Positions 1 through 32,000 of a stretch of DNA of 32,000 nucleotides are shown here, piece after piece. The stretch comes from Mucisphaera calidilacus (GTDB lineage Bacteria; Planctomycetota; Phycisphaerae; Phycisphaerales; Phycisphaeraceae), in NCBI RefSeq assembly GCF_007748075.1, contig NZ_CP036280.1, positions 1,860,001 through 1,892,000 on the forward strand, read 5' to 3'. Position 1 is the first letter of the stretch. Each line of letters begins with the position of its first letter. Under the pieces are notes generated by a model that had not been told where the DNA came from, made no database searches, and saw only the letters and a program-made list of their open reading frames with translations. The translations under genes were made by a program, and so were the position numbers.

Positions 1-408
1 TCAGGCCTGCTCGGCACGCTTGGCCAGCAGGTCCTCGGCCATCCCGATCAGGCGTTCGAGCCGGACCGGCTTGAGGATGTAGCCGTCGACGCCCAGCACC
101 TCGGCGTACTGCTGGTGCCGCTTGCCCTCGTTGGCGGTGCACATGATGACCACGGGCGGCTCCTCGATCTGCTTGATCTTCTCCAGCACGAGGAACCCGG
201 ATCGCTTGGGCAGCATCATGTCGAGAACCACAAGCTCGGGCGGGTCGGTGTCGACGATGCGGACGGCGGTGTTGCCGTCGCCACAGGTCTGGGTCAGGGC
301 ACCCTCGGCCTGGAGAGCGTGATCGATCGCGGCCCGGACTTCGGGGTCATCGTCAACGACGAGGATCTTGACGTCCTCAAGTCGCAGGGCTTCGTCGTGT
401 TCCATCAA
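1..408 (-). CDS. Stand-alone response regulator receiver protein (CheY-like, REC domain only)
   Basis: 135-aa ORF with receiver signatures: acidic pocket VVDDD, phospho-acceptor Asp in VVLDMMLP, Thr in MCTA, Lys in ILKP. There is no output domain. A GGAG Shine-Dalgarno lies ~8 nt upstream of the ATG at 405; the track start at 408 is a TTG one codon earlier. The stop codon is at 1-3, so the gene is complete. Confidence 0.85.
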   Translation of the reverse strand: MMEHDEALRLEDVKILVVDDDPEVRAAIDHALQAEGALTQTCGDGNTAVRIVDTDPPELVVLDMMLPKRSGFLVLEKIKQIEEPPVVIMCTANEGKRHQQYAEVLGVDGYILKPVRLERLIGMAEDLLAKRAEQA

Positions 409-474
409 TAAGGCTCCTTCGGGGTCGTCCCCGGCAAAACCCCATCATAGGGGAGAATCCATGCGGTCGCGTCG

Positions 475-1539
475 TCAGCTACCCTGACGCGTAGCCTCGG
501 AGAGGCTCTCGGAATCGGCAGCGAGCCGGTCGACCTCGGCCTCGTCGAGCCAGGGCAGCGTGAGCAACTGCTCACGCATGCGTGCCGGGAAGGGTTTGCC
601 CTGCTTCTCGTGGCGTGGTCGGCTCTTCCAGCGTCGGTGCATCCAGAAGTACTGCTCGGGGTGGGGCCGGATCATCGCCTCGATGGCCCGGCTGTAGCGG
701 GCGGTGATGTAGAGCAGCGGGTCGGGCTGGGACTCCCACTCCTCCGGCTCGATGATGTCCTGCACGCCGAGGTCGAAGTGGAAGCGTCGGCCGAGGCGCC
801 AGGCGTACCCGCACAGGACCGGGCAGCGGTTCTGCATGGCCAGCATGCCGATCGACTTGTAGTGGCTCGCGAGCCTGCCGAAGAAGGGCACAAACAGCCC
901 GCGGTCGCCCGCGTTCTGGTCGGCAATAAAGGCGACCGAGCCCCCCTGCTCGATGATCTGCTGCATGCGTTCGACCGCGCCGCCCTTGTTGACGACCTCG
1001 AGCCCGCGCCGCTGACGGACGTCGACGACCCAGTTGTTGACGTAGGGGTTATCGAGCGGGCGTGCCACCGCCGCGAGCGGGAAGCCGAGCAGCCCCAGCG
1101 CGAAACCCATGACCTCCCAGTTGCCCAGGTGCCCGGTCACGAGGATCGACGGTCGGCCGCTGCTGAGGACCTTGAGCCCGGGGCCGAGGCCCTGAGTATC
1201 CATGCGCTGCTGCCAGGTGGAGGGCGTGACGACGTGGGGTGCCTGCATCGCCTCGAAGGCGAGCTGGACCAGGTGCTCGAACGTCTGGCGGGCGACCCTG
1301 TCGGTGCGCTGCTCGTCCCAGTCGGGGAAGGCGAGCCGGAGGTTGTCCTTGGCGCGGTTGAGGTGCTTCTTGTCGACGGCGGCCAGCCCCCTGGCGAGCA
1401 GGCTGGCGAACTCCGCGCTGTCGTCGGGGTCGAAGATACTGACGGCGGAGCTGACGGCCCGTGCGACGAGATAGACCGCGCGGTCCATGACGGGCCGCGG
1501 CTGCCGGGCTCGCTTCTTGCCTTTGCGTCTGCGTGCCAT
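475..1539 (-). CDS. Lipid A biosynthesis acyltransferase family protein (LpxL/HtrB-like)
   Basis: 354-aa ORF with the family-typical block VTGHLGNWEVMG, plus FIADQN and VPFFG blocks and a basic N-terminus. Third-position G/C periodicity is clear in this frame. Confidence 0.7.
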   Translation of the reverse strand: MARRRKGKKRARQPRPVMDRAVYLVARAVSSAVSIFDPDDSAEFASLLARGLAAVDKKHLNRAKDNLRLAFPDWDEQRTDRVARQTFEHLVQLAFEAMQAPHVVTPSTWQQRMDTQGLGPGLKVLSSGRPSILVTGHLGNWEVMGFALGLLGFPLAAVARPLDNPYVNNWVVDVRQRRGLEVVNKGGAVERMQQIIEQGGSVAFIADQNAGDRGLFVPFFGRLASHYKSIGMLAMQNRCPVLCGYAWRLGRRFHFDLGVQDIIEPEEWESQPDPLLYITARYSRAIEAMIRPHPEQYFWMHRRWKSRPRHEKQGKPFPARMREQLLTLPWLDEAEVDRLAADSESLSEATRQGS

Positions 1540-1597
1540 CAGCCACCCGCCTCTGCGGGCGCAGTGTCGACGACGCGGTCAGCCGGTCGCGTGCGGA

Positions 1598-2947
1598 TCA
1601 ACGCTCGTAGTAACCCACCAGCCCGAGGAACCGGTTCTGGTTGAGCACCGGGATCGAGAGGGCCTGTGCCTGTTCGAGCAGGCGTTCGTACTGGTCGGCG
1701 TTCTGGATCGCGCGGGCGTGCTGCTCGATCAGGACGGGGTCGATGACGGTGCTGGGCAGCGGCGCGGGGCGGATCGGGCGGACGCCAAGCACGAGGAAGT
1801 CGACCTCGTAGTTCAGCTCGTCGACCAGCTCGCCACCCCAGCGGGTGACCATGCCCTCGATGCGGCTGCGATCGCCCTGCGAGGGGTTGCCGCGGTCGGT
1901 GAAGTCGAACTGCCCGAAGACGTAGAACTTGGAGGAACGATCGCGGTCGTAGGCGACGTTGACGATGCTGTCGCTCTCGCTGAGCACGGCGTTGCGTTCG
2001 AGGCGGACGATGCGGCAGACCGCGGTGTTCTCCTCGATGGCGATGACCTCGACGGTGCCGATGCCACGGACCTCGCCCTCGCGGTCGGTGCGGATCAGTT
2101 CGCCGGCGGGGATGACCTCAAAGGTCAGGCCGAGCTGCAGACGATCCTGCTTGCCGAGGTTGATGTAGACCTGGTTCTTCTCGTCGGCGACGGCGACGAT
2201 GCGGCCGTCGGGCGTGATGACCTGGTTGACCTGACCCTCGCCCTGGATCTGCTCGATGAGCTGCTGGACGCGGCGTTCGAGCTGGCGGACCTGCTGATCG
2301 AGCCCCTGGATCGATCCCTGCTGCTCGCGGATCTGCTGGTCCTTGTCGCTCCGGACGCGGGTCAGGAGGTTGGAGTAGCGTCCCTCGGCGTTGTCCATCT
2401 TCTGCATGGACTCGGAGTAGGCGCCGGCGAGCTGCTCGAACTGAGCCTGCAGCCGCTGAGCCGCCTGATTGAACCGCTGACGCGTGGTGGCGAGTTCCCG
2501 GTTGGCTTCTTCAAGGTCACCACGCACGTCGGCGAGGGCCTGCTCCTTGGCGTCGACCTGGGCCTGCGCCTGCTCGAGGTCGTTCTCGAGCCGGGTCACG
2601 GTGCGGAGCAACGAGCTGTCGCCCTTGGCCTTGACCTGGGTGTCGACGTCGGTCATGGGCAGAGCGGCGTCGACGCCGATGATGGACCGCAACTGCTGGT
2701 TCTCGGCGAGCATGACGCCCACGACCGACTGGCCACGGCCGGCCTGTTCCTTGTAGACCCCGACCTCGGGCGAAGACTGCTCCGACCGGGTGGCGTAGGC
2801 GTTGAGATCGTTGGTGGCGGATTCAGCCCGCTGGTTGGCCCCGCTGAGCTGGGTGTAGAACACCAGCGCCAGGATGCCGAAGACTACCGCCGCGATCGCC
2901 GCAAGGACGGCCGCAACCGTCACCGTGCTGTCCTGACCTCGTGCCAT
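1598..2947 (-). CDS. Hypothetical membrane-anchored coiled-coil protein
   Basis: 449-aa ORF. It has one N-terminal TM helix (VTVAAVLAAIAAVVFGILALVFY) and a long Q/E/R-rich heptad-like region (~aa 100-235). A beta-rich segment follows (GRIVAVADEKNQVYINLGKQDRLQLGLTFEVI...), then a C-terminal ~90 aa module. No family recognised with confidence. Coding periodicity supports this frame over the antisense 489-aa ORF. Confidence 0.7.
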   Translation of the reverse strand: MARGQDSTVTVAAVLAAIAAVVFGILALVFYTQLSGANQRAESATNDLNAYATRSEQSSPEVGVYKEQAGRGQSVVGVMLAENQQLRSIIGVDAALPMTDVDTQVKAKGDSSLLRTVTRLENDLEQAQAQVDAKEQALADVRGDLEEANRELATTRQRFNQAAQRLQAQFEQLAGAYSESMQKMDNAEGRYSNLLTRVRSDKDQQIREQQGSIQGLDQQVRQLERRVQQLIEQIQGEGQVNQVITPDGRIVAVADEKNQVYINLGKQDRLQLGLTFEVIPAGELIRTDREGEVRGIGTVEVIAIEENTAVCRIVRLERNAVLSESDSIVNVAYDRDRSSKFYVFGQFDFTDRGNPSQGDRSRIEGMVTRWGGELVDELNYEVDFLVLGVRPIRPAPLPSTVIDPVLIEQHARAIQNADQYERLLEQAQALSIPVLNQNRFLGLVGYYER

Positions 2948-3036
2948 ACTGATTGAACTCCTGATAGGACACCGCCGGCCCGTGGCCGGATCAAAAAACC
3001 TAGAAGTAAGCAGTGTCCGGGCCTACGCGCCAACCG

Positions 3037-3519
3037 TCAAGCCGACCCCGCAAGTCCCAGCCACAACTCGACCTCCACGGAGGCCCCCAGCGGCAGGCCG
3101 CTGACGCCGACCGCGGCCCGCGCGTGCCGGCCCTGATCGCCAAAAGCCCGCACCAGCAGGTCGCTGGCCCCGTTGGCGACCAGGTGCTGCTCCGCAAAGC
3201 CCTCGTCCCCCCACACGAACACGCCGACGCGGACGATTCGCTCGACGCACGACCAGTCAGCCTCGAGCAGCGCATCGGCGGCGGCCAGAGCGTTGACCAC
3301 GCACCGGCCAGCGGCCTTGGCGGCCTTCTCAACAGAAACGGCGGAGGGCACCGGACCGGAAACCATCAACTCGCCATCGACCAGCGGCAGCTGGCCGCTG
3401 ATCACGATCAGGTCGTTCTGCCGCGTGGCGGGCAGATAGGAGGCGACCGCCGCGGCGGGCTTGGGGAGTTCGTAGCCGAGCGCTGCGAGCGCACGCCGGG
3501 GGTGATTGAGATCGCTCAT
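3037..3519 (-). CDS. RidA/YjgF/Endoribonuclease L-PSP family protein
   Basis: 160-aa ORF with the typical layout: LPKPAAAVASYLPA...NDLIVISGQLPLVDGEL ... RVGVFV ... AAVGVSGLPLGASVEVE. Confidence 0.8.
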   Translation of the reverse strand: MSDLNHPRRALAALGYELPKPAAAVASYLPATRQNDLIVISGQLPLVDGELMVSGPVPSAVSVEKAAKAAGRCVVNALAAADALLEADWSCVERIVRVGVFVWGDEGFAEQHLVANGASDLLVRAFGDQGRHARAAVGVSGLPLGASVEVELWLGLAGSA

Positions 3520-3597
3520 GCCGCCCAGTCTACCCCCAGCGACCGATTGCAGCGGTTCTCACCGGCTGTCCGATAAGATTGGTGGAGATCCCCTGCC

Positions 3598-4626
3598 ATG
3601 ACCGACATGCTCGACCAGAATGAAATCGATTCGCTGTTGGCAGCGGTCGAGGGCGGCGACGTCGAAACCGAGGTCGATACCGGGCCGTCGCTGGTCTACT
3701 CCCTGCGCCGAGGCGGGATCACCGACGCCGAGTTGGAAATCCGGGACTACGACTTCAAGCGGCCCGAGCGTGTCTCCAAGGACCAGATGCGAGCGCTCGA
3801 GACACTCCACGACGTCTTCAGCCGGGGCTTCGGCGCGTCGCTCTCGGGCTTCCTGCGGACGATCGTCGAGGTCAAGGTCGCTGACATCGAGCAGATGACC
3901 TTCTCGGAGTTCACCCACTCCCTGCCGAACCCGACCTGCTTCAACCTGCTCAGCTGCAAGCCGCTCGACGGAAGCATCTGCCTCGACCTCTCGCCGCTGA
4001 TCATCTACCCGATCATCGACCGCCTGCTGGGCGGCTCAAACGCCGAGCTGTTCATCCCGCAGCGGCCACTCACGGCGATCGAGCTGCGGCTGGTCAACAA
4101 GATCATCTCCCGCGGGATGGACGCGCTGCGCGAGGCGTGGCAGAACATCGTCGAGATCAAGTTCAACCTCGAGGAGTCGGAGTCGAACCCGGCGCTGGTG
4201 CAGATCGTGCCGCCAAACGAGGTGGTCGTGGTGGTCGGCTTCGAGATGAAGATGGGCGGGCGTGCGGGCACGATGTCGCTGTGCATCCCCTACAACGTCA
4301 TCGAGCCGGTGGTCGAACGCCTCTCGAACCAGACGTGGGAGGCGTACAAGAAGTCAGTGCGGAACACGCAGATCCGACAGCGTGTCGCCGAGCATCTGGA
4401 GGTGGCCCGCGTGCCGATTCGTGCCCTGCTCGCCGAGACCAGGCTCTCGATCGGCGACCTCAAGCACCTGCAGGCCGGCGACATCATCACGACCGAGAAA
4501 CCGGCCTCGGCCCCGCTGGCCATGGAGATCGGCGGGCAGCGCAAGTTCATCGGCCAGCTCGGCCAGTACCGGGGCAACCGCGCGTTCAAGGTGACCCGCA
4601 AGATCCAGCCCAAGGACCGGGTCTAA
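3598..4626 (+). CDS. fliM: Flagellar motor switch protein FliM
   Basis: 342-aa ORF. The N-terminal CheY-P binding peptide LDQNEIDSLL matches the LSQDEIDALL type. The middle domain reads YDFKRPERVSKDQMRALETLHDVFSRGFGASLSGFLRT. The C-terminal FliN/SpoA-like domain reads LSIGDLKHLQAGDIITTEKPASAPLAMEIGGQRKFIGQLGQYRGNRAFKV. GGTGGAG Shine-Dalgarno upstream. Confidence 0.9.
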   Translation: MTDMLDQNEIDSLLAAVEGGDVETEVDTGPSLVYSLRRGGITDAELEIRDYDFKRPERVSKDQMRALETLHDVFSRGFGASLSGFLRTIVEVKVADIEQMTFSEFTHSLPNPTCFNLLSCKPLDGSICLDLSPLIIYPIIDRLLGGSNAELFIPQRPLTAIELRLVNKIISRGMDALREAWQNIVEIKFNLEESESNPALVQIVPPNEVVVVVGFEMKMGGRAGTMSLCIPYNVIEPVVERLSNQTWEAYKKSVRNTQIRQRVAEHLEVARVPIRALLAETRLSIGDLKHLQAGDIITTEKPASAPLAMEIGGQRKFIGQLGQYRGNRAFKVTRKIQPKDRV

Positions 4627-4644
4627 GCCTATTTTGCCGGAGGC

Positions 4645-5496
4645 TCAACGAGGGTGCACGACCCTGTGGGCGTGCTCAATCAGCCCGCGCACCGGCCCGT
4701 CGGTGAAGAGCAGCCGGGGATCCATCGTCTTGGTGCCGAGGGCGACGTAGTCGGCACCGGCGTCGACGAAGGCGTCGATGTGGTGGTTGCGGATGATCCC
4801 GCCGCCGCCCACGATCTTCTGGCCGTGGTCGCCGATCATCCGCCTCAGGTCCGCGACGCAGCGCAACGCCAGCGGGTGCAGCGGCGCTCCGCTCATCCCC
4901 CCGCCTCGGACCGGCAGGGTGTTGACGGCGTGGAACCCCCAGACGCCCGCCTCGATCGCCTTCTCCGACATCGCCTCGAAGCGGATCGGCGGCACCTTGA
5001 CGATCACCGGGACGCCGGTCGCCACCGCCTCCTCGAACAGCCCCTCGGGCAGGCCGATCTCGCCGACGTTCGGGCAGCTCATGTTCAGCTCGACGGCCAG
5101 CGGCTCGACCTCGGCGGTCAGGGCCAGCAGCTCCGACCACTGGGGCCGGTCAAAACCATGAATACTGACCACGGCGTGGTCGGCTCGCTTCTTGCCGGCG
5201 GCGACACGTCGGGCGTACCAGGGCATGCCGGGGTTGCGCAGGCCGATGCGGTTGGTCCAGGCGTCGAGCGAGATGGAGTAACGCAGCGTGCGCAGGATCC
5301 GCCAGACACGCCAGCCCCGCGCCATCGCCGTGAAGGTGCCCACCGTAGGGGTCGAGCCTTCGGGCTGGATGTAGTTGCCAAACGGCGCCGAGATGAGGAT
5401 CGGCTCCATCGCTTCGTCTATGAGCATGCCCGACTGTTTGGTCATGACCACCATCATAGATGGATGACGCCGGAGCGTTTGCCGGGTAGACTCCAC
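4645..5496 (-). CDS. Dihydroorotate dehydrogenase-like TIM-barrel flavoprotein (class 1 DHOD/DHPD family)
   Basis: Contains IGLRNPG, ELNMSCPNV, AVNTLPVRGGGMSGAPLHPLAL and GGGGI blocks characteristic of class 1 DHOD-type enzymes. The track start at 5496 is a GTG only 3 nt from the divergent comF ATG. The real start is more likely an internal ATG at 5445, 5427 or 5409. Confidence 0.65.
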   Translation of the reverse strand: MESTRQTLRRHPSMMVVMTKQSGMLIDEAMEPILISAPFGNYIQPEGSTPTVGTFTAMARGWRVWRILRTLRYSISLDAWTNRIGLRNPGMPWYARRVAAGKKRADHAVVSIHGFDRPQWSELLALTAEVEPLAVELNMSCPNVGEIGLPEGLFEEAVATGVPVIVKVPPIRFEAMSEKAIEAGVWGFHAVNTLPVRGGGMSGAPLHPLALRCVADLRRMIGDHGQKIVGGGGIIRNHHIDAFVDAGADYVALGTKTMDPRLLFTDGPVRGLIEHAHRVVHPR

Positions 5497-5499
5497 TGA

Positions 5500-6165
5500 A
5501 TGAAATCTTATTTTGAATTTTTGCTTGATCGTGTCGCGCCACCCGAGGTCGGCACGGGCGACTGGGCACCCGACCCGCCCGACCGCTACTGCCCGCGATG
5601 CGGCCTCTGCGTCGGCCCCGGAGAGGTGATGGGGGGCCGCTGCTCCCGCTGCCGTGCCCTGAAACTGCCCTGGCAGAGCCTCACCAGGCTGGGCCGCTAC
5701 CGCCCGCCCCTCTCCGACTGGGTCAAACGCCTCAAGTACAAGGGGTGCTACCGCTGGGCCGAACGGCTCGGCACCGAACTCGCCGCCGCCCTGCCGTCAG
5801 ATCTCCCGCCCTGCACGGTGGTGCCCACGCCGATGCACGTCGTCCGCCGGTATCTGCGGGGGCTCGATCACGCCGAACTGCTGGCTCTCGCCGTCGCCTG
5901 CCAGCAAGGCTGGCCGATGCGCCGATTACTACGTCGACGCCGACTCACCCCGCCTCAGTCGAGTGTCCCGCCCAGCGAGCGGATGGCCAACCTCGCGCGT
6001 GCGATCGAGCCGAAACGCCTGCGCAGCGACCGCGTCCCCGAACGCGTCCTGTTGGTCGATGACGTCAAGACCACAGGTGCGACCCTCACCCGCTGCTGCC
6101 GGGCGCTCAACAAGCTCGGCATCAGGGAGATCCACGTCGCCGTGGTCGCCGTCGCCGAGCCGTGA
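5500..6165 (+). CDS. comF: ComF family protein (phosphoribosyltransferase-type, competence protein F-like)
   Basis: 221-aa ORF with an N-terminal zinc-finger-like CPRCG...CSRC pair and the C-terminal PRTase motif VLLVDDVKTTGATL. Confidence 0.8.
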   Translation: MKSYFEFLLDRVAPPEVGTGDWAPDPPDRYCPRCGLCVGPGEVMGGRCSRCRALKLPWQSLTRLGRYRPPLSDWVKRLKYKGCYRWAERLGTELAAALPSDLPPCTVVPTPMHVVRRYLRGLDHAELLALAVACQQGWPMRRLLRRRRLTPPQSSVPPSERMANLARAIEPKRLRSDRVPERVLLVDDVKTTGATLTRCCRALNKLGIREIHVAVVAVAEP

Positions 6166-6172
6166 ATCTCAA

Positions 6173-8191
6173 TCAGACACGCAGCTCGGCACCGACCTTC
6201 TGGGTCAGCGCCGCCACGACCGCGTCGACCTCGCCGTCCACCGCGTCGTGCCTCAGCGTCTGCTCCGGATCCCGGAAGAGCATGCGCAGGCTCAGGCTCT
6301 TGCGGCCTTTGGGCACCGGCTTGCCGCGGTAGATGCCGAGAAAGTCCAGACGCTCCATCCGCTCGGGGCTGACGCCATCGATCACGCCCTCGATCGCCGA
6401 CCAGGCCACCGATTCGTCGACGATCACCGAGAGGTCACGCTCGATGCCGGGCATCCTCGGCGGCACCGCCGCGGAGTAGGCCGGCGGGTACAGATCGAGC
6501 AGCACGTCGAGGTCCAGCTCCGCCAGCACGACACGGTTCTGCAGGTCGAAGTGGTCGGTCAGCTTCTTGGAGGCGAGGCCAAACTGCCCCAGCTCGCGCT
6601 CGCCGAGCAACACGCGTGCGCCCGGCTCGTAACCCCGCAGGTCGGCCTCCGCGAAGGCCAGTTCATCCGCGCCCGAGCCGGCCAGCGCCTCGATCAACTC
6701 GGCGATCGCCCCCTTGAGGACACGCAGGGATTCGGCGGGGTCCTCGGCGTCCATGAGCAAGCCCAGCCGACGCCGTTCCTGCTTGCCCTCGGGCGTCGAC
6801 CACCAGACCGCCGCCGCCTCAAACAGACGCACGCCATGGTTGCCGTGGTCCTGGTTGATCTTCCGGCAGTGCAGCAGGCTCGCCAGCAGGCTCGGCCGCA
6901 GTGCACGATCGGTCCGCCGCTGCCCCTCCAGCTGGATCAGCGACCCGCCGTCCGGCAGCAGCACCTCCGCCTCCGCCGGCTCGCTGAGCGAGGGCGTCAC
7001 CGTCTCGTGAAAGCCCTGGCCCTCGAGGCAGGTGCCGATCAGCTTGCGCGCCGTGACACGCGCCTCCTCGGCACGCGCCACGAGCGAGATCTTCTCGGTG
7101 ACGGGGATCGCGTCCATGCCGTGCAGCCGGGCGACCTCCTCGATCAGGTCCACCTCACGAGTCAGGTCGAAGCGGTAGGTCGGGATCGTGCAGCGGATCA
7201 CGCCCTCACTGACATGCGGCTCGAAGCCGAGTTTGTTGAGGTAATCGGCCTGCTGCTGATCGCTCAGGTCCATCCCCAGCAAAGTTCGGCAGCGGTCGCC
7301 ACGCAGCGACAGCGTAGTCGGCTCCATGTCCGGTTGACCGACGGCCAACTCGCCCGCCGAGAGCGACCCGCCCGCCAGTTCGAGGATCAACTGTGTCGCA
7401 CGCAGGCTGGCCCACGACACGCCACGCGGATCGACCCGCCGCTCGAAACGGAAACTCGAATCACTCGCGAGCTTCAGCGCCCGGCTGGTCGAGCGGACCG
7501 TCAAGGGCTCGAAGATCGCCGCCTCGAGGAGGATGTCCTCGGTCTTCTCGGTCACCTCGCTCTCCAGCCCGCCCATCACGCCCGCAACCGCGCAGGGACG
7601 CTCGGCATCGGCGATCACCAGCATCGACTCGCTGAGCTCGTGCTCCGACCCGTCGATCGCCTTGATCGTCTCGCCCTTCTTCGCCCGGCGGACCCGGATC
7701 TCGGGACCGGCGAGCATGGTCAGGTCGAAGGCGTGCAGCGGCTGGCCCGTCTTCATCAGGACGTAGTTGGTGATGTCGACGATGTTGTTGACGCTCCGCA
7801 GCCCGATCGCCTCGAGCCGCTCGCGCAGCCACTGCGGGCTGGGGCCCACCTTCACGCCACGGATCACCCGGGCCGTGTAGTACGGGCACCCCTCGGGGTC
7901 GTCCACCGACAGCTTGACCGCCGAGGCAGGCCACTCGCCCGATTCCGAGACCTCGTTCTCGGGGACGATCAGCGACCGTCCCGAGCCGGCACAGATCTCC
8001 CGGGCCACGCCCAGGTGACTCAGGCAGTCGCCGCGGTTGCTCGTCACCTCGACGTCCATCATCACGTCGCCGTTGGGCTGAGACGCACGCTCCTCAATGG
8101 GAAAGCCCTGACTGGTGAGCAGGCGCTCGGCCTCGTCGGCGTCCACGGGGCGGTCGAGATAGACGTTTAACCATGCAAGACTGATCTTCAT
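6173..8191 (-). CDS. pheT: Phenylalanine--tRNA ligase beta subunit (short form lacking the N-terminal OB-fold tRNA-binding domain)
   Basis: 672-aa ORF with the typical start MKISLAWLNVYL, the B3/B4 motif VTSNRGDCLSHLGVAREI, B5, and the core YYTARVIRGVKVGPSPQWLRERLEAIGLRSVNNIVDITNYV. The C-terminal FDX-ACB-like domain reads SLSLRMLFRDPEQTLRHDAVD. Confidence 0.92.
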   Translation of the reverse strand: MKISLAWLNVYLDRPVDADEAERLLTSQGFPIEERASQPNGDVMMDVEVTSNRGDCLSHLGVAREICAGSGRSLIVPENEVSESGEWPASAVKLSVDDPEGCPYYTARVIRGVKVGPSPQWLRERLEAIGLRSVNNIVDITNYVLMKTGQPLHAFDLTMLAGPEIRVRRAKKGETIKAIDGSEHELSESMLVIADAERPCAVAGVMGGLESEVTEKTEDILLEAAIFEPLTVRSTSRALKLASDSSFRFERRVDPRGVSWASLRATQLILELAGGSLSAGELAVGQPDMEPTTLSLRGDRCRTLLGMDLSDQQQADYLNKLGFEPHVSEGVIRCTIPTYRFDLTREVDLIEEVARLHGMDAIPVTEKISLVARAEEARVTARKLIGTCLEGQGFHETVTPSLSEPAEAEVLLPDGGSLIQLEGQRRTDRALRPSLLASLLHCRKINQDHGNHGVRLFEAAAVWWSTPEGKQERRRLGLLMDAEDPAESLRVLKGAIAELIEALAGSGADELAFAEADLRGYEPGARVLLGERELGQFGLASKKLTDHFDLQNRVVLAELDLDVLLDLYPPAYSAAVPPRMPGIERDLSVIVDESVAWSAIEGVIDGVSPERMERLDFLGIYRGKPVPKGRKSLSLRMLFRDPEQTLRHDAVDGEVDAVVAALTQKVGAELRV

Positions 8192-8248
8192 GGTCGGAGT
8201 TTAACGACTCGGGCGCAGGGCCTCAGTCCGAATCGGTTTCCGGAGGGT

Positions 8249-8277
8249 TTGAAGTCTTAGGGAGGTCTGGCTACAAT
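8249..8277 (+). promoter_or_regulatory. Candidate sigma-70-type promoter for rpoZ-coaC (TTGAAG-N17-TACAAT)
   Basis: TTGAAG at 8249-8254, a 17-nt spacer, then TACAAT at 8272-8277, ~30 nt upstream of the rpoZ start. AGGAG Shine-Dalgarno at 8296-8300. This is a sequence match only. Confidence 0.35.
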
Positions 8278-8307
8278 ACACGGTCCGCTGAAAACAGGAG
8301 CTACCCC

Positions 8308-8523
8308 TTGATCGAAGCCCTTAAGGACGATGCCGTTATCAACCAGCTCGGTGGCCGCTTCAAGTTCACCGCACTGGTTCAGCAACGTGTCCGCGAGCTG
8401 ATGGATGGCGCACGCCCGCTCGTCGAGCGTCAGGGACGCAGCGACATCGAGATCGCCGTCGCCGAGATCGTCGAGGGCAAGATCACCCTGGGCCTGGCGT
8501 CGTCCGAAGACGACGAAGCCTGA
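8308..8523 (+). CDS. rpoZ: DNA-directed RNA polymerase subunit omega (probable)
   Basis: 71-aa ORF with a TTG start 7 nt after AGGAG. The core GRFKFTALVQQRVRELMDG resembles the omega NRF-x-L-V-x-x-A-x-x-RA-x-QL helix. It sits directly upstream of coaC, as in the common rpoZ-coaBC arrangement. Good coding periodicity. Confidence 0.55.
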   Translation: MIEALKDDAVINQLGGRFKFTALVQQRVRELMDGARPLVERQGRSDIEIAVAEIVEGKITLGLASSEDDEA

Positions 8524-8541
8524 CCCACCGGATCCACCGAC

Positions 8542-9156
8542 ATGAACGACGGGAACCCCCCTGCCCCGCCTCAGGAACCCGACGCGTCCGCGTCGCCCCT
8601 GTCAGGCCGCAGGGTGCTGCTCGCCGTCACGGGCGGGATCGCAGCCTATAAAGCAGCCTCGCTCGCCTCGGCACTGGTCAAGGCGGGCACCGAACTCCGT
8701 GTTGTCATGACCGAGTCGGCCCAGCGGTTCATCGGCCCGACCACCTTCGCCTCGCTCTCGGGACGCCCGGTCATCACCTCGATCTGGCAGACCGACGACC
8801 GCCCCGACGCCCAGCACGTCGCCGTCGCCCGCGACGCCGACCTCATGGTCATCGCCCCCGCCACGGCGAACACGCTCGCCAAGATCGCGGCCGGGCTCTG
8901 CGACGACCCCGTCTCACTCGCCGCCTCCGCCCTGCCCGCCGGCACGCCGCTGGTGATCGCCCCCGCGATGAACGCCGACATGTGGGCCAACCCCATCAAC
9001 CAGCGGAACCTCAAGACCCTGCGCGAGTACCTGCCCGGCCTCTCGATGGTCGATCCCGAATCGGGCTGGCAGGCCTGCCGCACCGAGGGCCGCGGGCGCA
9101 TGGCCGAACCCGAGACCATCCTCCTGCACGTCACCGAACGCCTGTCTCAGGCTTAG
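8542..9156 (+). CDS. coaC: Phosphopantothenoylcysteine decarboxylase (flavoprotein, CoaC domain only)
   Basis: 204-aa ORF with RVLLAVTGGIAAYKAASLASALVKAG...VVMTESAQRFIGPTTFASLSG...MVIAPATANTLAKIAAGLCDD...PAMN..MW. No CoaB (synthetase) half follows. Confidence 0.85.
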   Translation: MNDGNPPAPPQEPDASASPLSGRRVLLAVTGGIAAYKAASLASALVKAGTELRVVMTESAQRFIGPTTFASLSGRPVITSIWQTDDRPDAQHVAVARDADLMVIAPATANTLAKIAAGLCDDPVSLAASALPAGTPLVIAPAMNADMWANPINQRNLKTLREYLPGLSMVDPESGWQACRTEGRGRMAEPETILLHVTERLSQA

Positions 9157-9620
9157 ACAAGCTCGCGTTCGACCTTCCAGCCGAAGCCCTTGCGGTTATC
9201 GATCCACCGAATCCATCCGGGCGTGAAGCGCCAGAAGGCCTGCTTCTCCAGCATCACCTTGAACTGGGGATCGACCGCGACGAACGGGAACTTCGCCGTG
9301 TAAGCCTCCCACGCCGCGTTGAGTGAGGCGTTGTCGGTGATCCGCTCGGCCCGCCCACGCATCTGCACGCCATGGATCCCCTGCGGCCGGTCGTCATGCC
9401 CGTAGACCGTGACCGCCACGTGCGTCGACTGTTCGATGTCAACGCTGTGCTCCGACTGAGGCGAGGACACCCAGACCAGATTCATCCCCCCGTCGGTCGC
9501 GTACTGGACGTTCGCCGCGTGCGGCTCGCCCTGCTCGCCCACCGTCGCCAGCGACGCCGTCCGGCAGGCCGCCAGAAACACACTCACTTCCTGAATCACG
9601 TCGAAGTCGGGCATCTGCAT
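9153..9620 (-). CDS. Pyridoxamine 5'-phosphate oxidase family (FMN-binding split-barrel) protein
   Basis: 155-aa ORF with ASLATVGEQGEPHAANVQYA...LVWVSSPQSEHS...HVAVTV...GVQMRGRAE, the typical PNPOx-like barrel pattern. Its stop overlaps the coaC stop convergently (TTAG at 9153-9156). Confidence 0.7.
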   Translation of the reverse strand: MQMPDFDVIQEVSVFLAACRTASLATVGEQGEPHAANVQYATDGGMNLVWVSSPQSEHSVDIEQSTHVAVTVYGHDDRPQGIHGVQMRGRAERITDNASLNAAWEAYTAKFPFVAVDPQFKVMLEKQAFWRFTPGWIRWIDNRKGFGWKVERELV

Positions 9621-9629
9621 ATCTACAGC

Positions 9630-10877
9630 CTAGAGCAGCGGCCCCACGCGTTCCACCACCCGCTCAACATCTTCACGCGACGGGAAGGCGCTCACGCGCA
9701 CGAAACCCTCGCCCGCAGGCCCCATCCCCGCCCCGGGCGTCACGACCACGTGCGCCTCACGCAGCAGGTGATCGAAGAACCCCCAGCTGTCCATGCCATC
9801 GGGCGTCCCGACCCACAGATACGGCGCGTTCTCGCCGCCGTGCACGCTCAGCCCCGCCGCACGGATCGCAGCGCCGAGCAATCGCGCGTTCTCCAGGTAG
9901 TAGGCCGCGCGCTCGCGCACCTGCGCCTTGCCCGCGTCGCTGTAGAGCGCCTCCGCCGCCCGCTGGACGATGTAGCAGACCGAGTTGAACTTGGTGCGCT
10001 GCCGACGCAGCCAGAGCGGGTTGAGCTGGACCCGATCATCCGCCGCCGTCTTCGCCGTCAACGCCTTGGGGATCACGCAGTAGCCGCAACGCGTGCCCGT
10101 GAACGCGGCGCTCTTGGAATAGCTGCGCATCTCGATCGCACACTCGGCCGCGCCGTCGCACTCGAAGACCGAGTGCGGGACCGCCGGGTCCGTGATGAAC
10201 GCCTCGTACGCCGCATCAAAAAACAGCAGCACGTCACGCTCGCGGGCCCAGTCGACCCACGCCTGCAGCGCTTCCTTGCCGATCGCCGCGCCGGTCGGGT
10301 TGTTCGGATAACAGAGGTAGACAACGTCGACCGGCTCCGTCGGCTTGGGCGGGTCGAACCCATTGTCGGGCGTCATCGCCAGGTAGAGCAGGCCCTCGTA
10401 CCCGCCGCCCTCCAGCCCCGCGCCGGTGTTGCCCGCGATCACGTTGGTGTCGACGTAGACCGGATAAGCCGGGTCGGTGATCGCCATCCGGTTCACCCCG
10501 CCGCTCGCGAGCAGGTCAAGGATGTTGGCGCAGTCCGACTTCGCACCGTCCGAGATGAACACCTCGTCGAACGCGATATCACACCCGCGTGACCGGAAGT
10601 CGTGCTCGGCGATCGCCTCGCGCAGCCAGTCATACCCGACGTGCTGGGCGTAGCCGTGGAAGCTGTCGGCCGAAGCCTGCTCGTCCACCGCCTTGTGCAT
10701 CGCCTCGACACACGCCGCCGGCAGCGGCTGGGTCACGTCGCCCAGACCCATCTTGATGATCGGCTTGTCGGCGACCGCCCCGGCGTGCTCCTGCGTGTAC
10801 GCCTCCACCCGACGGGCGATCTCGGGAAACAGGAACCCGCTCTGGAGCTTCAGGAAGTTCTCGTTCACACGTGCCAT
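9630..10877 (-). CDS. dapL: LL-diaminopimelate aminotransferase
   Basis: 415-aa ORF. The N-terminus MARVNENFLKLQSGFLFPEIARRV is highly characteristic of DapL, and the PLP-lysine region reads SYSKSAAFTGTRCGY. Its ATG overlaps the alaS stop by 1 nt. Confidence 0.9.
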   Translation of the reverse strand: MARVNENFLKLQSGFLFPEIARRVEAYTQEHAGAVADKPIIKMGLGDVTQPLPAACVEAMHKAVDEQASADSFHGYAQHVGYDWLREAIAEHDFRSRGCDIAFDEVFISDGAKSDCANILDLLASGGVNRMAITDPAYPVYVDTNVIAGNTGAGLEGGGYEGLLYLAMTPDNGFDPPKPTEPVDVVYLCYPNNPTGAAIGKEALQAWVDWARERDVLLFFDAAYEAFITDPAVPHSVFECDGAAECAIEMRSYSKSAAFTGTRCGYCVIPKALTAKTAADDRVQLNPLWLRRQRTKFNSVCYIVQRAAEALYSDAGKAQVRERAAYYLENARLLGAAIRAAGLSVHGGENAPYLWVGTPDGMDSWGFFDHLLREAHVVVTPGAGMGPAGEGFVRVSAFPSREDVERVVERVGPLL

Positions 10878-13720
10878 CAGCCGCCTACTTTCTCGGCCAC
10901 GAATGCCCGGGCCGCCTCGACCGCCTCGTCCGCCTTGCCCGGGTCACGCCCGCCGGCCTGCGCCATGTCCGGCCGCCCGCCCCCGCCGCCGCCCACGACC
11001 GGAGCGATCGCCTTGACCCAATCGCCCGCCTTGAGGCCCTTGCCGATCAGGTCCTTCGGCACCGCCGCGAGCAGCGCCACCTTCTCCGCGCCGACACCCA
11101 CGAGCATCATCGGACTCGCCGGCAGCTTGCTCCGTACGACGTCCATCGCCGTCCGCAGCGCGTTGGCATCGGCCCCCTCGATCTTAGCGACCACCGGCTC
11201 TCCGTCGATCGACGAGTCCGCCAGCGCACGGGCCACGTCGGCCACCGCCGACGCCGCCTCCTTCGCCTGCTCCTTCTGCGCCGCCTTAAGCGCGTCCTGA
11301 AGCGACGCCAACTTCTCCCGCACCGACTGCTTGATCACCAGCGGGATCACAGCCGACTCCAACTCCTTGCCGAACTCCGGCAGCGCCTCCGCCAGCCTCG
11401 CCGCCGGCGCACCCTCCAGGCTCTCGACACGGTTCCGCAGCATCTCGCCCGTGCTCTGGGCACGATGCCCCGCCTCGCCCGTCAGCCCCGTCAGGCGACG
11501 AATCCCCTTGGCCACGTTCTCCTCGCTCAGGATCACAAAGCCCTGCGCCTCGCCCGTCTGACGCAGGTGCGTCCCGCCGCAGAACTCGATGCTCAGCCTC
11601 GCCCACTCCGCCTTCTTCGGCTCCGCGAGCAACGCCCCGAGGTCCGCGCCGATCGACACCACCCGCACCCGAGGCGGGTACTTCTCGCCGAACACCGCCC
11701 GCAGGCCGTTGATCCTCAGCGCCGCCTCCTGATCCGCCACCTCCGCGTAGACCGGCAGGTCCGCCGCGATGTCATCGTTCACCTGCTTCTCGACCGCCGC
11801 CACCTGCTCCAGCGACACCGGCCCGTCATTCGAGAAGTCGAACCGCAGCTTCTCGTCGTCCACCAGCGACCCGCGCTGCATCGCCTCCTCGTTTACCAGG
11901 TCACGCAACGCACGATTCAGCACGTGCGTCGTCGTGTGGTTCGCCATGATCTTCCGACGACGCTCCTCGTCCACACGCATCACGATCGGCCGCGCCTCAT
12001 CCAGTCGCTGCGCCAGCGTCGGCTCCGTCACGACTCCGATATGGAACCACACGCCGCCGATCTTCTGCGTGTCCTCGACACGCATCGCGGCGCCGCACTG
12101 ACACGCGATCGTCCCCGTGTCCCCCACCTGACCGCCCGCCTCGCCGTAGAACACCGTGCGCTCGGTCACCAGCACCACGCGGTCCCCCGCCACGGCCTGC
12201 TCCACGGCCGACAACCCGTACTCGGCCATCGCGAACAGCCACCGCTTGGACTGATGCTCCGCGTCCGCCGTCCCGTCGATCGCCACCGCCTCATAACCGA
12301 GGAAATCGGTATCCGGTAGGTCATGCTTCTGCACCAGCTCGATCAGGTGCTGCTTGAGGTCCGCCGTACCCGCCTCGCCACGCGACACGTCGGCGTGCTT
12401 CGCCTTCGCCCGCTCGTAACCCTCCAGGTCGACCGTCAGGCCGCGCTCCTCCGCCATCACCTGCGTCAGCGAAATCGGGAACCCGTAGGTCGCTTCGAGG
12501 TCGAAGGCCGTGTCACCCGGCAGCGTCTGCCCGTTCTTCAAACCCTCGGTCGCCTTGTCGAAGATCCCGATCCCCCGCTCCAGCGTCCGCCGGAACGAAA
12601 TCTCCTCCTCCTTCAGCTCCGCCTCGATCGCCGCCGGGTTCTTCGTAATCTCCGGGAACGCCGCGCCCATGTGCTCCACCACCGCCGGCACGAGCTTGTA
12701 GAGAAACGGTTCCTCCACGCCCAGCGTCTGGTGGCCGAAACGCACCGCCCGACGCAAAATCGTCCGCAGCACAGCGTCACGCGCCTTGTTCCCGCAGTGC
12801 GCCCCGTCCGCCAGCGCGAACGTCAGGCAGCGCACGTGGTCGGCGATCACGCGGTACGCCACGTTGATCGGGTCTCTCAGCGGGCCCTCCGAACCGCCCG
12901 GCTCGTACGCACGCCCGTATCCCGTCGCCTTCTGGATCGCCTCGAACAAAGGCCCGAAGACGTCGGTATCGTAGTTGCTGTCCTTGCCCTGAAGCACACG
13001 CACGATGCGCTCGAAACCCATCCCCGTATCGACGTGCCGCGCCGGCAGCGACTCGAGTTGGCCGCCCGCCGTCCGGTTGAACTGGATAAAGACCAGGTTC
13101 CAGATCTCGATCACGTCCGGGTTGTCGGCGTTCACGAGCCGACCGCCCTGCTTGTCCGCCGTCCCGTCGTAGTGCAACTCCGAACAGGGCCCGCACGGAC
13201 CGACGTCGCCCATCTCCCAGAAGTTGTCCTTCTTGTTGCCCGGGTGGATGCGCTCCTCCGGCAGGTAACGCCCCCACAGCGCCTTCGCCTCGAGGTCCGG
13301 CTCCAGCCCCTCCGCCTCGTCACCCTCGAAGTACGTCGCGTGCAGCCGCTCGGGGTCCAGCCCCCACTGATCCACCAGCAGCTCCCACGCCCACGCGATC
13401 GCCTCCGCCTTGAAGTAATCCCCGAACGACCAGTTGCCCAGCATCTCGAAGAACGTGTGGTGGTAGGTGTCCTTGCCCACGTCGTCGAGGTCGTTGTGCT
13501 TGCCCCCCGCGCGGATGCACTTCTGCGTGTTCGCGGCCCGCTTCGACTCGGGCTCCTCCGTGCCCAGAAAATAGGGCTTGAACTGGTTCATGCCCGCGTT
13601 GGCAAACAGCAGCGTCGGGTCGTCATGCGGCACCACCGGCGACGACACCACGTTGCGGTGGCCGTGCTTCTCCACGAAAAACCGCACAAACTGCTCGCGT
13701 ATCTCAGAACTGGTCAACAT
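10877..13720 (-). CDS. alaS: Alanine--tRNA ligase
   Basis: 947-aa ORF with MLTSSEIREQFVRFFVEKHGH, FANAGMNQFKPYFLG, RAGGKHNDLDDVG, the editing-domain HTTTHVLN and CGGTH motifs, and a C-terminal DHHA1-like GGGGGGRPDMAQAGG. Confidence 0.95.
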   Translation of the reverse strand: MLTSSEIREQFVRFFVEKHGHRNVVSSPVVPHDDPTLLFANAGMNQFKPYFLGTEEPESKRAANTQKCIRAGGKHNDLDDVGKDTYHHTFFEMLGNWSFGDYFKAEAIAWAWELLVDQWGLDPERLHATYFEGDEAEGLEPDLEAKALWGRYLPEERIHPGNKKDNFWEMGDVGPCGPCSELHYDGTADKQGGRLVNADNPDVIEIWNLVFIQFNRTAGGQLESLPARHVDTGMGFERIVRVLQGKDSNYDTDVFGPLFEAIQKATGYGRAYEPGGSEGPLRDPINVAYRVIADHVRCLTFALADGAHCGNKARDAVLRTILRRAVRFGHQTLGVEEPFLYKLVPAVVEHMGAAFPEITKNPAAIEAELKEEEISFRRTLERGIGIFDKATEGLKNGQTLPGDTAFDLEATYGFPISLTQVMAEERGLTVDLEGYERAKAKHADVSRGEAGTADLKQHLIELVQKHDLPDTDFLGYEAVAIDGTADAEHQSKRWLFAMAEYGLSAVEQAVAGDRVVLVTERTVFYGEAGGQVGDTGTIACQCGAAMRVEDTQKIGGVWFHIGVVTEPTLAQRLDEARPIVMRVDEERRRKIMANHTTTHVLNRALRDLVNEEAMQRGSLVDDEKLRFDFSNDGPVSLEQVAAVEKQVNDDIAADLPVYAEVADQEAALRINGLRAVFGEKYPPRVRVVSIGADLGALLAEPKKAEWARLSIEFCGGTHLRQTGEAQGFVILSEENVAKGIRRLTGLTGEAGHRAQSTGEMLRNRVESLEGAPAARLAEALPEFGKELESAVIPLVIKQSVREKLASLQDALKAAQKEQAKEAASAVADVARALADSSIDGEPVVAKIEGADANALRTAMDVVRSKLPASPMMLVGVGAEKVALLAAVPKDLIGKGLKAGDWVKAIAPVVGGGGGGRPDMAQAGGRDPGKADEAVEAARAFVAEKVGG

Positions 13721-13824
13721 CGTCGGTTCCTTCCAATCGGGTCGCGAGTATATCGGTCACCGCCCCGCAGCGGTTGCTCGGGGCCCGCGCACCCCGCTCC
13801 GCCCTCGCCTGCTAGACTGCCAGC

Positions 13825-15069
13825 ATGCCTTCAGTCTGCCTCTATTTTCAGGTTCATCAGCCCGAGCGACTCCGTCGGTACTCCGTCTTCGACGCCGAGG
13901 CGAACTACTTCGACCCCGCCCGCAACGCCGAGATCCTCCGCAAGGTCGCCGCCAAATGCTACCTGCCCGCCACGCAGGTGCTCCTCGAGCAGATCAACCG
14001 CCACGACGGCGCCTTCCGCGTCGCCTTCTCCCTCACCGGCACCATCATCGAGCAGTTCCAGCAGTACGCGCCCGACGTCATCGACCGCTTCCGCAAGCTC
14101 GCCGAGACCGGCTGCGTCGAGTTCCTCGCCGAAACCGCCAACCACTCGCTCGCCTTCCTCTACAGCCGCGACGAGTTCATGGAACAGGTTGAGATCCACG
14201 CCGACCTCGTCGACCGTCTCTTCAACCAGCGCCCCACCGTCTTCCGCAACACCGAACTCATCTACAACAACGACCTCGCCGCCGCCGCCGCCGAGATGGG
14301 ATTCCGAGGCGTCATCGCCGAGGGCGCCGACGGCCCCCTCAACCAGCGGACACCCAACAACGTCTACCGCCCGCCCCACGGCGACATCGGCATCCTCCTC
14401 AAGAACTACAAGCTCTCCGACGACATCGCCTTCCGCTTCTCCAACACCAACTGGGCCGAGTACCCCCTCACCGCCGCCAAGATGGCCCGCTGGATCCACC
14501 AGCTCGGCACCTGCCCCGAGGGTCAGCAGCCCCCGCCCGGTCCCGCCGCCGAACGACCCGCCCAGCTCTGCAACCTCTTCATGGACTTCGAGACCTTCGG
14601 CGAGCACCAGTGGTCCGAGACCGGCATCTTCGAGTTCCTCCGCGAATTCCCCAAGGCCGTCCTCGAAACCGGCGACACCTTCATGGTCCCCACCGAGGCC
14701 GTCGACGCCTACCCCCCCGACGACGTCTACGACTGCCCCCAGATGACCTCATGGGCCGACTCCGAACGCGACCTCTCCGCATGGGTCGGCAACGCCATGC
14801 AGTCCTCCGCACTCCACGAGCTCTACCGCCTCGGCCAACGCATCAAAGAAGCCGAAAGCGAACAGCTCCTCGCACTCTGGCGACGACTCACCACCTCCGA
14901 TCACTTCTACTACATGGCCACCAAGTACCACGGCGACGCCGCCGTCCACGACTACTTCTCCCCCTACCAGTCACCCTACGACGCCTACATCAACTTCATG
15001 AACGTCCTCGACAACCTCCGCGCCCGCGTCGAGGCCGCCGCGCCGGCCGAAAAACTCGCCGCCGAGTAG
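13825..15069 (+). CDS. Glycoside hydrolase family 57 protein (alpha-amylase-like)
   Basis: 414-aa ORF with the GH57 N-terminal signature CLYFQVHQPERLRRY, then NTELIYNNDL and FMDFETFGEHQW blocks. Very strong C-ending codon periodicity. Confidence 0.85.
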   Translation: MPSVCLYFQVHQPERLRRYSVFDAEANYFDPARNAEILRKVAAKCYLPATQVLLEQINRHDGAFRVAFSLTGTIIEQFQQYAPDVIDRFRKLAETGCVEFLAETANHSLAFLYSRDEFMEQVEIHADLVDRLFNQRPTVFRNTELIYNNDLAAAAAEMGFRGVIAEGADGPLNQRTPNNVYRPPHGDIGILLKNYKLSDDIAFRFSNTNWAEYPLTAAKMARWIHQLGTCPEGQQPPPGPAAERPAQLCNLFMDFETFGEHQWSETGIFEFLREFPKAVLETGDTFMVPTEAVDAYPPDDVYDCPQMTSWADSERDLSAWVGNAMQSSALHELYRLGQRIKEAESEQLLALWRRLTTSDHFYYMATKYHGDAAVHDYFSPYQSPYDAYINFMNVLDNLRARVEAAAPAEKLAAE

Positions 15070-16051
15070 CCATAGTGCCGAGACATGCACAACATGAACT
15101 CCAAGGAAGCGCACGAATCTAGAACCATTACTGACCTGACGCGTAGAAATATAATCGACGATATACGAGTCTCGAAGATTGATTGGTCTGGCCGACTTAA
15201 TGAGGACGACTTTTTGTCAAGGCTATATCCGCTCGATGATATGCCCTCAACAGATCAACGCTTCAACAGTGCCCTATATGACATCCGTACACATCGGATC
15301 ACTTTCGAGGATTGGGATGAGGATTGGGTGTTCGACGATCCTAGATTCGAACTAAGGTGGGGTGATGATAGCAAGCTACTTGCTTTTCTCTGCGAAATGG
15401 TCAATCCCATGGTTCGAAACGATAAGAATGAAGTGGCTGAGCTCGTAGAGAAGTTCAACGACCACCTAAGACCGGACGGATGGCAGTTGATACCTGCTAC
15501 TGAGATCTCTGGAAGACCAGTCTTTGCCCCACGGCGTCTCACCAACATCACGCCAGCGGGTCTGTCAGCAGCCTCGGAAGCGGCTGAGTTACTTGACAGT
15601 GAGTACATTCAAGTACAGATAACTCGAATGCAAACTTCCATAGAATCCGATCCCGAGCTGGCTATCGGATCAGCCAAGGACTTTCTGGAGACTATCTGTA
15701 AGACGGTTAACAGTAAATGTGGCTCATCACCTAAGGCTGATGGCTTCCCTGCATTAGTAAGATGTGCTTTAGATCAGGTGAGTTTTGATCTGGAAGGTGT
15801 AGAGAATCCCAAACGAGCTGAAGAATCAATCAGGCGACTAGTTGGAAACCTCAGCGGTGTAGGCAAGGCTGTTTCGGAAGTCAGGAATACAGTCGGTTCC
15901 GGACATGGGAAGCACGCTGGAGCATTAAACCCTAGTTCAATCTATGCCCGTCTTGTAGTAGGTTCAGCAATCACTCTTGGCGTATTTTTATTTGAATCGA
16001 TTCTACGCGGTGAAGACCCAGCCATGATTACTGATGGCTAAGCACTAAACC
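15070..16051. other. Low-GC (about 40%) horizontally acquired single-gene islet
   Basis: Hand count of 15121-15180 gives 24/60 G+C, versus roughly 65-70% on both sides. The composition changes abruptly at the GH57 stop (15069) and the ubiD stop (16052). Host-rare codons (AGA, ATA, TTA, CTA) are frequent. Confidence 0.75.
15085..16041 (+). CDS. Abortive-infection-type protein: AbiJ-like N-terminal domain fused to a C-terminal Abi_C/HEPN domain
   Basis: 318-aa ORF. The N-terminal half (ITDLTRRNIIDD...WSGRLNEDDFLSRLYPLDDMPSTDQRF...EDWDEDWVFDDPRFEL...FLCEMVNPMVR...DGWQLIP..EISGRPVF) resembles AbiJ-NTD (NTD3/4-type) domains. The C-terminal half (LAIGSAKDFLETICKTV ... EVRNTVGSGHGKH ... ) resembles Abi_C, with an Rx6H HEPN motif (R267..H274, nt 15883-15906). 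No Shine-Dalgarno is visible, and an alternative ATG lies at 15094. Confidence 0.7.
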   Translation: MHNMNSKEAHESRTITDLTRRNIIDDIRVSKIDWSGRLNEDDFLSRLYPLDDMPSTDQRFNSALYDIRTHRITFEDWDEDWVFDDPRFELRWGDDSKLLAFLCEMVNPMVRNDKNEVAELVEKFNDHLRPDGWQLIPATEISGRPVFAPRRLTNITPAGLSAASEAAELLDSEYIQVQITRMQTSIESDPELAIGSAKDFLETICKTVNSKCGSSPKADGFPALVRCALDQVSFDLEGVENPKRAEESIRRLVGNLSGVGKAVSEVRNTVGSGHGKHAGALNPSSIYARLVVGSAITLGVFLFESILRGEDPAMITDG

Positions 16052-17746
16052 TCACAACCCCAACTCCCCCCACCGCTCCGTGACCCGCCGCCTCACATCC
16101 TCCTGCATCTCCAGAATCGGCGGGAAGCTCCGCACCGCGTGACCGCCGCACTCCTCGCCCGGCCACTTCTTCGTCGCGTCAAACCCGATCTTGTGACCCG
16201 CCCCCAGACGCGGCGCCGCGTGGTCCAGGATGTCCAGCGGGCCGTTCACGATCTCCAGATCACGACCCGGATCGCAGTTCGCAGCGATGTGGAACAGCAC
16301 CGCCTGCTCGTCGTGCACGTCCACCGTCTCGTCCACTACCACGATCGACTTCGTCCAAGCCATCTGGCCCGCGCCCCAGATCGCGTGCATCACCCGCCGG
16401 GCCTGCAGCGGATAGCTCTTCCTGATCTTCACGAACGCGCAGTTGTGGAACGCCCCGAACATCGGCAGGTGGTAGTCCTCGATGTCCGGCACAAGAATCT
16501 TCAGCAGCGGCAGGAACAGACGCTCCGTCGCCTTGCCCAGGTAGTAGTCCTCCTGAGGCGGAAGACCCACGATCGTCGCCGGGTAGATCGGCGAGCGCCG
16601 GTGTGTCACCGCCGTCACCGTGAAGACCGGGTAGCGGTCGGGCAGCGAGTAAAAACCGGTGTGATCCCCGAACGGACCCTCGAACACCGCGCCCGGCCCC
16701 AGCTCCGGCTCCCTGCCGTCCGGCCCCTTGACCCGCGGATCAAAACCGATCGGCCCCGCCTCCGTGCTCACATACCCCTCGATCACGATCTCTGCGTTCG
16801 CGGGCACGTGCATGTCGATCGTCCGACACCGCACCAGCGGGATCGACCCGCCGTTGAGACACCCCGCCATCAGCAGCTCGCTCACCCCAGGCGGCAGCGG
16901 CGCCGTCGCCGCGTAAGGCAGCACGCTCTCGCCCCCCAGCACGATAGCCGCCGGCATCCCCGCCTCGGGCTGACCCAGCCGCCGGTTGTGCGCCTGCCAC
17001 GCCCGCCAGTGACGCGCACCGTCGTGATGCACGTGCCAGTGCATCGCGCAGTGATCACGGTCGATCAGCTGCGCCCGGTACATCCCGATGTTCCGGCTCG
17101 GCCGCGGCTTGCCCTCCGCCTTGCCCGCGTCGTCCGGATGAATCGTGTAGACACCCGACAGCGTGATGTACCGCCCCTGCCCCTTCGCCGTCCCGCTCCG
17201 CTCCGCCGACCACGGGTACCCGCACGACGTCGGGTCCCCATCGCCCGGCCAGCACTTGATCACCGGCAGCTCGAACAGGTCGATCTCACCCCCCTGCTTC
17301 ACCACCTCCTGGCACCGGCCGCTCCGCACGACCTTCGGCGGCAGGCTCGCGATCTTCGCCAGCTCCAGGCCCTTCTTCACCTTGCCCCAGATCGTCGTCG
17401 GCGGCTCCGGCTTCACCAGCGCCCCGATCTTCGCCGCCACACCCTCGAACCCCACGTCCTCACACCCGAACGCCATCTCCATCCGCCGGTAGCTGCCGTA
17501 CAGGTTCATCCCAAGCGGCATCGACGCCCCCGCCACGTTCTCAAACAGCAACGCGTGCCCGCCCAGCCCCGCGTGACCTGCATCAAACGCCGCCGCGTGC
17601 TCCGAAGCGCGCGCACAGGCCGACTTGCTCACGCGGTCGGTGATCTCGGTCACCTCAAGAATCGGCGAGACCTCAGGCGTCACCCGCCGCAGCTCGCCCG
17701 CCCGATCCAGAGCTTCCACAAATTCCTGGAGGTCGCTGTATGGCAT
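16052..17746 (-). CDS. UbiD family decarboxylase (prenyl-FMN dependent; menaquinone/ubiquinone-type aromatic decarboxylase)
   Basis: Starts at MPYSDLQEFVEALDRAGELRRV (ATG at 17746), the typical UbiD N-terminus. Also has NLYGSYRRM, GRYITLSGVYT, NIGMYR and FGDHTGFYS blocks. The 60-codon upstream extension in the track (to 17926) overlaps the preceding methyltransferase gene and is probably not translated. Confidence 0.9.
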   Translation of the reverse strand: MPYSDLQEFVEALDRAGELRRVTPEVSPILEVTEITDRVSKSACARASEHAAAFDAGHAGLGGHALLFENVAGASMPLGMNLYGSYRRMEMAFGCEDVGFEGVAAKIGALVKPEPPTTIWGKVKKGLELAKIASLPPKVVRSGRCQEVVKQGGEIDLFELPVIKCWPGDGDPTSCGYPWSAERSGTAKGQGRYITLSGVYTIHPDDAGKAEGKPRPSRNIGMYRAQLIDRDHCAMHWHVHHDGARHWRAWQAHNRRLGQPEAGMPAAIVLGGESVLPYAATAPLPPGVSELLMAGCLNGGSIPLVRCRTIDMHVPANAEIVIEGYVSTEAGPIGFDPRVKGPDGREPELGPGAVFEGPFGDHTGFYSLPDRYPVFTVTAVTHRRSPIYPATIVGLPPQEDYYLGKATERLFLPLLKILVPDIEDYHLPMFGAFHNCAFVKIRKSYPLQARRVMHAIWGAGQMAWTKSIVVVDETVDVHDEQAVLFHIAANCDPGRDLEIVNGPLDILDHAAPRLGAGHKIGFDATKKWPGEECGGHAVRSFPPILEMQEDVRRRVTERWGELGL

Positions 17747-17781
17747 ACCGCCATGATAGAGCCCCCCACGCCGACGAGTCA

Positions 17782-18426
17782 CTAGACACGCGTCCCGACA
17801 AACACCGCCCGCGTCAACCGCGAGCCGTCCGCCTCCGACCAGTCGCTCGGGAAATCCGGGTGATCCGGCTGCGTCTGGGTCTGATACGCCCTCGGAAACA
17901 GCTCGCTCAGACGATTCACCACCCACGCCCGCGTCGGCCGGCAGCCCGTCCCGCTCACCGCCTGCGACGGGCAGTGCGCGTGCTCCCCCTCCATCTCGAT
18001 CCGGTCCTCATCACCCAACGCCACGCACGTCGAGACCACCATCGTCTCGCCACAACGCTCCGCCATCCACCGCAGCGCCTCCAGCGGCCGCGACAGGTGA
18101 TACAGCACGCCATACGCGAACACGACGTCAAACGTCTCGTCCCACGCCGGCGGGTCATCGAGGTCCGCGACACGCACCTCCGCCGCCGACTCCGCCGCGT
18201 ACCGCTCCCGGTACACAACCGCGTTCGCCTCACGCGGCTCCACCGACACCACCGAGCAACCCCGGTCCAGCCAGAAGTGTGTCAACTCACCGATCCCCGC
18301 GCCCAACTCCAGCACGCGCCGGCCGTGCAGATTCAGCCCCAGCGTCGCCAGGTGCTCCAGCCGTCGGCTGTTGATCCGCAGCGCCTCGGGCTTGCGAAAC
18401 TCCGCAACCGGGTCCGTCACCCTCAT
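17782..18426 (-). CDS. Class I SAM-dependent methyltransferase
   Basis: 214-aa ORF with motif I VLELGAGIGELT, the post-I acidic residue in VVSVEP, and motif II/III DVVFAYGVLYHL. There is an ATGA start/stop overlap with the upstream PH-domain gene. Confidence 0.8.
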   Translation of the reverse strand: MRVTDPVAEFRKPEALRINSRRLEHLATLGLNLHGRRVLELGAGIGELTHFWLDRGCSVVSVEPREANAVVYRERYAAESAAEVRVADLDDPPAWDETFDVVFAYGVLYHLSRPLEALRWMAERCGETMVVSTCVALGDEDRIEMEGEHAHCPSQAVSGTGCRPTRAWVVNRLSELFPRAYQTQTQPDHPDFPSDWSEADGSRLTRAVFVGTRV

Positions 18427-19001
18427 GCCACCTCGTCCCCGCCGTCGAAGTCCACCTCACGCGTCCGCGTCACCCGCCGACGCTCTTCCACGTTCTCGCG
18501 GACCATGTCCAGCAACGCCTGCGGCTCCGGCACCGCCGGGATCACCATCCGCGGATGCGACCGATCCGACGTCTCCATCACAAGGTTCCCCAGCCCAAGC
18601 ATCCGGTAGACCAGCGGCTGCTCGATCGTCAGGTCACGCACCCGGTACAACTCCAGATCGTCCGTCCGCCGCGCCAGCACACCCGACTTGAATCGGATCC
18701 GCTGCGACGACAGCTCGTACGTCTGCGCCGACAGCACCAGCCACGACCACCCCGCGTGCACCATCGGCAGCAGCGCCAGCGGCATCAGGTAGTAACCCCA
18801 CAGAGAGTCAGGCATCAGCACGTTCAGCCCGACCCCGGCCACGATCATCAGCAGCCCCAGCAGCGCGTTACCCACATAAACCCAGAAGTTCAGGATCTGC
18901 GACGGCCCGCCACGCCAGAGTTTCGACTCGGGCGCCGAACCCGCCTCCAGCTCGACCTTCTCTTCGATCATCTCACGCTCCCGTCGCGACCTTCGCCGCA
19001 C
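18423..19001 (-). CDS. Bacterial PH domain (bPH_2/YdbS-YdbT-like) membrane protein
   Basis: Two TM helices (NFWVYVGNALLGLLMIVAGVGL, YLMPLALLPMVHAGWSWLVL) are followed by the bPH_2 pattern YELSSQRIRFKSGVLARRTDDLELYRVRDLTIEQPLVYRMLGLGNLVMETSD. An alternative start MIEEK at 18971 would sit right after the DoxX stop instead of overlapping it by 29 nt. Confidence 0.75.
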   Translation of the reverse strand: MRRRSRREREMIEEKVELEAGSAPESKLWRGGPSQILNFWVYVGNALLGLLMIVAGVGLNVLMPDSLWGYYLMPLALLPMVHAGWSWLVLSAQTYELSSQRIRFKSGVLARRTDDLELYRVRDLTIEQPLVYRMLGLGNLVMETSDRSHPRMVIPAVPEPQALLDMVRENVEERRRVTRTREVDFDGGDEVA

Positions 19002-19455
19002 GCCCCAGAACCGTCCGGTCCAACGCGAACCGGCCCCCGCCCACCACGATGAACCACAGCGTAATCAGCAGCAGGAAGAAATTCTTGTGCCACGGGAAAG
19101 TCCCGCCCACCACCGAACCGCTCGCGATCACCAGCGCGATCGTGAAACTCAGCAGCATCAGCCACGTCAGCACCGACATCAGACGCGTCAGCAAGCCCAC
19201 CAGCAGCAACGCACCCACCACCACCTCGATCCAGGGCAGCGCCACGCCGTACGGGTACGCGAACCACGCCGGCAGCCACGACGGCTTCATCGACGTGAAC
19301 GGCCCCTCGTAAAACGAGCCGATGCCGTTCTGTAACTCACCCGACACCTTGCCCACGCCCGCCATCGTGAAATACAGACCCACCGCGGCTCGATTCAGCC
19401 CCAGCACCAGATCCGTCCACAGACCGCCCTTGCTCATCGTTATCCCTTTCGTCAA
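18973..19455 (-). CDS. DoxX family membrane protein
   Basis: 160-aa ORF with four predicted TM segments and a DoxX-like pattern: LNRAAVGLYFTMAGVGKV, PWIEVVVGALLLVGLLTRL, then the C-terminal GGGRFALD. Confidence 0.7.
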   Translation of the reverse strand: MTKGITMSKGGLWTDLVLGLNRAAVGLYFTMAGVGKVSGELQNGIGSFYEGPFTSMKPSWLPAWFAYPYGVALPWIEVVVGALLLVGLLTRLMSVLTWLMLLSFTIALVIASGSVVGGTFPWHKNFFLLLITLWFIVVGGGRFALDRTVLGRAAKVATGA

Positions 19456-19472
19456 CAGGTCCCGGGCCTATC

Positions 19473-20273
19473 CTACGCACCCAACTCACGCCCGCGGTCG
19501 CGCGCCGCCTGAATCGCACGAACCACCGCCGCCCGAACCTCCGACGCCTCCAGCCGCTCGATCGCCGCCGCCGTCGTCCCGCCCGGGCTCGTCACCCGAC
19601 GCCGAAGCTCGCCCGCGCTCTCGTCGCTCCGCACCAGCAGCTCCGCCGAGCCGTAGATCGTCTGGCGAACCAGCCGCTCCGCGTCCGCGTCGATCCCCAC
19701 CGCACCCGCCGCCTCGATCATCGCCTCCGCCAGATAAAACAGGTACGCCGGCCCCGAACCCGACACCGCCGTCACCGCGTCCATCAGCGACTCGTCCACA
19801 CGCACCACCTCGCCACCCGACTCGAACAGCCGCACCGCCAGGTCTTCGTCACCCGCCTGCGTATCCGCCCCTACGCAGACACCCGCCATCCCCTTGCCCA
19901 CCATCACGGGCGTGTTCGGCATCACACGCACCACACGCACCGGCTTGCCGATCACCGCCGCGATCTTCGCCGTCCCCAGACCCGCCATGATCGAGATCAA
20001 CACCTGATCCGAACTCAGGCCCGACAGGTCGCCCGCAATCGCCTCCAGCACCTGCGGCTTGATCGCCAGCATCACCTGCTCGCTCTCACCAACCACACGC
20101 CGGTTCTCCTGCGTCACCGCAACCCCCATTGCCTCAAACACCGACAGCCGCTCCGCCGACGGGTCCGACGCCACGATCTGCCCCGCCTCCAGCACACCCG
20201 CCTCGACCGCGCTCCGCGCAATCGCCTCGGCCATGTTCCCCGCACCGATCAGACCCAGGCGATACCCGCTCAT
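19473..20273 (-). CDS. proC: Pyrroline-5-carboxylate reductase
   Basis: 266-aa ORF with LGLIGAGNMAEAIA (Rossmann), RVMPNTP, and the C-terminal VTSPGGTTAAAIE signature. Confidence 0.9.
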   Translation of the reverse strand: MSGYRLGLIGAGNMAEAIARSAVEAGVLEAGQIVASDPSAERLSVFEAMGVAVTQENRRVVGESEQVMLAIKPQVLEAIAGDLSGLSSDQVLISIMAGLGTAKIAAVIGKPVRVVRVMPNTPVMVGKGMAGVCVGADTQAGDEDLAVRLFESGGEVVRVDESLMDAVTAVSGSGPAYLFYLAEAMIEAAGAVGIDADAERLVRQTIYGSAELLVRSDESAGELRRRVTSPGGTTAAAIERLEASEVRAAVVRAIQAARDRGRELGA

Positions 20274-21130
20274 GATTCACGCTCCCTCTGCTCCAGCCAC
20301 GCGTCCCGCCTCGCCTTCACCGATTCCAGCTCCGACAGCAACGCGTCGTAATCGTCACCCGCCACCAGCTCCGCCAGCCTGAGCATCCGCTGCCCGTACC
20401 CGCGCAGCTGCTCCGCCAACGCCACCCGGTTCTCGTGGACAATGTCCGCACGCATCGGCGGGTTGCTGCTCGCCAGCCGCGTCGTGTCCCGCAGGCCCGT
20501 CGAGCCCACCTCCCAGCCGCCCACCTCGATCACCTGCTCGATCAGGCCCACCGCCGCCAGGTGCGGCAGATGACTCACCACCGCCATCTTATGATCATGC
20601 TCGTCCGCGTCCATCCGCACCAGCTTCATCCCCACGCACCGCCACAGCGACTCCACCAACGCCACCGCCTCCGCGCACGCCCCCTCCCGAGGCGTTAGCA
20701 CGCACGGCTTGCCCTCCAGCAGCTCCGCAAAGGCCGCCTCCGGCCCCTGCTTCTCGCTCCCCGCCATCGGGTGAGCACCCACAAAACGCTCGGGCCGCCC
20801 CAGCAACGCCTCCGCCTGCCGGACCACACTCCCCTTGGTCGACCCCACGTCCGTCACCACCGCGTCCGTCCCCGTGATCGCCCCGAACACCGCCTCGAAA
20901 GCGCCCAGAGGCGTCGCCACCACCACCAGGTCCGCGTCCGCACACGCCGGCCCCGCCTCCAGCACCGCCTCGTCCACACAACCCCGCTTCACCGCCTCCG
21001 AACCCACCGATTCCCGACGCGCCACACCCACCATCCGACCCGAAAACCCACGCGCACGCAGCGCCAGACCCAGGCTCGCCCCCAGCAGGCCCGTCCCGAC
21101 AATCACCAGCTTCTGCACGCCGTCCAGCAT
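20270..21130 (-). CDS. tyrA: Prephenate/arogenate dehydrogenase
   Basis: Starts at MLDGVQKLVIVGTGLLGASLGLAL (ATG at 21130). Also has DLVVVATP, DVGSTKG, FVGAHPMAGSE and SHLPH motifs. The track start at 21193 adds 21 codons that run into the accA start region. ATGA overlap with proC at 20270-20273. Confidence 0.85.
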   Translation of the reverse strand: MLDGVQKLVIVGTGLLGASLGLALRARGFSGRMVGVARRESVGSEAVKRGCVDEAVLEAGPACADADLVVVATPLGAFEAVFGAITGTDAVVTDVGSTKGSVVRQAEALLGRPERFVGAHPMAGSEKQGPEAAFAELLEGKPCVLTPREGACAEAVALVESLWRCVGMKLVRMDADEHDHKMAVVSHLPHLAAVGLIEQVIEVGGWEVGSTGLRDTTRLASSNPPMRADIVHENRVALAEQLRGYGQRMLRLAELVAGDDYDALLSELESVKARRDAWLEQRERES

Positions 21131-21186
21131 GACGAGCACCCTACCCAGTTTCCGCCCGGCACGCGACGCCCTAAAATGCCAACCAC

Positions 21187-22185
21187 ATGACACAGACCAA
21201 CGCCGCCAACGGACTGATTGAACTCGACTTCGAACGCCCCATCGTCGCTCTGGAACGCCAGATCGCCGAACTCGAGGCCTCCGGCGCGGGACCCGACGCC
21301 CCCGATGGCGTCGACCTCTCCGACGACATCAAACGCGTCCGACAGTCCCACGCCGCCATGCTCAAGAAGATCTACACCAAGCTCACGGCATGGAACACCG
21401 TCAAGGTCGCCCGCCACCCCAACCGGCCCCAGTCCACCGACTACATCAAGGCCTTCGTCAAGGACTTCGCCGACATCCACGGCGACCGACGCTTCGGCGA
21501 CGACCCCGCCATCATCGCCGGCTTGGGACGCATCGGGCCCCACAAGGCCATGATCATCGGCCACCGCAAGGGCAAGGACACCAAGGAGAAAATCGCCTGC
21601 CACTTCGGCTGCGCCCACCCCGAGGGCTACCGCAAGGCACTCCGAGCCATGAAACTCGCCGAGAAATTCAGGCTCCCCGTCGTCTGCCTCATCGACACAC
21701 CCGGGGCCTACCCCGGCATCGGCGCCGAGGAACGCGGACAGGCACAGGCCATCGCCGAAAACCTCCTCGAGATGGCACGACTCAAAACTCCCCTCATCTC
21801 CGTCGTCATCGGCGAGGGCGCCTCAGGCGGGGCACTCGGCATCGGCGTCGCCGACCGCCTCGCCATGATGCAGTTCGCCTGGTACACCGTCATCTCCCCC
21901 GAGGGATGCGCCGCCATCCTCTGGAAAGAGGCCAACGCCGAAACCAACGCCGCCGCCGCCGAGGCCCTCAAACTCACCGCACGCGACAACCGCGAACTCG
22001 GCACCATCGACGATATCATCGACGAGCCCCTGGGCGGAGCCCACCGCGACCCCGCCGCCACCGCCGAGAGCCTCGAGGCCTACCTCACCCAGACCCTCCG
22101 CGAACTCAAACGCTTCAAGATTGATAACCTCGTCAACAAACGCTACGAACGACTCCGAAAAATCGGCGCCTACACCGAAGGCTAA
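21187..22185 (+). CDS. accA: Acetyl-CoA carboxylase carboxyltransferase subunit alpha
   Basis: 332-aa ORF with [70 protein letters not shown] and [12 protein letters not shown]. Confidence 0.93.
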
Positions 22186-22337
22186 GCCTGACCCCCTCCC
22201 ACCGGCCGCCTCGCCACCGGGTTGCATCTTCACGGGGTCCCGGTACCCTTCCCGATCGCGCTCCGCGCGATCCCACCGCTGTCGGGCCCCGACACAGCCA
22301 TCCCCCCACAACCGCCAGAGAAGCTGTCGCTACACCC

Positions 22338-23927
22338 ATGCTTGACTTCTTTACCCGTCGAACCTCCGGGCTCAAGGACGACCTGCTCTCCGGCCTCACC
22401 GTCGCGCTGGCCATGGTCCCCGAGGCCGTCGCCTTCGCGCTCATCGCAGGCCTCGCACCCCTCACCGGGCTCTACGCAGCACTCACCGTCGGCCTCATCA
22501 CCGCCGCCATCGGCGGACGACCCGGCATGATCTCCGGCGCCACCGGCGCCCTCGCCGTCGTCATCGTCTCCCTCGTCCGCGACCACGGACCCGAGTACGT
22601 CTTCCCCGCCGTCGTCCTCATGGGACTCATCCAGATCGCCGTCGGCCTCCTCCGCCTCGGCAAACTCATCCGACTCGTCCCCCACCCCGTCATGCTCGGC
22701 TTCGTCAACGGACTCGCCATCGTCATCTTCATGGCCCAGCTCGACAGCTTCAAAATCCCCGCCGAAACCGCCGAACTCGACAGCCACGGCCACGCCGCCT
22801 CCGCATGGATGACCGGCACACCCCTCTACATCATGATCGCCCTCACGGCCCTCACCATGGCCATCATCGCCTTCCTCCCCAGACTCACCCGCGTCGTCCC
22901 CGCCACCCTCGCCGCCATCGTCGTCACCAGCCTCCTCGCCACCTTCGCTCTACCCGCTTTTGGCCTGGAGACGCGAACCGTCTACGACCTCGCCGGATCC
23001 ATCCAGGGCGGATTCCCCACCTTCGACTTCCCCGTCAGCCCCATGACCTGGCAGACGCTCCTCACCCTCGAAACCATCGAGATCATCCTCCCCTATTCCC
23101 TCATCCTCGCCGCCGTCGGGCTCATCGAGTCCCTTATGACCATGAGCCTCATCGACGAGATCACCCAGACCCACGGCCGGGGCAACCGCGAGTGCATCGG
23201 ACAGGGCGTCGCCAACATCACCACCGGCATGTTCGGCGGCATGGGCGGGTGCGCCATGATCGGCCAGTCACTCATCAACGTGAACTCAGGCGGACGAACA
23301 CGCGTCTCGGGCATCGCCGCCGCCCTCTTCCTCCTCCTCTTCATCATGTTCCTCTCGCCCGTCATCGAGGTCATCCCCATGGCCGCCCTCGTCGGCGTCA
23401 TGTTCATGGTCGTCATCGGAACCTTCGAGTGGGCCTCCCTCCGCATGTACAAGAAGATCCCCACCAGCGACCTCCTCGTCATGATCACTGTCACCGCCGT
23501 CACCGTCTTCCTCCACAACCTCGCCCTCGCCGTCTTCGTCGGCGTCATCATCGCCGCACTCGTCTTCGCCTGGCAGCAGGCCACTTACCTCGCCGCCGAC
23601 ACCAAGTACAACGAGCACGGCAGCAAGATCTACCAGCTCCACGGCCCCCTCTTCTTCGGATCCGTCACACGCTTCCGCGAACTCTTCGACCCCAACAACG
23701 ACCCCGACGACGTCGTCATCGACTTCTACTACACCCGCGTCGTCGACCAGTCCGGACTCGAGGCCATCAACAGCCTCGCCACACGCTACGCCAACCTCGG
23801 CAAACGCCTCCACCTCACACACCTCTCCGAGGAATGCCGACAGCTCCTCGACCGCGCAAAGAAGTTCGTCGAGGTCAACATCTCCGAAGACCCCCACTAC
23901 CACGTCTCGACCGACCGGCTCGACTGA
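22338..23927 (+). CDS. SulP family inorganic anion transporter with C-terminal STAS domain
   Basis: 529-aa ORF with [33 protein letters not shown], multiple TM segments, and a C-terminal STAS-like region ([11 protein letters not shown]...VVIDF...VDQSGLEAI). Confidence 0.9.
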
Positions 23928-23937
23928 CCCCTCAACC

Positions 23938-24831
23938 TCAACGGTAGTGCGAGACCCAGCTGAATTCGCCCGAATCGAAGTGCTCGGTGACGCGCCGGGC
24001 CTCCTCGAAGTAACCCTCCGCCTCCGCGTCCGACATCGGCTCCGGACGCGACTTCACCGTCGCCACGTTGAACTCCAGCTGCTCGATCGATTCGCAACCG
24101 ATCACCGCCGTATCGATGTCCTGACCGATCGCAAATCGCAAATAAGGCGTCGGGTCCGCCGTGTGCGCCACACGACCCGCGGCCATCACCTTCATCCCAA
24201 GCACCGCCAGCCCGCGCTCCCGAGCCACCGGCACCACCTCCTTGAGATAGCTGTAGCCATACGCCTCGTTGAAAATCCCCACCGGACAGAGAATCGCCTC
24301 GAACGGATAAGCCTCGATCACCCGCGTCATGTTCTGCTTGTACCAGTGCCCCGACACCCCGATATGCTTGATCTGGCCCGCGTCGCGGTACGACTCGATC
24401 GCTCTGAGCACCCCGTTGCTGTCCAGGATCTTCGACACGTCGTCGTCGTCCTCCACCGAGTGGACAAACATCAGATCGATCACATCGGTCTGAAGCTGCT
24501 TGAACGACAGATCAATCTGCTCTCGCGCCTCGTCGTAACTGCGCTTCGTCGTCTTCGTGTTCACCCACACACCCTCACGCCGATCCCGCAGCGCCTTGCC
24601 CAGCCGCCGCTCGCTCTCCCCCCCCGCGTACACCGCCGCGGTGTCGATCGTGTTCACCCCGAGGTCGATCGCCCGGTGGATCAGCTCGATCGCCTCCGAC
24701 TCCGAGAGCTTCGAATCCCACTTCACACCGCCCAGCGTCAGCAGCGACGCGTGCCACCCCAACCCGTGAAGCTCCCGGGTCGGCATGGGCAGGGCAAGAA
24801 GGTCACGCACATCGGGTGTCGCTGTTGTCAT
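23938..24831 (-). CDS. Aldo/keto reductase
   Basis: 297-aa ORF with IDTAAVYAGGESERRLGKAL, DLMFVHS and IKHIGVSGH, the typical AKR catalytic and cofactor blocks. Confidence 0.88.
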   Translation of the reverse strand: MTTATPDVRDLLALPMPTRELHGLGWHASLLTLGGVKWDSKLSESEAIELIHRAIDLGVNTIDTAAVYAGGESERRLGKALRDRREGVWVNTKTTKRSYDEAREQIDLSFKQLQTDVIDLMFVHSVEDDDDVSKILDSNGVLRAIESYRDAGQIKHIGVSGHWYKQNMTRVIEAYPFEAILCPVGIFNEAYGYSYLKEVVPVARERGLAVLGMKVMAAGRVAHTADPTPYLRFAIGQDIDTAVIGCESIEQLEFNVATVKSRPEPMSDAEAEGYFEEARRVTEHFDSGEFSWVSHYR

Positions 24832-24997
24832 GCACCGATGGTAGCGACCTCACCACCCTGTCAAGCACAACGACTCTTTTTTGTCAGAATCAGCCCGCCC
24901 CACCAAGAACAGAGCCTCATCCTCGCCATAACCAAGCACGATCCGCGACAATAGCCGCAGACCAACCCATCCTCTGGACACCCCCGGAAACCACGCC

Positions 24998-25528
24998 ATG
25001 AAACCGACCCTGACCACCCTCGCCCTCGTCGCCGCCATCACCCTCATCCCCGCCCTCACCCTCACCGGACAGCAGCAGCCCGACCCCATCCGCATCGGCG
25101 TCTACGACAACCGTGCCATCGCCATCGCATACGCCGCCTCCGAATCCCACAACCAGATGCTCGCCGAGGTCCGCGAGCAGTACGAGAAGGCCAAAGCCGA
25201 CGACAACAAGCAACAGATCCGAGCCATCGGCCAGCGCATGCAGACCCACCAGGAGGCCATGCACTTCCAGGGCTTCGGCCGCGCACCCGTCAACGACCTC
25301 CTCGAACCGATCCACGACGACCTCAGGCAGCTCGCCGCCGACCTCGACCTCGCCGCCATCACCCGCGAATGCGACGTCACCGCCGCCAACGTCGAGACCG
25401 TCGACATCACCGAACAGATCGTCGAGCTCTACAACCCCTCCGAACGCACCCGAAACACGGTCGCCAGCGTCAGGAAAGCCGATCCCATCCCCCTCACCAC
25501 CATCGCCCACATGGGCCACAACCACTGA
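24998..25528 (+). CDS. Secreted hypothetical protein (signal peptide; weak OmpH/Skp-like helical character)
   Basis: 176-aa ORF with the N-terminal signal peptide MKPTLTTLALVAAITLIPALTLTG. It shows the clean C-ending third-position periodicity typical of genuine + strand genes here. The IRIGVYDNRAIAIAY...EVREQYEKAKADDNKQQIRAI region is loosely Skp-like. It ends in a His cluster, HMGHNH. Confidence 0.7.
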   Translation: MKPTLTTLALVAAITLIPALTLTGQQQPDPIRIGVYDNRAIAIAYAASESHNQMLAEVREQYEKAKADDNKQQIRAIGQRMQTHQEAMHFQGFGRAPVNDLLEPIHDDLRQLAADLDLAAITRECDVTAANVETVDITEQIVELYNPSERTRNTVASVRKADPIPLTTIAHMGHNH

Positions 25529-25719
25529 CACCACCCCGCCACAACGCCCCATCCGCTCGCTCATCCCAGACGGACACCCGCACCGACGCCACGCGCCCTC
25601 CTTGCCGAGGCCCACAACCCCCCTCATAATGAAGGAATCGGCCCCGCAGGCCGCCTCACCCGCCGAACGGATCGGCGTGGACTCGTTGTTCGCACGTCCA
25701 ACCCAACCCCGAAGGCAGC

Positions 25720-27501
25720 ATGGCACACAGAAGAAAGCAGATCGGCGAGTTCCTCAAGCAGTGGGGTCTCATCGACGACACGCAGATCTCCGAGGCCCTC
25801 ACCGTCTCCTCCGGAACACGCAAACGCATCGGCGAAGCGCTCGTCGACCTCGGGTACGTCGGCGAGAACGAGGTCGCCAAGGCCATCGCCTCCCAGTACG
25901 ACATGGAGTTCGTCGACCTCGACCAGCCCGACGCCATCACCTTCGAAAACCTCGAACTCATCCCACCCGACCTCATCAAGAAATACACCGTCCTGCCCCT
26001 CGGTAAGGAAAACGACCGCATCAAGGTCCTCGTCCACGACCCCATGGACCTCACCGTCATCGACGACCTCCGCTTCCGGCTCGGCTCCGAGATCGAACTC
26101 GCCATCGGCGCCAAGGGCAAGATCCGCGAGTTCATCGACCAGGTCATGTCCGAGTCCAAGGCCTCCATCGACGAGGCCGTCCGCCAGATGACCATCGACG
26201 CCTCCATCGACTCCTCGATGGACATGTCGATCGACCGCGGCGCCTCCATGGACATCGCCACCGCCGCCAACGCCGCCGAGAACACCGACGACCCCTCCGC
26301 AGCACCCGTCGTCCGACTCGTCAACAAGATCATCACCGAGGGCGTCAAGTCACGAGCCTCCGACATCCACATCGAGCCCTTCGAGGACCGCGTACGCCTC
26401 CGATACCGCATCGACGGGCGCTGCCACGAGCAGGACCTCATCCCCAAGCGAACCCAGAACGCCGTCATCGCACGTCTCAAGATCATGTCCGGCATGCGCG
26501 TCGAGGAAAAACGCATCCCGCAGGACGGACGCATCAAGATCACCATGAGCGGAACCACCGTTGACTTCCGCGTCTCCGCCTGCCCCGCCTACCACGGCGA
26601 ATCGGTCGTCCTCCGTATCCTCCGGTCCGACGCAGCCCAGCTCGGGCTCCAGAAACTCGGCATGGAGACCGACACCCTCGAAACCTTCCGCAACATCATC
26701 AAACGGCCCAACGGCATCTTCCTCGTCACCGGACCCACCGGCTCCGGAAAGACCACCTCCCTCTACTCCGCACTCAACGAACTCAACACCACCGACCGCA
26801 AGATCATCACCGCCGAAGACCCCATCGAATACAACTTCAAGGGCATCAACCAGTGCCAGGTCAACGAGTCCATCGGACTCACCTTCCAGAACATCCTCCG
26901 CGCCATGCTCCGACAGGCACCCAACATCATCCTCGTCGGTGAGATCCGCGACAAGGAGGTCGGCGACGTCGCCATCCAGGCCGCACTCACCGGCCACATG
27001 GTCTTCTCCACACTCCACACCAACGACGCGCCCTCCGCCATCACGCGACTCATCGACATGGGACTCAAGCCCTTCCTCGTCGCCAGCTCCATCCAGGCCA
27101 TCCTCGCCCAGCGACTCATCCGCGTCCTCTGCCCCGAGTGCAAACAACCCGAAGAAAACCCCGACCCCCAGCAGCTCGCGCTCGTCGGACTCAAACGCTC
27201 CGACACCGAGGGACAGAACCTCTGCAAGCCCGTCGGCTGCTCCGCCTGCGGCGGCTCAGGCTTCCGCGGACGACAGGGCATCTACGAGATCCTCGAGATG
27301 AACAGCGAGATCCGATCCCTCGCCTTCGAACGCGCCCCCGTCAACAAGCTACGCGACGCCGCCACCGCCTCCGGCATGCGCGACCTCCTCGGCGACGGCC
27401 GACTCAAGGCGCTCCACGGCATCACCACGCTCGGCGAGGTCGCTCGCTTCGCGCAGGTCGAAGGCACCGTCAGCGTCGACGAGGAAGAAACCGCGGCCTG
27501 A
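25720..27501 (+). CDS. pilB: Type IV pilus assembly / type II secretion ATPase, GspE/PilB family (paralog 1, with N-terminal MshEN/T2SSE_N domain)
   Basis: 593-aa ORF with Walker A GPTGSGKTTS, Asp box, Walker B ILVGEIRD and His box TGHMVFSTLHTND. The tetracysteine zinc motif reads CPEC...CSAC, followed by GFRGRQGIYEIL. N-terminal T2SSE_N repeats are present. Confidence 0.9.
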   Translation: MAHRRKQIGEFLKQWGLIDDTQISEALTVSSGTRKRIGEALVDLGYVGENEVAKAIASQYDMEFVDLDQPDAITFENLELIPPDLIKKYTVLPLGKENDRIKVLVHDPMDLTVIDDLRFRLGSEIELAIGAKGKIREFIDQVMSESKASIDEAVRQMTIDASIDSSMDMSIDRGASMDIATAANAAENTDDPSAAPVVRLVNKIITEGVKSRASDIHIEPFEDRVRLRYRIDGRCHEQDLIPKRTQNAVIARLKIMSGMRVEEKRIPQDGRIKITMSGTTVDFRVSACPAYHGESVVLRILRSDAAQLGLQKLGMETDTLETFRNIIKRPNGIFLVTGPTGSGKTTSLYSALNELNTTDRKIITAEDPIEYNFKGINQCQVNESIGLTFQNILRAMLRQAPNIILVGEIRDKEVGDVAIQAALTGHMVFSTLHTNDAPSAITRLIDMGLKPFLVASSIQAILAQRLIRVLCPECKQPEENPDPQQLALVGLKRSDTEGQNLCKPVGCSACGGSGFRGRQGIYEILEMNSEIRSLAFERAPVNKLRDAATASGMRDLLGDGRLKALHGITTLGEVARFAQVEGTVSVDEEETAA

Positions 27502-27551
27502 ACCCCAGACCACATTCGTAACCCACCGATCGCACACCCAGGAGTTTCTCG

Positions 27552-28682
27552 ATGTCGACCATTCAGATCGACCGCCTGCTCGACACCGTCGTCAAACAAG
27601 GCGCTTCCGACCTCCACCTCACCGTCGGCAAGGCACCCACCGTCCGCATGCGCGGCCGGCTCATCGAACTCAAAACCAAGATCCTCGACGCGGGCGACAC
27701 CACCGCACTCATGAAGGCCATCGCGCCCGAACGCTCGCAGAACGAGCTCCAGGAAGAAGGCGGCTCCGACTTCGGCTTCGCCTATGGCGACGCGGCACGC
27801 TTCCGTGTCTCCATCTTCAAACAGAAAAGCAACGTCTCGCTCGTCCTCCGGCAGATCCCCAACAAGCTCCTCGACATCGAGACCATCGGGCTCCCCAAGC
27901 TCGTCCCCGAACTCGTCACACGACCCCGAGGACTCTTCCTCGTCACCGGACCCACCGGCTCCGGAAAGACCACCTCCCTCGCCTCGATGATCAACCACGT
28001 CAACCTGACGACCGACCGCCACATCATCACCATCGAAGACCCCATCGAGTACTACCACGAACACAAAAAATCGGTCGTCAACCAACGCGAGGTCGGCGCC
28101 GACGTCCCCTCCTTCGCAGAAGCACTCCGACGCGCCCTCCGACAGGACCCCGACGTCATCCTCGTCGGCGAAATGCGTGACCTCGAAACCATCGAGGCCG
28201 CCATCACCGCCGCCGAAACCGGCCACCTCGTCTTCGGAACCCTTCACACCACCGGCGCATCCGGCACCATCAACCGAATCATCGACGCCTTCCCGGTGAG
28301 CCAGCAGGCCCAGATCCGCGTCCAGCTCTCCACCGCGCTCATGGCCGTCGTCTCCCAGCAGCTACTGCCACGCGTCGACATCAAGGGCATGGTCGCCGCC
28401 TACGAGTTCATGGTCGTCACCCCCGGCATCGCCAACATCATGCGTGAAGGCAAAACCTTCCGCCTCGACTCCGAGATCCAGACCGGCAAAAAATGGGGCA
28501 TGCAGCTCCTCGACGACCACCTCTGGGAGCTCTACCAGCGCGGATGGATCGACCCCGCCGAGATGCTTGACAAGGCCAAAAACCCCTCCGAACTCCAGGA
28601 AAAACTCCACCGCGCCGGTGTCAAAATCGGCCGCACCGAGGTCGACGACGCCGAACCCGCCGACTCCGACGGCAAGTCCTGA
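27552..28682 (+). CDS. pilT: Type IV pilus retraction ATPase PilT
   Basis: 376-aa ORF with ASDLHLTVGKAPTVRMRG, Walker A GPTGSGKTTS, ILVGEMRD, TGHLVFGTLHT, and the PilT-specific AIANIMREGK-type motif (GIANIMREGKT). AGGAG Shine-Dalgarno upstream. Confidence 0.92.
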   Translation: MSTIQIDRLLDTVVKQGASDLHLTVGKAPTVRMRGRLIELKTKILDAGDTTALMKAIAPERSQNELQEEGGSDFGFAYGDAARFRVSIFKQKSNVSLVLRQIPNKLLDIETIGLPKLVPELVTRPRGLFLVTGPTGSGKTTSLASMINHVNLTTDRHIITIEDPIEYYHEHKKSVVNQREVGADVPSFAEALRRALRQDPDVILVGEMRDLETIEAAITAAETGHLVFGTLHTTGASGTINRIIDAFPVSQQAQIRVQLSTALMAVVSQQLLPRVDIKGMVAAYEFMVVTPGIANIMREGKTFRLDSEIQTGKKWGMQLLDDHLWELYQRGWIDPAEMLDKAKNPSELQEKLHRAGVKIGRTEVDDAEPADSDGKS

Positions 28683-28847
28683 TACCCCAAACCAACTCAA
28701 GGCACACTTTAAGTGTCTTGAATTCTCGCTGTCGATTGTTTTATTTCCTCATGAGGCGGTTGTCATCGGGCCGAACCAGGCTCATAGTGAACTTAGCCAA
28801 AGGCTGGCGACCGCACCGTCCACGCAACGTGGAGGAAACCCAGAACC

Positions 28848-30593
28848 ATGTCCGAAGCATCACTCGACGAACTACGCGGACGAAAGCTTGGCCGAATCCT
28901 CACCAAGATGGGCCACGTCACACGCGGACAGGTTCAGGAAGCCCTCGGCCTCCAGAAAGAACGAAAGTCCCCCATCGGGCAGATCCTCATCGAACTCGGC
29001 TACGTGAACGCCGATCAGGTCAACCTTGCCCTCGCCGCCCAGGCCGGCATGCAGACCATCGATCCCTCCTCGATGGACATCCCCGACGAGATCGTCAAGC
29101 TCATCCCCGCCGAGATGGCCCAGGCCTACCAGGTCCTGCCCATCAGCCACGACCCCGACGCCAACCAGCTCACCGTCGCACTCAAGTCCGCCGACAACTT
29201 CCGCGCCGTCGATGACCTCCGACTCCTCATGGGATTCGACGTCAAGGCCGTCGTCGCACCCGCCGAGGCCCTCTCCAAACTCATCGACCAGTTCTACGGC
29301 CAGTCCGACGAGTCCCTCGCCGAGCTCGTCTCCGAACTCGCAGGCGACGAGGCCTTCGAAGAATTCGCAGGACGCGGCGAGTCCATCGACATCGAAGAGG
29401 TCATGTCCGCCGCCGACGACAACAAGGTCAGGCGGCTCCTCAACCTCGTCCTCCTCCAGGCCATCAAGGACAAGGCCTCCGACATCCACTTCGAGCCCTT
29501 CGAGGACGAATTCAAGATGCGCTACCGCATCGACGGCGTCCTCTACGAGATGATCCCCCCGCCCCCCCACATGGCCATCCCCATCGTCTCACGCGTCAAG
29601 GTCATGGCCAACCTCGACATCGCCGAACGACGACTCCCCCAGGACGGCCGCATCGAACTCGACGTCAACGGCGAACCCATCGACCTCCGCGTCGCCATCC
29701 TCCCCACCATGTTCGGCGAGTCCGTCGTCATGCGTGTCCTCGACCGAGGCAACACCGCACTCGAACTCGACAAACTCGGCCTCCGCAACGACGACCTCCA
29801 GGACGTCCGCCAGCTGATGCGCAAGCCCAACGGCATCGTCATCGTCACCGGACCCACCGGCTCCGGCAAGACGACGACGCTCTACTCAGCCCTCGCCGAA
29901 CTCAACGAGATCACCGAGAAAATCCTCACCTGCGAAGACCCCGTCGAGTACGACATCGACGGGCTCGTTCAGATCCAGGTCAACTCCAACGTCGGCCTCA
30001 CCTTCGCCGCAGCACTCCGCAGCTTCCTCCGACAGGACCCCGACATCATCCTCGTCGGCGAGACCCGCGACCTCGAGACCGCACGCATCGCCGTCCAGGC
30101 CTCGCTCACCGGCCACCTCGTCTTCACCACACTCCACACCAACGACGCGCCCTCCTCCATCGCACGTCTGCTCGACCTCGGCCTCGAGACCTTCCTCATC
30201 ACCGCCACCATCGAGGGCATCATCGCACAGCGACTCGTCCGCAAGATCTGCACACGCTGCAAGACCGAGTACGAGCCCACCGAGGACGAACTCTCCCTCC
30301 TCCAGCTCACGCCCGAGGAGATCGAGGGGCGAACCTTCTACCGCGGCAAGGGCTGCGACTACTGCAACGGCTCCGGCTACAAAGGCCGACAAGGCCTTTA
30401 TGAAATCATGACACTTAATGACGAGATGCGCGAACTCATCATGAAAAACGCCTCCACCCAGGTCCTCACCGCCGAGGCACGCAAACGCGGCATGAGAACC
30501 CTCCGCGAGGCCGGACTCCTCGCACTCTACGACGGCTCCACCTCCATCGAGGAAATCATCAAGGAAACCCTCGCCACGGAAGCCGCAGACTAA
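28848..30593 (+). CDS. pilB: Type IV pilus assembly / type II secretion ATPase, GspE/PilB family (paralog 2, with N-terminal MshEN/T2SSE_N domain)
   Basis: 581-aa ORF with Walker A GPTGSGKTTT, ILVGETRD and TGHLVFTTLHTND. The tetracysteine motif reads CTRC...CDYC, followed by GYKGRQGLYEIM. GGAGGA Shine-Dalgarno at 28831-28836. Confidence 0.9.
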   Translation: MSEASLDELRGRKLGRILTKMGHVTRGQVQEALGLQKERKSPIGQILIELGYVNADQVNLALAAQAGMQTIDPSSMDIPDEIVKLIPAEMAQAYQVLPISHDPDANQLTVALKSADNFRAVDDLRLLMGFDVKAVVAPAEALSKLIDQFYGQSDESLAELVSELAGDEAFEEFAGRGESIDIEEVMSAADDNKVRRLLNLVLLQAIKDKASDIHFEPFEDEFKMRYRIDGVLYEMIPPPPHMAIPIVSRVKVMANLDIAERRLPQDGRIELDVNGEPIDLRVAILPTMFGESVVMRVLDRGNTALELDKLGLRNDDLQDVRQLMRKPNGIVIVTGPTGSGKTTTLYSALAELNEITEKILTCEDPVEYDIDGLVQIQVNSNVGLTFAAALRSFLRQDPDIILVGETRDLETARIAVQASLTGHLVFTTLHTNDAPSSIARLLDLGLETFLITATIEGIIAQRLVRKICTRCKTEYEPTEDELSLLQLTPEEIEGRTFYRGKGCDYCNGSGYKGRQGLYEIMTLNDEMRELIMKNASTQVLTAEARKRGMRTLREAGLLALYDGSTSIEEIIKETLATEAAD

Positions 30594-30619
30594 ATCAGCG
30601 ACAGGCAAAGGATTACGCC

Positions 30620-31942
30620 ATGCCCACCTTCCAGTACGAAGCCCTCAACGACGCCGGCAAGCCGCAGAAGGGCACCATCTCCGCCTCCACCTCCGAAGAA
30701 GCGATCTCACGCATCCGCAGCCAGGGCCTCTTCCCCACCTCCGTCCGTGAGCAGAAGGCCAAGGCCAAAAAAGGCAAGGGTGGCAAACAGGAAAAGAGCG
30801 CTAAGAGCGGCCAGAAAAAGGCCGGCGACATCGAGATCACCATCCCCGGTCTCGACGGCGTCTCCCAGAAACAGCTCACCACCTTCACCCGGCAGCTCTC
30901 CACGCTCCAGGACGCCGGCCTCCCCATCCTCCGATCCATCGACATCCTCCACGCCCAGCAAAAAGCCGGCAAGCTCAAGCGGACCCTCGGCGGCGTCTAC
31001 GAGGACGTCTCCTCCGGCTCATCACTCTCCGACGCCATGGGCAAGCACCCCGGCGTCTTCGACACCCTCTTCACCAAGATGATCGCAGCCGGCGAGATCG
31101 GCGGCGTCCTCGACCTCATCCTCAAACGACTCGCCGAGTTCCTCGAAAAAGCCGAGAAACTCAAGCGACGCATCAAGGGCGCCCTCACCTACCCCATCTC
31201 CGTCATCCTCATCGCAGCCGTCATCGTCCTCGCCATCATGATCTTCATCATCCCGTCGTTCATGTCCATCTTCGAGGACTTCGACGCCGAGATGCCCGCA
31301 CTCACCATCTTCCTCATGAACGCCTCCGCCTGGCTCGCCGGGCCCATCCTCGCATGGCTCGGCGCCGACGCTCCACCCGACCAGGTCATCCCCGGCGTCG
31401 TCTGGGTCTGCTTCACGCCCTTCATCGCCTACTTCGCCCTCAAGGTCATCCGCATGACCAACATCGGCAAGGCCACCACCGACTGGCTCATGCTCAAAAT
31501 GCCCGTCGTCGGCGGCATCGCCAGAGCCTCCATCATCGCCCGATTCACCCGAACCCTCGGCACGCTCATCCACGCAGGCGTCCCCATCCTCGACGCCATC
31601 ACCATCACCTCCGAGACCGCCGGCAACTACATCTACGCCAAAGCACTCATGGGCGTCCACGACTCGGTCAAGCAGGGCGACTCCTTCTCCGAACCCCTCC
31701 GCAAGGCCAAGGTCTGCGACTCGCTCGTCACCAACATGCTCGACGTCGGCGAGGAAACCGGCGACCTCGACAAGATGCTCATCCGCATCGCCGACGACTA
31801 CGACGAACAGGTCGACGTCGCCGTCGCCTCACTCACCTCACTCCTCGAACCCGTCATGATCGTGGTCCTCGGCGGCATCGTCGGAACCATCGTCATCGCC
31901 ATGTTCCTGCCCATGGTCGCGCTCATGCAGGCCGTCATGTGA
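30620..31942 (+). CDS. pilC: Type IV pilus inner-membrane platform protein PilC (GspF family)
   Basis: 440-aa ORF. It has the GspF-type N-terminus MPTFQYEALNDAGKPQKGTISASTSEEAISRIRSQGLFPTSV and two T2SSF repeats (FTRQLSTLQDAGLPILRSI and FTRTLGTLIHAGVPILDAI). TM segments are present, and a Lys-rich linker spans aa 44-68. Confidence 0.9.
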   Translation: MPTFQYEALNDAGKPQKGTISASTSEEAISRIRSQGLFPTSVREQKAKAKKGKGGKQEKSAKSGQKKAGDIEITIPGLDGVSQKQLTTFTRQLSTLQDAGLPILRSIDILHAQQKAGKLKRTLGGVYEDVSSGSSLSDAMGKHPGVFDTLFTKMIAAGEIGGVLDLILKRLAEFLEKAEKLKRRIKGALTYPISVILIAAVIVLAIMIFIIPSFMSIFEDFDAEMPALTIFLMNASAWLAGPILAWLGADAPPDQVIPGVVWVCFTPFIAYFALKVIRMTNIGKATTDWLMLKMPVVGGIARASIIARFTRTLGTLIHAGVPILDAITITSETAGNYIYAKALMGVHDSVKQGDSFSEPLRKAKVCDSLVTNMLDVGEETGDLDKMLIRIADDYDEQVDVAVASLTSLLEPVMIVVLGGIVGTIVIAMFLPMVALMQAVM

Positions 31943-32000
31943 TCCGGACGCAGACGTTCCCGACCGGAGCCTTACCTTGACACCAACGACCAACACATCC

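Follow-up and report, generated by a model that had tools for sequence, protein, structure and literature searches.

How did a single GC-poor gene for an abortive-infection-type protein come to lie between two convergent core genes of the planctomycete Mucisphaera calidilacus, and what might it do there? The answer favored here, and in our judgment a probable one, is that the gene is a horizontally acquired, single-gene abortive-infection or defence module of the AbiJ family, in which an NTD3 domain, the presumed sensor and auto-inhibitor, is fused to an Abi_C/HEPN ribonuclease and which operates without a partner gene. The published genome of the strain, Pan265T, comprises 3,486,541 bp at 63.9% GC and includes no plasmid (PMC8882080). 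Within the 32,000-nucleotide stretch that was analyzed (the window), the locus is organized as follows.

10877-13720, minus strand: alaS, divergent from the GH57 gene
13825-15069, plus strand: GH57 glycoside hydrolase, a flanking host gene (PF03065, E=3e-71; GC3 0.91)
15070-15084, no strand: left junction, 15 nt from the GH57 stop (15069) to the first ATG of the abiJ-like gene
15085-16041, plus strand: abiJ-like gene, a 957-nt ORF encoding 318 aa from the first ATG, with a TAA stop at 16039-16041
15127-15627, plus strand: AbiJ_NTD3 domain, aa 15-181, alpha+beta (Pfam PF18860, E=2.5e-52)
15601-16005, plus strand: C-terminal helical HEPN-type domain, aa ~173-307
15754-15996, plus strand: Abi_C match, aa 224-304 (Pfam PF14355, HEPN clan, E=8.1e-13)
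15883-15906, plus strand: HEPN catalytic motif R267-N268-TVGSG-H274 (R-phi-X5-H), present in the translation
16042-16051, no strand: right junction, 10 nt from the abiJ stop to the convergent UbiD stop (16052)
16052-17926, minus strand: UbiD-family decarboxylase, a flanking host gene convergent with abiJ (PF01977, E=9e-63; GC3 0.85)

The encoded protein is 100% identical to QDU71641.1 / WP_236254259.1 / UniProt A0A518BXD9 of M. calidilacus Pan265. RefSeq places the start at the second in-frame ATG (15094), which yields 315 aa (WP_236254259.1), and names the product “abortive infection family protein”. The narrow gaps of 15 nt to GH57 and 10 nt to ubiD that had been given in a preliminary description of this DNA are reproduced from the ORF ends at 15069 and 16052.

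The most conspicuous feature of abiJ is its composition. The ORF is 47.5% GC, as compared with 66.0% for the remainder of the window, and no 957-nt stretch of the 32 kb has a lower GC content, the ORF lying at approximately -5 sd (window mean 0.655, sd 0.035). GC contents at the three codon positions are 0.56/0.42/0.45 in abiJ, 0.64/0.41/0.91 in GH57 and 0.69/0.49/0.85 in UbiD. Codon choice differs in the same manner: AGA, ATA, TTA, CTA and AAT are used 6, 5, 5, 7 and 6 times, respectively, within the ORF, but 0, 0, 0, 1 and 0 times in the ~1040 codons of GH57 and UbiD combined. The preliminary description had argued for a recent acquisition from a hand count of 24 G+C among the 60 nucleotides at 15121-15180, from low GC relative to the flanks, from the near-absence of AGA, ATA, TTA and CTA in the neighboring genes, and from a codon usage outside the C-ending dialect of the other plus-strand genes. 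The recount agrees exactly, and the remaining arguments are borne out by the values above.

Similar scrutiny can be applied to the genes on either side. Real genes of the window were recognized by a GC3 of >=0.82, and all 20 of the scanned neighbors are housekeeping genes, none of them an integrase or transposase. Those assigned to families include a lipid A acyltransferase, FliM, PheT, a UbiX-like flavoprotein, an aminotransferase, AlaS, a methyltransferase, ProC, TyrA, AccA, SulP and a T2SS ATPase. There is no tRNA anywhere in the window, and direct or inverted repeats flanking the gene do not exceed chance-sized matches, such that the signs by which an integrative genomic island is recognized, namely an integrase or a transposase, a tRNA target and direct repeats, are all missing from the window. 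The 20 neighbors likewise contain no defence island around abiJ, unlike the surroundings of most homologues examined.

A search for a regulatory partner at the locus was similarly negative. Both neighbors of abiJ are accounted for by GH57 and UbiD, leaving no adjoining antitoxin gene, whether MNT or a small ORF; the only tandem arrays of the window reside inside GH57 (14277-14740), so that no tandem-repeat RNA antitoxin lies next to abiJ; and no Rfam family is represented in the window. A HEPN-MNT or other two-gene toxin-antitoxin (TA) arrangement was therefore rejected for lack of an adjacent antitoxin gene, as was a type III TA abortive-infection system (AbiF/AbiV/ToxIN-like) for lack of an adjoining tandem repeat or Rfam element. 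An antisense ORF within the gene (15255-15608, minus strand) was considered as a hidden partner and rejected as a chance occurrence, given its low-complexity translation and a position that is not conserved in 7 homologous genes. These scans concur with the earlier report that integrase, tRNA, flanking repeats and partner gene are all missing. That report had also treated the lack of a partner as a puzzle, and here it does not hold: regulation or sensing is expected to come from the fused NTD3, and no neighbor is conserved among homologues, so the missing partner calls for no special explanation.

The domain content of the protein is confirmed by profile comparison, with both Pfam scores lying well beyond their curated cut-offs. 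The N-terminal domain, which had been called by eye as AbiJ-like, matches PF18860 over its full length (177 bits versus a cut-off of 32.5; model positions 2-167 of 167), and the peptide motifs quoted in support of that call are present in the translation. The C-terminal region, likewise assigned by eye to Abi_C/HEPN, matches PF14355 with 48.7 bits versus a cut-off of 24 (model 3-83 of 83). The Rx6H motif that had been proposed, R267-NTVGSG-H274, maps to the expected nucleotides, and in an alignment of 38 homologues (42-61% identity to the query) E265, R267, G271, G273, H274 and G275 are invariant, so that the R/H pair is retained throughout. N268 is the majority residue in this alignment, and the helix with which the HEPN domain opens (DPELAIGTAKEFxETxCK) scarcely varies. 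The ORF is also full length relative to all 38 homologues, and the catalytic motif is, as judged from the sequence, intact. Among other resources, the PADLOC AbiJ model PDLC02347 gives a partial match to aa 107-303 (model 91-274 of 281; E=1.5e-7, 29 bits), PHROGs yields a single weak match over the HEPN part to a family of unknown function, and NCBIfam contains no model for the protein.

Structure prediction is consistent with this two-domain arrangement. The AlphaFold2 (AF2) model, built with the homologue alignment (pLDDT 88, pTM 0.61), displays an alpha+beta N-terminal domain followed by a C-terminal helical bundle with helices at 173-212, 221-229, 242-270 and 285-307. When Foldseek matches to the PDB are ranked by probability, those at the top are classical HEPN proteins, 1o3u (0.97), 2hsb (0.89) and 1ufb (0.84), and Csm6 (5fsh) is also among the matches. 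In the comparison to HEPN folds that had been suggested, HEPN proteins thus rank first by probability, but the E-values of these matches are all >=0.3 and non-significant. The NTD3 portion is modeled with high confidence, both in the full protein (pLDDT ~97 over aa 20-150) and on its own (pTM 0.78); the NTD3-only model has no PDB counterpart by Foldseek. A sequence search for relatives of solved structure and a comparison with a viral structure library were both without a match.

The architecture itself is a familiar one. Fusion of AbiJ-NTD3 to the AbiJ/Abi_C HEPN domain was described by Anantharaman, Makarova, Burroughs, Koonin and Aravind (2013, Biol Direct 8:15; PMC3710099), and the proteins in that work share with the Mucisphaera protein the same two domains with full-length Pfam matches, the conserved Rx6H motif, the association of homologues with R-M and conflict systems, and the fusions of NTD3 to TIR, kinase and ATPase domains. 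No architectural difference separates them; the Mucisphaera copy stands apart in its divergence (<=61% identity), its stand-alone placement amid housekeeping genes and two substitutions in NTD3, N74F and H107N. More recently, 2,815 Abi_C proteins were sorted into no-NTD, NTD3, NTD4, NTD5 and Sdh5 types, with 510 AbiJ-NTD3 proteins forming a type of their own and R-phi-X5-H, with five spacer residues, being the commonest form of the motif (Kondo et al., 2026; PMC13590631). With RefSeq already naming the gene and homologues present in planctomycete MAGs, the earlier characterization of such a module as “essentially unexplored” was overstated. To judge from its sequence, the Mucisphaera gene is a divergent member of an already described NTD3-Abi_C family rather than a discovery.

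Comparisons can be extended to systems of known or partly known behavior. SadR of S. aureus (Kondo et al., 2026, Nat Commun 17:9986) likewise confers defence through one gene that arrived with mobile DNA, and it shares the Abi_C/HEPN domain and the R-N-x5-H spacing (RNEYGDAH versus RNTVGSGH). SadR is 266 aa long versus 318 aa for the Mucisphaera protein, and the two are likened by motif spacing and C-terminal domain. The substitutions R225A, N226A and H232A in SadR each abolish Mg2+-dependent cleavage of single-stranded RNA as well as phage defence, and the 30-kDa chain runs at ~66 kDa on native PAGE (PMC13590631). The Lactococcus lactis AbiJ (Abi-859, from plasmid pND859), prototype of the DefenseFinder and PADLOC AbiJ models, is also a single-gene abortive-infection protein with a C-terminal HEPN domain. 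However, the PADLOC match described above leaves the first ~90 model positions unmatched, and the N-terminal parts cannot be shown to correspond; the two also differ in host, GC and vehicle, and the mechanism of lactococcal AbiJ is itself unknown (PMC13064643). CARF/SAVED-HEPN effectors (Csm6/Csx1) and HEPN-MNT pairs follow the same sensor-plus-HEPN logic, in which RNase toxicity is held back until a signal arrives, but the Mucisphaera protein has no CARF or SAVED domain, CRISPR locus or MNT neighbor, and its NTD3 fold matches nothing solved.

Homologues of the protein are numerous and widely scattered. Of 561 found, all 120 that were listed carry both domains; they are distributed patchily across phyla, including several planctomycete MAGs, and are nearly absent from phage genomes. 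Genomic contexts were read for seven homologues on longer contigs, a small and non-random sample in which five are linked to defence or mobile elements: three to type I R-M, one to Ymh plus BREX and one to a T4SS/ICE. Within the three type I R-M loci, P0003 (60% identity) is flanked by hsdS and the gene of an Mrr-type nuclease, P0014 is flanked by hsdS and hsdR, and P0008 belongs to a locus densely packed with MC6, DUF2326, DUF3644, a reverse transcriptase and SIR2. P0031 has a Ymh-HEPN gene before it and brxA and brxB after it, and P0046 adjoins the T4SS. The other two, P0113 and P0002, stand solo amid housekeeping genes. In addition, homologues occur on 51 plasmids, of which 28 are conjugative or mobilizable. 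Because its homologues so often adjoin defence systems or sit on mobile elements (5/7 contexts, 51 plasmids), the family is likely to have a role in defence, and since no neighbor is conserved across the seven contexts, the protein is autonomous.

These contexts also bear on the interpretation of the low GC content. Homologues embedded in R-M loci match the GC of their surroundings (57-65%, in high-GC hosts), whereas the solo homologues are GC-poor islets (P0002, 47.3% versus 62.6%; P0113, 53.4% versus 63.6%), which argues that low GC is a sign of recent arrival and not a constraint of the family. Acquisition of abiJ as a single gene, recently and by horizontal transfer, is therefore supported by sequence composition together with the kinds of places in which homologues occur: R-M operons, a BREX island, an ICE and plasmids. 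The GH57-ubiD junction was also sought in relatives, with GH57 as bait; species-representative genomes and metagenomes contributed 80 loci each, with flanks of 5-6 kb. The best GH57 orthologues are 62% (genomes) and 61% (metagenomes) identical, and none of the 160 loci has a UbiD or AbiJ homologue in its flanks. Across these loci, then, abiJ is not ancestrally linked to GH57, and the GH57-ubiD junction is specific to the lineage. The nearest cultured relative of Mucisphaera has 90.1% 16S identity (PMC8882080).

The junctions offer few clues to expression. The left junction lacks an AGGAGG-like Shine-Dalgarno (SD) sequence and any promoter-like or terminator-like site, the right junction lacks a terminator, and plus-strand promoter-like or terminator-like sites are absent from both, in agreement with the preliminary description, which had found neither SD nor promoter. 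Given the 15-nt gap and the lack of a terminator, abiJ would most simply be expressed by read-through from GH57, and probably is if it is expressed, with the GH57 promoter region (13721-13824) a plausible nearest source of transcription. Conceivably, convergent ubiD transcription could also run antisense through abiJ.

In the model put forward for the family, NTD3 senses a component of the invader and restrains the HEPN toxin, and infection frees the RNase (PMC3710099). Applied to the Mucisphaera protein, which is probably functional as a stand-alone AbiJ-NTD3/HEPN defence gene, this would mean that NTD3 holds the HEPN domain inactive in the uninfected cell until an infection-associated cue acts upon it. 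The HEPN domains, probably dimeric and with a composite R-N-x5-H active site, would then cleave single-stranded RNA, and translation would halt, such that the infection is aborted or an incoming mobile element is blocked. On this model, RNase activity, sensing and auto-inhibition by NTD3, and a phage-defence phenotype in Mucisphaera are predictions, whereas family membership, the intact catalytic motif, the foreign composition, the absence of a partner and the links of homologues to defence islands and mobile elements are observed.

NTD3 merits consideration as a module in its own right. The family comprises 1,343 clusters at 50% identity, and beyond HEPN it is fused to TIR, protein kinase, and KAP- and STAND-type NTPases, amounting to at least four effector classes. 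Its fusion to interchangeable TIR, kinase and KAP NTPase effectors suggests that NTD3 is a sensor or regulatory module (PMC3710099). A set of approximately 35 near-invariant residues, a good part of them polar, is kept regardless of the effector and includes R59, D66, H70, D76, W77, W81, D85, R87, H107, N125, D131 and S142. The Mucisphaera domain departs from this pattern at N74F and H107N, positions at which the original residues are conserved in 23/24 NTD3s of other architectures; N74F is common to P0002, and N107 is also found in P0018 and P0140. Retention of ~35 residues across all effector fusions would be unusual for a domain that tracks fast-evolving phage proteins. It could therefore be, although we hold this only as a doubtful proposal, that NTD3, a conserved module whose fold is unsolved, binds a ligand or acts as an enzyme and in this way detects a single, universal signal of infection on behalf of interchangeable effectors, rather than recognizing specific phage proteins. 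Such a signal may be a nucleotide-derived messenger, for example, or a nucleic-acid feature, passed on to HEPN, TIR, kinase or KAP/STAND NTPase effectors. NTD3 would then be analogous to CARF or SAVED, and the N74F/H107N combination in Mucisphaera would represent a natural variant of the site.

The same substitutions enter into the main rival to a working defence gene, namely that abiJ is a stranded, silent or decaying passenger between core genes, detached for instance from a type I R-M or defence island, expressed to no meaningful extent or deaf to its trigger, and contributing nothing to its host. The signal-poor and very short junctions, a codon usage very poorly matched to the host, and the loss of two conserved NTD3 residues would all fit such a history, as would the orphaned state of the Mucisphaera copy in comparison with P0003, its closest well-contextualized relative, which remains in an R-M operon. 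However, no part of the ORF is missing or interrupted, and all family-invariant residues as well as the whole catalytic motif are in place. Moreover, P0002 and P0113 are also solo, so that stand-alone placement is normal for the family, and the occurrence of N74F and N107 in other homologues marks them as tolerated variants. On balance, a passenger is rather unlikely.

A further possibility is that the gene is a selfish, addiction-type toxin or a factor in competition between mobile elements (anti-plasmid or anti-conjugation) rather than a phage-triggered abortive-infection protein. HEPN RNases are frequent TA toxins (PMC3710099), homologues reside on conjugative plasmids and beside a T4SS, and SadR lowers plasmid acquisition as well (PMC13590631). 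That abiJ adjoins no antitoxin gene or MNT partner, and neither a tandem-repeat RNA antitoxin nor an Rfam element, speaks against addiction, and homologues in R-M and BREX loci point to a general defence against invaders; as an explanation in place of defence this is improbable. It overlaps with the favored explanation, defence by a single acquired gene, rather than excluding it. Least credible, and scarcely worth entertaining, is a host housekeeping RNA-processing enzyme of merely unusual composition. The location amid core genes (alaS, pheT, ubiD, proC, accA) and possible co-transcription with GH57 would be in accord with it, but the protein remains a singleton when ~15 billion proteins are compared at 90% identity, its nearest relative is at 61%, and it is absent near all 160 GH57-orthologue loci. 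A patchy distribution across phyla, homologues on plasmids and a GC3 that is 40 points below that of host genes are also at odds with a housekeeping role.

As a single-gene acquisition for defence, abiJ would document a clean, scar-free event in a cultured bacterium of the class Phycisphaerae, for which we know of no experimental work on phage defence. Its practical value is modest, although it supplies a compact and intact NTD3-HEPN protein suitable for testing and touches on the broader question of what AbiJ-NTD3 senses. An alignment of the window with the locus of the nearest homologue, P0002 (L084), reveals similarity only within the ORF and no shared flanking DNA. Just 37 nt upstream of P0002 itself lies a tRNA-Arg(CCT) gene, a landmark without counterpart in the window, and this proximity hints at how such single-gene islets might travel.

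The AbiJ_NTD3 domain (PF18860; NTD3) that precedes the Abi_C/HEPN region of the AbiJ protein is contained in approximately 1,343 protein clusters, whose members range in length from 130 to 1,733 aa, and is joined in these proteins to several unrelated effector domains, among them the following.

Effector domains fused to NTD3
TIR: P0134, P0140 and P0244
Protein kinase: P0147 and P0149
KAP NTPase: P0186 and P0197

Roughly 35 NTD3 residues, many of them charged or polar, are near-invariant in all effector fusions, and the PDB yielded no counterpart to the confident AF2 model of the domain. Across NTD3 architectures, Asn74 and His107 are almost constant, being present in 23 of 24 non-AbiJ NTD3 domains and, respectively, in 34 and 36 of 37 AbiJ-type homologues. 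The protein encoded in the window departs from the usual residue at each of these two positions.

Codons of abiJ with unusual NTD3 residues
15304-15306 (+), Phe at position 74, usually Asn
15403-15405 (+), Asn at position 107, usually His

Phe74 is common to this protein and its nearest homologue, P0002, and Asn107 is present also in P0018, another protein of the set, and in the TIR fusion P0140.

Streptomyces plasmid proteins named “Shedu anti-phage system protein SduA domain-containing” align to aa 1-276/283 of the AbiJ protein. The similarity of these proteins (~30% identity) suggests a link between Shedu nucleases and NTD3-type domains.

Shedu-annotated Streptomyces plasmid matches
NZ_CP109471.1, 473001-473807
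NZ_LN831789.1, 36972-37799

A subgroup of NTD3 plus Abi_C proteins carries an additional N-terminal extension of ~125 aa, to which Pfam assigns no annotation. P0014, encoded between hsdS and hsdR, belongs to it (extension at aa 1-125), as do some 30 further homologues with lengths of 430-456 aa.

The loci of homologues differ in their surroundings. The gene for P0002 (61% identity), with a GC content of 47% versus 63% in its flanks, is a single-gene islet flanked by tRNA sequence. It begins 37 nt past a tRNA-Arg(CCT) gene, and beyond it the end of the contig (L084) holds a stretch (GGATTCGAACC) that looks like a tRNA T-arm in reverse complement; the tRNA-side features occupy L084 4507-4580 and 5590-5674. 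A Phycisphaerae MAG harbors a type I R-M operon (L083 244-12939) in which an insert of six genes separates hsdS from hsdR, forming a densely packed defence island embedded in the operon.

Genes of the L083 insert
unannotated gene, MC6, DUF2326, AbiJ homologue, DUF3644, reverse transcriptase; then SIR2

In the window, the GH57 gene, abiJ and the convergent ubiD are tightly packed.

Intergenic gaps
15070-15084, 15 nt, between GH57 and abiJ
16042-16051, 10 nt, between abiJ and ubiD

No terminator-like hairpin was seen in the second gap, which separates the convergent abiJ and ubiD. Transcription coming from either direction would run antisense into the opposite gene. A 117-aa ORF antisense to abiJ (15255-15608, -) was judged a chance occurrence, since its Ser-rich translation is of low complexity and the equally GC-poor homologue on L084 has no equivalent.

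Elsewhere, a 449-aa ORF (1598-2947, -) has a host-like GC3 of 0.90; Pfam gave no real family for it, with sub-threshold coiled-coil-type matches (FBF1, phage scaffold). Within the GH57 coding region, an imperfect 24-nt tandem repeat (14688-14740; 2.2 copies, 79% matches) encodes a brief peptide repeat close to the C-terminal third. A UbiX-like flavoprotein (PF02441) is encoded 7 kb from the UbiD gene, non-adjacently, at 8542-9156 (+). The UbiD ORF itself (16052-17926, -) spans 624 aa, of which ~69 residues precede the UbiD_N match, so translation may actually begin downstream of the GTG given as its start.
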